Positions 1 through 64,000 of a stretch of DNA of 64,000 bases are shown in pieces. The notes under the pieces are model-generated. The model ran no database searches and was not told the DNA's origin. It saw only the letters and a list, made by a program, of their open reading frames with translations. The stretch lies in contig OZ219802.1 in assembly GCA_964291655.2 (NCBI GenBank), positions 2,208,001-2,272,000 on the forward strand, read 5' to 3'. This DNA comes from Chloroflexota bacterium. GTDB lineage: Bacteria; Chloroflexota; UBA11872; VXOZ01. Both the position numbers and the translations under genes were made by a program. How positions within the stretch are numbered: the first letter of the stretch is position 1; every line of letters begins with the position of its first letter.

Positions 1-99
1 GTCATAGATGCCACGCGTTCCATTCATGAGACCTGGGGAGAGGTGCAAAAAGTGGTGCAAGATAGACTGGCGGACTACGAGCCACCCAAGAAGAACTAA
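1..99 (+). CDS. 3' end of a thymidylate-kinase-like protein (partial; probable paralog of the next gene)
   Basis: Frame 1 reads VIDATRSIHETWGEVQKVVQDRLADYEPPKKN*, resembling the MVDATPGPKKIHREVSGIVSEYL C-terminus of the next ORF. Confidence 0.6.
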   Translation, partial: VIDATRSIHETWGEVQKVVQDRLADYEPPKKN

Positions 100-137
100 G
101 TGACTCGTGTGGAGCAGCCGCTGCTTAGCACATCTCG

Positions 138-1028
138 GTGGGTGGCAGGTTTGCGCGTTGCTGCCGCTTGAACCGGAACGGCCCGCAACAACGCCGCAAG
201 GCCGGACATACGACAAGCAATAATCAAGGGGATGAGGAAATTTCAACCACAATTCCAGCCCGCGCACGCTTTTATGGTTGCGGCTTGCCCTTGCTTGAGG
301 ATCTCGAACTCGGCGGCCCTCTCATCGTCATCGAGGGTTCAGACTGTTCCGGGCGCTCTACGCAAGCGGAGATGCTCAAAGAGTGGCTCGAGTCTCAGGG
401 ACACGCCGTAATGGAGATGGGCATTCGACGTTCAGACCTGCTGTCTAAGGCCATTTCCGCGGCAAAGCAGGGCAACCTGCTGGGCAAGACCACGCTGAGC
501 TTACTCTATGCCACCGACCTTGCCGATCAGTTGGAGAACCGCATCGTGCCCGCAATGCAAGCCGGCTTCGTAGTGCTCGCCGACCGCTATATCTACACGC
601 TTATGGCGCGGGACCTGGCGCGCGGCGCCGACCTAAAGTGGTTGAAGAGTCTCTTCGGCATCGCGCTCGAACCGGACTTGATCATCTATCTCGATGCGGA
701 GCCGGAAGTACTCTTCTACCGCACGCTGGCGAAGTATGGCGAGCTCAATTACTGGGAGTCCGGGATGGACTTGCAGATGGGCAGCAGCATGTTCGAGAGC
801 TTCCTGAAGTACCAAGCGTCGCTGCGCAAGAACTTTCACCGGCTCGCCAAAGAATACGGCTTCAGAATGGTTGATGCCACGCCCGGCCCGAAGAAGATTC
901 ACCGGGAGGTCAGTGGAATTGTCTCCGAGTACTTGGAGAATATGGTGCAGCAGCCGCCGCGTCTCGCTCAAACTGAGGTGCAAAGCGTAAGCACCGCTAA
1001 CCGGCGAGTTCGCGTAGAAGAAGGCTAA
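138..1028 (+). CDS. Thymidylate kinase-like P-loop protein (true start probably downstream, near 240)
   Basis: IVIEGSDCSGRSTQ P-loop variant, LADRY motif, PDLIIYLD typical of the dTMP kinase family. Confidence 0.85.
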   Translation: MGGRFARCCRLNRNGPQQRRKAGHTTSNNQGDEEISTTIPARARFYGCGLPLLEDLELGGPLIVIEGSDCSGRSTQAEMLKEWLESQGHAVMEMGIRRSDLLSKAISAAKQGNLLGKTTLSLLYATDLADQLENRIVPAMQAGFVVLADRYIYTLMARDLARGADLKWLKSLFGIALEPDLIIYLDAEPEVLFYRTLAKYGELNYWESGMDLQMGSSMFESFLKYQASLRKNFHRLAKEYGFRMVDATPGPKKIHREVSGIVSEYLENMVQQPPRLAQTEVQSVSTANRRVRVEEG

Positions 1029-1401
1029 CCCGCTCCTCGATTTGGTCGCGAATCTTCCGCACCACGGCCGGCGGCTGCCCGCTGGGATTGGGAAGCCCCC
1101 AGTCTTCTACGGGCGTATGCACTACCGGGCACGACTCCTCGATGTCGCAGCCCATTGTGATGATCCGATCTGCCCAGTCCGCTAGTTCCTGCGTCAAAAG
1201 CTTGGGCGCGTGCGCAGCGAGGCTGATGCCGCGCTCTGCCATTACCTCCACGGCAAGAGGATTCACCTGCTCGCCCGGTTCCGTGCCCGCAGAACGCGCC
1301 TCCACGCTGCCGTCAGCAAGGTGACGGAGCAACGCCTCCGCCATTTGACTGCGTCCGGCATTGTGCACACAGACAAACAGCACGCGTGTCACTTCAGGCA
1401 T
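997..1401 (-). CDS. arsC: Arsenate reductase, LMW-PTPase family
   Basis: VLFVCVHNAGRSQMAEA active-site loop, TMGC...CP, EDWGLPNP. Confidence 0.9.
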   Translation of the reverse strand: MPEVTRVLFVCVHNAGRSQMAEALLRHLADGSVEARSAGTEPGEQVNPLAVEVMAERGISLAAHAPKLLTQELADWADRIITMGCDIEESCPVVHTPVEDWGLPNPSGQPPAVVRKIRDQIEERVSLLLRELAG

Positions 1402-1537
1402 CTCCTATCGCGCGGACTAAGCGGGATTCCAGACTGCGACCGTGTGTCAGGTGCGGCGCGTGAGATTTACCGTCTCAAGACGCCCCGTCTCCTGGCGCTG
1501 CTCGATCTCCCTTTCCGCTTCTCCACGGCAGTAGACC

Positions 1538-2203
1538 TTACTGTTTCGAGAGGTTGAGGTCCAGCATCTTGCCGGTTACCAGGTAGATTACCCGCTCGGC
1601 AATGTTCGTTGCGCGGTCTGCCGTGCGCTCCAAGTCATGCGTCACCCAGAGCAGGTACGTGGCGCGCTGAATGCTCTGCGGGTCTTTGATCATGAACAGG
1701 AGCAGTTCGTTGTAGATCTGCTCGTGGAGCGCATCCACCTCATCATCGGCGTCGCACACCCTTCTGGCCAGGTCCACGTCCCGGGTCACGAGCGAGTCGA
1801 TGCTTTGGCGGAGCATGTTGATGGACATCTCCGCCATGCGCGGGATGTCGATGAGGGGTTTGAGCGGCGGCTCATCGCCCATCATGAGGCTAATTTTGCC
1901 GATGCCTTCCGCATAGTCGCCCATGCGCTCCAGCTCCACCGCAATGTGGAGCAGAGCAATGACCCAGCGCAAGTCGCGGGCTGCGGGTTGTTGGGTGGCA
2001 AGCAGATCGACGCAGCGTTCTTCGATGGCAAAGCGCTTCTCGTCGATCACGTCATCGAACGCCACGACGGCTTGCGACGCCCCCAGGTCGCGCTCCCGCA
2101 AGGCTTCGATTGCGTGCGTGATGGCCTTCTCCACCATGCTTGCAAGGGCGAGGATGTCATCCTGAATCTCGTCCAGTTGACTCTCGACATTCGTGCGCAC
2201 CAT
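1538..2203 (-). CDS. phoU: Phosphate signalling complex protein PhoU
   Basis: QQPAARDLR, ELERMGDYA, DDEVD, DLERTADRATNIAE motifs; ATG at 2203 with GGGGG RBS. Confidence 0.95.
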   Translation of the reverse strand: MVRTNVESQLDEIQDDILALASMVEKAITHAIEALRERDLGASQAVVAFDDVIDEKRFAIEERCVDLLATQQPAARDLRWVIALLHIAVELERMGDYAEGIGKISLMMGDEPPLKPLIDIPRMAEMSINMLRQSIDSLVTRDVDLARRVCDADDEVDALHEQIYNELLLFMIKDPQSIQRATYLLWVTHDLERTADRATNIAERVIYLVTGKMLDLNLSKQ

Positions 2204-2483
2204 GGCGGTCCCCCTTTCCACTGTTGCTCGCAAGTCCCTTGAAAACTGGGCTTCGTCTCTCACGCGAGCGGGTCTTTCTCTGCTCTGTTCGGCACATGTG
2301 CAGCCGGTGTTCGCTAAGACAAGAGTACCAAGAACATTGGGTACTCTTGTTGCTACACTTCATCCTCGCCTGTTGTCAGTTGATCGGTGAATCCCTTATC
2401 CTCAGAGCTTCTCAGGTTCATCATACAATCTTGACACGCCTTTTGCACATCCTGCAATGACGCAGGCCGCACGCTGTCGGCGT

Positions 2484-2753
2484 TTACACGTGGCTCGAGA
2501 TGTACTCGATCGGCTCGACGTGGTCACAGGACTCCCGGCCGGCTACCGCATTGCAGAGCGGACAGCGCCAGTAGCAGGTTTCCCGCAGAATCGTCGCGGG
2601 ATGCTCGATGAAGTGGTCCCTGACGCGGTCCTGCGTGAGATTCACTTCTGTTTCGCAATGCGGACACAGCCACGTTCGCTGTTCGTCCCGCAGAATTGTG
2701 CTCAGGCTTTCATCATCAAACCGGGCCGGCTCCGTAAGTGCTCCCTTTGCCAT
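2484..2753 (-). CDS. Small hypothetical protein with CxxC pairs (possible zinc ribbon)
   Basis: CPHC and CPLC motifs; GGAGG before ATG at 2753. Confidence 0.5.
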   Translation of the reverse strand: MAKGALTEPARFDDESLSTILRDEQRTWLCPHCETEVNLTQDRVRDHFIEHPATILRETCYWRCPLCNAVAGRESCDHVEPIEYISSHV

Positions 2754-2930
2754 GGGGCATGCCTCCATTCTCTCTACTGCTCCGTGCGCCACACGCGCAC
2801 GTTTCTTTTCGTTCATTGCTTCACTGTCGAGCATAACGCCGGGGCATGTACAGAGCGTTAGCGCAGAGTGTACAGCGTGTGAACGTGGGGGAGTGCGCAG
2901 ATCCTGGCACGGCGCCGCGAAGAATCCTAT

Positions 2931-2958
2931 GTAGGGGCACGACATGTCGTGCCCCTAC
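2931..2958. repeat. GTAG-type REP palindrome (family B)
   Basis: Perfect 28-bp palindrome GTAGGGGCACGACATGTCGTGCCCCTAC; related copies at 14743 and 39748. Confidence 0.85.
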
Positions 2959-2979
2959 GCAACCGCATTGACCACGCGT

Positions 2980-4758
2980 TCACATGGCGCTCTGCTCGGT
3001 CACGGCGGGGAGGACCACCGTAAAGGTCGTGCCCTGCCCTTCCACGCTCTCCGCGTGGATTTCGCCGCCGTGGGCTTGCACGATGTGCTTGACGATAGCC
3101 AGCCCCAGACCGAATCCCTTGCTTTGACGCGAACGGTCTACTTTGTAGAAGCGTTCGAAAATGTGGGGCAGGTGCTTCCTGGGAATGCCAACGCCCGTAT
3201 CGGCCACCCGCAGGCAGACTGTGCCATTCTCCTGTTGTGCAGAGAGAGAGATGCGGCCGTCCTCGGGGGTAAACGCAACTGCATTATTCAGCAGATTGTC
3301 CAACACTTGACGCAGCTTCTCTTCGTCGCCGCGGACGCGGGGCAGTTGTTGCGGGAGTGTGACGTCGAGTACAATCTTGCGTTTTTCCGATCGCTCCCGA
3401 TGTTCTTCATCCAGCTCGGCAATCAATGGTTGCAAGTCGAGCGGCACGAGTTGCAGACTCGCCTGTTCGCTTTCGAGACGCGAGAGCTCCATCAGTTCAT
3501 TTACCATGGCGGTCATGCGATCTATCTCACTATTGATGCGGCGCAGGAAGTCTTTTGCGCGCTTCTTTTCCTTGAGAGCGCCGCTCGCCAGGGATTCCGC
3601 CAGAATCTTCACCGCCGCCAGCGGCCCGCGCAACTCATGCGAAACATTGCTCACAAACTCTTTGCGGGTGGTCTCTACTTGGCGAATGCGCGTTAGGTCG
3701 TGCATCGTCAGCAATACACTGGAATTGCCGTGCTCCTCCAAGGGCGTGGTAATGACGCTCAGGTAGCGGCGCCATTGCGGGATTTCCACTTCCCCATGCT
3801 GGACCTCGCGCCGCTCCGTGCAGCGGGCGACGAGCTGCTGCAGGTTGTGGTCGCGGATGATTTCGGTGAAGCGGCGGCCCGGCATGTCGCCAGCCGCAAG
3901 GTTGAGAATCTCTTCCGCGGCGTGGTTTACCAGCACAATTGTGCCGTTGCCGTCGATGACGACGACACCGTCGGCCATCGTGTTGAGCACTGCCGTCAGC
4001 TTGCCTCGTTCCACGGAAAAGTCGCGCACCAGGTCGCGCAGAGACATCGCCATGCGGTTGAATGCCTGGGCAAGCTCCTGGGTCTCGTCGCTCCCCTGGG
4101 CCTGCACGCGATAGTCGAAATCGCCGGCAGTGATTTGGCGGGCACCCTCGGCAAGCGCGCCGATAGAACGAGACGTGCGCGACGCGACGCTGAAGCCCAA
4201 GAGCACCGCAAGGGCTGCACCGGTCAGGCCTATCAGCGCGATGATGCTCATGCTGCGGTTGATATCCGCTTGTGCCTGCGCCATCGGCAAGGCAACCCGC
4301 GCCACGCCGAGGGTCTCATCCCCGGCGATGACGGGGACCGCTACGTGGATGAGTTCCTCACCCGCGGTGCCGTTGCGCCGCCTGCTGACGCCCACTCCGG
4401 CACTTAATGCACGCTCAACCTCCGGTAGATGGGCCTGATTTGCCATCTGTGCCGGGTCTCCCCAACTATCTGCGAGCGTGGCGCCGTCAAGGGCGATAAG
4501 GGTAACGCGAGCGGAAATGCTGTCACCCATGCGCTCGCTTGCCGCCTGGAGCGCGCCGGTGTCCGCTTCGGCGAGAAAGAAGTGAGCGCTGGCTTCGGCA
4601 ACCAAGCGCGCCTCGTGCTGCAAACGCGTCTCGAGATTGGTTAAGTGGGCGCTACGGACGAACGTGACGAGATAGAAGCTGGCTACACCCAGCGTAAGAA
4701 CGATCAACGCAGTGTAGACAAGCGTGATGCGCCATTGCAGAGATCGTGGAAACTTCAT
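2980..4758 (-). CDS. phoR: Sensor histidine kinase (2 TM, HAMP, PAS, HisKA, HATPase), PhoR-like
   Basis: FVSNVSHELRGPL H-box, NLLNNA, DTGVGI, FERFYKVD, GLGLAI; adjacent to phoU. Confidence 0.85.
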   Translation of the reverse strand: MKFPRSLQWRITLVYTALIVLTLGVASFYLVTFVRSAHLTNLETRLQHEARLVAEASAHFFLAEADTGALQAASERMGDSISARVTLIALDGATLADSWGDPAQMANQAHLPEVERALSAGVGVSRRRNGTAGEELIHVAVPVIAGDETLGVARVALPMAQAQADINRSMSIIALIGLTGAALAVLLGFSVASRTSRSIGALAEGARQITAGDFDYRVQAQGSDETQELAQAFNRMAMSLRDLVRDFSVERGKLTAVLNTMADGVVVIDGNGTIVLVNHAAEEILNLAAGDMPGRRFTEIIRDHNLQQLVARCTERREVQHGEVEIPQWRRYLSVITTPLEEHGNSSVLLTMHDLTRIRQVETTRKEFVSNVSHELRGPLAAVKILAESLASGALKEKKRAKDFLRRINSEIDRMTAMVNELMELSRLESEQASLQLVPLDLQPLIAELDEEHRERSEKRKIVLDVTLPQQLPRVRGDEEKLRQVLDNLLNNAVAFTPEDGRISLSAQQENGTVCLRVADTGVGIPRKHLPHIFERFYKVDRSRQSKGFGLGLAIVKHIVQAHGGEIHAESVEGQGTTFTVVLPAVTEQSAM

Positions 4759-5477
4759 CCCTCAAACCGGTAGCCAACGCCACGGACGGTGACGATACGG
4801 GTGGGTTCACTGGGGTCTGTTTCAATTTTTTCCCGCAGTCGCCGCACGTGTACGTCTACAGTGCGATTGTCGCCGACCCAATCGAAGCCCCATATGCGCT
4901 CGAGTATCTGGTCCCGGGTAAAGACCCGGTTGTGGCTGGACATGAGGAGCGCCAGCAGACTGAATTCCTTGGGCTTGAGCGCGAGAATTTGCTCGCCAAG
5001 ACTTGCAGAGTGACTGGAGAGGTTTAGCTGGAGGTCTCCGGCATTAAGCACGGTTGCCGAATCGGCGGCAGGAAGGCCGTCGCCAGTCGACCGCGTGCGA
5101 CGGCGCACCGCGCGAATGCGGGCCAGCAACTCCCGCGTGCTAAAGGGCTTAACGACGTAATCATCCGCTCCCAATTCGAGGCCAACGACGCGATCTACCT
5201 CTTCACCCTTGGCCGTAAGAATGATTATCGGCGCCGTGGTCTCCCGCCGCATGATGCGGCATACCTCTAAGCCGTCAAGCACCGGCAGCATGATGTCGAG
5301 GATGATGAGATCCGGTTCGACTTCCCGCGCCAGGTTCAGCCCTTCCTCGCCATCCATCGCGCTATGCACGACGTAACCGTCCTGCTCCAGGCGGTAACGC
5401 AACGCCTCCTGCAGATTGTCGTCGTCTTCTATGATGAGCACTTTTTCGCGTGGCAATTGTCTCTCCTCGGCCGTCAC
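4755..5477 (-). CDS. phoB: OmpR/PhoB-family response regulator
   Basis: IIEDD, LDIMLP, TAK, GADDYVVKPF, RTVDVHVRRLREKIE, VRGVGY; overlaps the kinase by 4 nt. Confidence 0.85.
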   Translation of the reverse strand: MTAEERQLPREKVLIIEDDDNLQEALRYRLEQDGYVVHSAMDGEEGLNLAREVEPDLIILDIMLPVLDGLEVCRIMRRETTAPIIILTAKGEEVDRVVGLELGADDYVVKPFSTRELLARIRAVRRRTRSTGDGLPAADSATVLNAGDLQLNLSSHSASLGEQILALKPKEFSLLALLMSSHNRVFTRDQILERIWGFDWVGDNRTVDVHVRRLREKIETDPSEPTRIVTVRGVGYRFEG

Positions 5478-5834
5478 GCTTCCTCGATGCGCAGCACTCT
5501 GTTGCCGTTCTCGTGGGTACTCGCGCCCGCTTCGCCTCTATTATGTCACACGTTAGATTGGCCGGGCAGGCGTGCCGCCATGTGAGAGTTTCTTCGACAT
5601 CTGGGAATGGCAGCCGACGACCAACACGACCTATCTCCTCGCACACTCGCCTCTCTGAGAAGCCTGTACTCGATCTTGGCAAGCGGTAGCCGCTGCATAT
5701 CACGCGGCCAAAGCTTGTTTGTCGCCCGCCGCCGCGCGACCTTCTCTACCCGAGGCTCTCGTATCGAGGCACGGGGCAGGCTGAGCGAAATTCTGCCCTG
5801 AATCTGGGAATGGTCTGCACCGGCGCCAATGCTC

Positions 5835-5868
5835 CCCTCATCCCGACCCTCTCCCCAGGGTGAAGGAG
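5835..5868. repeat. Degenerate BoxC-like repeat
   Basis: CCCTCATCCCGACCCTCTCCCCAGGGTGAAGGAG. Confidence 0.6.
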
Positions 5869-6295
5869 TTTGCATTGCGACAGGTTTGGGAATTTCATTG
5901 CTTTGGAAGTCCGCGCATGCCCTATGCCTCAATGCGTGGGTATCCGAAGGGGGTGCGTCATAGGGTGATTGTTGAAACCACCCTATGACGAAGGGCAAGG
6001 CCTACGCAATGGTGGGCCTCAGGTGGCATCTCCAATACTACGTCTGCCACGTTAGGAGCACGTTACCCAACTATGAATAGAAGGTTTAAACCTGGGAAGA
6101 TCCCGGCGCCCACCGCGTGTAGCTGGAGGATGAGCGTCAGGGCTGGCCTGTCGGTAGTCACTGTGGCGGAAGCCGGAGTTCAGAGACGCAGAGAAGTTGG
6201 ATTCCGGCCCCATACGTGATACGGGTCCGACTCTGCGCCTGAACGACAGAACCGGGCGATCTCTACGACTTCCTACTGTCGCCGACTCGCGCGGT

Positions 6296-6440
6296 GCCAA
6301 GTGGAGGCTATCGCCTAAGAGTATTAGCGTGGCCTTTACATCCAGCGCGGCGACCGAAGAGCTATGCCACAAGATGCGCGCCGCCTACGAGAAGTGGAAG
6401 AACCATCACGGGACATGTGCGCCATCGCATTCGGCGACGG
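6296..6440 (+). pseudogene. 3' remnant of a methyltransferase paralog
   Basis: KWRLSPKSISVAFTSSAATEELCHKMRAAYEKWK aligns with QWFLSPEITEAAIKYGAATQELCDEIRVAYDKWK of 6951..7784. Confidence 0.75.
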
Positions 6441-6808
6441 CCTCACCCGGAAGCCATGGCTCTGATCACAATCTCGCATAGGGCTTGCCCCGTAGGCAAG
6501 ACGGAGCTGGAGTCTCGTGTGCGGTAGAGGTGGATTCCTGCTGGAGCCGGAAGGATTGATTTGACCGTCTCTTGCTTTCCCGGGCAGTTCGTGGATCGAC
6601 GAATCTGTCAATGAATTTGTCAACACGTACAATTCCAAGCGCGGCGAGATTTCTAGAATGCCTGTTCGACTTGTACTGTCACCGCGCGTCTCAGAGCGGA
6701 TAGGTCGAGGAACCGCTTTAGGCGTGAGTGTGTGCGGTGCTTTGCCTATCAGCACGATCATACTGGCACATGATAGTCTTAAGATACTAGTTCTTATGTA
6801 ATTGCCTC

Positions 6809-6837
6809 TTGACTGTAAGCTGAAGTCTATCTACATT
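6809..6837 (+). promoter_or_regulatory. Sigma70-type promoter (distal)
   Basis: TTGACT-17 bp-TACATT in an AT-rich region. Confidence 0.5.
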
Positions 6838-6903
6838 AAGTAGTATCCATGGTCATACCTGTACCTTGTAGTTTAAAACTACTAGTTATTAGGTAGACAT
6901 GGA

Positions 6904-6932
6904 TTGACAGTACTCTGGAGACAGTTTACAAT
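6904..6932 (+). promoter_or_regulatory. Sigma70-type promoter of the methyltransferase gene
   Basis: TTGACA-17 bp-TACAAT. Confidence 0.75.
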
Positions 6933-6950
6933 TGGCAATACCGATGAAGG

Positions 6951-7784
6951 ATGTGGATAGTTGTGAGTGAACCGCTACCTACAACGCCTGACTATACGAT
7001 GGGCTTTAGTGAAGAGATGCTCGAGTCTCTTCGGCGCTACAACGTGGAAGCCAGCGCCAAGCACCTACGCCCCTATCTCCGGCCCGGTCTGCGTGTGCTC
7101 GACTTCGGTTGCGGGCCGGGTACCATATCGGTGGGTCTGGCCAAGGCCGTCGACCCCGGTGAACTGCATGGCGTCGATATGGAAGAGTCGCAGGTCGAAC
7201 TGGCGCGCTCTGTCGTCGCGGCCTATGGACAGGATAATGCCGAATTCCATGTTGGCGACGTGGCCAATATGCACTTCGAGGACGGCTACTTTGACGTGGC
7301 CCACTGCCATAACGTGCTCATGCACATCCCGGATACGCAAGCAGTGCTGGGCGAGGTGAACCGTGTCTTGAAGTCCGGCGGTATCATTTCCTGCCGTGAG
7401 ATGATATGCGAGTCAAGTTTCACGCATCCCGATTTTGGCGTAATCAGAAACGCGTGGGAAATGTTTGCGGATCTGATCGAGGCTGACGACGGCCATCCAC
7501 AGATTGGGAAGGCTCTGAAGGACCACGTCCTGAAGGCCGGGTTTGCGAACCCCTACATAACCGCTACCACCGATGTCTACGGCACGCCCAGGGATGTCGC
7601 GTTCATCCACGCCTTTGCCAACCAGTGGTTCTTGTCGCCAGAAATCACGGAAGCGGCCATCAAGTACGGGGCGGCCACGCAAGAACTTTGCGATGAGATA
7701 CGCGTCGCCTATGACAAGTGGAAGGATGCGCCCGGGGCGATTTGCGGCGTCGCATTTGGCGAGGTCGTAGCTAGTAAGCCGTAA
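6951..7784 (+). CDS. Class I SAM-dependent methyltransferase
   Basis: VLDFGCGPG motif I, GVDME, FDVAHCHNVLMH, LKSGG. Confidence 0.9.
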   Translation: MWIVVSEPLPTTPDYTMGFSEEMLESLRRYNVEASAKHLRPYLRPGLRVLDFGCGPGTISVGLAKAVDPGELHGVDMEESQVELARSVVAAYGQDNAEFHVGDVANMHFEDGYFDVAHCHNVLMHIPDTQAVLGEVNRVLKSGGIISCREMICESSFTHPDFGVIRNAWEMFADLIEADDGHPQIGKALKDHVLKAGFANPYITATTDVYGTPRDVAFIHAFANQWFLSPEITEAAIKYGAATQELCDEIRVAYDKWKDAPGAICGVAFGEVVASKP

Positions 7785-7818
7785 TCCTACACCAGCTACC
7801 GGCCCATCCCTCCCCAAG

Positions 7819-8025
7819 GAGACCTTTGCACAACCCACGCCGGCGCGGAAAAGTCCCCTCTCCCGGCGGGAGAGGGTTAGAGCCTGCCCCGTACTCGATA
7901 CGGGGGTGAGGGGGAGATTCCCGCATTCTGGGAGCTTTTTCCCGCTATTGCACTCCTGTATATCGGTCTTGCTGGTAAAGAGGATGGGGTAAGCAGAAAT
8001 CCCCTCACCCCGGCCCTCTCCCCGA
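7819..8025. repeat. BoxC-doublet MITE (left part), interrupted by IS1182
   Basis: Starts GAGACCTTTGCA; two inverted BoxC arms with an 86-bp spacer; reverse-complement homolog of 47839-48046 and 33208-33438. Confidence 0.8.
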
Positions 8026-9583
8026 TAGGCTGTCTCAATATTTTGGTGCGGGGCACGGTGAATGGGGTGAGAAGGACAGACAGATGGCGGGTGGTATGAA
8101 CAAGACGGTGCCAGTGAGAGACTCGTCCCCGGGGCGACGCTGGACTACACCCAGACCGCCACAGGGCGTGGAGGCTCTTGAGATTGAACGCGGTGGCCAG
8201 CAGGTGCCATTCGGACGTCACGTGGCTGCGGCCTCTGAGCAGGAAGCGCCTGGCACTGTGCCACTCCTTGAGCAGGCCAAAGACCGGCTCGACGATGGTA
8301 CTCCGGCGGCGGTACACCTGCTTGGCAGGCGCGGTGGCCATCAACTGCCTGTGCCGTTGCAGTATTGGCTCGTAGGCGCTGATCTTTATGGAGCGGCCCC
8401 TCTGGGAGGAGGTGCAGACGCCGAAGGCCGGACAGGTTCTGCAGTCCCGGCCGTTGGCTTGGTACCGCTTGACCCGGTAGCCGTTGCTGTGGGTCAAGCG
8501 GTGCGTGTAGGTGAGCACCTTTTGCTGGGGACACAGGTAGGTGTCGGTCTCTGGACGGTAGGTGAAGTGGTCTTTATGGTAGGGGTTGCGGCGTCTGCGC
8601 TCGTGGGTCGTGGGCATCAATACCGTGTGGCCGCCGGCGTGGCACGTGGCGAGGTTGGCCCCCGAATGGTAGCCGGCGTCCGCAACGGTCACCACGTCCC
8701 GCGCGGCGTCGATGTTCTCCTGCGCCGCCTCGATCAGCGGCGCCAGGTGGGGATGGTCGTCGGCACTGGCGCTCACGTCCACGGCTGTGATCAACCTCCC
8801 CCCTGCGCCCTCGTCCGGGGACGCAAGAGGGGAGACCAGCGCCTGGGCGTTGTAGCCGGTGATGAAGCCACCCATGCCAGTCTTGAGCAGGGCCGCGTCC
8901 GCATCAGTCAGGTTCGTGTAGCGCGGCCCGTCCTCAGCCGCGACGCGGGCGAGCGCGTCGTCCACCCGCCGCCGCAGGGCCTGGGCATCGGCAAGTTCCT
9001 GCGGCAAAGTCGCTGGCGGCGCGTCGCCCCCCGTGGCGTTCTGCGCCTCCAGGTCCGCGATCGCTTGCTCGGTGCGGGACAACAGCCGCTGCAGCCCCTG
9101 CGCGTCGTGGGTATGCCGCGTCCCGGCGTTGGCCGCGATCCTGGTGCCGTCCACCGCCTGGATTGCCAACTCCACCAGGCCGGCTCGCACCGCCGTGCGC
9201 ACCGTGCGCTTGAGCAGCGTCCGCATCCGGTCGCGGTGCGCCTTGTAGAAGCGCCACAGCGTGTTGTGGTCCGGCTGCTGCATCCCCACCAGCCACAGGT
9301 ACGGTACCTGATCCCGGCAGGCTGCCTCCAGCTTGCGGCTCGAGCGCACGCCGGTCATGAAGCCGTAGACCCATACGCCCAGCAGCGCGCGCGGATGGTA
9401 GGCCCCGGCGCCACGCGGATCGCCTTGCAGGTCAATCTCCATCGCCTCCCAGGCCGCAGCATCGAGGCTGTCCACGAACGCTGCCGCAAACCTGACAGGA
9501 TGGTCGTCCGGGATCAGTTCGTCCAGCGTCGGCGGCAACAGCCAGGCCTGTTCACGACTAAACGGTCTCAACGGCATCGTCAC
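7877..9583 (-). CDS. IS1182-family DDE transposase (reads through the IS end)
   Basis: LLPP..ELIPDDHPVR, AYHPRALL, SSRKLE, PDHNTL, AVDGT, GYNAQ, ADAGY, YRRRSTIVEPVFG. Confidence 0.92.
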   Translation of the reverse strand: MTMPLRPFSREQAWLLPPTLDELIPDDHPVRFAAAFVDSLDAAAWEAMEIDLQGDPRGAGAYHPRALLGVWVYGFMTGVRSSRKLEAACRDQVPYLWLVGMQQPDHNTLWRFYKAHRDRMRTLLKRTVRTAVRAGLVELAIQAVDGTRIAANAGTRHTHDAQGLQRLLSRTEQAIADLEAQNATGGDAPPATLPQELADAQALRRRVDDALARVAAEDGPRYTNLTDADAALLKTGMGGFITGYNAQALVSPLASPDEGAGGRLITAVDVSASADDHPHLAPLIEAAQENIDAARDVVTVADAGYHSGANLATCHAGGHTVLMPTTHERRRRNPYHKDHFTYRPETDTYLCPQQKVLTYTHRLTHSNGYRVKRYQANGRDCRTCPAFGVCTSSQRGRSIKISAYEPILQRHRQLMATAPAKQVYRRRSTIVEPVFGLLKEWHSARRFLLRGRSHVTSEWHLLATAFNLKSLHALWRSGCSPASPRGRVSHWHRLVHTTRHLSVLLTPFTVPRTKILRQPIGERAGVRGFLLTPSSLPARPIYRSAIAGKSSQNAGISPSPPYRVRGRL

Positions 9584-9669
9584 TACCTCTCTACAAACTA
9601 TCCCACCACCTCACCTTGCTTCTCTTCACACCAGTATATATCCAGTAGATCTATTTTTGAGACACCCTC
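8026..9669 (-). mobile_element. IS1182-family insertion sequence, copy 1 (1644 bp)
   Basis: Imperfect TIRs AGGCTGTCTCAATA / TTTTGAGACACCCTC; 4-bp DR CCGA; apparently identical to 46031-47674. Confidence 0.9.
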
Positions 9670-9936
9670 CCGAGGAGAGGGTGCAGAGCGCGGAGCCGAG
9701 TGAACATGGAGCCGCTCCGGTTCCCTCTCCGGCGGGAGAGGGTTAGAGCCTGCCCCGTACACGATACAACGTATCGGCACGATACGGGGGTATACCTTGG
9801 GAGAAGCCGATGTGGTCCGCCTGACAGGGCGCGTCAGAACCTTTTCGATCTCTCCCGTGCGTCGCTTGCCCGGGTAGGAAAAGGTGGCCTAGCGCTTTCT
9901 CCCGACTGGGCGTTGGCGCGCGGCGTTTGCGAACGC

Positions 9937-10419
9937 CTACGGGGTGGGAGAGTCTTTCATAGCGTCATAGTTGGCGAGTATTTTGGTGGTGGTGGACTCC
10001 AAAACGCGCAGTTCTTCTGTGCTAACGCCATCTACAAGCTTGGCGTAGTACTCGCGCATGCGCTCATGGAGGCGCTGCGCCAGTTCGCTCCCCTCTTCAG
10101 TTAGCGATAGCATTACGGTGCGCCGATCGCTGCGCAGCCGTCGCCTACGCAGCATTCCCATATCGACCAGCGTGTTCACGACGCGGCTTATGCGGGAAGC
10201 ATCCACGGGGAGCACGCTCGCCAGTTCCGTTGCAGTGCACTCGTTTCGCTGAATACACGCATTCAGGAGGGAGAATTCCACGTGGTTGAGGCCGAAGGGC
10301 GCCGCCTCTTCCATCATTCCTTTGAAGATCGCGGTCTCCAGCCTGATCACACAGGCCTCTAAGTCCACTGCCGACTCGCGCACCGAGTCGTTTTGGAACT
10401 CTTGGTTCTCAGTGGTCAT
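9937..10419 (-). CDS. MarR-family transcriptional regulator
   Basis: TATELA...VDASRISRVVNTL..DRRTVMLSLTEEG winged helix. Confidence 0.9.
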   Translation of the reverse strand: MTTENQEFQNDSVRESAVDLEACVIRLETAIFKGMMEEAAPFGLNHVEFSLLNACIQRNECTATELASVLPVDASRISRVVNTLVDMGMLRRRRLRSDRRTVMLSLTEEGSELAQRLHERMREYYAKLVDGVSTEELRVLESTTTKILANYDAMKDSPTP

Positions 10420-10769
10420 GCATTACTTTTCTTAGCAAATATTGCGTCTGAAAAAATCGAAGCGTTTTTTTGATTGTACTCCTCAGAGAGCCTTGCCGCA
10501 ACTTATCATCAAGCGTCTCCCTTCGTGTGTCCGATCGTGGCCGTAGATACAGGCGCTGCCGGATACTGTTATGCGGATTTTCTGGGTCTGGGAGCGAGCT
10601 TCCGACTTCCACGCTTTGCGCGCGCATACACTAACTTCGCAGGCGGGATTGGCAATACGCACACCTACACCAGCGACGAGGTTCGGTGCGCCAAACGAGC
10701 GTCGCGGGTAGTGCGATCTAGGCTAAACACGCGACGTTAGCGACTGGTAGCGGAGGCATGAACGGCGCG

Positions 10770-11603
10770 TTAATCGAGAGCGGCGAGTACGGTTACTCGG
10801 AGCACACCCAAAGCTGGGTCCGGCTCGACCGTAGCCTTCACCCGGAAGACGTCCGCAAGGTTTTCTGCGGTGAGCACGTCGCTCACAGGGCCGCGCGCGT
10901 GCGCCTTGCCGCGGTGTAGCAACATCAGGCGGTCGCAAAAGCGCGCGGCAAGGTTGAGGTCATGCACCACGGCAACGGCCGTGAGGCCCTGGCGCACCAG
11001 GCTGCGGATCAGCGTAAAAACCTGAAGTTGGTGCTGCACGTCGAGGCCCGCCGTCGGTTCGTCCAGTAAGAGCAGCCGCGGTTGTTGGGTGAGCGCCCGC
11101 GCCAGGAGCACGCGCTGGCGCTCGCCGGCGGATACCTCGGTGATGAGGCGCGTTACGAACTCTTCGGTCTCGGTGTCCTTCATGCGTTGCCTGGCAAGGT
11201 CACGATCATGCGCGCCTTCGGTTTGAAAACGGCCCAGATGTGGGTTTCTCCCCATCAGGACTACCTCCAAGCACGAGAATGCAAAGTTAAGCGTGGTGCT
11301 CTGCGGCAGCAGCGCGATGTGCCGCGCAATCTCTTGGGGCGACTGGCGCCGCAAGTCGACGCCATCCAAGCACACCCGGCCGGTAGCGGGCGAGAGGAGC
11401 TGGCTAATGCACCTCAGCAGGGTGGACTTGCCGGCCCCGTTGGGCCCAATGAGGCCAAGCAAGCTCCCACTGCGCACCTCCAGGGAAACCGCTTCCAGCA
11501 ACTGCGTCATGCCCACGGCAAAGGAAACGTCATGCGCGGCGAGTTCGGCGCCTTCGATGCGTCGGGAATCTGTGATTCCCGCGGAATCAGAGGACGTACT
11601 CAC
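10770..11603 (-). CDS. Cobalamin/Fe-siderophore ABC transporter ATPase
   Basis: GPNGAGKST, VSAGERQR, LLLDEPT, VHDLNLAARFCD. Confidence 0.9.
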   Translation of the reverse strand: MSTSSDSAGITDSRRIEGAELAAHDVSFAVGMTQLLEAVSLEVRSGSLLGLIGPNGAGKSTLLRCISQLLSPATGRVCLDGVDLRRQSPQEIARHIALLPQSTTLNFAFSCLEVVLMGRNPHLGRFQTEGAHDRDLARQRMKDTETEEFVTRLITEVSAGERQRVLLARALTQQPRLLLLDEPTAGLDVQHQLQVFTLIRSLVRQGLTAVAVVHDLNLAARFCDRLMLLHRGKAHARGPVSDVLTAENLADVFRVKATVEPDPALGVLRVTVLAALD

Positions 11604-12718
11604 AGGATATTGCCCTGTCGTTTACTGCGGTACAGCAGGTAGAGGAAGAAGGGCGCGCCAAAGAAGGCGGTGATGAGTCCCACCCGCAACTCCTGGGGAC
11701 GCAAGAGCAGACGCGACCCAAAATCCGCCCACGTGAGCAGCACGGCTCCCGTCAGGAGACTTGTCGGCAGTACAATGCGGTGATCGGGGCCTACAATTAG
11801 GCGCACCATGTGCGGTACAACCAGGCCGACAAAGCCGATAATCCCGCTCACCGCCACGGCAACCGCCGTGATGAGGGCTGCCAGCGTGAGCATGATCAAC
11901 CGGACGCGCCGCACGTCTACCCCCATGCTCCGCGCGGTGTCCTCTCCCAATGACATCAAGTTAAGGTCTCGGGCAAAGAAGAGTAAGAGGAGGCTGCCTA
12001 CCACAATAAATGGAAGAATGAGTTGCACGTGCGTCCAGCTACGGGCGCCGAGACTGCCGGTGAGCCAAAACACGATCTCGCGCATGGAATTGACGTTGGC
12101 CGTAAGCGTAAGCACAGCTGAAATGATGGAACCGATGAAGGCTTGCACCGCGACGCCGGCGAGGATCATCGTCGTCAGTGGGTCCACACCACGTGTTGCG
12201 GCCAACACGTAGACTAGCATCACGGCAGCCAAGGCTCCCAAGAAGGCAAGTGCCGGCGTGGCCAGGTAGTGGACGCTGCGTATGCCAAAATGAATGGCGA
12301 TCACCGCCCCCAGCGCTCCGCCGGCCGACACCCCGATGATGCCGGGATCGGCGAGGGGATTGCGGAAGATGCCCTGCATGGTCGCTCCCGCCAACGCCAG
12401 TGCCGCCCCCACCAGGGCCGCCGTCAGCACGCGCGGCAGGCGCACGTGACTGATGACGCTCCATTGCACGTCGGTGGCAGTCGCGCCGAGCGGAATGCCC
12501 ATCTGCTGCAAGACGATCGATGCGGTTACGCCCAACGGCACGTCTACGGCGCCAATTGCCATGGTCACGACAAATGATATAAAGAGCAGCAGCGCGAGCA
12601 TTCCCAGCGCTAAGGCGAGTCTCAGCGCTAGTGGGGCTTCAACATCCAGTGTCCGCCGCAGCAAATTCGAGTTAGTCCGCGTCTTTGACGGGGTCGGTGC
12701 CTTTGACGAATTCTGCAC
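11600..12718 (-). CDS. FecCD/BtuC-family permease
   Basis: RLPRV, FRNPLADPGIIGVSAG, GIIGFVGLVVPH. Confidence 0.92.
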   Translation of the reverse strand: MQNSSKAPTPSKTRTNSNLLRRTLDVEAPLALRLALALGMLALLLFISFVVTMAIGAVDVPLGVTASIVLQQMGIPLGATATDVQWSVISHVRLPRVLTAALVGAALALAGATMQGIFRNPLADPGIIGVSAGGALGAVIAIHFGIRSVHYLATPALAFLGALAAVMLVYVLAATRGVDPLTTMILAGVAVQAFIGSIISAVLTLTANVNSMREIVFWLTGSLGARSWTHVQLILPFIVVGSLLLLFFARDLNLMSLGEDTARSMGVDVRRVRLIMLTLAALITAVAVAVSGIIGFVGLVVPHMVRLIVGPDHRIVLPTSLLTGAVLLTWADFGSRLLLRPQELRVGLITAFFGAPFFLYLLYRSKRQGNIL

Positions 12719-12944
12719 GAAAGTGGGAGCTATCCTTAGCTAGGTTCCATGGCAAAACATGTTGAGTTCTCTAGGTCAGTGTAGCCAATGTTGTCTCACA
12801 AACACTACCGAGGCGAAACTAGCGCGACAAATCGAGCGCTACCCCCCCTCTCACGGTAGCCCAGGTTTCCAGCCCGCGCCACCTGGTGGAGGGGCAGCCC
12901 TTGTGGCTGCCCCTTTTGCTTGCAGCGTGGGCAACCACGAGGGT

Positions 12945-13185
12945 CAATGCTGTCGCGCAAAACCCGATGGGTCCCGTCCTCCCCGTTCGTGCTGAGGGCT
13001 TCGCGCAGCCCCTGTCGAAGTATGAACGGGGAGGAGACCGCCACAACCGTTACTCCGTTTCCTTCCCCATTCACCCTTCGACAAGCTCAGGGCGAACGGA
13101 TCTGCCACGCCCGCTTCCATTCCATCTCCCACTTTCAAGATTGGAGGACGAACGGCATGCGCTAAGAGTGAATGCGACAACATTG
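12945..13185. mobile_element. IS4-like MITE (241 bp) carrying an internal CCCTTCGACAAGCTCAGG REP pair
   Basis: TIRs CAATGCTGTCGC / GCGACAACATTG; 11-bp DR ACCACGAGGGT / ACCACAAGGGT (1 mismatch). Confidence 0.75.
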
Positions 13186-13254
13186 ACCACAAGGGTTGCC
13201 CCGACATTACTATGTTGGGCCGTGAGGCCAACCCATCCGGCGCCGAAGCCAATT

Positions 13255-14262
13255 TCACTGCACGAGATCGGGATGAAGCAGCTTCGCCACGTCGAAAACG
13301 CCTTCCACAATATAGTGCGACAGCGTCGACAAATGGCGCGCCGGCACGGTGTAAATGTGGCCGTTCTTTTTCGCGTTCACGTTTGCCAGAGCGGGATGAT
13401 TGCTGAAGTTCTCCTGCCACTTGGCATTGTCTTCCGGCGCGAATTCGTCGGTAATTATCACGTCGGGATTGAGTTCCACGATCTTCTCCAGCGATATCTC
13501 GCCAAAAGGACCGTCCAGCACCTCATCGCCGAGGTTGATACCGCCGGCGCGCTGCACGATATCGCTAAAGGTCGAGCCCTTGCCGGCGGAACTGCCAAAG
13601 GCCGTGTAGAACAGGACCCGGGGCTTGGTCTCCGCCTTGGCTACCTGTGCCTCAATTGCCGCCAGCCGCTCTTCCATGGCGGCGATCAGTTCCTCGGCGC
13701 GCTCCTCGTCACCGGTGAGATGCGCGACAAAACGAATGTTGTCCGCCACTTGACCAACCGAATCGAAGAGCGACACCACCACGACCGGAATCCCGGCGTC
13801 CCTCAGCAACTTTATATGGTCGGGGTTGTTATATGTAGCTGCCAAGACGAGGTCCGGTTCCAGGGCGATGATCTGCTCCGGATCGGACTGCACGGTGTTC
13901 TCGACCTGCTGGGCAATTTCGCTCACGTTCGTCCACATCGAGTCTCCGGCCAGATAGGTCACACCACGTACGCGTGCCGTATCCACAAGCGAGAGCAGGA
14001 TTTCGTCTGTGCCCAAGGTGAGTGAAACTATACGTTGTGGCTGCTGGGGGATGGTTACCTCGTTCCCCAAACCATCCGTGATCGTGCGCGGAAAGCCCTG
14101 GCTGTCCGCGGATGTTGTTTCTGCCGCGGCGGGCGCGGTTCCCTGCTCCCCTGGCGCGGCAACCGGTTGCACGGCGCAACCGGCCAAGAATACCGCCAAA
14201 GCGATGAGCAGACTGAACAGCGAGCGTCGGGTACGCCCTTGCGTGCGCGTACGTGAATCCAT
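13255..14262 (-). CDS. BtuF/FhuD-type periplasmic binding lipoprotein
   Basis: Lipobox LAGC, FPRTITDGLG, PQRIVSL, EQIIALEPDLV; GAGGAGG RBS. Confidence 0.9.
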   Translation of the reverse strand: MDSRTRTQGRTRRSLFSLLIALAVFLAGCAVQPVAAPGEQGTAPAAAETTSADSQGFPRTITDGLGNEVTIPQQPQRIVSLTLGTDEILLSLVDTARVRGVTYLAGDSMWTNVSEIAQQVENTVQSDPEQIIALEPDLVLAATYNNPDHIKLLRDAGIPVVVVSLFDSVGQVADNIRFVAHLTGDEERAEELIAAMEERLAAIEAQVAKAETKPRVLFYTAFGSSAGKGSTFSDIVQRAGGINLGDEVLDGPFGEISLEKIVELNPDVIITDEFAPEDNAKWQENFSNHPALANVNAKKNGHIYTVPARHLSTLSHYIVEGVFDVAKLLHPDLVQ

Positions 14263-14414
14263 GGAATCCCTTCCTCCTCGTGGGGACTGCAGCAAAGCGG
14301 CACTGCCACCGTGCAGGAGAGAGCAAGCCGCCGAGAACGGCAGACGGTAAGAAGACCGAAAGGTCGTTCTGAACGAAAGGGGCAGTTGCGCCAGAGCGGG
14401 TCCGGCCCAACCGG

Positions 14415-14488
14415 CCTCCCTGGGGCGACTCGAACGCCCGACACGCAGTTTAGGAAACTGCTGCTCTATCCAACTGAGCTACAGGGAG
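14415..14488 (-). tRNA. tRNA-Arg (anticodon CCT)
   Basis: Reverse complement CTCCCTGTAGCTCAGTTGGATAGAGCAGCAGTTTCCTAAACTGCGTGTCGGGCGTTCGAGTCGCCCCAGGGAGG folds into a cloverleaf; CCA not fully encoded. Confidence 0.95.
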
Positions 14489-14561
14489 TTATGTATACGC
14501 ATACCAGAGTGTCTCTGTCCATTATGCCGTAGCCACCTCATCCCTGCATGACAGTCACCAC

Positions 14562-14608
14562 ATACTATATATTGTGTAGAGGAGAGTCTAAAACACAATA
14601 TATTGCTC
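14562..14608. promoter_or_regulatory. Tandem NrdR-like boxes
   Basis: ATACTATATATTGTGT (14562) and ACACAATATATTGCTC (14593) match acaCwAtATaTwGtgt; 31-bp spacing. Confidence 0.7.
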
Positions 14609-14614
14609 TGTCAA
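14585..14614 (-). promoter_or_regulatory. Minus-strand sigma70-like promoter overlapping NrdR box 2
   Basis: TTGACA-18 bp-TAGACT on the minus strand. Confidence 0.5.
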
Positions 14615-14736
14615 GGGAATCCAGCGTCTATAGTGCCTTTTTTTGGGATATCCCCATCAGGTACTCCTCCCTGCTTGGCCGAGGCCTGGCGATGAAACAC
14701 AGGAGGCCAAGCAGCCAGGCCGGTCGTAACCGCAAA

Positions 14737-14776
14737 GAAGACGTAGGGGCACGATATATCGTGCCCCTACGTCTTC
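14737..14776. repeat. GTAG-type REP palindrome (family B), extended
   Basis: Perfect 40-bp palindrome GAAGACGTAGGGGCACGATATATCGTGCCCCTACGTCTTC. Confidence 0.85.
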
Positions 14777-14816
14777 GAAGAAACCCTGTCTTCAAGAAGC
14801 CATAAGCAAGGAGAAG

Positions 14817-14844
14817 CTGGAATCAGCATCCATGCTGATTCCAG
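14817..14844. terminator. 13-bp inverted repeat downstream of the transhydrogenase gene (terminator or REP)
   Basis: CTGGAATCAGCAT-CC-ATGCTGATTCCAG. Confidence 0.4.
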
Positions 14845-14917
14845 GAGAGCGCCAGTGTCGAAACGCGGTTGCGTCAATATTCGCGCGAACGAGGAAAGCG
14901 GCAAGAGGGGACTGTAC

Positions 14918-16195
14918 TCACCAATACCGCATGGCGTCCTCGAACATGCGCGCCAGGTCGTCCGCCGTTGCTTGGCGCGGCGAGAGCTTGGTGACGCGGT
15001 GCTGTGGCAATGTGCCTTCCACCAGCGCTGGGATGTCCTCGGTGGTGTACCCGACGGCGCTGAGGCCGTTTGGCACCTGGAGTACTTGCATGAGTTCGAT
15101 CAGCCGGTCGGCGAGGACTTTGCCGGCGTCTTTTGGCATCACCCCACACACGTTTGCGCCCAGCAGTTCAGCCGCGCGAGTGTGGCGCGTCGGCCCCGCC
15201 GCCGCCGTGAAGCGGAAGACGGCCGGCGCATTCAGAATAACGGCCATGCCGTGGGGCACGATGGGCTGGTCGCCCGCGTAGCCGGCCGGGTGATAATCAC
15301 GCACCATGCCAGCGACGGGATAGGACATGCCGTGGGGCAGGTGCACGCCCGCGTTGCCGAAGCCGATACCCGCAAAGGACGCCGCCAGCAGCATTTTTTC
15401 GCGGGCCTCTCTGTCTTCCGGGTCCGCCATCGCCCGCGGCAGGTACTCCGCCACCATCTCGAGCGTCTGGCCGGACCACAAGTCGCTCACGGGATTAGAC
15501 CCCTGGTACGCCGGTCGCAGGATGGGTCGATCGGGATACGGCCGCAAGGTGTAGGCAATTGCTGTAAAGGACTCCAAGGCGTGGCTGAGCACGTCGCAGC
15601 CGGTAGAAGCAACTGCCGTGGGCGAAAGGGTGGCGGTGTTTTCCGGATCGATGATGCCGAGCATGGGCTTGAGATTGCGGTGGGAGATGCCGGTCTTGGC
15701 GTGCATCGCGACGAGATCGAAGATGGCGGTGCCGGTAGTCTCGCTGCCGGTGCCGGCGGTGGTCGGTATCGCGATCAGCGGCTTCAGTGGTCCGGGGACC
15801 GGCAGCCCCTTGCCGATGGGGGCGTTAACGTAGTCGAGAAAGTCGGCCGGATAAGTGGCGTAGAGATTGGCCGCTTTCGCCGTATCGATCGTCGAGCCGC
15901 CGCCCACCGCGACGAACGAGTCTACCTCTTCCTCGACGGCAAACGCTATAGCCTCTTGAAACGATGTATCGGTCGGCTCTATCTGGACTTGATCAAAGAG
16001 CACGTACGGTACGCGAGCCTCCTCGAGGGCAGCCAGCACTGTCACGACCGGCGGCAGTTGCCGCAAGACCGGGTCCGTGACCACCATCACGCGCTTAACG
16101 CCGAGCTCCGCCAGGTCCAATCCCACTTCGCGGGTGACACCCCAGCCGAAGCGGATGCTGGAAGCCGCCATTTCAAAGGCGATGTCTTGTTCCAT
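14918..16195 (-). CDS. Hydroxyacid-oxoacid transhydrogenase (iron-containing ADH family)
   Basis: AFEMAASSIRFG, GGGSTIDTAK, PTTAGTGSET, RPAYQGSNP, GNAGVHLPHGMSYPV. Confidence 0.9.
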   Translation of the reverse strand: MEQDIAFEMAASSIRFGWGVTREVGLDLAELGVKRVMVVTDPVLRQLPPVVTVLAALEEARVPYVLFDQVQIEPTDTSFQEAIAFAVEEEVDSFVAVGGGSTIDTAKAANLYATYPADFLDYVNAPIGKGLPVPGPLKPLIAIPTTAGTGSETTGTAIFDLVAMHAKTGISHRNLKPMLGIIDPENTATLSPTAVASTGCDVLSHALESFTAIAYTLRPYPDRPILRPAYQGSNPVSDLWSGQTLEMVAEYLPRAMADPEDREAREKMLLAASFAGIGFGNAGVHLPHGMSYPVAGMVRDYHPAGYAGDQPIVPHGMAVILNAPAVFRFTAAAGPTRHTRAAELLGANVCGVMPKDAGKVLADRLIELMQVLQVPNGLSAVGYTTEDIPALVEGTLPQHRVTKLSPRQATADDLARMFEDAMRYW

Positions 16196-16658
16196 TACTT
16201 TGCTCCTTAGTGTTTGATCAAGAGCCTTGTGCGCAGGAAGTCCGTACCCGCGCAAACCGGCTCACTTCGTGCCAAGCGTGACGCTCGTGGCCACGCTGCC
16301 GGACCGTCGTTGCTACTTTCGTTTGTTGGGCTGGTTCTGTCGGCTCACCCTTAGCGTCAGAATACTATGTTCACGCAGGCGATGCTCACAGCAGCCGAGA
16401 GTGCCCAGCCTCCAGAGCGGTTGCGCCACGCCGTTTGGAAGCTAGCTGCCGGACCCTGAAACAATGCCGGACGTGTGGATGGTAGCGACGCCTGGAGTAC
16501 GCGCGACGACGGTAACGGTGTTACGTGGGGAAGAGTTCCGGCGGTCTCGCACACGGGCCGCAGGGGGCTGCAGCGGTTGGAGTATGGCGATACAGCGGCT
16601 ATAATGCCCGTTGTGTAAGTGCTGCCCAAATCACTCAATGAGATGAGGAGTCCCCATC

Positions 16659-17051
16659 ATGAAGAAAGAACCCCTACTCGGCGCGGGCATGTCCCAGCCG
16701 TCCGCCCCCTACTCCATGGCCCTGCGCGTGCAAGCCAACGAGATGCTCTACATTGCCGGTCAAGGGCCGACGGCCGGCGACGGCAGTATTGTCGGCGCGG
16801 GCGACATCGAAGCCCAGGTGCGCCAGGTCTTTGCCAACATCGAGTCTCTCTTGGAGGCCGCCGGCGCGGACTTCAACAATGTCGTCTTCATGAATATGTA
16901 CGTCACTGATATCCGTTTCCGCGAGACCATCACCCTGGTCCGCAACGAAATCCTCGAGCCGCCCTTCCCCGCCGCCACCATGGTACAAATCGGCTCCCTG
17001 GCGTCCACCGACTGGCTGGTGGAGATCGACGCGGTAGCCGCGCTGGACTAA
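16659..17051 (+). CDS. RidA/YjgF-family protein
   Basis: APYS, LYIAGQ, FPAATMVQI, LVEIDAVA; GAGGAG RBS. Confidence 0.88.
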   Translation: MKKEPLLGAGMSQPSAPYSMALRVQANEMLYIAGQGPTAGDGSIVGAGDIEAQVRQVFANIESLLEAAGADFNNVVFMNMYVTDIRFRETITLVRNEILEPPFPAATMVQIGSLASTDWLVEIDAVAALD

Positions 17052-17220
17052 CTGCTTCACAGTCTTGAAAGATTAGGGTCTGCAAGAATGTGTGGACAAC
17101 GGAGCAACGAGAGGTTGGCTGACCGCGCATGCTTTGCGTGATTGCCCCACTCACTTGACAGAAGAGCTCAAGCAGCCTAGTCTGAGCACTAGTCAGTAGT
17201 GTTATTGGTGGGAGCAAGAC

Positions 17221-17481
17221 ATGAGCAAGAAGTGGCCGGTTCAAGATGCCAAATCAAGATTCAGCGAGCTCATCGAAACCGTCCTCGCCGAGGGACCGCA
17301 AATCGTCACCAGGCGTGGGGTGGAAACCGCAGTGATCCTTCCCATTGAGCAATGGCGAAGGTTGGAGTCGATGACGAGACCGGACTTGAAGGAACTCCTG
17401 CTCGCGAGTGAGGCGCGGACTGAAAACCTCACGCCGCCACGGCGACAGCATCGCCACCGACCACCCTTGGTCATGGAATAG
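17221..17481 (+). CDS. Phd/YefM-family antitoxin
   Basis: WPVQDAKSRFSELIE...GPQIVTRRG. Confidence 0.9.
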   Translation: MSKKWPVQDAKSRFSELIETVLAEGPQIVTRRGVETAVILPIEQWRRLESMTRPDLKELLLASEARTENLTPPRRQHRHRPPLVME

Positions 17482-17485
17482 GCCC

Positions 17486-17908
17486 GTGTACCTCCTCGAT
17501 ACCAACGTGGTCTCCGAACTGCGGCGCCCGCGTCCACATGGCGCAGTATTGGATTGGATAATTGCTGTACCGGCTGAGCAACTCTTCGTGTCTGCCGTGA
17601 CAGTTGGGGAAATTCAGGCGGGGATCGAGATTACCCGTGAGCAGGATGAGGTGAAGGCGGAAGAGTTGGAAGCCTGGCTGGACAAGGTTCTCGCCTCCTA
17701 TGCCGTTTTGCCAATGGACGCGCCCGCCTTCAGGGAGTGGGCACGGATCATGCACCGGAGATCGCACACGTTGGCTGAAGACGCCATGATCGCGGCAGTC
17801 GCCAGAGTACACCGGCTGACGGTGGTCACCCGGAATGTGGGCGACTTCTCCCAGCTTGGGGTTGAGTTGCAGAATCCTTTTGACACCAGTAGTCCTCACC
17901 TTCAGTGA
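17486..17908 (+). CDS. vapC: PIN-domain toxin VapC
   Basis: YLLDTNVVSEL, EDAMIAA, VTRNVGDF; directly follows the antitoxin. Confidence 0.9.
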   Translation: MYLLDTNVVSELRRPRPHGAVLDWIIAVPAEQLFVSAVTVGEIQAGIEITREQDEVKAEELEAWLDKVLASYAVLPMDAPAFREWARIMHRRSHTLAEDAMIAAVARVHRLTVVTRNVGDFSQLGVELQNPFDTSSPHLQ

Positions 17909-18123
17909 GCAGATTGGACCTAATTGTCTCCGGGCGCAACCCTTCGGGTAGTGGGCGGTATCGATCTTGTGGTTGCGCCAGCGTGCCAGGCCAGTCTTGG
18001 TCCAGCGACGTGCAAATATAGAGCCACGCGGCCGCCGCAGATGGTCACGCTGCAGCCACGGTTATCACGCGTGTATAGTTAGCTTCGGATGAGCCGCCGG
18101 CGTCGAACGCTCAACCCTCGTGT

Positions 18124-19395
18124 TTGCAACCTCGTTTAGCTGCTGCAGAGCAATTCCTCGTGAACCACGTTTCCACAAACGCTTTTCCCGGACGTATTGC
18201 CGTTTTCGCGGTGATCGTGGCGGCGTGTTTGATCTCGCTGATTGGATTCGGCATCCGGTCGAGTTTTGGGCTCTATCTGGAGCCGATTACGAGCGAGCGC
18301 GGCTGGTCGCGGGAGACCTTTGCCCTGGCGCTGGCGATTCAGAATCTTTTGTGGGGCATGGGTGTGCCGGTGGCGGGCGCGATTGCGGACCGGTACGGCA
18401 CGTCCAAGGTCGTCGCGCTGGGGGCGGTGGCGTATGCAGCCGGTGTGGCCGGCATGGCGCTGGCCGACAGTGGGCCTACGCTCTATCTGGTCGGCGGGAT
18501 TCTGGTGGGCGTGGGCGTCGCCTTCAGTTCGTTTTCTCTCGTGCTGGCGGCTATTGCCCGCGTGATCGGACCGGAACGGCGGTCCTTGGCATTGGGGCTC
18601 GGCACTGCCGCGGGGTCCATGGGCCAGGTGCTCTTTTCTCCCATCAATCAGATATTGATCGCCAACTACGGCTGGTTTGACTCCCTTTTGGTCATGTCTG
18701 TCGTGGCCTTGGTGCTGGTGCCGCTGGCGTTCACCCTGCCGCGCGGCACGACAGCGCAAGGAGAACCGGCTTCAAATCAGGGCCTGACCGCAGCCCTGGG
18801 CGAGGCGCTCAGCCAGCGGAACTATCTACTCCTCACGGCGGGCTTTTTCGTGTGCGGGTTTCACGTAGCGTTCATCACCGCCCATTTCCCCACGTACGTG
18901 ACCGATCTCGGCCTCTCGGCGCGGGCTGGGGCCTACGCACTTTCTCTCGTAGGACTCTTCAACATCTGCGGTTCGCTGCTATCCGGCGCGTTTGGGCAAC
19001 GGTACTCCAAGAAGTACGGCCTTTCGGCCATCTATGCCGGTCGGGCGGTGATCATCTTGGCTTTGCTGCTCGCCCCGGCCAACGAACTGACCGTCTACCT
19101 CTTTGCTGCGGCGATGGGACTGCTGTGGCTCTCTACGGTGCCGCTGACCACGGGAATCGTGGCGCAGATGTTCGGGCTCAAGTTTATGGCCACGCTATTC
19201 GGCATCGTCTTTCTGAGCCATCAGGTTGGCAGCTTTCTCGGGGTGTGGTTGGGCGGGTTGCTCTACGACCAGACCGGCTCCTACGACGCCATGTGGTGGG
19301 CGGGCGTCGGCTTTGGCATATTCGCCGCTCTCGTCCACCTGCCGATCAACGACGCACCGCTGGCCCGGCTGCGCACTGCACAGGCCGGAGGATAG
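18124..19395 (+). CDS. MFS transporter (start may be GTG 18160)
   Basis: About 12 TM helices, GAIADRYG, FFVCGFHVAF, HQVGSFLG. Confidence 0.9.
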   Translation: MQPRLAAAEQFLVNHVSTNAFPGRIAVFAVIVAACLISLIGFGIRSSFGLYLEPITSERGWSRETFALALAIQNLLWGMGVPVAGAIADRYGTSKVVALGAVAYAAGVAGMALADSGPTLYLVGGILVGVGVAFSSFSLVLAAIARVIGPERRSLALGLGTAAGSMGQVLFSPINQILIANYGWFDSLLVMSVVALVLVPLAFTLPRGTTAQGEPASNQGLTAALGEALSQRNYLLLTAGFFVCGFHVAFITAHFPTYVTDLGLSARAGAYALSLVGLFNICGSLLSGAFGQRYSKKYGLSAIYAGRAVIILALLLAPANELTVYLFAAAMGLLWLSTVPLTTGIVAQMFGLKFMATLFGIVFLSHQVGSFLGVWLGGLLYDQTGSYDAMWWAGVGFGIFAALVHLPINDAPLARLRTAQAGG

Positions 19396-19601
19396 CCGAC
19401 ACGGCGGACGTTTTGCTTGAAATGGTCCGCTAATCGGAAGCGCCAGGAGTTGAGAAAAGCTCGTATACAGTGCGTAAGGGCCATGAAAGCTAAGAAAAGG
19501 ATCCAATCCGCGTTTGAGGCTAGTGGGATTGGCAGTTATCACCGCAGATAGAGCAGTGCGAAGCATTTACTAAATGGGTGCTGCAGTACTTGAGAGAGAC
19601 A

Positions 19602-20852
19602 ATGGGAAGCAATGTGCTCATGCAGTCGCTTTGGGACGGTTTTCTGCGCTGCCTTGGCGCAGTTGCGGCCTGCGTCCTGCTGGCCGCCGCGTTAACTGCA
19701 TGTACCGTGGAGTACACAGATCCCGCGCAGGACGCGCGCCTGCTTGAGTTGGAAGCGCAGGTGCACTCCCTGGAAGAGACTCTCGCAAGCCTCGAGGTTG
19801 AAAACGCGCAACTGAAGGCCGACTCTGCGCTCCTCACCGTTGAGATCGCGCTCATGGGCGAGCGCTTGCATGAGCAGGATGCCCGGCTGCAGGAGCTCGA
19901 AGAAGCTGTCGCTACAATGGAGCAGTTTCTCCCCCTCCTGGAGCAGTGGTCGCAGGACAAGGACAGCAAGGTTGCCCAGCCGGACGACACCGTCTTGGAA
20001 CGGACAGCCCGGCTGGCGGAAGAGGCCGGCGGCGAGGTCTACTACCTGGAACACGCCGGGCGCAAGGACCAGTCAGTCCTGGTACTGCCGCTGGAAGTTG
20101 TCGACGGCAGCACCCCGCTCATCGTGTCACTGCACGGCTTTGGCGGCAATTCCGCCGTCCACAGCCGGTACATTCCGCTGCATGAGCGGGTGAACTCCCA
20201 TGGATTCGCATTGCTGCTGCCCAACGGCATACCCGATAGCGCGGGCAACCGTTTTTGGAATCCTACCGACCAGTGCTGTGACGGCGGCAAGTCCGGCGAG
20301 GACGACGTGGCGTATCTGACCGAACTGGTAGCGAGCGCTAAGGCTGTCAAGGCCTTCGGGCCGGTGTACGTCTTCGGATACTCCAACGGCGGGTTCATGG
20401 CGCACCACCTGGCCTGCAAAGGTCTGCCCGGCCTGCGCGCCGTGGCCGGTCTGGCGGGTACAAGCTACGTGGCAGACTCGAGCTGCGAGGGCGCGCCGCC
20501 CGTTTCCGTACTGCACATCCACGGCACGGCGGATATGGTGATCCTGTATGCGGGCGACGAGAGTGAGCCGGATGCCAATGGCGAACGGGCGTTCTACCTC
20601 GGGGCCGAGGAAATGGTAATGCGCTGGAGCAAGAGCGCTGGCTGCGCGTGGCCCGCAGAACTCCAACCCTACGCCACCTTCGACCTCGACCAAGCCGTTT
20701 CCGGAGCCGAAACCCACGCCTACCGCCTACAAGAGGGCTGCGCCGCAGGAATCACCATCGAACTCTGGAGCGGCGTGGGCAGCAGCCACGCCCCTGGTTT
20801 CGAAGATTCCTTTGTGGATGCTCTGGTCAACTGGCTGCTATCACAAGAATAA
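19602..20852 (+). CDS. Lipoprotein with coiled coil and LpqP/PHB-depolymerase-type alpha/beta hydrolase
   Basis: LTAC lipobox, heptad coiled coil, SLHGFGG, GYSNGG nucleophile, HIHGTAD. Confidence 0.85.
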   Translation: MGSNVLMQSLWDGFLRCLGAVAACVLLAAALTACTVEYTDPAQDARLLELEAQVHSLEETLASLEVENAQLKADSALLTVEIALMGERLHEQDARLQELEEAVATMEQFLPLLEQWSQDKDSKVAQPDDTVLERTARLAEEAGGEVYYLEHAGRKDQSVLVLPLEVVDGSTPLIVSLHGFGGNSAVHSRYIPLHERVNSHGFALLLPNGIPDSAGNRFWNPTDQCCDGGKSGEDDVAYLTELVASAKAVKAFGPVYVFGYSNGGFMAHHLACKGLPGLRAVAGLAGTSYVADSSCEGAPPVSVLHIHGTADMVILYAGDESEPDANGERAFYLGAEEMVMRWSKSAGCAWPAELQPYATFDLDQAVSGAETHAYRLQEGCAAGITIELWSGVGSSHAPGFEDSFVDALVNWLLSQE

Positions 20853-21072
20853 GTACCATATTGAATGTGCCGGTCCGGCTCGCCGACACTCGGTTGCCCA
20901 AGGACAGCGTTCGCTGCGGCGACATCGTGCGACAGGGCATGTTTTACAATACGGTACGTCATCTCAACACAGAATCCCTGCTTAAGATTTCATTCATCTT
21001 GCTGAATTGGTCTAATGTTCCCTTGAGCAGTCATCTTCTCTCCAAGCTTGGATTCACGAAAGGAATGTGCAG

Positions 21073-21495
21073 ATGCGCGTCATCGTCCTGATCAAAGCTA
21101 CTGCCGACAGTGAAGCCGGCGTCATGCCCTCCGCCGAACTGATCGAGGCCATGGGGCAGTACAACCAGGAGTTGGCCGAGGCCGGCATCATGCGCGACGG
21201 CGACGGCATCAAGCCTACGTCGGCAGGCAAGCGAGTGGCCTTCAATGGGGAAGACCGTACGGTCATCGATGGGCCTTTCCCGGCCGTTAGCGAACTGGTG
21301 GCGGGGTACTGGCTATGGGAGGTGAAGGACATGGACGAGGCCGTGGCGTGGGTGAAGCGCTGTCCCAATCCCATGCCGGGACCCAGCGAGATCGAGATCC
21401 GGCCGCTGTTTGAGGTCGCCGACTTTGCCGAGGCCATGACCGCAGAGCAGGCGGCACAGGAAGAGCGCCTGCGGGAAGAGTTGGAGGGTCAGTGA
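21073..21495 (+). CDS. YciI/DGPF-family protein
   Basis: KATADSEAG, VIDGPF, LVAGYWLW, EIEIRP. Confidence 0.9.
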   Translation: MRVIVLIKATADSEAGVMPSAELIEAMGQYNQELAEAGIMRDGDGIKPTSAGKRVAFNGEDRTVIDGPFPAVSELVAGYWLWEVKDMDEAVAWVKRCPNPMPGPSEIEIRPLFEVADFAEAMTAEQAAQEERLREELEGQ

Positions 21496-21555
21496 GCAGA
21501 CTATGCCGCCTCAAATTGGCGCTTCTCGGCCCGGTTGCCGGCTAACGGCAACTAC

Positions 21556-21651
21556 ATCGAACTCTGGATGGGAGTTGGCAGCAGACCTGCCCCCGCCTCC
21601 GGCATCGCCTTCACGGACGCCCTGCTCACCTGGCTGCTGGCGCAGGAGTAA
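21556..21651 (+). pseudogene. 3' remnant of an esterase paralog
   Basis: IELWMGVGSRPAPASGIAFTDALLTWLLAQE* versus IELWSGVGSSHAPGFEDSFVDALVNWLLSQE* of 19602..20852. Confidence 0.8.
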
Positions 21652-21948
21652 TTACCTCTCCCCTTGCTCGAACTTAGCAGTGCGGATGCACTTGCCGTCG
21701 AGGACATAGCTCGTAGCCGACGCGACCTTGTGCATCGCGCCGTCGGCAGCTATGCGGTCAATAGCAAACATCCCCATCTGAATGTGCCTGTCCAACTCGT
21801 CATCGAAGGTCTTTCCATAGATAGCTTCGGCCTCGGCAATGTCGTACAGCAGGATCTCCTCGACGGTATGACCCGCCGCCGTGACTGAGATCCAGCGCAC
21901 GTTGACACCGCGGATTTCAGCGGTTCGTTCGGTTACGTCTGCCGGCAC
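21652..21948 (-). CDS. Hypothetical protein
   Basis: AGGAGG RBS before GTG; protein-like composition. Confidence 0.6.
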   Translation of the reverse strand: MPADVTERTAEIRGVNVRWISVTAAGHTVEEILLYDIAEAEAIYGKTFDDELDRHIQMGMFAIDRIAADGAMHKVASATSYVLDGKCIRTAKFEQGER

Positions 21949-22161
21949 GATGTCCTCCTAGCTATGTGGGTCTCGTAAGACCGGACTGCAATCACCTCGG
22001 CGGAAACTCCCAATAGAGGGGAGTCGGCTTTCCCAAACTGCTACGAGAAAACTGACACCTAGGCTGGAATGGATTCCGGGGAGCAGAGCAATGACAGCCC
22101 CATGCGGGGATGGGATAATGTCAATTGAAGGATAACTTTGCCGGTACAAGGAGGGACTCCG

Positions 22162-22404
22162 ATGGCAAGAACCGAGAGTAGCAACAGGCCATGGCTGTGG
22201 ATCGGTGGGGCGATCCTTGCCGCGGGACTGCTGGTGTTGGGCGGGTTCTGGGTGAACGCAATCGTGAGGGCGGATGATGTACCCCTCCTGATAAAGGTGG
22301 CCCTCCTCGCCCTACCGGTTGGTCTGGCCGTATTCTTGGCCGCCGCTTTGAGGGACAGAATAATCCAGAAGAAGCAAGAGAATTTCTTGGAGGTCGACAA
22401 TTGA
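22162..22404 (+). CDS. Small two-TM membrane protein
   Basis: AGGAGG RBS; two hydrophobic helices; coupled to ybjQ. Confidence 0.7.
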   Translation: MARTESSNRPWLWIGGAILAAGLLVLGGFWVNAIVRADDVPLLIKVALLALPVGLAVFLAAALRDRIIQKKQENFLEVDN

Positions 22405-22715
22405 TCGTAACGACAACTGATACAATTCCCGGAGCCGAAATTGTCGAGACGTTAGGCATGGTGCGCGGAAGCACCGTGCGCTCCCGGCACATCGGCAAGG
22501 ACATTATGGCAGCTTTCCGTAACGTCGTCGGCGGCGAGGTAGTGGAGTACACGAAACTGCTGGCAGAGGCGCGCGAGGTGTCACTGCAGCGCATGGTCGA
22601 GAGCGCAGAAGAAATGGGAGCCAATGCCATTGTGGGCACGAGGTTCATCACTGCGGGTGTTGCTCAGGGATCGGCCGAAATCGTCGCCTACGGCACGGCG
22701 GTCAAGGTAGACTGA
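22401..22715 (+). CDS. ybjQ: YbjQ (UPF0145) family protein
   Basis: MIVTTTDTIPG, RNVVGGE..EYTKLL, GANAIVG, AYGTAV. Confidence 0.92.
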   Translation: MIVTTTDTIPGAEIVETLGMVRGSTVRSRHIGKDIMAAFRNVVGGEVVEYTKLLAEAREVSLQRMVESAEEMGANAIVGTRFITAGVAQGSAEIVAYGTAVKVD

Positions 22716-23097
22716 CCCGGCGATTAAGATTCGCGGCAATTGTCGCAAACTGGCTGCGGGAAAGTCTCAATTACCTGAAAGCAGAGCGGTACGGTTCGCC
22801 GCCTGAGAGCAGGCTGCGCTCACTCAGGGATCTCATACCACCTCGCTCTCTCGGCCTTCTCTATTCCTTTCGACGTTCCACTATCGCTAGCGGTCGACAT
22901 CCAGCCCTAGCTCCACCGCTGGCCCGAAAGTGGTGGTGGCCTTCGGCTCGGCTATATGACTCACGCTGGGCAGTCTCTTTACCAGCCGCCGGTCGTCGCC
23001 TGCCCCTCAGGCCCCGGTCAGTAGTTGGCGAGAAGTTCGAGTCCCCCTTCAGGTCTCAAATATAGATTGGTGGGCCTAAAATCACGCAACTATTAGC

Positions 23098-23230
23098 TTA
23101 CAGACGCGGTTTCTCAAACAACGCGGTCACATCGATATGGTTCAGCGCGCGGTTGAAGAGGTGCACGGCGCAGAGGGTGCGGTCAACGGGGTCATCAAGG
23201 CAGAGCAAGGGATAGTCGAAAGCTTGCTGC
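23098..23230 (-). pseudogene. Highly decayed 3' remnant of the LamG-domain gene
   Basis: TLCAVHLFNRALNHIDVTALFEKPRL* versus SLSDVRLYNRALSETHVAAIFERQRM*. Confidence 0.65.
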
Positions 23231-23316
23231 GATGTCTACCGGTTCGCGTCGGCTGCCGGCAATAGGATCAAGTCAATGACGTCGTATGCAGCAGTGTGGA
23301 CAACGGAGGTTAGGTC

Positions 23317-23793
23317 ATGCAGAAGATTGTCACCAATCTGTGGTTTGACGGCCGGGTTGAAGAGGCGCTCGACCTCTACACGTCGTGTTTCGCTGACGCG
23401 CGCGTCACCAACATCACACGTTACAGCGAATCCGGCATGGGCGAGCCCGGCACTATCATGACCGCCGAGTTTGAGCTGGCGGGGCAGGAGTTTTGCATCA
23501 TCAACGGCGGTCCCCAGTACACGCATAGTCCGGCAATGTCGCTTGCGGTCAACTGCGTCGATCAAGACGAGGTGGATAGGCTCTGGGAACGCTTGACGTC
23601 CGACGGCGGCGAAGAAGGTCAATGCGGCTGGCTCACCGACCGTTTTGGCGTCTCCTGGCAGATCGTGCCGCTGGCGCTGGGCGAAATGCTGGCGAGCGAT
23701 GATGCGGCCGCGGTGGAACGCGTCACCGCGGCGTTTCTGCAGATGAAGAAGCTGGACATCGCCGCGTTGGAGAAGGCGTTTCGCGATGAGTAA
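23317..23793 (+). CDS. VOC-family protein (PhnB/3-dmu-9 3-methyltransferase-like)
   Basis: MQKIVTNLWFD, NGGP, QCGWLTDRFGVSWQIVP, MKKLDIA. Confidence 0.92.
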   Translation: MQKIVTNLWFDGRVEEALDLYTSCFADARVTNITRYSESGMGEPGTIMTAEFELAGQEFCIINGGPQYTHSPAMSLAVNCVDQDEVDRLWERLTSDGGEEGQCGWLTDRFGVSWQIVPLALGEMLASDDAAAVERVTAAFLQMKKLDIAALEKAFRDE

Positions 23794-23834
23794 CCTGCAG
23801 CAGGCGTTTTTGCGATGAGCAAGCCGGAGCCAGA

Positions 23835-24040
23835 TCGTTCAGTGCACGGCTGTAGAGCCGCACGTCGCTCAGGCTGCTGATGAAGGGGCCGACTTGGCCG
23901 TTGCCGATTTGTAGTGGATCCTCTAGCGAGAGGTCGTAGGTGGTGGCGGTGAAGGACGGGGATTCTGATACCGGTGCGCCGTCCACGTAGAGCCGCAAGA
24001 CCCTACCGGAACGCACGGCAGCGCGGTGGTTGCCGGCCGC
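23835..24040 (-). pseudogene. Second 3' remnant of the LamG-domain gene
   Basis: LRLYVDGAPVSESPSF..YDLSLEDPLQIGNGQVGP..SLSDVRLYSRAL closely matches 28020-28200. Confidence 0.85.
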
Positions 24041-24325
24041 CGTGTTTCAAACTCCTCTGTTCTCTCTCCAGCGAGCTTACGAGCAGTCCGGCGCCATTAT
24101 TGCCGTTGCCCAGTGGGGGGCCAAGGCCGGTCATGGTAGCGCCTGAAGCGTTCTGGCCTGCCCCCGGCCTGTGAACTGCTGCGCGCTGTCTGAGTCCACT
24201 GCCGAAGATTGCCTGTACGCTGAAACTTTCCCCTTGCAATACCACAACTCTCGCGGCAGAATGTATGCTAGTAGCGATTGGACCCAGTGGATTCATCCCA
24301 TGACAGCACAAAAGGAGATTCAATC

Positions 24326-25006
24326 ATGGGCACAATATCCGTGAATCGGCTAGCGGGCCTGTCCCTCATTTTCGGCCCCATAGTCGCCTTCATCTTCTTT
24401 CTCATAGAGCCGGGTGGACTACTGATAGATAGCGCCAGCGTGTCAGACGCCGTTGGCTCCATTACGGCCAAGGGCACCAACGCCACACTGACCAATGTTA
24501 CCAATATCGCAATAATTCTTGGCCTGACGCTCATCCTCTCGGGCCTCTACGCGCTGATGCGAAACGTGACCTTGCAGGGCAACGGCAAGGCGCTTGTGCA
24601 GATGGGCTACTTCATGATCTTCGTCGGGCTGACCGGTTGGATTCTATCCGGCGGCATTGACTTCATTTTGGCCGATGCCCAAACCAGCGACCAGATTATG
24701 GCGACCGTACCCGTCTACTACACCGGTTCCGCTTTCGTCTACGCCGGTGGCATTGCGCTCGGGTTTGGCGGCTTCATTTTCGCGTTGGGCCTCTCCACGA
24801 GAGACGACTTCAACCGGATTATCTCCCTGCTGGCTGCTCTTGTCAGTCTGGCCGTGATGGTCTTTTTCATGATAGCCGTACTCAATAACGACGGTCGCGA
24901 CACCTTTATCTCCCTGGCCCGGAGTTCCTACGTGTTACTGGTTATCTGGTATGGATACCTGGGCTTCGGACTGATGAACCGACCCGATCCCGAACTGTGG
25001 CAATAG
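24326..25006 (+). CDS. Integral membrane protein (about 6 TM)
   Basis: AAGGAG RBS; repeated hydrophobic helices. Confidence 0.75.
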   Translation: MGTISVNRLAGLSLIFGPIVAFIFFLIEPGGLLIDSASVSDAVGSITAKGTNATLTNVTNIAIILGLTLILSGLYALMRNVTLQGNGKALVQMGYFMIFVGLTGWILSGGIDFILADAQTSDQIMATVPVYYTGSAFVYAGGIALGFGGFIFALGLSTRDDFNRIISLLAALVSLAVMVFFMIAVLNNDGRDTFISLARSSYVLLVIWYGYLGFGLMNRPDPELWQ

Positions 25007-25045
25007 ACGGAATCTAGGATTTGCCGGCGGCTAACCCAAGGTCAG

Positions 25046-25250
25046 GTGCCGGTGGCTGAACACGAGCAACTGCTAAGGGGAGTCTGGGGCCAGGACAACT
25101 CCGGCGGCCCGAGTCCGGAGCGTACCAATGTGAAGAGGCTGCGCCGCAAGCTGGGCGAAGACGCCGGTAGCCCGAAGACGCCGGCAGCCCGAATTAGTTC
25201 CTCTCAGAGCCGCGCGTTGGCTGCCGCATGCCGAAGGCGAAGAAACCCAA
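25046..25250 (+). pseudogene. Remnant of an OmpR/KdpE-type winged-helix C-terminus
   Basis: HEQLLRGVWG...RTNVKRLRRKLGEDAGSP; no receiver domain. Confidence 0.65.
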
Positions 25251-25447
25251 GCACAATCGTTGACCGCCGGTTGCGCTTGGTTGGTCTTGACCCAGAATCC
25301 TGCCTCGCCCCGGGCGGTTCGCACTCACCGGCAGAAGATTATTCCTCAGCGACGGGTTTAAGTACCACCTATCGTGCACTATGCTAAGGGAAGGTCAAAT
25401 CTGGTGGGCCTGGGACTACCGTATTGAGAACTTTCCGCTGGGAGGTA

Positions 25448-26173
25448 CTACTGGGATAGGGAGGAACAGCCGGCCTTGTTGCACGCCCGGACTTGGTAGT
25501 TAGGGGCAGATGAGTGGCTGAGTGTGCGCCTCAATGAGCGGACCAGATCCGTGTGCGAACTGATGGTCAACGGCGCACTCACCGTGGTTAGCCAATCTCC
25601 GGCCCTGTACACCTCGTAGGAGGTTGCATCCTCCACCGCGGTCCACGTTACCACGTCACGGTCAGGGAGGACGTCATCCTTCTTTGTGACGAACTGCACG
25701 TCCTTGGGCGCTGCCGGGACTTCGACATCGGCATCAGACTCGGTGACGCCGGCAACCGGGTCGTCAGCAAACTCAGTGCATCCAAGGTGATTGCAAGCCC
25801 TTACTGAGTAGTAATAGACGCTATCCGCCTGCAGTCCCTGGTCCACAAAGCCGAGAGCAGCTACCTCGGTCGCCACGATGGTGTACTCACCCTCCGCGGA
25901 ACTGCTGCGTTGTACGTCGTAATACGTCGCTTGGCTCTTGGCGTTCCACACGACGGTCAAGGAAGACTCGGTCCTGTCCACTACGTACAGATTGCGAGGG
26001 GGAAATCCTGGAGGCCACTCCGGAGTAGCCTCCAACGTGGGCACGGGCGCCAAGGCCGTGCCGGGGTCCGGAGCAGGAGCGGAACAACCCCACGCGACCC
26101 CGGCCAGAGCCACGACGACGCCAATCCACGCCATCCTGGGGCCATTGCCCAAAAGCTTGCTTAGTCTCTTCAT
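25448..26173 (-). CDS. Fibronectin type III lipoprotein
   Basis: AWGC lipobox-like; PPRNL..SLTVVW..YYDVQRS..YYYSVRACN and a second Fn3-like unit ending YQVRACNKAGCS. Confidence 0.8.
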   Translation of the reverse strand: MKRLSKLLGNGPRMAWIGVVVALAGVAWGCSAPAPDPGTALAPVPTLEATPEWPPGFPPRNLYVVDRTESSLTVVWNAKSQATYYDVQRSSSAEGEYTIVATEVAALGFVDQGLQADSVYYYSVRACNHLGCTEFADDPVAGVTESDADVEVPAAPKDVQFVTKKDDVLPDRDVVTWTAVEDATSYEVYRAGDWLTTVSAPLTISSHTDLVRSLRRTLSHSSAPNYQVRACNKAGCSSLSQ

Positions 26174-26266
26174 AGTTTTGAGGGGCCCCGGATGGCGAGG
26201 CCCGTGTTGCGTCGCCAATGCCAACAGATCCCAGGGAATCTGGTTAAATGGTATCGACGGCCGACT

Positions 26267-27466
26267 CTACGGGCTGATCGGGTTGTCTGAGTCGATGTTC
26301 GAGCAACCCTCGCTATTGCAGGCCACAACCCAATAGTAATTGCCACGACGGCTGTCACGAGGTTCAGGAGAAGCATGGATGTAGTTGGTGTCCACAACAT
26401 TTGTTGCCAACTCATCGCAGAATCGGGGCCTGCCCTCGTTGTCCAGTTCACAACCGAAGCCACGATCATTATAGTACAGGACGTAGTACTCGGCCCCATT
26501 CACGGGATCCCAACTAAGCTGCATCGTGGAACCTTCCCAGGCGGCGCTCACGCCGGATGGGCTATCCGGGGACGCGTCTATCGCAATGGAGACGTTGAAG
26601 GTCCCGGCGCCACTGAGGGCGTACAAATCAATATGGAAGGTGCCCGCCTCAGGGGCAGTCCACCGGCGAATTAAGGGGGAATCCGAGGAGTTAGATTGGC
26701 TAATGGAAGTAACTGCTGGATCAGGAAGGTCCTTGATAAGCAGGCGGACTCTCGTGATGCCCTCCCAGGACACCGCTATCAGGTACTTCTGTCCCACCTC
26801 GGCCTGAAACTGGTAGTAGGTGATCTCAGACTCTCCCAGCGCGCCGCTTACGCTACCTCCCACGGGGATCTCTTCCCTCTCGATTTGGGATTGGATTGGC
26901 TCCGATGTTTCCTCATCTATGCAGCCTGCCTCAGCCATGCGGGTCCGGACATCCGGATCCATGCTGGCAATGGCCTGCTCAACGGGTTCAAAATGTGACC
27001 CTAGCGTGAAGGCTGTCGAGACCAGAAATTGGTTCTCAGTCCGGTCACCCGGGTTCTCCAGGTATTCGTCTATGGTCTCCTTGAACACCCTCGCGAACGA
27101 AATCTGAGCATCATGCCATCCGGCGACTTCCGCAGGAGGCTCCAGCGCACTCATCCCCTCGATTACGAACTCCAGACCTTCGGAGAGTTCCCTGAGGGAG
27201 TCGCCCTCTTCCCAGGCCTCCACTTCTGACTGACCACCACAAACTGTCCCGATGTACTCGTCTAGGGAAACTTGGGAAGTGCTTGGCCCATCGGCAACCG
27301 GCGTCGCTGTGGGAGGGGCCGACGCAGGAGTACCACCAGCGGCGGTTGCTGTAGGCACATCCTCCTGATCCTCGTCGCTGCCCCCGCAGGAGGCAAAGGC
27401 AAAGGTCAAGAAGACCACCAATAGAGCAATCACAACTGGGACCCAGTGTCTACCTCTTTTGCTCAT
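26267..27466 (-). CDS. Lipoprotein with PPC-like beta-sandwich and C-terminal Fn3-like domain
   Basis: FASC lipobox; WTAPEAGTFHI; PDSPSGV..LSWDPVNGAEYY..YYWVVACNSEGCS. Confidence 0.75.
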   Translation of the reverse strand: MSKRGRHWVPVVIALLVVFLTFAFASCGGSDEDQEDVPTATAAGGTPASAPPTATPVADGPSTSQVSLDEYIGTVCGGQSEVEAWEEGDSLRELSEGLEFVIEGMSALEPPAEVAGWHDAQISFARVFKETIDEYLENPGDRTENQFLVSTAFTLGSHFEPVEQAIASMDPDVRTRMAEAGCIDEETSEPIQSQIEREEIPVGGSVSGALGESEITYYQFQAEVGQKYLIAVSWEGITRVRLLIKDLPDPAVTSISQSNSSDSPLIRRWTAPEAGTFHIDLYALSGAGTFNVSIAIDASPDSPSGVSAAWEGSTMQLSWDPVNGAEYYVLYYNDRGFGCELDNEGRPRFCDELATNVVDTNYIHASPEPRDSRRGNYYWVVACNSEGCSNIDSDNPISP

Positions 27467-27978
27467 CGCAATTCCTTCCCATGTTTATCGGACAGTATCC
27501 AATAGCTTCGGATGGATGGAGACCCAGACACAGTCCGATCCAATTCAAAGATGCCGGAGCCCTCAACCCGATAGTCTCACGCAAGAGATTTGGTATTCAA
27601 TTGTATCACTGAGTTCGTCCTAGACACATATGCAAAAGGCACCCACATACGTGGTCACTTCGGCGGCGCTTCCCTCCCTCTTATGCGCCACGGTCTACGC
27701 GCAACGCGCCGACCGGCTCGGTTGCCCACTCCTGTTCTTGGTCAGCCTCAAACATTGAGAGAGTTGCGAGCTAAGCCTTGCGGCGCCAACTATTCGGATA
27801 GAATAGCTGCTCGGCCATGGATTGGTCCCTCAGAAGGACGTCTGTTGCGGTTCGTTCCCCACCGACTTCCAACCGTCCCTGACACAAGAGTGTCTTGGTC
27901 GATTGTCAGTTGAGGAAGTTCGAGTCCCTGCAGGGTCTAGCTACGTTGAGTGGGCTTGCTTAGACTCGGAACCTCGCA

Positions 27979-29586
27979 TCACATGCGCTGTCTTTCGAAG
28001 ATAGCTGCGACGTGCGTTTCGCTCAGCGCGCGGTTGTAGAGCCGTACGTCGGACAGGCTGCCGCTGCAGGGGCCGATTTGGCCGTTGCCGATTTGTAGTG
28101 GTTCTTCTATCGAAAGATCGTAGTCGGCGGCGTGGAAGGACGCGGATTCTGCTGCCAAAGCGCCGTTGACGTAGAGCCGCAGAACGGCACCGGCCCGTAC
28201 GGCGGTCAGGTGATGCCAGCCGCCCGGCAGCGCATGGTCGTGGGTCACGTTTCTGCCGGCCTCCAACGAGAGCACGTTACCCGACGGCAGCGTGCCGCAG
28301 AACAGGCGGCCCTGGTAGACGGCCATGGTCCAGGCGCGGCGGTATTTGACGTCCGGCGTGGTGTCGAGCTGGCCGGTGGACACCCACTCTCCCTCACCGT
28401 CGTAGCGGTAGACGCTGCCGGTGGGCAGGGTGCCGGCGTAGAGCTTGCCGTTGTAGACCATCATGCCCATGACTTCCAGCTCCTCGCCCAAGCGACCGCA
28501 ATCCAGCCACGGCAGACCGTCGTCCTGGCGGTACACGGACCCGCTGGGCCACACACCGGTGTGCAGGCGGCCCTGATACGAGGCAAACGAATAGAGCTGG
28601 GTGGAGTCCGACGCATTGCCGCGGAAAGACCAGCGGCGGTCGCCCTCGTAGCGAAACACGCCGCCCACGTCGTAGCCGGTCGCGTACAGGCCGCCTTGGA
28701 AGACGCCCAGCACCGCGACCCGCGTGCCCGGATCGCCGCAGGGTAGCCAGGTCTTACCGCCTGCGTACCGGAACATGCCCGCCGAATACATGGCAGAACC
28801 GTAGAGCTCGCCGTTGTAGACGGCCAAGCCGAACACGTCTTCGGCGTCGCCGAGTTGGCCGCAGTCCACCCACTCCGTGCCGCCGGCGTAGCGGTAGACG
28901 CTGCCACCCGGATGGCGGTTTGGCGACTCCGGCAGACTGGAGCCCTGCGCGCGGTAGCAACTTACTCCCGCGTAGAGATCGCCGTCGTACACCGCCAGTG
29001 TGCTTACGGCATTGCAGTCTGCGGGCGCGCCGCAGTCCTCCCAGTCCGTGCCGCCCGCGTAGCGGTAGACGTGCCCGGTCTCGCCCGCCTCACCCTCATA
29101 GGTGCCGGCGTAGAGCGAGCCGGCATGCACGGCCATGCCCATGACGCACTGCGCGTTGCCGGGCCTGCCGTTATTGGTCCAGTCAGGCTCAACTGTGTTG
29201 TCGTCTATGCCGAAGAAGACGTTGCGCCAGTTGCTCTGCGAGGAGGCCACGCCCGCGGCTGACTGGATGCCGAAGTTGAAGCCGCGCCGTGAAGTGGGGT
29301 CGAACTTGCTCAGGATGTCGCCGGGCACGTCGGTCGTGACGCGGTTGGTATTCACCCACGCTGCAAGGGTAAAGTCCGCTGTGCTTAGCGCCAGACTCTC
29401 ATTATGCGGGACTGTGATGGACGCACTGCGGCCATCGAACAAGGCCGCGCCTGGACCGCCTCCCAAAGGCAGCGGCGCAGTATAGGCAACACTGCCTTCT
29501 ATCCGGCCATGGTTGGCGTTACCTGAGTGATCGTCGCAATCGCCGTCTAGCGTCCAATGTCCGACTAAGCCTGCATGAATGTCCAC
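27979..29586 (-). CDS. LamG/concanavalin-like domain split by a beta-propeller repeat region
   Basis: LVGHWTLDG..DHSGN, FTLAAWV, WHHLTAV, LYVNG, DVRLYNRALS; seven repeats like AVYxGxLYAG..VYRYxGG..WxDCG; GTG 29586 with AAGGAG RBS. Confidence 0.85.
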   Translation of the reverse strand: MDIHAGLVGHWTLDGDCDDHSGNANHGRIEGSVAYTAPLPLGGGPGAALFDGRSASITVPHNESLALSTADFTLAAWVNTNRVTTDVPGDILSKFDPTSRRGFNFGIQSAAGVASSQSNWRNVFFGIDDNTVEPDWTNNGRPGNAQCVMGMAVHAGSLYAGTYEGEAGETGHVYRYAGGTDWEDCGAPADCNAVSTLAVYDGDLYAGVSCYRAQGSSLPESPNRHPGGSVYRYAGGTEWVDCGQLGDAEDVFGLAVYNGELYGSAMYSAGMFRYAGGKTWLPCGDPGTRVAVLGVFQGGLYATGYDVGGVFRYEGDRRWSFRGNASDSTQLYSFASYQGRLHTGVWPSGSVYRQDDGLPWLDCGRLGEELEVMGMMVYNGKLYAGTLPTGSVYRYDGEGEWVSTGQLDTTPDVKYRRAWTMAVYQGRLFCGTLPSGNVLSLEAGRNVTHDHALPGGWHHLTAVRAGAVLRLYVNGALAAESASFHAADYDLSIEEPLQIGNGQIGPCSGSLSDVRLYNRALSETHVAAIFERQRM

Positions 29587-29721
29587 GCTTTTCTCCTTCT
29601 TGGGTGTCCTCGCTAAGGTGGGAATGTCCGCTCTTGTTTCGTAAACTCTCGCGCAGTTGTTACTGTGGCATACGCACAGGTCGGGACGGAAAGATTCTCC
29701 CCTCACCCCGGCCCTCTCCCC

Positions 29722-30986
29722 TGTATAGACCGGGTTGATGGGTAACGCTTGTTCGGGTTGATAGGTTACACCTATAGGCATGGAGAATCTTGCAGCGGGA
29801 GGATGACCATGTCGTGGAAGGTGGAAACGCTTATGTCTGCCCGGGAAGAGTTTATTGCTCTGGCCAATAGTGGCGCGGTGAGAATGAGCGAATTGTGCGG
29901 TCGGTTCAACATCAGCCGCAAGACTGGCTACAAGTGGTTGCGGCGGTACGCGTCGGGGGGAGCGCAGAGCCTGCGTGACCGTTCGCACCGCACGCACACG
30001 TGTCCGCACCGCACGCGCCCGGCGATGGAGGAACGCATCATCGCGCTGCGTCTGGCGCATCCTACGAAGGGCGCCCATGTGCTGCGCAGAATGCTGCAGG
30101 ACCAGGGGCATACCGACGTGCCGGCCAAGAGCACCATCAATGCCATTCTCAAACGCCATGGGCTCATCGATCCAGCCCAGAGCGCCAAGCACACGCCCCA
30201 TGTGCGCTTCGAACGACCCCAGCCCAACGAGCTGTGGCAGATGGACTTCAAGGGACATTTCGTCATGCAGCAGAACCGCTGCCATCCGCTTACCCTCCTG
30301 GACGATCATTCCCGCTTCAACCTAGGTTTACAGGCCTGCGCCAACGAGCGGGGAGAGACGGTTCAAGACCGCCTCACCACTGTCTTTCGGCGCTACGGCC
30401 TGCCCCAGGCCATGCTCATGGATAACGGCTCCCCCTGGGGCAACGACAGTGCCCAGCCTTTTACGCCCCTCACCGTCTGGCTCATGCAGCTGGGCATCAG
30501 CGTGCTCCACAGTAGACCCTATCATCCCCAGACACTCGGCAAGCTGGAACGCTTCCACCGCTCGCTCAAGAGCGAACTGCTGGCAGGAACCAGCTTCACC
30601 GACCTGGAGCACTGCCAGGGCGCCTTCGACACCTGGCGCGACTTCTACAACTTGGAACGCCCCCATCATGCCCTCGATCTCGACACACCCATCACCAGAT
30701 ACACGCCTAGTCCGCGCCCCTTCCCTGAGACGTTGCCTGCCCTCGACTACGCTCCTGACGACCACGTGCGCAGCGTCGATGTCTCCGGTCGCATCTCCTT
30801 CCAGGGCAGACGGCTCCGTGTGGGCAGGGCCTTCACCCACAAACAGGTCGCACTCAGGCCTGCCCAAACCGACGGCATCTGGAACGTGCACTTCTCAATA
30901 CAACGCATCAAAACCATAGACCTCAGAGCACAAAATGTGTAACCTATCAACCCGAACACCTGTTACCTATCAGCCCAGTCTGTACA
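29722..30986 (+). mobile_element. IS481-family insertion sequence, copy 1 (1265 bp)
   Basis: TGT...ACA ends with long imperfect TIRs; 6-bp DR CTCCCC; inside a BoxC hairpin. Confidence 0.95.
29809..30942 (+). CDS. IS481-family transposase
   Basis: MSWK, ISRKTGYKW HTH, PNELWQMDFKG, DDHSRF, MDNGSPW, HPQTLGKLERFH. Confidence 0.95.
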   Translation: MSWKVETLMSAREEFIALANSGAVRMSELCGRFNISRKTGYKWLRRYASGGAQSLRDRSHRTHTCPHRTRPAMEERIIALRLAHPTKGAHVLRRMLQDQGHTDVPAKSTINAILKRHGLIDPAQSAKHTPHVRFERPQPNELWQMDFKGHFVMQQNRCHPLTLLDDHSRFNLGLQACANERGETVQDRLTTVFRRYGLPQAMLMDNGSPWGNDSAQPFTPLTVWLMQLGISVLHSRPYHPQTLGKLERFHRSLKSELLAGTSFTDLEHCQGAFDTWRDFYNLERPHHALDLDTPITRYTPSPRPFPETLPALDYAPDDHVRSVDVSGRISFQGRRLRVGRAFTHKQVALRPAQTDGIWNVHFSIQRIKTIDLRAQNV

Positions 30987-30988
30987 CT

Positions 30989-31230
30989 CCCCCAGGGAGA
31001 GGGAGTAATCCGGCCTGCTGCCTAGGTTGGGCGAGGTTCCCTCTAGGGAGAGGGAGCAATCCCCGCCTGCCATTCAGGTCGATCTAACTTCTCACCAGGA
31101 AGAGGGAGTGATCCGCGCGTTCCGCCTGGGTTGTGCAGTAGCCTCCTCAGGGAGAAGGGGGGAATTCCCGCTCGCCGTTTAGGTTGTGCAAGTGTTTCCC
31201 CTGGGAGAGGGGGAGTTCTCATCTGCCCCT
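30989..31230. repeat. Degenerate tandem array, about 5 units of ~51 bp, each containing a GGGAGAGGG half-site
   Basis: Recurring [cc]AGGGAGAGGGAGtAATCC...aGGTTG.GC. Confidence 0.7.
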
Positions 31231-31311
31231 CAAGTCTTGTGAGGGCCGCCCCTAAGGAGACCTTTGCATAACTCCGGCCGGAGGCGCAAGAATTACCCCC
31301 TCTCCTTGGGA

Positions 31312-31599
31312 TGTATAGACCGGGTACATGGGTTACACATGTTCGGGCACATAGGTTACACCATAGAACGAGGGGATTTTCGTAGTATGCGATGTCCTTG
31401 CCTTGAAAGTTAGATCCGCTCAATATCCTTATGCACACAGTTTGTTTCTCTGGCACAAGCTGACAGGCTGAAAGTGAGTGCACTGTGTCGCCAGTCTCTT
31501 ATCAAACCCGGACCAACCCAATGCTCTCGTAGGTGTCAATCAGTAAAATGTGTAACCCATGTCCCCGAACAACTGTTACCTATGTCCCCGGTCTGTACA
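31312..31599 (+). mobile_element. Non-autonomous IS481 derivative (mini-1, 288 bp)
   Basis: TGTATAGACCGGG...CCGGTCTGTACA ends; decayed transposase 5' end; imperfect DR TGGGA/GGGGA. Confidence 0.85.
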
Positions 31600-31737
31600 G
31601 GGGAGAGGGTCGGGGTGAGGGGTCTTACCTGCTTTGCTAATCGTAATACATGTACAGTCAATCATTCTAGAACTAATCCGGTCAAGAAGATGCTCATGCT
31701 TAGAGCAATTTCACCCTCACCCTAACCCTCTCCCGTC

Positions 31738-32024
31738 TGTACAGACTGGGCTGATAGGTAACAGGTGTTCGGGTTGATAGGTTACACATTGTACTGATTG
31801 ACACCTTCGGGCGCTTTAGGTTGGGCAGAGAAATAGACGTTCCAGGCACCACGACATACTCATGTTCAGTTCGTGAGCTGGTGCCAGGGGAAAAACCGTA
31901 TCCATAAGGGTATTGAGTTGGTCTAACTTCCATGGCATGGACACTGCATACAACGAAAACTCCCATATTCGATGGTGTAACCTATCAACCCGAACATGTG
32001 TTGCCCATCAACCCGGTCTATACA
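31738..32024 (-). mobile_element. Non-autonomous IS481 derivative (mini-2, 287 bp)
   Basis: Ends nearly identical to the resident IS481; 6-bp DR CCCGTC. Confidence 0.9.
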
Positions 32025-32312
32025 CCCGTCAAGGGAGAGGGGACAATCTACCTACCACATGGATTTTGCAAAAGTCTCCCTTAGGTGATGGGGCAAGCCT
32101 CGCCTCCCGTTCCGGTTGAGCTATGTTCTCCCAAGGCATAAGGTGTCGTTGTGCCCGGTTTCCCTGATCGTGCATGGGTGTGTCTACGGCGACAGCTCAC
32201 TGCACTTCCTATCCATTGCCTCGTGCCTTGAACCGACAGCGCATTTTGCACTATACTGCCTGCGAAGCGTTAGGCAAACTAAAGCGCCGACACATAGGAG
32301 GTCCGAGAGCAA

Positions 32313-33065
32313 ATGCGGTTTTCCGGCAAGCTCGTCATCATCATCGCGCTGGCAGTTAGCGTGCTGCTGGTCAGCAACGTCATCGCTGCCAAACCTCTCT
32401 CGCTCTTCGAATTGCCTTTCGAATTCCTTGGAAGCACCAGTTACATAGTATCCGTTGCCGTCATATGTTTCCCGTTGAGCTACATTATCAGCGATGTTCT
32501 CACGGAGGTGTACGGCTTTCGTGTGGCGCGCGGTGTGATTTGGCTGGGCTTTGCCTGTAACCTCCTTATGGTCATCATCTTTTTCATTGGAGGCGCTATC
32601 CCCGGTGCCGTTTTCTGGGAAGACCAAGACGCCTACGAGACCATCCTGGGCACCACCGGTTGGGTCTTGGCGGGCTCGTTCGTGGCCTACCTGATAGGCG
32701 AGTTTTCCAATGCAATGGTAATGGTTGTCTTGAAGAACCGGACGGCAGGCCGCCATCTATGGCTCCGCACTATATCGTCGACGTTCGTCGGCCAAGGTGT
32801 CGACTCGATTATGTTCTACGGCATTGCCTTCGGCATCTCCGGTATATGGCCTATGATGGATGTTGTGCGCGCCATGATACTTGCGTGGATCGCCAAGACT
32901 ATCTACGAAATCGTCGCGACACCGGTGACGTACCTGGTTGTGGGCTGGCTCAAGCGCACCGAACGCATGGATATCTACGATGCGCCCCACTCCATGAATC
33001 CGTTCGGTATTTTCGGCGGCGACCCGGAGACTAGCGTCAACGCAGCGGAAACCGCCGAGGCGTGA
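32313..33065 (+). CDS. yhhQ: Queuosine precursor transporter (YhhQ/Vut_1)
   Basis: SNVIAAK, FPLSYIISDVLTEVYG, AYLIGEFSN, LWLRTISST.VGQGVDS; next to queF. Confidence 0.92.
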   Translation: MRFSGKLVIIIALAVSVLLVSNVIAAKPLSLFELPFEFLGSTSYIVSVAVICFPLSYIISDVLTEVYGFRVARGVIWLGFACNLLMVIIFFIGGAIPGAVFWEDQDAYETILGTTGWVLAGSFVAYLIGEFSNAMVMVVLKNRTAGRHLWLRTISSTFVGQGVDSIMFYGIAFGISGIWPMMDVVRAMILAWIAKTIYEIVATPVTYLVVGWLKRTERMDIYDAPHSMNPFGIFGGDPETSVNAAETAEA

Positions 33066-33207
33066 TTCTTGCCCTCGGCTCAGTGCTGCGAAGTGGCGCA
33101 GCGTGCCTGTTGTCGACCGCTGGTATCTACTGACCGCGACGACCTGCCCCCTCTCCCTCTGAAAACCCCCGTATCGGGTTGATACGCTGTATCGAGGTAC
33201 GGGGCAG

Positions 33208-33438
33208 GCTTTGCTTAACCCCGGCCGGAGACGCAAAGATTACTCCTTCTCCCTGGGGAGAGGGCCGGGGTTAGGGGATGTCTGCGTAAGCCATCATCTT
33301 TACCAGCAAGACCGATACGCAAGAGTACAATAACGGGAAGAGAGCTCCCGGGTTGCGGGAAAATCTTCCCTCACCCTAACCCTCTCCTGCCGGGAGAGGG
33401 GACATCCCCGTCCCGGCAAGGGTATTGCAAAGATCTCC
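33208..33438. repeat. Uninterrupted BoxC-doublet MITE
   Basis: Two inverted BoxC arms (33245-33277, 33368-33401), 90-bp spacer homologous to 7915-8000 and 47864-47951; right end TGCAAAGATCTC. Confidence 0.8.
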
Positions 33439-33567
33439 ACTGGGCGAGGACCGGGGCGAGGGGGTGAATTGCGCCACGAGAGTCGGAATTTGCTCACAGC
33501 ATGAAAAGTCCGCCACGGTTTCACAAGTGCGCGAGGACTCCCACGCAAGCCGGTGAGACAGTCAACC

Positions 33568-34014
33568 CTATTCGGCAGCGGAATCCTCAGGCGGGTACCG
33601 CACTGTCACCACCGTGTGCAAACCGCCCCGGGGCGTGTAGTCCAAGCATACTGACATGGTGCGCGGGTCGCACGCCAGCACAAGATCATCGAGAATCCGG
33701 CTGGCGGCGTGTTCCTGCACTATGCCCACCGGCCGGAAAGAGAGCAGGTAGTACTTGAGCGACTTGAGCTCGAGGCAATGCGCGCGCGGTACATAGATGA
33801 TAGTCAGGTCGCCGGTGTCCGGTAGCCCGGTCCACGGGCAGACTGCCGTGAACTCGTGGGTATCGATCACCACCTCAGCCGGATTGTCGGGGTAGTCATA
33901 GGGAAAGGTGAGCAGGAAACCTGGGTCTATCGCATCCTCACCGGCGACATCCAGTTTGATATCCAACGCTGCATAGCGTTCCTTGATGTCATCGATCGAT
34001 TCTGTCACCGGCAT
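33568..34014 (-). CDS. queF: NADPH-dependent preQ0 reductase (type I QueF)
   Basis: EFTAVCPWTGLPD, ELKSLKYYLLSFR, QEH, PRGG. Confidence 0.93.
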   Translation of the reverse strand: MPVTESIDDIKERYAALDIKLDVAGEDAIDPGFLLTFPYDYPDNPAEVVIDTHEFTAVCPWTGLPDTGDLTIIYVPRAHCLELKSLKYYLLSFRPVGIVQEHAASRILDDLVLACDPRTMSVCLDYTPRGGLHTVVTVRYPPEDSAAE

Positions 34015-34170
34015 CTCCTTATTGTGCTTTCTTGGGACGCAACTGGCTACGGCACACTCTCTATTGTAATGCTATTGTGAGTTTTGGCCGCAAAGGCTCC
34101 TGGTAAACCACTACCAGGGACTGCGAGACTTGAAGCAGAGGCAGCCGGATTTGCGTGTTCTAGTTTTGCC

Positions 34171-34956
34171 ATGATCATCGACGTGCACGTGCATTACCGC
34201 TCGGACGGGCAGTTTGCGCAGGCGCTGCGTCTGGCCGAGCGGCTTGATATGGTGCTCTGCCTAAACTCCATCAACCTGGAGGGCACGGTCTCGCCGCACT
34301 TTCCGTCGGCAGAGTTCGTGGCCGCCTGCAACGACCGCACGGCAGCGGCGGCCCGGGAGCACCCGCAGCGCATCATTCCCTTCTGGTACCTCAATCCGGT
34401 ACTCGCTGATGCCGCTCGCGCGGAGCTGCGGCAGCGTGTCGGGCGACACAAGGGTCCTCAGGGCGTGAAGCTCTGGATGGCGGCGAAAGGCAATGATCCG
34501 CGCGTTGATGCCACGCTCGGCCTCTGCGGGCAGTACCATCTGCCGGTGCTGCAACACACGAATATCGAGGCCGGCGGCACGCTGCCCACCGAAACTACGC
34601 CGCAGGAGATGCGTGAAATGGCGCTGCGGCACCCCGACGTGACGTTTCTGTGGGGTCATGCCGGCAGCGATTACGAGTACGGCGTGAAGTGCGCCCGTGA
34701 CCTGGACAACGTGCTGATGGACATCGGCGGCAATGAGGCCACGAACGGTTACACCGAAATGCTGGTACGCTACCTGGGGGCGGAGCGCGTCGTCTACGGC
34801 AGCGACGCCACCGGCAGGTCGTTCACGTCGCAACTGGCAAAGGTGTACGGCGCGGACATCTCATGGGACGTGAAGGAGATGATTCTCCACCGCAATGCGG
34901 CGGCGCTCTTCGCGCGGCAAGGCTATGATGAGAATGCAGAGGGAGAGTCCTTGTGA
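34171..34956 (+). CDS. Amidohydrolase-2 family metallohydrolase
   Basis: IIDVHVH, GVKL, PVLQH, WGHAG, VVYGSD. Confidence 0.88.
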   Translation: MIIDVHVHYRSDGQFAQALRLAERLDMVLCLNSINLEGTVSPHFPSAEFVAACNDRTAAAAREHPQRIIPFWYLNPVLADAARAELRQRVGRHKGPQGVKLWMAAKGNDPRVDATLGLCGQYHLPVLQHTNIEAGGTLPTETTPQEMREMALRHPDVTFLWGHAGSDYEYGVKCARDLDNVLMDIGGNEATNGYTEMLVRYLGAERVVYGSDATGRSFTSQLAKVYGADISWDVKEMILHRNAAALFARQGYDENAEGESL

Positions 34957-35015
34957 GAATGGGCGCGTTGCATGGCGCGTGGCTTACGCCGGTGCTTAAC
35001 CCTGGAGCGAAGACC

Positions 35016-35243
35016 GGGGGACAAGCCCCCGCGCTACGAAAAGACGCGAGAAGGCGGATGACAAGAGCCCGAACCGTAGTCAAGAAACTGCGCTATTGAG
35101 GTCGTCGTTCCCGCGAAAGTTCGCTCCCGTGCGGGAGCGCGGAATCCGTATTCTCCGTGTAACGTGATCCGGCGGGTCGGCGGGGGACAAGCCCCCGCGC
35201 TACGGCAAGACCTGAAGAAGCAGGGGACAAGCCCCCGCGTTAC
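35016..35243. repeat. Cluster of three GTAGCGCGGGGGCTTGTCCCCC REPs (family C)
   Basis: Copies at 35016, 35181 and 35223; others at 54068 and 61874. Confidence 0.85.
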
Positions 35244-35375
35244 GGCAAGGCACGCGAAGGTAGCGGGCAAGTACCTGCGCTGCGGCACATGAATTGAACG
35301 CCTTCTCGCATGAACAAGCGTACATTGACGGGGACGAGATGCTGAGTTGAAGAGTTCACTCCCTGGGGTGAAGCC

Positions 35376-36152
35376 ATGATTTACGACGTGCACGTACACT
35401 TCCGCAGCGTGGGGATGATGCAGCGGGCGCTCGCCCGGGCCGAGCGCCTCGACATGATGCTCTGCACGAACAGCATCAATCTGGAAGGCAGCAGTTCGCC
35501 CAACTTTCCTTCGCGCGAATTCGTAACCGCCTGCAACGACCGCACCCTAGGACTCGCGCAGCAGCATCCAGAGCGCGTGATTCCGTTTTGGTACCTCAAT
35601 CCGGTGCACGGGCAGTACGCATGCGATGAGCTAGAACGACGCGCGAAAGGCTTCCGCGGCCGCCAAGGAGTCAAGCTCTGGGAAGCGGTCCGGGGCAACG
35701 ACCCGCAGGTGGACGGTATCATGCAAATCTGCGCCGCGTACCGCCTGCCGGTCTTGCAGCACACATTTGCGGAGGTCACGGGCAATCTGCCCTCCGAGAC
35801 CAGCGGCCCGGACATGCGGGAGATGGCGCTGCGGCACCCGGATGTCACCTTCTTCTTCGGCCATGCCGCCGGTGACATCGAGGTGGGCGCCAAGTGCGCC
35901 CTCGGCCTTCCCAACGTTCTCATGGACGTTGGCGGCAACGAGGCCGTGAACGGTTACACGGAGATTCTGGTAAAGCACGTCGGCGCAGAGCATGTGGTCT
36001 ACGGCAGCGACGCTTCCGGACGGTCGTTTTCGTCGCAGCTTGCCAAGGTGTTTGGGGCCGACCTCACGCCGGAGGACAAGAATCAGATTCTCTACGCCAA
36101 TGTGCAAAGCCTCTTCGACCGGCAACAAGAGCTCGACAGTGCTAGTATTTGA
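35376..36152 (+). CDS. Amidohydrolase-2 family metallohydrolase, paralog of 34171..34956
   Basis: IYDVHVH, shared NSINLEG, IPFWYLNPV, GGNEA, GRSF.SQLAKV. Confidence 0.88.
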   Translation: MIYDVHVHFRSVGMMQRALARAERLDMMLCTNSINLEGSSSPNFPSREFVTACNDRTLGLAQQHPERVIPFWYLNPVHGQYACDELERRAKGFRGRQGVKLWEAVRGNDPQVDGIMQICAAYRLPVLQHTFAEVTGNLPSETSGPDMREMALRHPDVTFFFGHAAGDIEVGAKCALGLPNVLMDVGGNEAVNGYTEILVKHVGAEHVVYGSDASGRSFSSQLAKVFGADLTPEDKNQILYANVQSLFDRQQELDSASI

Positions 36153-36383
36153 TGGGTGGGGGCTTTGTCAAGAGGGGCAAGCTTTGACCCTACCGGGTAG
36201 CACGTCTCTCTAGTTGCCTACGTGAGCCGGAGAAGATGAGTGGCCCAACAACATTGCAATGATGGGCAGGCGTAAGAGACAGCGCGAGGAAACGGCGTAG
36301 GTTACGCGTACGGGACGTACCGCCCGTCCCGTGCGAACTAACACTACCCATCAGCACAAGAACATCGAACCACTAGATCCCGT

Positions 36384-36604
36384 CTTGCGCCGGAATTGTA
36401 ATTGCCAGGTAATTCGTTGACAGATTTGAGAACAAAAGCAACTGAACGCAGTACTCTACATGAACAGTACACATGTCATTCCGAACGGAGCGCAGCGAAG
36501 AGAGGAATCTAGGATGTTGAGCCTATTGTGCGACACGTTGCATGGGCCCTAGATTCCTCGCTCCGCTCGGAATGACATGATCTGTCAACACTTACAGGAA
36601 TGAC
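36384..36604. repeat. Composite MITE with TAATTCGTTGACAGA end and GTCATTCCGAGCG REP pair
   Basis: Reverse-complement homolog of 63005-63257. Confidence 0.8.
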
Positions 36605-36642
36605 GGAGAGCGTGCCAATTCAGACTGATAGGTTTCCACCCA

Positions 36643-37476
36643 ATGATTGACGCAAATGCCTTTCTCGGCGAGTGGCCGTTCCGCCGCCTGCCCTATGCCC
36701 AACCGGAAGACCGACTGCGCAAGATGGACGCCCTCGGCATCGAGAAGGCAGTGGTCTCGCGGTTGGAAAACGTCTTCTATAAAGACCTCCTGGTGGGCAA
36801 CGAGGAACTCCACGCCATCGTGCGGCGGTATCCCGACCGCTTTATTCCTGCGTACACGATCAATCCGGGCTTTCCCGGCTGGGAACACGACCTGGAGGTC
36901 TGCATCAACGACTTCGGCATGTGCAACCTGCGCCTGCACCCGAACTATCATCAATACAGCCGCCTCAAGGGCAACGTGCCGCGCATAGCCGAGGCCCGGG
37001 GCTATCCCAATTACCAGCAGTACCATTTCCTCGACGACCAGGCGCAGGCGCTGCTGGGCAAGGCCGAGGAACATAATCTGGTGGTGCTGATCTCAATTGG
37101 TGTGGAAGACCCCCGCTTTGCGCATTGGTTGATGAAAGTACCCTCGGTAACAACAATCGACGCGGCGGAAGCGGTGAACGGCTTTCCGGGTGTGCGCTTC
37201 CTGGTCTGCGGGGCTACCTTTTCCGAGGTGCGCAGCCTCTGGTCGACCGCCTATCACCAGGACAACCTCTACTTCGAAAACTCCCGCGTGCAGGGGCCCA
37301 TCGGCGACGTGGACGACCTCTGCGCGCTCATGGGTCCGGACCGCCTGCTCTTCGGCTCGAATCTGCCGATAAACTACGCCGAATCCGCCAAGCTCAGTAT
37401 CGAGTATGCTGAGGTTGGCGCTGACGTGAAGCAGGCGCTCTTTCGTGGCAACGCGGAGCGACTGTTTGGCGTCTAG
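36643..37476 (+). CDS. Amidohydrolase-like protein with degenerate metal motif
   Basis: MIDANAFLGEWPFR, LRLHPNYH, RLLFGSNLP, GNAERL. Confidence 0.85.
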   Translation: MIDANAFLGEWPFRRLPYAQPEDRLRKMDALGIEKAVVSRLENVFYKDLLVGNEELHAIVRRYPDRFIPAYTINPGFPGWEHDLEVCINDFGMCNLRLHPNYHQYSRLKGNVPRIAEARGYPNYQQYHFLDDQAQALLGKAEEHNLVVLISIGVEDPRFAHWLMKVPSVTTIDAAEAVNGFPGVRFLVCGATFSEVRSLWSTAYHQDNLYFENSRVQGPIGDVDDLCALMGPDRLLFGSNLPINYAESAKLSIEYAEVGADVKQALFRGNAERLFGV

Positions 37477-37614
37477 CTGTGCTGCCGAAGGTTGGCAGGT
37501 ATACATCTGCCAGCCTGTGGGCAGACACCGCATGGGCAAAGAAATAGTCCGCGTCTTGCCGGCGCAACGATTGTCGAGAGGATCATTAGACGTTCCCCAG
37601 AAGGAGGACCAGCT

Positions 37615-37935
37615 ATGAGTTTTTTGCGCTCCTATGGCGGCTTGACCACCATTGCGTGGGTGAGTGCCCTTGTCTTTGTTGCCTCGATCACGGACGCTTC
37701 GCTCACCGATAGCGAAGTGGCTGCCCGGATGGCTTACGGCCTGGCGGCAGTCGCCGCCGTGGTTGTAGTGGTGCTGATATTCGCGCTGCGCAGGCTGAAG
37801 AGCCGGGCTGAGAGCAAGGTCACGGCGTCTGAGCCAATTCTCCTGACGGACATCCAGGTCCTGGCGAAGTCCAACTCAGGACTGCTGGAGGATGCCCTCG
37901 CCCTGCATGCCTCTCAGAAGGACGAGGCGGACTAA
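37615..37935 (+). CDS. Small two-TM membrane protein
   Basis: AAGGAGG RBS; two hydrophobic helices. Confidence 0.65.
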   Translation: MSFLRSYGGLTTIAWVSALVFVASITDASLTDSEVAARMAYGLAAVAAVVVVVLIFALRRLKSRAESKVTASEPILLTDIQVLAKSNSGLLEDALALHASQKDEAD

Positions 37936-38050
37936 CCGGTACGCTGCATTCGTTGGCCAGGTGAGAGCCGGCTCACATTCCAGTTTTGACTTCGCTGCGC
38001 CACAGCCCAAGATTGGAGCTACTGGCGCAAGGGTGCAAACGATTAGAGTG

Positions 38051-38079
38051 TTGACGAACCCCATGGTGAGGCATATAGT
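38051..38079 (+). promoter_or_regulatory. Sigma70-type promoter
   Basis: TTGACG-17 bp-TATAGT upstream of the solute-binding protein gene. Confidence 0.6.
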
Positions 38080-38255
38080 ATGAACAAGTGCAGCGAAGGG
38101 AAACAAAAAAGGAGGTGCAAACCCGAAATCCGCTCACTGCTCCGCATGTCTTTATTTACTGAACATCCCAGACTGTGCGCACGCACCAGAAGGTGCGAAG
38201 TAGCGGGCCGGAGAAGTCAAGAATCGCAGTGGTGCAAACCAAGGAGAAGCTACGC

Positions 38256-39617
38256 ATGTCCACGACGAAACTGACCCGACGCACGGTTCTCGGCGGCACA
38301 CTCGGAGTTGCCGGCGCCGCATTGCTCGCCGCTTGCGGCACGGTGCAGACCGCAGCCCCGGCGGAGCAACAAGAGGAAATGGCCCCCAAAGAGGCGGCCC
38401 AAGAAGCGCCCGCCATGGAGCACACGCCCGTGTGGGCCGTGTGGATGGGCGACGAGACCAGCCAGCTACGCTGGAACACCGCCATGGAGCTCTTCGGGGA
38501 AGAAAACCCCGAGGTCACGTGGAGGATCACCTGGGAGCACTGGAAGCGCAGCCTGCCGCCGTTGTTGGCCGCCGGTGAAATCCCGGACATCGCGAATACG
38601 TCGTCAGCCCCCCACATTCTGGTCGACAACTGGCTGGATGCCGGCCCCATCATGTCGGCCGCCGGCATCAATCAGGCCGACTACGCCGGGCGGCTCTTCG
38701 AGGCCGTTACCTGGCGCGGCAAGACCATGGGCGTTCCCACCGGCTCGAACACCACCGCGCTCTTCTATAGAGGCGACATGTTCGATGAAGCCGGCCAGAA
38801 TCCGCCGACGAGTGACATGTCCTGGGAAGAGACCATCGCGGTTTCCGCCGACATTGCCGGCCGCCTGAACCAAGGCGAGGAGCGCGCGCGCTGGGGTATC
38901 TCTACCATGAGCTACGCCTGGAGTTACTTCCCGCTCCTCTACGCGGGCATGTTGGATACCGACGGCAACGTCGTGGTGAACCGCGACATCGCCGTGCACC
39001 TCGTGCAGTTGATCATGCAGGACTCGATTGAGAAGTTCCGCGCCGCCCCCACGCGGGAAGACCTTGCGGCCACGGAAGACTATTACGGCACCGGGGTCTT
39101 CCCCACCGGTAAGGTGGCCATGGTGCCGGGCGGCACGTTCATCTTGAAGCCGTTCCGCGAAGCCGACCCGTTCGCGTTCTCCACGGTGGAAGTGCCCTAT
39201 ACGGAAGTAACGGGTACCAGGGTGCGCGGCGCCTTCAACGGGCACGAGCAGATGAGCCTGCTGGCCGGCGGCGCGGAAAACCCGGATGCGCAGAAGTTCG
39301 CAATCTGGACGATGGGGGAGGAGCACCAACGCTGGATGGGCGGCGAGGGCTGGTCGGTGCCGGCGCTGAATGCGGCGGCGGACACGTTCGCGCCGCCGGC
39401 GGACGATCCGCGGCCCGCCGACCAGAGCGCGTTCGTCAAGGCCATTAGCTACGCCACCAGCTACTTCGCGCACCCGGCCTCCAGCGCGATCGCCTCCGCG
39501 GGCACCGGCCCGCTCCGCGCCTTCGTGGAAGAAGGGGCGCTCACCGCCGAGGAGACCGTGGACCTGGCTATCGACCAGATGCAAGCCGCAGTGGACGAAT
39601 GGGAGAGCAACCAGTAG
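38256..39617 (+). CDS. Tat-exported sugar-type ABC solute-binding lipoprotein (orphan)
   Basis: TRRTVL Tat motif, LAAC lipobox, LAAGEIPDI, LFYRGDMFDEAG. Confidence 0.88.
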   Translation: MSTTKLTRRTVLGGTLGVAGAALLAACGTVQTAAPAEQQEEMAPKEAAQEAPAMEHTPVWAVWMGDETSQLRWNTAMELFGEENPEVTWRITWEHWKRSLPPLLAAGEIPDIANTSSAPHILVDNWLDAGPIMSAAGINQADYAGRLFEAVTWRGKTMGVPTGSNTTALFYRGDMFDEAGQNPPTSDMSWEETIAVSADIAGRLNQGEERARWGISTMSYAWSYFPLLYAGMLDTDGNVVVNRDIAVHLVQLIMQDSIEKFRAAPTREDLAATEDYYGTGVFPTGKVAMVPGGTFILKPFREADPFAFSTVEVPYTEVTGTRVRGAFNGHEQMSLLAGGAENPDAQKFAIWTMGEEHQRWMGGEGWSVPALNAAADTFAPPADDPRPADQSAFVKAISYATSYFAHPASSAIASAGTGPLRAFVEEGALTAEETVDLAIDQMQAAVDEWESNQ

Positions 39618-39707
39618 TCCGCACATAGGCCTGACAAAGGAAACGCTTGCCTTGCGCGAGAACATGGCATGTTGATGGCGTAGAGCACAAGCCAATGCGC
39701 TATCTGC

Positions 39708-39775
39708 TCCCTCTCCCCGTGAGAGGGCCAGGATGAGGGCACAATCCGTAGGGGCACGATATATCGTGCCCCTAC
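39708..39775. repeat. BoxC-like repeat followed by a GTAG REP (family B)
   Basis: CCCTCTCCCCGTGAGAGGGCCAGGATGAGGG then GTAGGGGCACGATATATCGTGCCCCTAC. Confidence 0.8.
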
Positions 39776-39953
39776 TGTCGTCTAGAGATCGGTGCGCCCC
39801 ATTCGTCTCCATCGTATAAGCATCGCGATCCGCACATTTGTTCAACGCGTTCCACGCCTCCTGAGCCAGGCGCATACACTATAATGACACCAGCGAGACT
39901 TTGGCATAGATGAGCAATTCATGTGATGGCATAGGGCATTGAAGGAACGACCA

Positions 39954-41450
39954 ATGGATACCCAACTCACGCAATCCGAGACCGACCCGAAGACCGTCGC
40001 TCCCAGGCTCCGCAACTATGTGGGCGGCCAGTGGGTCACGCCGCAGACCGACAACTACCTGGACGTGACGAATCCGGCAAACGGCGACGTGATTGCCCAG
40101 GTACCGCTCTCCTCCAAGGAAGATACCGACGCGGCAGTGGCGGCGGCGCATGCGGCCTTTCCTGCCTGGCGCGCCACGCCGCCATTGGAGCGCTCGCGTT
40201 TGCTCTTTGCGGTCAAAGCGCGCATGGAAGAGCGCTTTGAGGACTTCGCCCAAGCCGTTACGCGAGAGCACGGCAAGACGCTGGAAGACGCCCGCGGCTC
40301 TGTGCGCCGCGCCATTGAGAATGTGGAGGTGGCCTGCGGCATTCCCTCGCTCCTCATGGGCTACGGTCTGGAGGACGGCGCGGCCAAGGGTATTGACGAA
40401 GACGTGGTGCGCCAGCCGCTGGGCGTTTTTGCGGCGGTGTGTCCGTTCAACTTTCCGCTCATGGTGCCGTTCTGGTTCTGGCCCTATGCCGTGGCGTGCG
40501 GCAATACCTACATCATCAAGCCCTCCGAGCAGGTGCCGACGAGCATGCAGCTCGTGTTCGAGGAGCTGGACGCCTGCGGCTTTCCGCCCGGCGTCATTAA
40601 TGTCGTGAACGGGTCCAAAGAGGCCGTGGACGCCCTGCTCGATAGTCCGCAGGTGCGGGGCATCTCCTTTGTCGGCTCCACGCCGACGGCACGCTATCTC
40701 TACGCCCGCGCGGGCGAGCAGGGCAAGCGCGTGCAGGCCCAGGGCGGCGCGAAGAACGTGATCGTGGTCATGCCCGATGCCGCGCTGGACGAGACGGTGG
40801 GCAACGTGATCAACTCCGCGTTTGGCTCCGCGGGACAACGCTGCCTCGCCGGTTCGGTGGTGGTGACCGTGGGCGCGGGACACGAACGCGTGCGCGACGC
40901 CATTGTGGAAGCGGCGGGTTCTTTGGCAGTTGGCAACGGTGCGGATGAAGACGTCGAGCTCGGTCCGGTCATCTCGCAATCCGCCAAAGAGCGCATTCTC
41001 GGCTACATCGACCGCGGCGAGGCTGAAGGCGCGGCGCTGCTCCTCGACGGCCGCGCGGCAGCGGCAGAACAGGACGCCAACGGCGCGTTCGTCGGCGCGA
41101 CAATCTTCGACCAAGTCCAGCCCGACATGGCGCTCTTCACCGACGAAATTTTCGGCCCGGTGCTCAGTATGCTCCACGTGGAGACGCTCGACGACGCCAT
41201 TACGCTGATCGAGAATCAACGCTACGGCAACGCCGCGTCCATTTTCACGCAGGACGGCGCGGCGGCCCGCGAGTTCCGCTATCGCGCCCCCACCGGCAAC
41301 ATCGGCATCAACGTGGGCGTGGCCGCGCCCATGGCCTACTTCCCTTTCAGCGGCGCGAAAGAGTCCTTCTTCGGCACCCTCCACGGCCAAGGCCGCGATG
41401 CGATCGACTTCTTCACCGAGCGGAAAGTGGTGATTACGCGGTGGTTCTGA
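39954..41450 (+). CDS. mmsA: CoA-acylating (methyl)malonate-semialdehyde dehydrogenase
   Basis: PFNFP, KPSEQVP, SFVGST, GGAKN, FGSAGQRCLA, EIFGPV, FFTERKVVITRWF. Confidence 0.92.
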   Translation: MDTQLTQSETDPKTVAPRLRNYVGGQWVTPQTDNYLDVTNPANGDVIAQVPLSSKEDTDAAVAAAHAAFPAWRATPPLERSRLLFAVKARMEERFEDFAQAVTREHGKTLEDARGSVRRAIENVEVACGIPSLLMGYGLEDGAAKGIDEDVVRQPLGVFAAVCPFNFPLMVPFWFWPYAVACGNTYIIKPSEQVPTSMQLVFEELDACGFPPGVINVVNGSKEAVDALLDSPQVRGISFVGSTPTARYLYARAGEQGKRVQAQGGAKNVIVVMPDAALDETVGNVINSAFGSAGQRCLAGSVVVTVGAGHERVRDAIVEAAGSLAVGNGADEDVELGPVISQSAKERILGYIDRGEAEGAALLLDGRAAAAEQDANGAFVGATIFDQVQPDMALFTDEIFGPVLSMLHVETLDDAITLIENQRYGNAASIFTQDGAAAREFRYRAPTGNIGINVGVAAPMAYFPFSGAKESFFGTLHGQGRDAIDFFTERKVVITRWF

Positions 41451-41794
41451 CGCTATCTCGACTACCTTTGGCGACGTTCCTTCAAGTGATGTCATTCCGA
41501 GCGCAGCGAGGAATCTAGGGTTCTCGAAAGAGTGTCAAAGGGATTGGCAAGAGAGGCTGGGGACTAACGAGTGGGTAAGAGCCAGCGCATAGTTCTTGAC
41601 CGGAGAGCCTTCTTGCAGTTCTCAGGCGCACGCCTCGGTGTATGTTGAGAACGCTCGTTCTTGACGGTATAATCTCTGCGTGATCTTGCTCTCGAATGAA
41701 GATGGATTCCCGCGTGCGCGGGAATGACGGAAAACGGTGTTCTGATCTCAGAATGATGTCGGACTGTGCGGCTCAAGAGCCGCAGTTAGGAGAC

Positions 41795-42103
41795 ATGGCC
41801 CAGATGCCGATGCGGGAAGAACAAGCGTTGTGGTGTGTGGAGTGGGGCAAGCGCGCCACCGAGGGACGGTACTATCCAGACGGGTACTCGCTGCATACGT
41901 CCTTGGCCGACGCCGAAGAGTATCAGCAGGTCAACCTGACGCGCTCCATGGCCGCCACCCAGTGGCAGGGCGAACCCCGCGTGCTCCTGCGCAAGCCCTA
42001 CCGCTGCCTGGTGCCTGATTGGCAGCACCAGCAGACCCTGGCCAGCGACATCGGCGCCCACTTCAGCGGCGCCTCTCCCATGCCGCTCCCAGAGGCCGGT
42101 TGA
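41795..42103 (+). CDS. Hypothetical protein
   Basis: AGGAG RBS; high GC3 codon usage. Confidence 0.55.
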   Translation: MAQMPMREEQALWCVEWGKRATEGRYYPDGYSLHTSLADAEEYQQVNLTRSMAATQWQGEPRVLLRKPYRCLVPDWQHQQTLASDIGAHFSGASPMPLPEAG

Positions 42104-42252
42104 GGGGACAATTGTCTTTCAGCGCTGCCTCATCTCACATGCCAAGTCACAGTGCAGTTCGTCGCTGCAATTGCCGCGCTTCCTTCTTGCATTGTCCGCG
42201 AAAGTGCAAGAGAAATCTTGGACACTCTCCATCTCGCGGAGACCCTCTGGTT

Positions 42253-42669
42253 CCCTCTCCCGGGGGAGAGGGCTAGGGTGAGGGCGACTCTTGTACTTGC
42301 CATTCACGTAGGGTAGCATCCAAGACTGCTTCAGTCTGCGTCAGCACCTGATTGTTCCAGAGTCGACCTACGCGAAACCCCTGTGCCTCCGGCCAATCCG
42401 TGCGAACTGAATCCTCTTCTTTGCGAAGCTGACGCTGACCACCATCTATCTCAATCGCCAGGATTCCTTCATAGCGCAGGAAGTCAACAATGTACTTGCC
42501 AAGGTGTGCTTGTCTACGGAATTTGCAGCCGACAAACTGACGACTGTGCAAGTGTCGCTACAGGGCCTTCCCGGCTTCAGTTGAACTCTTCCGGAGATGT
42601 CGGGCCCTTGCAGCGCCTTGCGATGCCATTTTGTTCACCCTCACCCAAACCCTCTCCCCCAGGAGAGGG
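42253..42669. mobile_element. BoxC doublet enclosing a DUF559 endonuclease gene
   Basis: Inverted arms at 42253-42283 and 42638-42669 flank the gene directly. Confidence 0.75.
42273..42629 (-). pseudogene. DUF559/YcjD (Vsr-like) endonuclease pseudogene
   Basis: MASQGAARARHLRKSSTEAGKAL*RHLHSRQFVGCKFRRQAHLGKYIVDF...IEIDGGQR...QGFRVGRLWNNQV; in-frame TAG at 42558-42560 where Trp is expected. Confidence 0.85.
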
Positions 42670-42784
42670 CTTTAACTGGGAACTACTGTGATCTCAGGCT
42701 CTAGAACAAAGGGAGGTCACCACCTTGTGCGCGGTGTAATCACCGAGACGCTTCCCAGTAGACCTCACTACGATTGAAGACAGG

Positions 42785-44098
42785 CTATGTAAGCGTGCCC
42801 GCGATGCGGAGGGCTTCGGACACTACGATGTGTTCGGCTTGGGGCTGGTAGGGTGCGGGCAGGTGGTAGAACTTGTGCGAGCGTGTGGGCTCGTAGCCAC
42901 CGTCTGCGTATGATGCCTCGGTGCAGAGGTAGCCGATGGTGTCGTTGGAGTAGCCCAACGTCCACGCCGCTTGACCCACGTGGTCGGCCATGAGCGCCGC
43001 CTCAATCTGCAGGCCGACTTCCAGAAAAACCTCGGCTCCTAGACCCACCATCCAGAGCCCGCCGATGCGCAAGACCTGGATGGGGAAGTCCACGCTTGTC
43101 GGCAGCGACCCGTTGCTCTGCAGGCGGGAGAGCATCGACCCGGTCCAAAGTTGCATATAGTTGTCGTCTTTCGCCTTCGCGCGCATGTCCTTGAGTTCCG
43201 CCGCCGTGGGTGGATCCATTAGCGGCAAAGACACGAGCTCGTGCGCCACGCCGATGGGGTAGCCGACCACCATGGTGGCCTCTCGGGCTGCGCGAGCGGC
43301 CAGCGCGCCGACGCCGCGGCCGTGGGTGTCAATCTCTTCACCAGAGCAGGGATGAAAGCGCGTGCCGCCCGGCGCGATAACGCGCACACGCATGTTGCCC
43401 GCACAGCCCTGCAAAAAGCCAACCACTGGCGCTCCCTGGTCGGCAAACTGTCGTTCCACTTCCTGTCTGGCGGCGGCCACGTAATCGCCGTTCACCACCG
43501 GCATGCGGTAGGCATACCCGGTCGGATGGAACGCCCCTGAGAAGAGTATTGCAACCACGGTCCCATTCAGCCGCTCGAAACGGAGCGCGCGGATGCGCTG
43601 GTCCACAATGCCGTCGTAGTTCGGCGCGAGCTGGGCCTCGCCGCCTTCCATGCGCCGGCGGTTGATGGCGAAGTTTCCTTCCGCCCCGCCCACGCGCAGC
43701 GCTACCGGTTCTAGGCTCGCGTCGGCGCGGGTGACGGCATCGGCGAGGGATTGCACCAAACTCTGGTAGTACGTTTCATCTATTTCATCGGGAAGGGCCT
43801 GCAGAATCGCGGGTCCGAAGTGGCTGTGCGAGGCATTGATCAAGACACTGGCGCCTGAGATACCCGTCTGCCGCTCCACGCGCTCACGCACGGCGTTGAC
43901 CAACGGCGCATCCAAACCGAGTACGTCAAGTCCGACGATTGCCACTTTCTGTTCACCGTCGCTGAGCACCACGGCAGTCGCGTAGAGATCGTGGTAGACG
44001 CTCTCCACCCGCAGGTCTGCTCGACTCGACTGGAACGCGCTCCCCATAGGCGGCGTGATCGCCACCTTTGCCCCACCGGCAATTAATCCCGTTGCCAT
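42785..44098 (-). CDS. Neutral/alkaline ceramidase-like protein
   Basis: AKVAITPP, HDLYATAVVL, NASHSHFGP, FLQGCAGN, GYSND..GY...GGYE. Confidence 0.8.
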   Translation of the reverse strand: MATGLIAGGAKVAITPPMGSAFQSSRADLRVESVYHDLYATAVVLSDGEQKVAIVGLDVLGLDAPLVNAVRERVERQTGISGASVLINASHSHFGPAILQALPDEIDETYYQSLVQSLADAVTRADASLEPVALRVGGAEGNFAINRRRMEGGEAQLAPNYDGIVDQRIRALRFERLNGTVVAILFSGAFHPTGYAYRMPVVNGDYVAAARQEVERQFADQGAPVVGFLQGCAGNMRVRVIAPGGTRFHPCSGEEIDTHGRGVGALAARAAREATMVVGYPIGVAHELVSLPLMDPPTAAELKDMRAKAKDDNYMQLWTGSMLSRLQSNGSLPTSVDFPIQVLRIGGLWMVGLGAEVFLEVGLQIEAALMADHVGQAAWTLGYSNDTIGYLCTEASYADGGYEPTRSHKFYHLPAPYQPQAEHIVVSEALRIAGTLT

Positions 44099-44232
44099 AG
44101 TCGCTCCTCAATCTGCATGCGTTGTATGCCACGTAATCATACCAGGCGGGGCGCGTATCCCTTGTTCGCCAGCCATAGGCGAACGATACCGCGTGGGGGC
44201 ATTCATTTTTCCCCTCACCCCAACCCTCTCCC

Positions 44233-45497
44233 TGTACAGACTGGGCTGATAGGTAACAGGTGTTCGGGTTGATAGGTTACACATTTTGTGCTCTGAGGTC
44301 TATGGTTTTGATGCGTTGTATTGAGAAGTGCACGTTCCAGATGCCGTCGGTTTGGGCAGGCCTGAGTGCGACCTGTTTGTGGGTGAAGGCCCTGCCCACA
44401 CGGAGCCGTCTGCCCTGGAAGGAGATGCGACCGGAGACATCGACGCTGCGCACGTGGTCGTCAGGAGCGTAGTCGAGGGCAGGCAACGTCTCAGGGAAGG
44501 GGCGCGGACTAGGCGTGTATCTGGTGATGGGTGTGTCGAGATCGAGGGCATGATGGGGGCGTTCCAAGTTGTAGAAGTCGCGCCAGGTGTCGAAGGCGCC
44601 CTGGCAGTGCTCCAGGTCGGTGAAGCTGGTTCCTGCCAGCAGTTCGCTCTTGAGCGAGCGGTGGAAGCGTTCCAGCTTGCCGAGTGTCTGGGGATGATAG
44701 GGTCTACTGTGGAGCACGCTGATGCCCAGCTGCATGAGCCAGACGGTGAGGGGCGTAAAAGGCTGGGCACTGTCGTTGCCCCAGGGGGAGCCGTTATCCA
44801 TGAGCATGGCCTGGGGCAGGCCGTAGCGCCGAAAGACAGTGGTGAGGCGGTCTTGAACCGTCTCTCCCCGCTCGTTGGCGCAGGCCTGTAAACCTAGGTT
44901 GAAGCGGGAATGATCGTCCAGGAGGGTAAGCGGATGGCAGCGGTTCTGCTGCATGACGAAATGTCCCTTGAAGTCCATCTGCCACAGCTCGTTGGGCTGG
45001 GGTCGTTCGAAGCGCACATGGGGCGTGTGCTTGGCGCTCTGGGCTGGATCGATGAGCCCATGGCGTTTGAGAATGGCATTGATGGTGCTCTTGGCCGGCA
45101 CGTCGGTATGCCCCTGGTCCTGCAGCATTCTGCGCAGCACATGGGCGCCCTTCGTAGGATGCGCCAGACGCAGCGCGATGATGCGTTCCTCCATCGCCGG
45201 GCGCGTGCGGTGCGGACACGTGTGCGTGCGGTGCGAACGGTCACGCAGGCTCTGCGCTCCCCCCGACGCGTACCGCCGCAACCACTTGTAGCCAGTCTTG
45301 CGGCTGATGTTGAACCGACCGCACAATTCGCTCATTCTCACCGCGCCACTATTGGCCAGAGCAATAAACTCTTCCCGGGCAGACATAAGCGTTTCCACCT
45401 TCCACGACATGGTCATCCTCCCGCTGCAAGATTCTCCATGCCTATAGGTGTAACCTATCAACCCGAACAAGCGTTACCCATCAACCCGGTCTATACA
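44233..45497 (-). mobile_element. IS481-family insertion sequence, copy 2 (1265 bp)
   Basis: Reverse complement of 29722-30986; 5-bp DR CTCCC; inside a BoxC hairpin. Confidence 0.95.
44277..45410 (-). CDS. IS481-family transposase
   Basis: Protein identical to 29809..30942. Confidence 0.95.
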   Translation of the reverse strand: MSWKVETLMSAREEFIALANSGAVRMSELCGRFNISRKTGYKWLRRYASGGAQSLRDRSHRTHTCPHRTRPAMEERIIALRLAHPTKGAHVLRRMLQDQGHTDVPAKSTINAILKRHGLIDPAQSAKHTPHVRFERPQPNELWQMDFKGHFVMQQNRCHPLTLLDDHSRFNLGLQACANERGETVQDRLTTVFRRYGLPQAMLMDNGSPWGNDSAQPFTPLTVWLMQLGISVLHSRPYHPQTLGKLERFHRSLKSELLAGTSFTDLEHCQGAFDTWRDFYNLERPHHALDLDTPITRYTPSPRPFPETLPALDYAPDDHVRSVDVSGRISFQGRRLRVGRAFTHKQVALRPAQTDGIWNVHFSIQRIKTIDLRAQNV

Positions 45498-45640
45498 CTC
45501 CCCCAGGAGAGGGAACGGAAACGGCGCTGCTGGGGTGAATGCTCCCCTCACCCTAACCCTCTCCCCGAGGAGAGGGAACGGAAGCCGCGCTGCTGGAGTG
45601 AATGCCCCCTCAATCTAACCCTCTCCCGCTAGGAGAAGGT
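45498..45640. repeat. Three tandem BoxC units (~62-bp period)
   Basis: GGAGAGGGAACGGAA.C.GCGCTGCTGG.GTGAATGC.CCCCTCA..CTAACCCTCTCCC repeated. Confidence 0.8.
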
Positions 45641-45785
45641 ACAAGCAAGAGCAGTTTCTTGTAGCAGGAGCAGGGCTATGCGGCGCCGTCGCTCTTCCGG
45701 AAGACTGCTTTGTGTCTCGCTGTTCCCCCACGTCAAGAAAGTCGGTCGGACGCTCTCTCTACTCTTTGCGAACAATACATCGGGG

Positions 45786-47588
45786 TCATAGATTTGCTAA
45801 GGAACACTCCTGCCAAGGCGATCTTGTCCCCTCTCCCAGCGGAGAACCTTGCGTAACCTTAGTGGAAGCAACAGCGTTCCCTCTCCCTCGACGGGAGAGG
45901 GCTAGGGTGAGGGTGAATCTCCTGCAATCGCTACATTTGCACACCGACTCTGCCCTGATACGTCTTGACACTGCCCAGCGTATAGTGCCATTGTAGCAAG
46001 TAGACCCCCTCACCCCAACCCTCTCCCCCAGAGGCTGTCTCAATATTTTGGTGCGGGGCACGGTGAATGGGGTGAGAAGGACAGACAGATGGCGGGTGGT
46101 ATGAACAAGACGGTGCCAGTGAGAGACTCGTCCCCGGGGCGACGCTGGACTACACCCAGACCGCCACAGGGCGTGGAGGCTCTTGAGATTGAACGCGGTG
46201 GCCAGCAGGTGCCATTCGGACGTCACGTGGCTGCGGCCTCTGAGCAGGAAGCGCCTGGCACTGTGCCACTCCTTGAGCAGGCCAAAGACCGGCTCGACGA
46301 TGGTACTCCGGCGGCGGTACACCTGCTTGGCAGGCGCGGTGGCCATCAACTGCCTGTGCCGTTGCAGTATTGGCTCGTAGGCGCTGATCTTTATGGAGCG
46401 GCCCCTCTGGGAGGAGGTGCAGACGCCGAAGGCCGGACAGGTTCTGCAGTCCCGGCCGTTGGCTTGGTACCGCTTGACCCGGTAGCCGTTGCTGTGGGTC
46501 AAGCGGTGCGTGTAGGTGAGCACCTTTTGCTGGGGACACAGGTAGGTGTCGGTCTCTGGACGGTAGGTGAAGTGGTCTTTATGGTAGGGGTTGCGGCGTC
46601 TGCGCTCGTGGGTCGTGGGCATCAATACCGTGTGGCCGCCGGCGTGGCACGTGGCGAGGTTGGCCCCCGAATGGTAGCCGGCGTCCGCAACGGTCACCAC
46701 GTCCCGCGCGGCGTCGATGTTCTCCTGCGCCGCCTCGATCAGCGGCGCCAGGTGGGGATGGTCGTCGGCACTGGCGCTCACGTCCACGGCTGTGATCAAC
46801 CTCCCCCCTGCGCCCTCGTCCGGGGACGCAAGAGGGGAGACCAGCGCCTGGGCGTTGTAGCCGGTGATGAAGCCACCCATGCCAGTCTTGAGCAGGGCCG
46901 CGTCCGCATCAGTCAGGTTCGTGTAGCGCGGCCCGTCCTCAGCCGCGACGCGGGCGAGCGCGTCGTCCACCCGCCGCCGCAGGGCCTGGGCATCGGCAAG
47001 TTCCTGCGGCAAAGTCGCTGGCGGCGCGTCGCCCCCCGTGGCGTTCTGCGCCTCCAGGTCCGCGATCGCTTGCTCGGTGCGGGACAACAGCCGCTGCAGC
47101 CCCTGCGCGTCGTGGGTATGCCGCGTCCCGGCGTTGGCCGCGATCCTGGTGCCGTCCACCGCCTGGATTGCCAACTCCACCAGGCCGGCTCGCACCGCCG
47201 TGCGCACCGTGCGCTTGAGCAGCGTCCGCATCCGGTCGCGGTGCGCCTTGTAGAAGCGCCACAGCGTGTTGTGGTCCGGCTGCTGCATCCCCACCAGCCA
47301 CAGGTACGGTACCTGATCCCGGCAGGCTGCCTCCAGCTTGCGGCTCGAGCGCACGCCGGTCATGAAGCCGTAGACCCATACGCCCAGCAGCGCGCGCGGA
47401 TGGTAGGCCCCGGCGCCACGCGGATCGCCTTGCAGGTCAATCTCCATCGCCTCCCAGGCCGCAGCATCGAGGCTGTCCACGAACGCTGCCGCAAACCTGA
47501 CAGGATGGTCGTCCGGGATCAGTTCGTCCAGCGTCGGCGGCAACAGCCAGGCCTGTTCACGACTAAACGGTCTCAACGGCATCGTCAC
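45786..47588 (-). CDS. IS1182-family transposase (reads through the IS end)
   Basis: Identical to 7877..9583 up to KILRQP. Confidence 0.92.
   Translation of the reverse strand: MTMPLRPFSREQAWLLPPTLDELIPDDHPVRFAAAFVDSLDAAAWEAMEIDLQGDPRGAGAYHPRALLGVWVYGFMTGVRSSRKLEAACRDQVPYLWLVGMQQPDHNTLWRFYKAHRDRMRTLLKRTVRTAVRAGLVELAIQAVDGTRIAANAGTRHTHDAQGLQRLLSRTEQAIADLEAQNATGGDAPPATLPQELADAQALRRRVDDALARVAAEDGPRYTNLTDADAALLKTGMGGFITGYNAQALVSPLASPDEGAGGRLITAVDVSASADDHPHLAPLIEAAQENIDAARDVVTVADAGYHSGANLATCHAGGHTVLMPTTHERRRRNPYHKDHFTYRPETDTYLCPQQKVLTYTHRLTHSNGYRVKRYQANGRDCRTCPAFGVCTSSQRGRSIKISAYEPILQRHRQLMATAPAKQVYRRRSTIVEPVFGLLKEWHSARRFLLRGRSHVTSEWHLLATAFNLKSLHALWRSGCSPASPRGRVSHWHRLVHTTRHLSVLLTPFTVPRTKILRQPLGERVGVRGSTCYNGTIRWAVSRRIRAESVCKCSDCRRFTLTLALSRRGRGNAVASTKVTQGSPLGEGTRSPWQECSLANL
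45842..46030. repeat. BoxC-doublet MITE (left part), interrupted by IS1182 copy 2
   Basis: GAGAACCTTGCGTAAC end; arms 45879-45913 and 46005-46030; 91-bp spacer. Confidence 0.75.
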
Positions 47589-47674
47589 TACCTCTCTACA
47601 AACTATCCCACCACCTCACCTTGCTTCTCTTCACACCAGTATATATCCAGTAGATCTATTTTTGAGACACCCTC
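46031..47674 (-). mobile_element. IS1182-family insertion sequence, copy 2
   Basis: GAGGCTGTCTCAATA / TTTTGAGACACCCTC; matches copy 1; no clear DR. Confidence 0.9.
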
Positions 47675-47684
47675 TTGGGGAGAG

Positions 47685-47838
47685 GAGGCCGTCTCATAAA
47701 CGCATCGCTCCGTGTAGACTTGCCCTTCGACAGGCTCAGGGCGAACGTAACAGACAACAGTCCGTTCGTGCTGAGTGCTGCGCGAAGCCCTTGTCGAAGC
47801 ACGATTTAGCCTATCGAGTCGACTTATGGGATAGCCTC
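47685..47838. mobile_element. MITE with IS1182-like ends (154 bp)
   Basis: GAGGCCGTCTCATAA / TTATGGGATAGCCTC; internal CCCTTCGACAGGCTCAGG REP pair. Confidence 0.7.
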
Positions 47839-48046
47839 TTGGGAAGAGGGCTGGGGTGAGGGGACTTCTGCTTACCCCATCCTCTTTACGGGCAAGACCG
47901 ATACGCAAGAGTGCAATAACGGTAAAAAGCTCCCAGAATTCGGGAATTTCTCCCTCACCCCCGTATCGAGCACGGGGCAGGCTTTTACCCTCTCCCGCCG
48001 GGAGAGGGGGCTTTCCCGCCCCAGCGAGGGTAATGCAAGGGTCTTC
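47839..48046. repeat. BoxC-doublet MITE (right part)
   Basis: Reverse-complement homolog of 7819-8025; ends TGCAAGGGTCTTC. Confidence 0.8.
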
Positions 48047-48124
48047 CATGGGGGATTAGTACAGGTGCTTTCACCTTCCGGGAGGTCGTACAAGAACTGG
48101 GTGGGCCAAGCACACGTACCTAAC

Positions 48125-48595
48125 CTACCGCGAGGCCCGATCCAGGCCGCCGGTTAATGCCGCGAATGCCACGCCGACCTGGAGCAAGATGCCGGAGGCC
48201 AGCAGGGGCGCCGGGCCGACGGCGCCGCTCAACACCGCCCACCAGCGTTCTAGGCGTGTCATTGTTTCCCATATATCGGTGTAGCGGTAGTCCAGCGGCG
48301 CGGTGTCATAGTTCGCTGCCAAGTGCTGCCAGATCCCCACCAGTGCAAAGGCGACTGCCAGCGCCGCCAATGCGCGCGCCAGCCAGATAGTCGCCGGAGT
48401 CGTACGAATGGAGAGAGCAGTCAGGCCAACGCAGATTCCCCCCACGGCGACCCAAGGCAGGATCTGGATCCAGTCGTGCCAATGCCGTTCCAGCGCCAAC
48501 TCTCCCGCGGTGCCAATTACACCCAGCAGCACGAGCGCCAACAGCGCAGCGCGTAATCCGTCAAACTTTCCATTGCGGCGGATGAGCTGCCTCAT
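48125..48595 (-). CDS. Hypothetical membrane protein (about 4 TM)
   Basis: GTAGELALERHW..QILPW, GPAPLLA; overlaps the upstream gene. Confidence 0.75.
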   Translation of the reverse strand: MRQLIRRNGKFDGLRAALLALVLLGVIGTAGELALERHWHDWIQILPWVAVGGICVGLTALSIRTTPATIWLARALAALAVAFALVGIWQHLAANYDTAPLDYRYTDIWETMTRLERWWAVLSGAVGPAPLLASGILLQVGVAFAALTGGLDRASR

Positions 48596-49131
48596 GGCAG
48601 GTGCAGGAGCGCAATGATCGCGTCCACTACGCCGGGAGCCGGATTGTATTTGGCGAGTTCTCCGCGCAGCTTCTTGTACTCCGTATCGTCCGTCTCATAG
48701 GGGCGGTACTCGTCCACCTCGCGTGCCCATCGACTTGCGTTGCTAATCCCTGCTGCTTCAAATGCAGCCGCTAATTCGGCGATGCTGGCGTCATTTGCTG
48801 AGAGTGTGGCTGCGGTCGTAGCCGGGGTTTCCGCAGGCGCCGCTGGGGTTTCAGAGGGTGCAGCAGTTGCTTCACTCTCTGTTGAGCTCTCGGAAGGCGC
48901 TGCAGTGGCAGCAGTCTGGTTTGTAGTTGTGTCTGTTGCACTTGATTCTGAATCGTCACCCCCACACGCCGCGCCAAGCACGATTCCCACTGTGAATACG
49001 GTCGCTAAGGCGTACCGAGCCAGCCCGGTGTGGGGTCTGGTTCTCTCCGAGGCAAGTTTCCAATCGGCAGTCTGTTCTCGTTCCAAAACCAAATTCCCTT
49101 CAAATTGCATGCGTTTCTTAACCACACTCAA
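48592..49131 (-). CDS. Lipoprotein with S/T/A-rich linker and HhH-like C-terminal domain (start uncertain)
   Basis: GAAC lipobox; SANDASIAEL...EYRPY...LRGELAKY. Confidence 0.65.
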   Translation of the reverse strand: MSVVKKRMQFEGNLVLEREQTADWKLASERTRPHTGLARYALATVFTVGIVLGAACGGDDSESSATDTTTNQTAATAAPSESSTESEATAAPSETPAAPAETPATTAATLSANDASIAELAAAFEAAGISNASRWAREVDEYRPYETDDTEYKKLRGELAKYNPAPGVVDAIIALLHLP

Positions 49132-49423
49132 ACGCTTTCAAGGCGCAGAAAGCCCTTCAGGTGCATCCTCTGACTACCAGGGTCTATGCAGTTGCTTGCA
49201 CGGGAGCAACATACCCGATTGGTGCAATCTCCAATCCATCAGAACGCCATCGGTTGGCAAATACCGCAAAGTACAGTGCTCTAGCTCGCAATAATTGCGA
49301 AACGACTTTTGGAATCACGACACTGGATGGGAATGCGGGTTCCTGGAAACGGACCGCAGACTTCAAGACTCGGGCAAGGATGGGCCAAAGGCTTCTAGAT
49401 AACTCCCCAAGACAGACTTCCGC

Positions 49424-50920
49424 TTACTGCCGCAGCATTTCCTGGAGCGCGAATGACAGCTCTTCGGCAGCATCGGATACCGTGGTCTGACCGCTCAGGA
49501 CCGGCGCCATGAGATGCTGCTGGAAGAGTGACTGTAGGTAGGGCGCGATCAAGGGCGGAATGCCTCGACTGTAGCCGAGGGCATCTGCGATGATATTGGC
49601 GTCCTCTATTCTGAGGCTTGGCCTCACCTGCTTAATCCGATCGCCCGTTACGCTGTAAACCGGATAGCCAAAGAACGTAACCGGCAGTTGCGCAAGTTCT
49701 CGGGATAGCACCAGCGCCGCCTGCGCTGCCAGGCCTGTATCCTTGGCCTGCGCCCCCACGCTCAGCCCGGCCACAGGGGATACCCACGTCGCCTGCCCTA
49801 GGTCCGTCGGCAACGGCGCGGCATGGATCTGCTCCGAACCGAGTCCTTGGTTCCCGCCGGAGCGAACGGCAGTCGCCAAGCGCGCCGTATCGCTGGGCTG
49901 CACGCCCCCTCCGCCGCCGCCACCGCCACGGCCCCCGCCGCCGCCAGGTGCTTGGTCGAAGGAGACTACCTGCATGCCATTGCGATTCGCGCGCATGAAG
50001 GAAAAGGTGCCCTCCGGCGGATTTGGCGCAATGTTGTGTACGACAATCATGTCCCGCCAGAGCTCGATGGCTTTAATGGCATTTGGTTCAGCGAGCCGCA
50101 CGGCGCCATTCTGGGCGTCAAACACTTCGCCGCCGTGGCTCCAAATCATGCTGAGCAACATTGGCACCGAGGCATGCGCATAGGTCCCCCATTGGGAACC
50201 CGATTCGTTGCTGTAGGTGAGGCGCTTGCCTGCCTCGATCATCTCGGGCCAGGTCCACCCACCGTCCGGCGCCGCCACACCGTCGTTGGCCAAGAGGTCC
50301 GCATCATAGGTGAGCGTATTGATAGTGCTGGAAAGCGGCAAGGCAAGGGCTTGCCCTTGCCAACGGACCGATTCCATCGCACCGGGAGCGAAGTCCGACA
50401 GATCGATGCTGCCCTCCACCCGCGTGGCCTGCTCAAACGGCTCGATGACGCCTTCATCGTAAAGCAGCGGCAGCTCGTTCATGTTGCTGATCAACAGCAG
50501 GTCTGGGAATGGGGTCCCACCGGCCAACTCCCCGCTCGCAGCCGCGTCATTGAGTGTTTCGGCAATCGGGCTGAACGGGGTCGGCGTCGGTTCAGCGTTA
50601 GCAGCAGCGCCAAAGAAGCCGCCAAAGTTAGGGTTCGGCCCCGGTGGCACGACCGTTAGGTTGACCTCCATTTGGAAGCCAAGATTCTGATCGTTGATCT
50701 CATTGGCAGCAGACTGGAGGCTGGCAAGGATGTTGCCGGCTTGTGCAGCTTGAAAGTTTGCTCCCTGCCCCTGGGGCAGAAAAACCGCAACGTTTACCGT
50801 CTTGTCTCCGGAATCTCCGCCCACTAGGCCGTCAAAAAAACCGCAGCCGGCCGCGAGACTTGCCACTACCGGCACGCCACCGACCAGACCAAGAAACGAA
50901 CGACGCGTCATCGCCATCAC
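49424..50920 (-). CDS. Tat-exported solute-binding lipoprotein (orphan), paralog A
   Basis: TRRSFL, AAGC, LTYDADL...WTWPEMIEAGKRLT. Confidence 0.88.
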   Translation of the reverse strand: MMAMTRRSFLGLVGGVPVVASLAAGCGFFDGLVGGDSGDKTVNVAVFLPQGQGANFQAAQAGNILASLQSAANEINDQNLGFQMEVNLTVVPPGPNPNFGGFFGAAANAEPTPTPFSPIAETLNDAAASGELAGGTPFPDLLLISNMNELPLLYDEGVIEPFEQATRVEGSIDLSDFAPGAMESVRWQGQALALPLSSTINTLTYDADLLANDGVAAPDGGWTWPEMIEAGKRLTYSNESGSQWGTYAHASVPMLLSMIWSHGGEVFDAQNGAVRLAEPNAIKAIELWRDMIVVHNIAPNPPEGTFSFMRANRNGMQVVSFDQAPGGGGGRGGGGGGGGVQPSDTARLATAVRSGGNQGLGSEQIHAAPLPTDLGQATWVSPVAGLSVGAQAKDTGLAAQAALVLSRELAQLPVTFFGYPVYSVTGDRIKQVRPSLRIEDANIIADALGYSRGIPPLIAPYLQSLFQQHLMAPVLSGQTTVSDAAEELSFALQEMLRQ

Positions 50921-51713
50921 ATACCTCTCATTTTGCAGTCTTTCGCGCTACATGTGTCCTATGTAAAGCAACCTCTGCTGCCGCTCGTCTTGTGGAATAC
51001 AAGAGTTCCTCACGATGTAAGCCCGTTTGCGCCCCACGCTTACGTCTTGGTTTGCTTGCGCGCAGAAGGCGAGCCACAAGATGACGAGTGAACTTTCCGA
51101 AACTCTCCGGCAGCAGTCAGGGAAATCAAGCCCCGAAGGGCAACCCGCGCGCCGCGCGGCACTTTCCAACTCATCCCCATGCTACTGCTCAATTGTCAAG
51201 AGAATGTGAAGGTAAATGTGACGACGAAGGGACTTTGGACATGCCTTAGCGACGATTCGCGCCATCGCTTTCCGGCGGGATACGGCGCAATCGGCAACAC
51301 TGGGCCAATTCAGGCCGCTGCACGATAGGCAAGCCACCACATTGCTATCCATCCCACCCGTGGCATTGAAAGGCATTGTATGGTAGAAATTCGCTAAGTC
51401 GAATTGAGTGACCGACCGGTAGGGTGCGCAATCATCACGCCAAACAACCCTGCATGGGGCCGCAAGACCGTTAAAAGCAAATGCTTCGACAGGCACAGCA
51501 TGGGCGCTGTCGAAGCATTGGAGACGAGCGAACCGCGGAATCCTTTTGAAGGAATCTCACGGTTGGTCCCCTCTGAAAAGTGCTCCGGGTGGACGGAAAG
51601 CTATGAGGACGTTCCAGACCACAAATCTACAGCGGCTGCCCCACTCTTGGGGAGAGCGAAGCCAGACCTCGCCTGGCTCGTGTCGGATCACTGGTCCACC
51701 AGCGATCCGGAGT

Positions 51714-53192
51714 TTACTGCCGCAGCATTTCCTGCATGGCTATCGACAACTGGTGCGCCGCGTCGGCCACATTTCTCTCACCGCTCAAGACCGGCGCCAT
51801 GAGATGCTGCTGGAAGAGCGACTGCAAGTATGGCGAAAGCAAGGGAGGTACGCCCCGGCTATAGCCGAGAGCGTCGGAAATAATCGTGGCGTCTTCAATC
51901 CTCAGACTTGGCCCCACCTGCTTGATGCGTTCACCGGAAACGTTGTAGACCGGATAGCCGAAGAACGTCACGGGCAACTGCGAGAGTTCCCGTGCCAGAA
52001 CAACTGCCGCCTGGGCTGCCAGGCCGGTGTCTTTCGCTTGCGCGCCGACGCCCAGTCCTGCCACCGGCGATACCCACGTTGCCTGCCGTGCATCCACCGG
52101 CATGGCCGCGGCATGAATGCGCTCCGGGCCAAGTCCCTGCCCCCCGCCTGAGCGTACGGCAGTTGCCAGGCGCGCCGTTTCGCTGGGCCGAGCGCCACCG
52201 CCGCCGCCGCCTCTCTGGGGAAGTTGGTCGAAACTGACCACTTCCATGCCATTGCGACCGGCGCGTAGAAACGCGAAAGTGCCTTGCGGCGGATTAGGGG
52301 CAATTTGATGAAACGTAATCATATCGCGCCAAAGCTCTATGCCCTTGATTGCCTCCGGTTCGGCAATGCGCACGTCACCGCCCTGGGACCCGAACACCTC
52401 GCCGCCGTGACTCCAGATGAGGCTCAAAAGCAGAGGCACTGAAGCATGCGCATACGTCCCCCACTGCGCTCCCGTATCGTCGCTGTAGGTGAGGCGCTTA
52501 CCCGCCTCGATCATATCCAGCCACGTCCATTCGTTGCCGGGTGTGCCAACACCGGCATCCGCAAAGAGCTCTGAATCGTACGTAAGTGTGTTGATGGAAC
52601 TGGAGAGCGGCAGAACGAGGGCTTGCCCCTGCCAACTCACCGCCTCCAAGGCGCCGGGCGCAAACGCCGAGAGATCGATGCTGCCCTCTACTCTGGTTGC
52701 CTGCTCGAACGGTTCGATGATTCCTTCCTGGTAGAGGAGCGGCAACTCATTCATATTGCTGATCATCAAGACGTCCGGCAGCGGGTCGCCGCTGGCCAAC
52801 TGTCCGCTCGCCGCCGCCTCGTTTAGCGTTTCGGCAATCGGACTGAAAGGGGTCGGCGTGGGCTCCGCGTTTGCGTCGCTCGTGCCAAAGAAGGCGGCAA
52901 AGTTAAAGGCAGGCCCCGGCGGCACGACCGTTAGATTCACCTCCATTTGGAAGCCGAGATTCTGATCGTTGATTTCGTTAGCGGCGGTTTGGAGGCTGGC
53001 AAGGATGTTGCCGGCCTGCGCGGCCTGGAAATTAGCTCCTTCTCCCTGGGGGAGGAAGACGGCTACGTTGACCGTCTTATCGCCGGAATCCCCTCCAACC
53101 AAGTCCCCAAAGAAGCCACAACCGGACGCGATACTTGCCGCCAGCGGCACGCCCCCGATCAAGCCAAGAACCGATCGACGCGTCAGTGCCAT
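51714..53192 (-). CDS. Tat-exported solute-binding lipoprotein (orphan), paralog B
   Basis: TRRSVL, ASGC; colinear with and highly similar to 49424..50920. Confidence 0.88.
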   Translation of the reverse strand: MALTRRSVLGLIGGVPLAASIASGCGFFGDLVGGDSGDKTVNVAVFLPQGEGANFQAAQAGNILASLQTAANEINDQNLGFQMEVNLTVVPPGPAFNFAAFFGTSDANAEPTPTPFSPIAETLNEAAASGQLASGDPLPDVLMISNMNELPLLYQEGIIEPFEQATRVEGSIDLSAFAPGALEAVSWQGQALVLPLSSSINTLTYDSELFADAGVGTPGNEWTWLDMIEAGKRLTYSDDTGAQWGTYAHASVPLLLSLIWSHGGEVFGSQGGDVRIAEPEAIKGIELWRDMITFHQIAPNPPQGTFAFLRAGRNGMEVVSFDQLPQRGGGGGGARPSETARLATAVRSGGGQGLGPERIHAAAMPVDARQATWVSPVAGLGVGAQAKDTGLAAQAAVVLARELSQLPVTFFGYPVYNVSGERIKQVGPSLRIEDATIISDALGYSRGVPPLLSPYLQSLFQQHLMAPVLSGERNVADAAHQLSIAMQEMLRQ

Positions 53193-53409
53193 CTCTCAAA
53201 CCCTCCTCTACCACAACTCTCGCTACACATTCACTTTCACATCTTGTATTTAACCTCGGTAGCGCGCGCTCTCTCCCATAGCAATGCACGGCGCCAAAGG
53301 ACGCAAATTGAAATACGCCATTGAGTAGGTTGGCCGTGGGACGCCTTGACGTTGCCTATTGTTCTTGCCACAAGAACTGCCTCCCGTCGCGGCCGGCCAA
53401 CAAGCGATA

Positions 53410-53895
53410 TCACTCCTGCAGCGTGCGGATCATCGCGATCTCGTCACACTTGGAGAACTTGGGACAGCGGTAGCACTCTTGCCATACCTTGATGGACAGG
53501 GAATCCCGTTCAACCTGCCGGAAGCCGCACTTCGTAAAGAAGGTTGGCTCCAGCGTGAGGGTGAACACCGTCTTGATGCCCAGTTCCCCCGCTTCCGCCA
53601 CGCAGGCGTCCACAAGCTGACGACCAATGCCTTGGCCCTGGAATTCCGGTAGTACGGCCAGTCCCCGTACTTCAGCCAAGTCCTTCCACATGACGTGCAA
53701 CGCGCAGCAGCCTGCCACCTTGCCGTCTTGCCGCCAGACCACGTAGTCGCGAATGCCGCCGTAGAGCTCTGCCAGCGAACGGAACAGCATGCGGTTCTGC
53801 TTGGCGTAGAAGTCGATGATCTGTTTCATGGCGGGCACGTCCGTCACCTGCGCCCGCTCTGCCCTGCCGGTGTCGAATACCCGAAGCGTTGCCAC
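53410..53895 (-). CDS. GNAT acetyltransferase, short ArgA-like
   Basis: MLFRSLAELY, WKDLAEVRGLAV, QGQGIG, VFTLT, KVWQECYRCPKF..CDE. Confidence 0.85.
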   Translation of the reverse strand: MATLRVFDTGRAERAQVTDVPAMKQIIDFYAKQNRMLFRSLAELYGGIRDYVVWRQDGKVAGCCALHVMWKDLAEVRGLAVLPEFQGQGIGRQLVDACVAEAGELGIKTVFTLTLEPTFFTKCGFRQVERDSLSIKVWQECYRCPKFSKCDEIAMIRTLQE

Positions 53896-54220
53896 GTTGT
53901 TGAATCCCTAGAATCTGAATGTGCAATTGAGGAAGTAGCTAGAAATACGCTCAATTACCATCTTAACGCAATCGTCAATCAGGGAAAAGGGGGAAGCTCG
54001 GTAACCAGGCCCAGAATTGGCGCGCACGTGCGGCCTTAGCCGGCTTCCAAGTCACGCGCAGTTCGGAGCGGGGGACAAGCCCCCGCGCTACGATTCGTCG
54101 TGATGAGGGAGCGATCCCGCATGCTGCCCCATTGTTGCAATCGGCTGTGAGATGGGGCTGCTTGCACTATGGCTCTAGATTTCTCCCTGCGCTCGAAATG
54201 ACACTGGGGCCTAACGCAAT

Positions 54221-55072
54221 CTAGAGTCTCCCTCCGCTCTGCCCTTCGACCAGCACCCGCCGGATGTCGTCGGCAAAGGTGACTTCAGAGTCGTCCTGCG
54301 GCGCATAGCCAATCACCTCGCGGGCGTTGGCGATGCTCCAAAAGGCGCGGGCGTTGTTGGAAACGCCGTAGAAGATTTGGAACGGTATGCCGTGCTCGTT
54401 CGTGATATCCGGCGTCTCGATGGACTTCACGAAGAGCTGCTGCAAGTCCCGTGGGCTGATGTACGCGCCGAGGTTGCGCTTATAGCTCGTGAAGTCATTG
54501 GCGGCGTTGTCCGCCGGAATCTGGCGCGGCGCGCCAATTCTCACTTGCACCACCTCCAACGCGCGTCCCATGCTGCCGGTGGCGAAGAGGAATCCCAGGT
54601 GCTCGTAGCAGGCCTTCGCCCAGCCGTAGTAGTTGTCTGAGAGCGGCGGCGCGGTGACGTCGAGCATCTCCATCTTGCGCTGCCGCAGCAGGTGCTCGTA
54701 CCAGTCGGCGGCGTGGTTCGAGCTGGCAATCACGACCCGCCGCACGTCCTCTTCCCGAGCGGTCTGATAGACGTGAAACGCCAGGTCGAGATTCGACCGC
54801 TCCGAGTAGTAGTCGCCGTCGTTCATCGAGTGTCCCTGCTTATAGTTGAAGGCCAGGTGTACGACGGCGTCCGCTCCTACGAAATAGCTGCGGTACGTTT
54901 CACGGTCGGCGTCGCGCAGGTCGGTGATGTTGACGCCTTCCACCAGAGTGCCGTCGCGGGTTTTTTCCCGCGCATCGAGCAACACGAGATCGTACCGCTC
55001 GCGAAACGCGGGCAGTAGCTGGGACGCAACGTAGCCTGCGGCTCCGGTAACAACCACTCTCAAGCGTGCCAT
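54221..55072 (-). CDS. NAD-dependent epimerase/dehydratase (uronate dehydrogenase-like)
   Basis: VTGAAGYVA, ASSNHA, YGWAK, ISPRDL, IGYAPQD. Confidence 0.88.
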   Translation of the reverse strand: MARLRVVVTGAAGYVASQLLPAFRERYDLVLLDAREKTRDGTLVEGVNITDLRDADRETYRSYFVGADAVVHLAFNYKQGHSMNDGDYYSERSNLDLAFHVYQTAREEDVRRVVIASSNHAADWYEHLLRQRKMEMLDVTAPPLSDNYYGWAKACYEHLGFLFATGSMGRALEVVQVRIGAPRQIPADNAANDFTSYKRNLGAYISPRDLQQLFVKSIETPDITNEHGIPFQIFYGVSNNARAFWSIANAREVIGYAPQDDSEVTFADDIRRVLVEGQSGGRL

Positions 55073-55162
55073 AGGATTTCGTGCCTCATCTTGAATTGTC
55101 GCAATTCTTAGAAATCGGATTCAATTGGCCAGTCAACGCCATGAAGACAACTTGCCAACTGC

Positions 55163-55402
55163 CGTCATTCCGGCGGAAAGCCTGCCCCGAACTCGATTCG
55201 GGACCGGAATCCATCTTCGCCGTGCACGCCCTGGATTCCGGCTTTCGCCGGAATGACGGAGTCCATTCTGCTATTCTCATGTTAATGACGGTCAAGAGGC
55301 GACCGCAGTTTTCATCTCCTTGTGTGGACTTTCGCATGGCCATGTTGATTCCCGCGCAAGCGGGAATCCATCCCCTAGGCCCCGGCTTTCGCCGGCGTGA
55401 CG
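55163..55402. repeat. GTCATTCCGGCGAAAGCCGGAATCC REP doublets (family D)
   Basis: Inverted pair 55163-55258 plus degenerate pair 55348-55402; related copies at 41703, 60427, 60499. Confidence 0.8.
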
Positions 55403-55446
55403 GAGACTACTGATTTGGCCTTGTGAATCCTCACTTTAGCTTGGCA

Positions 55447-56496
55447 TTACGCCAGATCCACCATCCGGCCGGTCTCGCCGGATTCATAGATGGCGTCCAC
55501 GATCCGCTGTACTATTAGCGCCTCTTCCGCTTTTACCAATGGCGGCGTGCCCTCTTTCACATTTCTCACGACCTGGGCGAATTGGCCCGCGTGGTTGTGC
55601 TCTCTGCCTTCTTCATGGGCGGGCGTGTAGTCGAGCAGCCCGGCGTTCGGCACCTCTTTGTGGATTTTCAGCGGACGCAACGTCGCGCCGCCCTCGGTGC
55701 CGCAAAGGTACGCGTTCACTTCATTCTCGATGTTGAGCGCCCAACTCGTCTCCAGGTTGATGACGGCGCCGGTGTCGAAGCGGATCTGTGCTGTCGCAAA
55801 GTCTTCCACTGAATATCTGTCTTGATCGGCATCTCTTCCACGGGTAAAGAGGCCGGGCCGCTTGGCCAGCTTCGTAAAGACCGCACCGGTCACCGCCTTC
55901 GGCGTGGGGTGGCCCATGAGCCACAGTGTCAGATCGAGCGTGTGCACGCCAATATCGATCAGTGGGCCGCCGCCGTTCTTGTCCTTCTCCACGAATACGC
56001 CCCACCAGGGGATGCCGCGCCGCCGCAGCGCCAGCACGCGGGCGTAGTAGATTTCGCCGAGTTCGCCCTGATCGATGAGATGTTTGAGGAACTGCGCCCG
56101 CTCGCCAAAGCGCGACTGGAACCCAATCGTCAGCATCTTGTCGTTCTGGTTGGCCGCGGCAATCATCTCTTCGCACTCGGCGGCATTCATGGCCATCGGC
56201 TTCTCGCAAATGACATTGCTGCCCGCATTCAGCGCGGCGACGCTGGCGGCGCAGTGCATGAACGGCGGCGTGCAGACGCTCACCAGATCAAGGTCTTCCT
56301 GCGTCACCATCTCGTTGAAGTCGGCGTAGACCCGAGCAATGCCGAATTCGTCTGCGACCGTCTGGGCGCGCGGCACATCAATATCGCTAATGGCAACGAC
56401 CTCGGCCTCGTCAGGAATCTTTGCGTATCCCGTTAGGTGAGCGCCGCGGGCAATACCACCGGCGCCAATCACGCCGACCCGCACTTTCGTACCCAT
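55447..56496 (-). CDS. Gfo/Idh/MocA oxidoreductase
   Basis: VGVIGAGGIA, VCTPPFMH, CEKPMA, GGGPLIDIGVH. Confidence 0.92.
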   Translation of the reverse strand: MGTKVRVGVIGAGGIARGAHLTGYAKIPDEAEVVAISDIDVPRAQTVADEFGIARVYADFNEMVTQEDLDLVSVCTPPFMHCAASVAALNAGSNVICEKPMAMNAAECEEMIAAANQNDKMLTIGFQSRFGERAQFLKHLIDQGELGEIYYARVLALRRRGIPWWGVFVEKDKNGGGPLIDIGVHTLDLTLWLMGHPTPKAVTGAVFTKLAKRPGLFTRGRDADQDRYSVEDFATAQIRFDTGAVINLETSWALNIENEVNAYLCGTEGGATLRPLKIHKEVPNAGLLDYTPAHEEGREHNHAGQFAQVVRNVKEGTPPLVKAEEALIVQRIVDAIYESGETGRMVDLA

Positions 56497-56548
56497 CGCA
56501 TTTCTCCTCATTCATTTTCCTGCAGTTTGCGCGTTATCCTAGTATACA

Positions 56549-56577
56549 TTGACGCACTCCCTACCGCCCCGTACGAT
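56549..56577 (+). promoter_or_regulatory. Sigma70-type promoter of nagA-ROK
   Basis: TTGACG-17 bp-TACGAT. Confidence 0.55.
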
Positions 56578-56605
56578 GAATTGAGCAACAAGGATTGGAA
56601 ATTGC

Positions 56606-57775
56606 ATGATTCTTCTCTCTGGCGGAACGGTCTACACGCCCCTGGAAGAGCTCCCGCAGACGAGCGTCGCGATAGAGGGTGGCCGCATCGCGCACGTAGC
56701 ACCCGTCGATGCAATCTCAGAATTCTCTGGGTCCGATGAGAGGATCGACGTATCCGGCTGCATCGTCTGTCCGGGCTTCATCGACATGCACGTGCATGGC
56801 GCCTTGGGTGCTTCGTTCCGCTCGCCGGCGGCGGAGGACATACGCAAGGTGACGGCGTACCGGGCGACCACAGGCACCACCGGCCTGCTGGCCACCATTG
56901 GCACATCTTCGTGGGATGATACGGTGGCGGCGCTCAAGGCCGTCGTGCAAGCCGCCGCCGCCCCTGCCGGCAGCCGTCTACTCGGCGTGCACATGGAAGG
57001 ACCGTATCTCAGCCCGGAACGGCCCGGGGCCATGCGCATTCCGCTCATGCGAGAGCCCAGCCTGGACGAGGTGGCCGCCCTGCAGGACGTCGCCCAAGGC
57101 ATGATCAAGTCAATGACCCTCGCCCCCGAACGGGAGGGTGGCTTGGCGCTTGCGGCATACCTCACCAAGCATGACATCATCGCCTCTATCGGCCACTCGG
57201 ACGCCACATTCGCCCAAGTGGCCGCTGCCGTCGGCAGCGGCGTGCGCCAGGCGACGCACACTTTCAACGCCATGCGTCCGCTCCACCACCGGGATCCGGG
57301 CACGGTGGGCGGCGTGATGGCCCATCCCGAAATCACCGCTGAGCTTATCGGCGACGGCGCGCACGTGGATCGGGAAGCCGGCAAACTGCTCATCGCGGCG
57401 AAAGGCTGGGAACGCGTGGCCCTCGTGACAGACGGCGTGGAGTTTTCCGGCCTGCCGCCGGGCCGCTACGAGCGGGCGAGTGGCGTCGCCGTAACGGTTT
57501 CGGAAGTTCTCGCGACGCGGGACGATGGTACGATTACGGGGAGTTCCTCGTCGCTAAATCGCAATGTCGGAGTTTACGTGGAAGCCGGTATTCCCCTCCC
57601 GCATGTTCTCGCCATGGCGAGCTTGGTACCGGCCCGGCAGCTTGGGTTAAGCGACCGGAAAGGCTTGATCGAAGCTGGAGCAGATGCCGATATTGCCGTG
57701 CTCTCCCGGGACTTTCGCGTTATGCTAACGATAGTAGGCGGCGAAATCGTGTATCGCGCACCGGAATTCGCATAG
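56606..57775 (+). CDS. nagA: N-acetylglucosamine-6-phosphate deacetylase
   Basis: PGFIDMHVHG, HMEGPY, TLAPE, GHSDAT, THTFNAM, DGAHV, VTD. Confidence 0.92.
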   Translation: MILLSGGTVYTPLEELPQTSVAIEGGRIAHVAPVDAISEFSGSDERIDVSGCIVCPGFIDMHVHGALGASFRSPAAEDIRKVTAYRATTGTTGLLATIGTSSWDDTVAALKAVVQAAAAPAGSRLLGVHMEGPYLSPERPGAMRIPLMREPSLDEVAALQDVAQGMIKSMTLAPEREGGLALAAYLTKHDIIASIGHSDATFAQVAAAVGSGVRQATHTFNAMRPLHHRDPGTVGGVMAHPEITAELIGDGAHVDREAGKLLIAAKGWERVALVTDGVEFSGLPPGRYERASGVAVTVSEVLATRDDGTITGSSSSLNRNVGVYVEAGIPLPHVLAMASLVPARQLGLSDRKGLIEAGADADIAVLSRDFRVMLTIVGGEIVYRAPEFA

Positions 57776-57786
57776 GGCTAGCGAAA

Positions 57787-58731
57787 ATGACCGGTATCGG
57801 TATTGACATTGGCGGCACGAAAGTTGCCGTCGGCATTGTCGACCAGGACGGTAGCATTCTGTCCACCGACCGCGCGCCGATGGTAAAGGACTCCCACGAG
57901 ACGATGCTGGAGAGCATCTGTACCGTGGTCGACCGCCTGCTCGCGCAAGCGCAGGAACGGCCGAGCGCCATTGGCGTGGCCGTTCCCGGTACGGTAGATC
58001 GTGACCGAGGCATCGCAGTATCTGCCGTCAACGTGGGCTGGCGAGACCTGCCGCTCGTTCCGCTCTTACAGGATCGGTACGATTTGCCGGGGGTCATCGC
58101 GAATGACGCCAATGCCGGCGCGTGGGGCGAATACGCGTTTGGCTCTGGCAAAGACGCACAGAACTTGGTGTACATCACTGTCGGCACCGGCATTGGCGGC
58201 GGCATCATCGAAGCCGGACGCGTGGTGCGCGGGCAAGGTTCAGCCGGCGAAATCGGCCATATTCTCGTTAGTCCGGGCGGCCCGCTCTGCCCGTGTGGCG
58301 TGCGCGGCTGTTTGGAGTCACTCGCCGCCGGCCCCGGTATCGCCCGCCGCGGGCGGCAGGCTGCGGCAAATGAGCTTACGGACATCGTGCGCCGTCTCAC
58401 TGATGGGAACATTGAAAGCCTCACGAGTGTCACCGTGCGCGACGCCGCGGAAGCAGGGGACCCGGTGATGCAGGCGGTGCGCGACGATACGGCGCGCTGG
58501 TTAGCCATTGGCAGCCAGATTTGTCAGCAGCTCTTCGCCCCCGGATGCATCGTCTTTGGCGGCGGTGTTATGCAAGACGGCGGACGCTTAATTCAGGAAA
58601 TCCGCAATTGGTTCCAGCGTCTTGCCGGGAGCCCGCATCCCGACGTAGGGAACTACATCCGACTTGCCGCGGAGAGTGAGCACTCCGGCATTGTCGGCGC
58701 TGCGGCGCTCGTCCTCCAACCGGAATCTTGA
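57787..58731 (+). CDS. ROK-family sugar kinase
   Basis: GIDIGGTK, NDANAGA.GE, GTGIGGG, GEIGH, CPCGVRGCLE. Confidence 0.92.
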   Translation: MTGIGIDIGGTKVAVGIVDQDGSILSTDRAPMVKDSHETMLESICTVVDRLLAQAQERPSAIGVAVPGTVDRDRGIAVSAVNVGWRDLPLVPLLQDRYDLPGVIANDANAGAWGEYAFGSGKDAQNLVYITVGTGIGGGIIEAGRVVRGQGSAGEIGHILVSPGGPLCPCGVRGCLESLAAGPGIARRGRQAAANELTDIVRRLTDGNIESLTSVTVRDAAEAGDPVMQAVRDDTARWLAIGSQICQQLFAPGCIVFGGGVMQDGGRLIQEIRNWFQRLAGSPHPDVGNYIRLAAESEHSGIVGAAALVLQPES

Positions 58732-59310
58732 GCAAGGGTAAATTCTAGGGAGCGTGGCGCAAAGGCCACTTGCCTTAAGCTCTTACCTGCTTATCAGTGC
58801 AATCGTGCTGCATCTTGCTATCCCCTGGTCTAACAGCGTGGTCTGCGCCCTGCCGGAAGCTGAGCGCGCCTCCGCCATTGTTGCGGCGTCATCCTCCGCG
58901 CGGCATGCTCAGTTGCCGTCACTTTCCGCAAACCATCACACGGAGCCTAGCGCGTGCCCTTGACCTGCAGCCGCAATTGGGTGTTCGCGCCGTTGGGACG
59001 CACACGACGTGGGAGCCCCTGCCCGTTGCGATGTCCCTACGTATCTCTGTTCTACGATCTGCATCGGTCAAGTCGACAGATCGGCTTTTCTCCAACAGCG
59101 GCATTCTCCGTGTCTGGCGTCCACCGCCCTTAATCCTCCATCGCTTTGAGCCTCGTAACAAGCTGTAGGCATTACGGCGCACGCAAGCCGGTGCGCCCGA
59201 AATGGCAAAGTGCTCTACGCCACGCGAGCGCGGCGCCGATGCGTTGGTGAATTCCGCCCGCACGTTGCAAAAGCTGTCTCGACAGTTGTTACTATGAAGT
59301 GGGAGGTCCT

Positions 59311-59784
59311 ATGGTTCATTACGGCCACACGACAACTATGAGTCTTGCGCGGACGACTTGCGTCATCCTCATCGCTATACTGGGAGCGCTTGTTCTCAGC
59401 GCATGCGGTCCGCGCGCCGAGCAGGGCGGCAACCTTGACGTAACCGTATTGTCGATCTCGCCCGATCCGGCAGCGGTGGGTGACGCCGTCATCACCCTGC
59501 AAGTCCGCGACATAGCAGGCAATCCCGTTTCGGACGCCACCATTCTGGTGGAGGGCACCATGACCCACGCCGGCATGCAGCCCGTCATCGTAGAAACTGT
59601 AAGCCTCGGTGAAGGAAAGTACGCCACCAAGGACTTCAAGTTCACTATGGGCGGTGACTGGGTCATCATCGTGCGCGCCACGTTCGCCAACGGCGCCACC
59701 GCCGAGCAGCGCATTGACCTGAAGGGCGTGCAGGGCGAGATGAAAATGGACATGAAATCCGACAAGCCCAAGGATGGCAATTAG
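59311..59784 (+). CDS. FixH/YtkA-like lipoprotein
   Basis: LSAC lipobox, EGTMTHAGMQP, FTMGGDW. Confidence 0.8.
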   Translation: MVHYGHTTTMSLARTTCVILIAILGALVLSACGPRAEQGGNLDVTVLSISPDPAAVGDAVITLQVRDIAGNPVSDATILVEGTMTHAGMQPVIVETVSLGEGKYATKDFKFTMGGDWVIIVRATFANGATAEQRIDLKGVQGEMKMDMKSDKPKDGN

Positions 59785-59786
59785 AC

Positions 59787-61463
59787 GTGGCCGTGTTGCG
59801 CAACCAGCAAACGAGGCAGCGCGATCTCCTCAACGTGCCTGTCGTCGGGCGCTTCTTGCGCTGGAAGCATGCCCGCACGTCCATGCAGGCGGTACTGCTG
59901 GCGGTATCGGCACTCATCCTCTACGACGGTTTTTGGGGCCCGCAGCTTGCGCCGAAGAATATCGCCGGTGTGCTGCCCTGGGTGCATTGGCGGGGCTTTG
60001 TGGTGCTGGCGTTACTCATTGCCGGCAACCTCTTCTGCATGGCCTGCCCCTTTATGCTGCCGCGCCGCCTGGCCAAGAAGCTCTTCCCCGCCGACCGCCC
60101 CTGGCCGACGTTCTTACGGAGCAAGTGGCTGGCAATTGGCGTGCTCCTGGTATTCTTCTGGGCGTACGAGGCGTTCGACTTGTGGGCGAGCCCTTGGCTC
60201 ACCGCGTGGGTTGCCCTAACGTACTTTGTCGCTGCCTTTGCGATAGACGGTATTTTTAAGGGCGCGGCCTTCTGCAAGTACGTCTGTCCCATCGGACAAT
60301 TCCACTTTGTGCACAGCATGGTGTCGCCGCTGGAGGTGAAGGTGCGCCAGCCGGACATCTGCGGGTCCTGTCCGACAAAGGACTGCATCAAGGGGCGGTA
60401 TGGTCCAGTAGCGGAGCCTTCCCTCCGTCATTCCGGCGCAAGCCGGAATCCAGATGTACGGGATAAACCTCGGCAAGCGCAAGATTCGCATCTGCTCCGT
60501 CATTCTCGTGAAAGCTCGCCCCGGCACGGGGCGCGGAATCCATCTTCCGACGAACAGCGACCTCAAGCAGGTATGCCAGAGGTGACCAAGAGTCCTTCCC
60601 AGCCGGCAAGATCAGTAGCAATGCCCGCCGGCCTGCAACTCGTACAAAGTGGGTGCGAACTGTGGCTCTTCCAAGAAGGCAAAGTCGGCAACATGGACTG
60701 CACGTTCTGCCTCGACTGTATCCAGGCTTGTCCCTACGATAACGTCGGCATCCAACTGCGTGCGCCCACCAGCGAGTTCAGGCGCTTGGATCAATGGCAC
60801 TCCGGCGTCGGCACGCTGGTGAAACGCGCCGACGTAGCGGCGCTGGTTTTCGTGCTCGTATTCGCGGCCTTTGTGAACGCCTTTGGCATGGTGGCGCCGG
60901 TCTATGTGTTGGAGCAATGGCTGGCGACACAGCTCGGCGTCACCAGTGAACCCGTGGTGCTCGGCATACTCTTCATCGTGGGACTGGTGGCCCTGCCCTT
61001 TGTGCTCGTGACCGCCGCCGCGTGGTCCAGCCGTGCGCTTGTCGGCGGCAACGAGACGTTGGCAGCCACGGCCACGCGCTTCAGCTTCGCCCTCGTTCCC
61101 ATTGGTTTGGGCATGTGGCTGGCGCACTACGGCTTCCACTTTCTCATCGGCGCGTTGACGGTTATTCCCGTCATGCAGAGTTTCCTAGCCGATTTTGGTG
61201 TGCCAATCCTGGGCGATCCGCAGTGGGAGCTGGCTGCCATAGTGCCTGAGGCCTGGCTGGTGCCCCTTGAACTGTTACTCCTGGAACTTGGCGTGCTCGT
61301 TTCACTGACCGTTGGCTATCGTATTGCAAGAAGCCAGCAAAGCTCCGCCGCGAGGGCGATACGCGGCCTGCTGCCGTGGGCAGTCTTGATTGTCGCGCTC
61401 TTCTTCACCGGAGCCTGGCTGATGACGCAGCCGATGGAAATGCGCGGCACGATACTTGGATGA
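59787..61463 (+). CDS. 4Fe-4S binding membrane protein (FesM/NapH-like) with an in-frame repeat insertion
   Basis: GNLFCMACPF, FCKYVCPIG, CGSCPTKDC, GCELWL, DCTFCLDCIQACPYDN. Confidence 0.85.
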   Translation: MAVLRNQQTRQRDLLNVPVVGRFLRWKHARTSMQAVLLAVSALILYDGFWGPQLAPKNIAGVLPWVHWRGFVVLALLIAGNLFCMACPFMLPRRLAKKLFPADRPWPTFLRSKWLAIGVLLVFFWAYEAFDLWASPWLTAWVALTYFVAAFAIDGIFKGAAFCKYVCPIGQFHFVHSMVSPLEVKVRQPDICGSCPTKDCIKGRYGPVAEPSLRHSGASRNPDVRDKPRQAQDSHLLRHSRESSPRHGARNPSSDEQRPQAGMPEVTKSPSQPARSVAMPAGLQLVQSGCELWLFQEGKVGNMDCTFCLDCIQACPYDNVGIQLRAPTSEFRRLDQWHSGVGTLVKRADVAALVFVLVFAAFVNAFGMVAPVYVLEQWLATQLGVTSEPVVLGILFIVGLVALPFVLVTAAAWSSRALVGGNETLAATATRFSFALVPIGLGMWLAHYGFHFLIGALTVIPVMQSFLADFGVPILGDPQWELAAIVPEAWLVPLELLLLELGVLVSLTVGYRIARSQQSSAARAIRGLLPWAVLIVALFFTGAWLMTQPMEMRGTILG

Positions 61464-61521
61464 GTAAAATAGTGCACATGAAACGTAGCTTCGATGATAC
61501 CGAGGGGATTAAGAGTGTAAC

Positions 61522-61773
61522 TTGATGGCACTGTCACGTTTGACCCGCAATCGCCGCACACCGCGTCGTGCCGGATACCAGGACTGCGCTCACCAACAGC
61601 GCCAGCCTGCGCTTGCGGCGCCGCTCTCCGTGCTCCCCGCCCCTCTGGAGCATGGCGCGGTGGGCGTCTGGGACGAGGTAGCCGTCGGTGCGCTCCTCGT
61701 GGGCTGCGCGATCGCTTACGTGGTCTGGTTCTATCTCAGTGGACGGAACGAGAGACCGCACGACTCGGAGTGA
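61522..61773 (+). CDS. Small membrane protein (start uncertain)
   Basis: HGAVGVWDE followed by one TM helix. Confidence 0.45.
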   Translation: MMALSRLTRNRRTPRRAGYQDCAHQQRQPALAAPLSVLPAPLEHGAVGVWDEVAVGALLVGCAIAYVVWFYLSGRNERPHDSE

Positions 61774-62014
61774 GAGACTCTGTACAAGGCCGGGCCTAAG
61801 CCCCAAGGAGAGGACTAAGAGGCATTCGCCCCCAGGTCAGCCGTCTCTCCGCCCCTGGTGTGACAATGAATGTGTAGCGCGGGGGCTTGTCCCCCGCTCG
61901 GGACATCTGAGTGGAGCCGTGAGCGGATGGATCCCTGCGCAGGCGGCAAGGGCGGCCTGCAAACTGACTGATCCCGATCCGGCAACGGCTCTATGCTTGA
62001 AGTGTCACCGAAGC

Positions 62015-62923
62015 CTAGTCGCCTGATGTCAATTGGCGCACGGGCGTCGCGAGCAGGCCGATTTCGTCGATCTCGATTTCCACAATGTCGCCGGCGCGCA
62101 GGGCCGCTTCTTCAGTCACGATGATGCCTGTGCCGGTGCTCACCACGGTGCCAACCGGCACCGGGTTATTGCGCACGAGATATGCGGTCAGCGTCTCAAA
62201 CGGGTGCCGGATCTGGTCGGTGTTTGCCGAACCCTCGAATATTACTGTGCCATTGCGGCGAATGCGCGCCGTAATCTCCAGGTTGTACGGGTCCGTGAGT
62301 TCGCCGGCCGTCACCATAGTCGGTCCTAAAGCCGTACAACCCAGGAAGACTTTGGACTGGGGCAGGTAGAGCGGATTCTCCCGCTCGATGTCCCAGGCCG
62401 ACACGTCATCGCAGATCGTATACCCGATGATTTCATTGTCGAAGCCCAGCACGTAGGCGAGCTCCGGTTCCGGCGCCGTAAACGTGGAATCCACGCGAAT
62501 GCCGATGGGTTCGTTCGGCCCGGCGCAATGTTGCGTGTCCCCTTTATAGAAGATCTCCGGACGGTCCGATTGGTACACCTTGTCGTAGATGCCCATGCGT
62601 CCTTCCATGTCGGCGTCGCGGAATTCGGCGCTGCGGCGGTAGGTCACCCCGCAGCCCCAAACCTGGGGTGGAAAGAGAGGCATGGTGAGCCGCGGCTCGT
62701 CCGGCTCCAGTAGTTCTGCATAGGCATGAGCGCCGCCTGATGCCTCCGCAAGCTTCTCTTCGATTACCGCGTCGAGCGAGCGGCGCTGCCGACGGGCTTC
62801 ATCCACGAAATCAAGCGTCGTGGTTAAGTCATGAGCCGGATCCGTGATGTCGAAGACTTTTTCATCCTGCACCACGCCGACGTGAACGCTCTGATCCACG
62901 TCATAGAATTGCACCAGTTTCAC
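62015..62923 (-). CDS. Fumarylacetoacetate hydrolase family (2-keto-3-deoxy-pentonate dehydratase-like)
   Basis: VWGCGVTY.RS, RPEIFYK, PEPELA, DDVSAWDIERENPLYLPQSK, STGTGI. Confidence 0.88.
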   Translation of the reverse strand: MKLVQFYDVDQSVHVGVVQDEKVFDITDPAHDLTTTLDFVDEARRQRRSLDAVIEEKLAEASGGAHAYAELLEPDEPRLTMPLFPPQVWGCGVTYRRSAEFRDADMEGRMGIYDKVYQSDRPEIFYKGDTQHCAGPNEPIGIRVDSTFTAPEPELAYVLGFDNEIIGYTICDDVSAWDIERENPLYLPQSKVFLGCTALGPTMVTAGELTDPYNLEITARIRRNGTVIFEGSANTDQIRHPFETLTAYLVRNNPVPVGTVVSTGTGIIVTEEAALRAGDIVEIEIDEIGLLATPVRQLTSGD

Positions 62924-63025
62924 GGTTTCTTTTCCCTCTCAGCTTCCGTTCTTATACCTCGCCAAACGATGTTCGCCCACTCTAAGAACCTCGGAATAGC
63001 CCCAGTCATTCCTGTAAGTGTTGAG

Positions 63026-63232
63026 TAATTCGTTGACAGAGTCCGCTTTCCATTCTGATGTGTTGACGGTGCATGTCATTCCGAGCGGAGCGAGGAATCT
63101 AGGGTCCCTACTTTAACGGCTTCAGCACACTAGATTCCTCTCTTCGCTGCGCTTCGTTCGGAATGACATGTGTACTAGTCATGTCTAACACTGCGAAAGG
63201 TGGCTTTTGTTCTCAAATCTGTCAACGAATTA
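63026..63232. mobile_element. MITE (207 bp) with perfect 15-bp TIR and internal GTCATTCCGAGCG REP pair
   Basis: TAATTCGTTGACAGA ... TCTGTCAACGAATTA. Confidence 0.8.
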
Positions 63233-63341
63233 TCTGACATTTACAATTCCAGCGCACGCCGGATTTCAGGGGGCATAGGAGGCTAACGCTCGCTTGTCGT
63301 CCAGCTCTGCTTCACCCGCATCCCAGGCTTCTCCCATCATG

Positions 63342-63490
63342 GAGAACCTTGCAAGTCCTTGCCGCAGCGAGGAAGTCCCCTCTCCTCCAGGAGAGGGAGT
63401 GCCCCGCTTGAAAGTGGGGCAATGCAATGGTCTCCCCAGGGAGAGGGGGGTTAAGACATTTCTCTCAGGTTCTAGCTACGCAAAGTTCTC
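63342..63490. repeat. Short BoxC-containing MITE with GAGAACYTTGC ends
   Basis: GAGAACCTTGC ... GCAAAGTTCTC around CCCCTCTCCTCCAGGAGAGGG. Confidence 0.6.
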
Positions 63491-63549
63491 CATCTGTGGG
63501 AGAAGGAACTGCACGCGATTCTCCCAAGTAATCGCACGACAGTATGCCT

Positions 63550-64000
63550 CTATTCTACTGCTTTCACAATGTGCACACCGTTGAGCGCCATGTGAAAGAG
63601 AAAGACGAGGTGCAGCAAGTCGCCGTCGTGCGGCATAGCGCCTATTTCTTGAGCTATCTCGACCGGCAAGTCGTATGTCTGCACGCAGTTCTCCGGTACC
63701 ACCACCTGGCAGTCGCGCTGGATGGCATTGGCGCTAAGACGCAGGTACATTGCCGTTTGGTATACACAGAGATCTGTGCAGTCGCCTATGACGAGAAAGT
63801 ACCTCACCTCCGGGTGCTGTCCGAGCCATTGCGCCAAACCGGTGCCGTATGCCGGGTGCAACGAGTTCTTTTCTATGACCGTAAAGTTAGCGGCGGCAGG
63901 CAAGCCGGCAAGCTCCGGCACAGTATCAGATTCATCTTGGCCGGTGACGCAGTGCGGGCCGAATTGACCGAATTCCAGGGCATCGGGATGGTGCGTGTCC
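63550..64000 (-). CDS. Isochorismatase/nicotinamidase-family cysteine hydrolase (5' partial)
   Basis: DTHHPDALEF..FGPHC, EKNS, GDCTDLCV. Confidence 0.88.
   Translation of the reverse strand, partial: DTHHPDALEFGQFGPHCVTGQDESDTVPELAGLPAAANFTVIEKNSLHPAYGTGLAQWLGQHPEVRYFLVIGDCTDLCVYQTAMYLRLSANAIQRDCQVVVPENCVQTYDLPVEIAQEIGAMPHDGDLLHLVFLFHMALNGVHIVKAVE

Follow-up and report, generated by a model that had tools for sequence, protein, structure and literature searches.

In the window, that is, the whole stretch of 64,000 nucleotides of Chloroflexota DNA analysed here, a short DUF559 gene lies between two inverted copies of a repeat, hereafter called the arm, that recurs elsewhere in the same stretch; this layout raises the question of what the arm is and whether the DUF559 protein is its partner.

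The DUF559 pseudogene and the arms of the window

The feature at 42253-42669 has three parts:

42253..42284, plus strand: left arm, CCCTCTCCC GG GGGAGAGGG CTA GGGTGAGGG
42273..42629, minus strand: DUF559 (YcjD-like, Vsr-type PD-(D/E)XK) pseudogene, with a PF04480 match, a premature TAG and Arg at residue 66
42638..42669, minus strand: right BoxC/TM arm, at the gene's 5' end and in inverted orientation to the left arm

As for the gene, its frame runs on the minus strand from the ATG at 42629-42627 through 119 codons to the C-terminus ..QESPSP* and the stop TAG (42273-42275). Read through its premature in-frame TAG (codon 24, 42558-42560), it matched PF04480 with an E value of 1.6e-31 over profile positions 4-107 of 109; the one other Pfam match of the gene was a weak one to REase_MTES_1575, Pfam detected no DDE or HUH transposase inside the unit, and an HUH/Y1 (IS200/IS605-like) transposase as the enzyme of the unit found no support in the same search. 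A tblastn match of the gene had 74% identity over 114 residues, the homologue search returned 3299 near-length relatives, the best of them 90% identical, and PDB entry 3hrl ("endonuclease-like protein") matched an intact homologue with an E value of 6e-30. At the position of codon 24, at least 90% of 32 aligned homologues have Trp, and at residue 66 (codon 42432-42434), where the window copy has Arg, at least 90% of the 32 have the His of DGGQH; the motif E-x-D-G-x-x-H is conserved in the aligned DUF559 homologues, and the window copy lacks both this motif and an intact frame. Judged by this alignment, the window copy is a dead pseudogene of the family (premature stop, lost catalytic His) rather than an active member, in agreement with a preliminary description of the stretch, which had read the gene as inactivated by changes of Trp to TAG and of DGGQH to DGGQR. 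Because the gene is dead, the local arms are either relics or served by another copy elsewhere in the genome.

On either side of the gene, the arm has the form CCCTCTCCC-loop-GGGAGAGGG-NNN-GGGTGAGGG. The preliminary description had placed the DUF559 gene between two inverted arms, the left one giving its stop codon and the right one ending shortly before its ATG, and all of this holds: besides the PF04480 match, arms are present at both ends, the CTA loop of the left arm is the stop codon TAG on the gene strand, and the G-rich third segment GGGTGAGGG of the right arm ends 8 nt before the ATG, in the position of a Shine-Dalgarno sequence.

Arms are dense in the window although its DUF559 copy is dead. 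The hairpin pattern occurs four times in the 64 kb (0.00 expected), GGGTGAGGG 14 times (0.67 expected) and the 21-nt arm core, with up to three mismatches, 17 times (0.08 expected), a count that 0 of 100 shuffles reached; Rfam matched only a tRNA in the window. Besides the pair at the gene, the following were located:

5835..5855, minus strand: solo arm core, one mismatch
7856..8022, no strand assigned: gene-less inverted doublet, 89-bp spacer; the second loop of the left arm has a small insert
29700..29720, minus strand: solo arm core, hairpin loop interrupted by a 1265-bp IS481-family element
31296..32042, no strand assigned: gene-less doublet, 92-bp spacer, inner arms 31601-31621 and 31714-31734
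33245..33401, no strand assigned: gene-less inverted doublet, 91-bp spacer
39719..39739, plus strand: solo arm core, two mismatches
44212..44232, minus strand: solo arm core, hairpin loop interrupted by the second copy of the 1265-bp IS481-family IS
45498..45636, minus strand: short tandem array of arms, 63-bp period, 2.2 copies
45879..46027, no strand assigned: gene-less inverted doublet, 93-bp spacer, sequence unlike the others
47842..48008, no strand assigned: gene-less inverted doublet, 89-bp spacer

Spacer length is conserved among the five doublets, and spacer sequence is common only to those at 7856-8022 and 47842-48008, which are one element family in opposite orientations. The existence and orientation of the five doublets had been recognised in the preliminary description, but its spacer lengths of 86-91 bp do not stand, the coordinates of GGGTGAGGG giving 89, 92, 91, 93 and 89 bp. 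The nested miniature elements that it had seen in the doublet at 31296-32042 were located in both hairpin loops, each split by an insert of ~290 bp that bears the TIR of the IS481-family element.

In the window, the hairpin loops of arms are the exact sites occupied by the IS481-family element and by its miniature derivatives, a placement like that of IS1397 and ISKpn1, insertion sequences that target the hairpin loops of REPs. The IS481-family element, which has a DDE transposase, is a parasite of the arms, separate from the DUF559 system.

The arm as BoxC

Regarding its identity, the arm is the known E. coli BoxC / PIT / TM(ECO) intrastrand-triplex motif (Bergler 1992; Hoyne and Maher 2000, 2002; Holder et al. 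2015); the core GGGAGAGGG-TTA-GGGTGAGGG is identical in the window and in the BoxC between fabI and ycjD of E. coli, and the resemblance to BoxC remarked on earlier is confirmed. The TM(ECO) pattern of Holder et al. (PMC4666352) is CCCTCNCCC N3-6 GGGNGAGGG N3 GGGNGAGGG, and both flanking arms fit it, with the exception of the first loop of the left arm, which has 2 nt with 9-nt stems. According to that 2015 paper, BoxC/PIT/TM was first described in the early 1990s (papers of 1991 and 1992 are cited, among them Bergler 1992, the envM (= fabI) paper, for BoxC), its range was proteobacteria, with related G/C-rich motifs in cyanobacteria, and strain 55989 has 29 TM motifs versus one in IHE3034; the E. 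coli sequence forms a triplex in vitro by CD, NMR and melting data, the elements had neither promoter nor terminator activity in the work of Hoyne and Maher, and the motif has no transposase, integrase or other mobility function in its vicinity. Inverted doublets occur both here and in E. coli, the two arms of a doublet differing in the second loop; compared with published BoxC, the arms found here range from Chloroflexota to Legionella, fall into 20 or more stem variants and are coupled to a single gene family.

The geometry of the arm was examined on the 160 gene sides of the best 80 of 582 relatives; 127 sides have an 8-bp Y/R hairpin without mismatch, and in 92 of these the segment that follows mirrors the R-stem of the same hairpin exactly, while tails compared with the stems of other variants matched in 213 of 2413 cases (9%); 43 third segments are mirror-only and none is direct-copy-only. 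As read from these counts, the arm is shown to retain a pyrimidine/purine hairpin and a mirror third segment, which is the geometry of an intrastrand purine-motif triplex. A mirror-covariation test made in the wrong stem register had given no signal (own 2.40 vs cross 2.50 mismatches) and was replaced by the register-anchored one.

DUF559-specific coupling of gene and arms

The loci used for comparison came from a protein-pattern scan made without using the arms; the 80 retained are the best-scoring of 582 relatives, related by descent and hence not 80 independent events, and they cover at least 11 named phyla. Among these best 80 of 582, an inward arm lies within 150 bp upstream of the gene in 59, and an inward one lies at or after the stop in 59; both arms are present in 51 and at least one in 67. 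The background of 72 arms in 1,041,534 bp corresponds to ~0.0055 expected per gene side, and control ORFs of the same loci have an upstream arm in 12 of 738 cases, a downstream arm in 18 and both in one, which is itself a second DUF559 paralogue. The flanking enrichment, by which the preliminary description had proposed to judge its idea, is strong for DUF559 genes of this subfamily (both arms at 51/80 DUF559 genes vs 1/738 controls; Fisher p ~1e-59). Both arms also occur in isolate genomes, besides MAGs, namely those of Dongia, Variovorax, Sphingopyxis and two Luteimonas species.

The layout is regular: arm-to-arm length is mostly 390-440 bp, the outer hairpin edge is the limit of the inverted repeat, in 38 of 56 cases the arm end and the start codon are -7 to 14 nt apart (mostly 0-14 nt across loci), and the stop codon lies within or past the downstream arm in 34 of 44. 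These positions show that the upstream arm supplies the predicted ribosome-binding region and that the ORF runs at its end into the downstream arm. Some loci, namely L010 and one on a Deinococcus plasmid, have the reverse arrangement, with the hairpins adjoining the gene. The two arms of one gene belong to different coarse classes in 14 of the 51 units, which implies that there is no tight protein-to-sequence code.

As for arms away from genes, 32 of 69 background arms match the gene arms of their own locus exactly over 16 nt, versus 13% for other loci, and none of 2000 permutations was as good. Gene-less convergent arm pairs number 27 in the 80 loci plus the window; such doublets, and tandem arrays (L010, L078), adjoin genes. 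A target-site duplication was looked for at the 51 units, with nothing beyond chance.

Regarding inheritance, seven syntenic pairs were found, with position kept between related genera, and dN/dS was 0.09-0.20 in seven of the eight pairs compared, at dS of 0.46-1.97. Several loci have two DUF559 copies, and diverged co-resident paralogues have different arm variants in four of four pairs; two MAGs titled Nitrospirota and Deltaproteobacteria share a divergent protein subtype together with one and the same odd arm. On the protein tree, the coarse arm class changes 13 times versus 23.6 in shuffled data, with 0 of 500 shuffles reaching 13. In a plasmid collection, the gene is in 39 of 72,556 records, several of them chromosome-sized; six of these loci were examined, and five have arms or their remnants, the sixth being a truncated P. 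aeruginosa copy without them. The coupling of gene and arms is DUF559-specific, extends across many phyla and is evolutionarily maintained; a literature search found no paper linking DUF559 to BoxC. A finer division into 23 arm classes was set aside as too noisy on the protein tree (46 changes vs 51.6 shuffled, lowest shuffle 46).

In E. coli, the annotated DUF559 gene ycjD has fabI on one side and sapF on the other, and a BoxC arm separates it from fabI; the place of ycjD beside fabI, where BoxC was found, had been named in the preliminary description and agrees with the locus and with the Bergler 1992 citation in Holder et al. Some strains have a canonical 3' arm at ycjD, of which MG1655 lost 12 nt, and the E. 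coli locus follows the gene-arm pattern in decayed form. E. coli K-12 has 23 TM arms and five doublets, and the TM loci of Holder et al. number 62. Of 5426 E. coli genomes, 3377 have ycjD, which is reported from phylogroups A, B1 and C, is absent from eef-carrying lineages such as B2, and alternates with eefRABCD at one site, a pattern that, according to the authors who described it, takes two events or more. Among 60 sampled records, the mean number of megablast places is 4.46 for the 39 genomes with ycjD, the ycjD locus itself included as one, and 1.95 for the 21 without it, a contrast that follows phylogroups and so rests on few independent events; the expected rise of arm copy number with the gene is thus seen, but it is weak and confounded by phylogroup. 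O157-type genomes without ycjD keep three detectable places. The persistence of arms in E. coli lineages without ycjD counts against a partnership of protein and arm, as does the density of arms around the dead copy of the window.

Comparison of filled and empty sites for E. coli arms, also proposed beforehand, gave results that disagree: at pstA-pstB a 92-bp insert is flanked by the 8-bp direct repeat ACACGGTT, a third, internal copy of which complicates the reading, and at hrpB-mrcB the doublet showed no clean repeat or boundaries; for the DUF559 gene itself, no filled/empty pair was found. Another of the arms that persist without ycjD lies at tusA-zntA, where 5413 of 5426 genomes match the flanking stretch at 80% or more and the two genomes that were aligned both have the arm; a length variant there is an ordinary REP insertion, irrelevant to the arms.

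A proposed partnership and its alternatives

The explanation favoured here, with a probability of about 0.55, is that the window contains a decayed copy of a conserved ~420-bp unit, made of a DUF559 gene and its inverted arms, and that the protein would be the cognate partner of these arms; more generally, sequence evidence makes DUF559 a strong candidate partner for BoxC, which had none known. The arms would further be scattered over the genome, singly, as inverted doublets and in arrays; the DUF559 protein would recognise the folded arm, by shape more than by exact sequence, and nick or cut there, and this action would drive or maintain the process by which arms and doublets spread, duplicate and turn over. 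Since the enzyme only hydrolyses DNA, copying would proceed via host repair, recombination or replication, with no covalent cut-and-rejoin step.

The nearest parallel would be the relation of RAYT to REP and REPIN, with low copy number, mostly vertical inheritance and a protein under selection. RAYT proteins have been demonstrated to act on REPs in vitro, and a corresponding action of DUF559 is a prediction from sequence. The likeness lies in a lone small gene that has the genome's own dispersed repeat, in inverted copies, on either side, in gene-less inverted doublets and tandem arrays of two arm types, in a copy number that seems low, position kept in relatives and apparent purifying selection, and in the fact that a target-site duplication is not evident. 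The enzymes differ, a Vsr-type PD-(D/E)XK hydrolase (PF04480) here and an HUH/Y1 transposase there, and so do the repeats, a hairpin with a mirror third segment (triplex-type) here and a plain palindrome with a GTAG-type cleavage site there. A PD-(D/E)XK hydrolase alone cannot perform strand transfer, has no rejoining covalent intermediate and must therefore work differently from an HUH enzyme; the earlier proposal of a non-HUH counterpart of RAYT is partly supported, the layout being parallel and the mechanism necessarily another. Set beside an insertion sequence or MITE, the unit has inverted arms, and Pfam detected no DDE or HUH transposase in it. A broader claim, that this is a second, independent RAYT-REPIN-like partnership spanning bacteria, in which a vertically inherited Vsr-fold nuclease would read folded triplex or H-DNA in place of a sequence and would cause both the spread and the local genome instability long ascribed to the repeat itself, is more tentative, and the odds lean somewhat against it. 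It should be noted that Caulobacter VsrA, a DUF559 protein, is connected with the SOS response and with damage where cytosine-methylase sites are unmethylated, rather than with repeats; as the sole functional study found, it points elsewhere and so counts against the protein being a partner of the arms.

An unlikely alternative is that DUF559 is a selfish homing-type gene invading existing arms or doublets, so that the arms would be its target and be spread by something else. DUF559 shares a clade with Vsr and with the proven homing endonuclease I-Bth0305I, and Vsr and the EDxHD homing endonucleases have the same fold as that clade; the settings differ, Vsr being linked to a cytosine methylase and I-Bth0305I lying in a phage intron, while the DUF559 genes here stand alone between arms, with no intron or intein. 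Homing would fit the second copies and 3'-end fragments that adjoin intact genes (L007, with an identical tandem copy, L019, L038 and E. coli), the presence of ycjD in 3377 of 5426 genomes, alternating with eefRABCD at one site in the two or more events reported, and the gene-less doublets, which might be empty targets. However, syntenic orthologues between genera with dN/dS of 0.09-0.20 at saturating dS would be out of the ordinary for a homing gene, copy number seems low, occurrence on plasmids is rare, and the arms double as translation start region and stop, which argues for long co-adaptation rather than recent invasion; moreover, the spacers of the window doublets, aligned together in one test, showed no remnant of a common target.

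Less probable still is that the arms are a mere expression cassette (ribosome-binding site, stop or terminator, insulation) for a potentially toxic Vsr-like repair nuclease, whose real job would be to process mismatches or damage and would have nothing to do with the dispersed arms. Arms that end 0-14 nt upstream of the start codon and a stop inside an arm are what such a cassette would have, and the SOS induction of Caulobacter VsrA and its link to a cytosine methylase suit a repair nuclease. Yet none of the non-DUF559 control ORFs has the two-arm cassette, the same arm variants occur gene-less, be it singly, in doublets or in arrays, a plain terminator has no use for the conserved mirror third segment, and promoter and terminator activity was absent in the experiments of Hoyne and Maher, as relayed by Holder et al. 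(PMC4666352).

An on/off switch, in which recombination between the inverted arms inverts the gene, is very improbable: in a cross-bacterial survey, DUF559 is 14-fold enriched among predicted programmed-inversion targets, but this signal may reflect no more than the inverted arms themselves, the upstream arm sets the ribosome-binding region in one orientation only, the two arms are functionally different ends, and gene-less arms are left unexplained. Finally, chance placement of the gene between two of many intergenic arms, to which the 17 arms in 64 kb of the window might point, has a negligible probability and is already rejected by the 51/80 versus 1/738 contrast across many phyla.

As for what a partnership of DUF559 and arm would mean, BoxC/PIT/TM, first described in the early 1990s, has been studied biophysically and, as Holder et al. 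(PMC4666352) say explicitly, has been assigned neither a protein nor a mobility function nor an origin; DUF559 in turn is a family of great size, with 3299 near-length relatives from one search, that has no agreed function, and the link gives each a testable partner. DUF559 would be an enzyme candidate for the genome instability at TM loci, and a function is suggested for ycjD in E. coli K-12. The link would also explain two oddities of annotation: many DUF559 proteins have proline-rich tails and Gly-rich heads, and DUF559 is enriched among predicted programmed-inversion targets in the survey. In conclusion, this would be a second case of a long-lived chromosomal repeat-enzyme pair, one in which the enzyme has another fold and the recognition element is non-B-DNA, and the ~420-bp unit of arm, gene and arm would, if this is true, rank with the smallest self-contained repeat-enzyme units known.

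The DUF559 unit and its arms in the window

Regarding the gene itself, a minus-strand frame of 119 codons starts at the ATG at 42629 and matches Pfam DUF559 (PF04480) end to end (E 1.6e-31), if an in-frame TAG is read through. This TAG is codon 24, where at least 90% of 32 aligned homologues have Trp, and residue 66 is Arg in place of the His in the family motif E-x-D-G-G-Q-H; the preliminary description was therefore right in calling this copy inactivated (Trp to TAG, DGGQH to DGGQR). The nearest database relative, a Chloroflexi MAG protein with 90% identity, likewise has Arg at residue 66, and it lost the Trp by a different route; because of this pattern, the lineage probably lost catalysis earlier than the stop codon arose. 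The two arms are:

42253-42284, plus strand: left arm, reading CCCTCTCCC GG GGGAGAGGG CTA GGGTGAGGG
42638-42669, minus strand: right arm, inverted counterpart of the left arm

On the gene strand, the left arm encodes the terminal ..SPSP and, with its CTA loop, the TAG stop; 8 nt lie between the end of the right arm and the ATG; these coordinates confirm the clamping of the gene by two inverted arms, one supplying the stop and the other close to the start. A 135-aa ORF (41696-42103) without Pfam match lies between an aldehyde dehydrogenase gene and the unit.

As for its identity, the arm is, judged by its sequence, the E. coli BoxC element, later named PIT and then TM(ECO). The same 21-nt core occurs in the window and in the fabI-ycjD gap of MG1655, which bears out both the noted resemblance to BoxC and the statement that E. 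coli ycjD lies beside fabI, at the site of BoxC. If up to three mismatches are allowed, the window contains 17 copies of the core vs 0.08 expected, far in excess of chance. The five further doublets described earlier are all present in the orientation reported, with spacers of 89-93 bp and not 86-91 bp; one element accounts for two of them, and the other spacers differ in sequence and are equal in length. Two doublets of one family carry a small GC-rich insert (..GCCTGCCCCGTACTCGATACGGGG..) in the second loop of one arm (7877-7903 and 47963-47987), which folds into a short hairpin of its own.

Other elements occupy the arm loops:

29722-30986: IS481-family insertion sequence, 1265 bp
44233-45497: IS481-family insertion sequence, 1265 bp
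31306-31599: miniature derivative, about 290 bp, with the terminal repeat TGTACAGACCGGG.. common to the IS481-family element
31738-32024: miniature derivative, about 290 bp, with the same terminal repeat

Both larger elements encode identical 397-aa IS481-family transposases (rve, HTH and LZ_Tnp_IS481 domains), and each sits precisely within the hairpin loop of a BoxC arm, as IS elements do that target REP loops; the terminal-repeat pattern has 7 matches in the window vs 0 expected. The miniatures occupy both hairpin loops of a single doublet, which argues that this second element family (IS481-type and miniatures) specifically targets the arm loop.

Gene and arms across phyla

Species-representative genomes were scanned with an alignment of 32 homologues and two protein patterns inside the domain, and the best 80 of 582 relatives were kept as loci; the 63 with a phylum label cover at least 11 named phyla, including Chloroflexota, Thermodesulfobacteriota, Nitrospirota, Pseudomonadota (with Legionella), Planctomycetota, Elusimicrobiota and Acidobacteriota. 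Arms were sought with a variant-tolerant detector (8-nt pyrimidine stem, loop, complementary purine stem, loop, mirror third segment; at most one mismatch each).

Arms at the DUF559 genes of the best 80 of 582 relatives
Inward arm within 150 bp upstream: 59/80
Inward arm at or after the stop: 59/80
Arms on both sides: 51/80
One arm or more: 67/80

Away from the genes there were 72 arms per 1.04 Mb, that is, about 0.0055 expected per gene side. The proposed enrichment of flanking arms at DUF559 genes is thus evident: 51/80 have both arms vs 1/738 control ORFs of the same loci (12 with an upstream and 18 with a downstream arm), and that sole control ORF is a second DUF559 gene. The true arm-bearing fraction exceeds 67/80, since, among the 13 loci counted as armless, several visibly carry arms with loop inserts. 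These loci are the top-scoring relatives of a query whose four-residue SPSP tail is arm-encoded and whose upstream arm lies outside the query; they share descent, so the counts measure maintenance and not 80 separate origins. Six more annotated records from a plasmid collection add Cyanobacteriota (with short, CCCCC-type arms), Deinococcota, Neisseria and Azospirillum; one of the six, a truncated Pseudomonas copy, had no arms.

The anatomy of the unit is regular, with mostly 390-440 bp from arm to arm. In 38/56 cases, the distance between the end of the upstream arm and the start codon is -7 to 14 nt, which places the arm's G-rich third segment at the Shine-Dalgarno position. The downstream arm contains or precedes the stop in 34/44 cases, in 7 exactly at the second loop; because the ORF ends inside or beyond this arm, 51/118 proteins with the core motif have a proline-rich tail. 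The inverted repeat is limited by the outer hairpin edge, and no target-site duplication above chance was found at the 51 units examined.

An intrastrand triplex needs a mirror repeat; the alternative Watson-Crick hairpin does not. Among at least 20 purine-stem variants, the segment after the hairpin exactly mirrors its own purine stem at 92/127 perfect gene-side hairpins, vs 9% when the same tails are matched to the stems of other variants; for stems without mirror symmetry, the third segment was mirror-only in 43 cases and direct-copy-only in 0. In syntenic orthologue pairs the arms are intact although synonymous sites of the gene are near saturation. To judge from these patterns, selection acts on the structure of the arm.

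Arm variants go with the gene. Coarse arm class follows the DUF559 protein tree (13 changes vs 23.6 shuffled; 0/500 shuffles reach 13), and the arm variants differ within each of four diverged, co-resident paralogue pairs. A divergent subtype (..QFYRQK..YIVDFYCP..LRFSDR..) occurs alongside the common one (comparison loci L016, 3974-4342, and L054, 10568-10867), and its own unusual arm CTCCCCCTTT-GAA-AAAGGGGGA.. is the same in a Nitrospirota and a Deltaproteobacteria MAG. Background arms were identical over 16 nt to the gene arms of their own locus in 32/69 cases, vs 13% for other loci (0/2000 permutations as good). The two arms of one gene differ in class in 14/51 units, which argues that any recognition would be of arm shape and not of strict sequence.

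Gene-less convergent doublets at the surveyed loci have spacers of 7-95 bp. At two loci, L010 and L078, tandem arrays of doublets with two arm types adjoin DUF559 genes, resembling BIME arrays. In L010, seven doublets with a period of about 146 bp (9851-11343) directly follow the gene and one more lies just upstream, each joining two different arm variants; the layout is reversed, the gene lying between doublets whose hairpins face it.

Regarding inheritance, seven pairs of loci from different species or genera have flanking genes in common, either on both sides or strongly on one (e.g., Luteimonas/Lysobacter and Novosphingobium/Sphingopyxis); dN/dS was 0.09-0.20 in 7/8 pairs, and dS was 0.46-1.97. 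Plasmid records with the gene are rare (39/72,556). These features characterise a resident gene under selection, as has been described for REP-associated tyrosine transposases (RAYTs), and not a fast-moving element.

ycjD and the TM loci of E. coli

Holder et al. (2015, PMC4666352) describe TM(ECO) as a purine-motif intrastrand triplex sequence with 23 copies in MG1655, five as inverted doublets; copy number differs strongly among strains (29 motifs in strain 55989, 1 in IHE3034, none in Salmonella), variability is higher around the sites, and no transposase, integrase or other mobility function is reported near them.

Compared with four family queries, E. coli YcjD reaches at best 54% identity, over 104 residues. 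The ycjD genes of strains WL297 and 3347558 run into a canonical downstream arm whose hairpin loop contains the stop; the MG1655 arm has lost 12 nt, in agreement with a published 12-nt length difference at this gene. Such a deletion recurs (comparison loci L001, 5395-5420; L088 and L089; L094): in MG1655 it affects the ycjD 3' arm, in strain GF66.1 the arm between pstA and pstB. It strips the third segment and loop, leaving a plain hairpin, and probably arises by slippage between two CCCTC..CCC blocks. Downstream of ycjD, a fragment of a second DUF559 3' end, accompanied by a decayed arm, precedes the classic fabI BoxC.

Of 5426 complete E. coli genomes, 3377 have the ycjD locus; the gene is reported in phylogroups A, B1, C and two sequence types, alternating with eefRABCD. 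In a 60-row sample, mean megablast places were 4.46 with ycjD (39 rows, one place being the ycjD locus) vs 1.95 without it (21 rows). The expected relation of arm number to ycjD is weak here: these counts and those of Holder et al. fit an action of DUF559 on arms, but phylogroup confounds the contrast, and arms are retained without ycjD in O157-type genomes.

Filled and empty sites, which the preliminary description proposed to look for, both exist for arms in E. coli; of the two sites compared, pstA-pstB alone has a clean direct repeat. There (L091, 877-980, vs L092 and L093), a 92-bp arm-bearing insert is flanked by the direct repeat ACACGGTT and holds a third copy of it; the site is empty in E2348/69 and HB-Coli0. 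The hrpB-mrcB doublet is missing in some strains, and its filled/empty comparison gave no clean repeat; in N5D43 (L096, 448-532, vs L098) the MG1655 doublet has collapsed to a single plain CCCTCTCCC-TGT-GGGAGAGGG hairpin by a 64-bp loss between two direct GGGAGAGGG blocks. Near the tusA-zntA BoxC arm, at a distance of a few bases, some strains carry an inserted classic REP/BIME cluster of about 167 bp (L095, 425-600).

Possible action of DUF559 on the arms

The coupling of gene and repeat is specific, conserved and structured. We infer that the DUF559 protein acts on folded arms; it may nick them, with host repair, recombination or replication then acting on the product, and these steps together would drive arm copying, array growth, collapse and local instability. 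Alternatively, the arms could be a mere expression cassette of a Vsr-like repair enzyme, a reading to which the sole experimental lead to date, Caulobacter VsrA, belongs; or DUF559 could be a homing-type gene that parasitises the arms. Both fit less well, taken jointly, the exclusivity of DUF559, the same-variant gene-less arms, the mirror constraint and the purifying selection at fixed loci, and the same applies to an inversion switch made of the arms. Action of DUF559 on the arms would account for them best.

Finally, the open full-text literature searched yielded no link of DUF559/YcjD to BoxC/TM repeats, and Holder et al. (2015, PMC4666352) state the opposite. The BoxC/TM motif itself has already been described; its link to DUF559/YcjD is apparently new.
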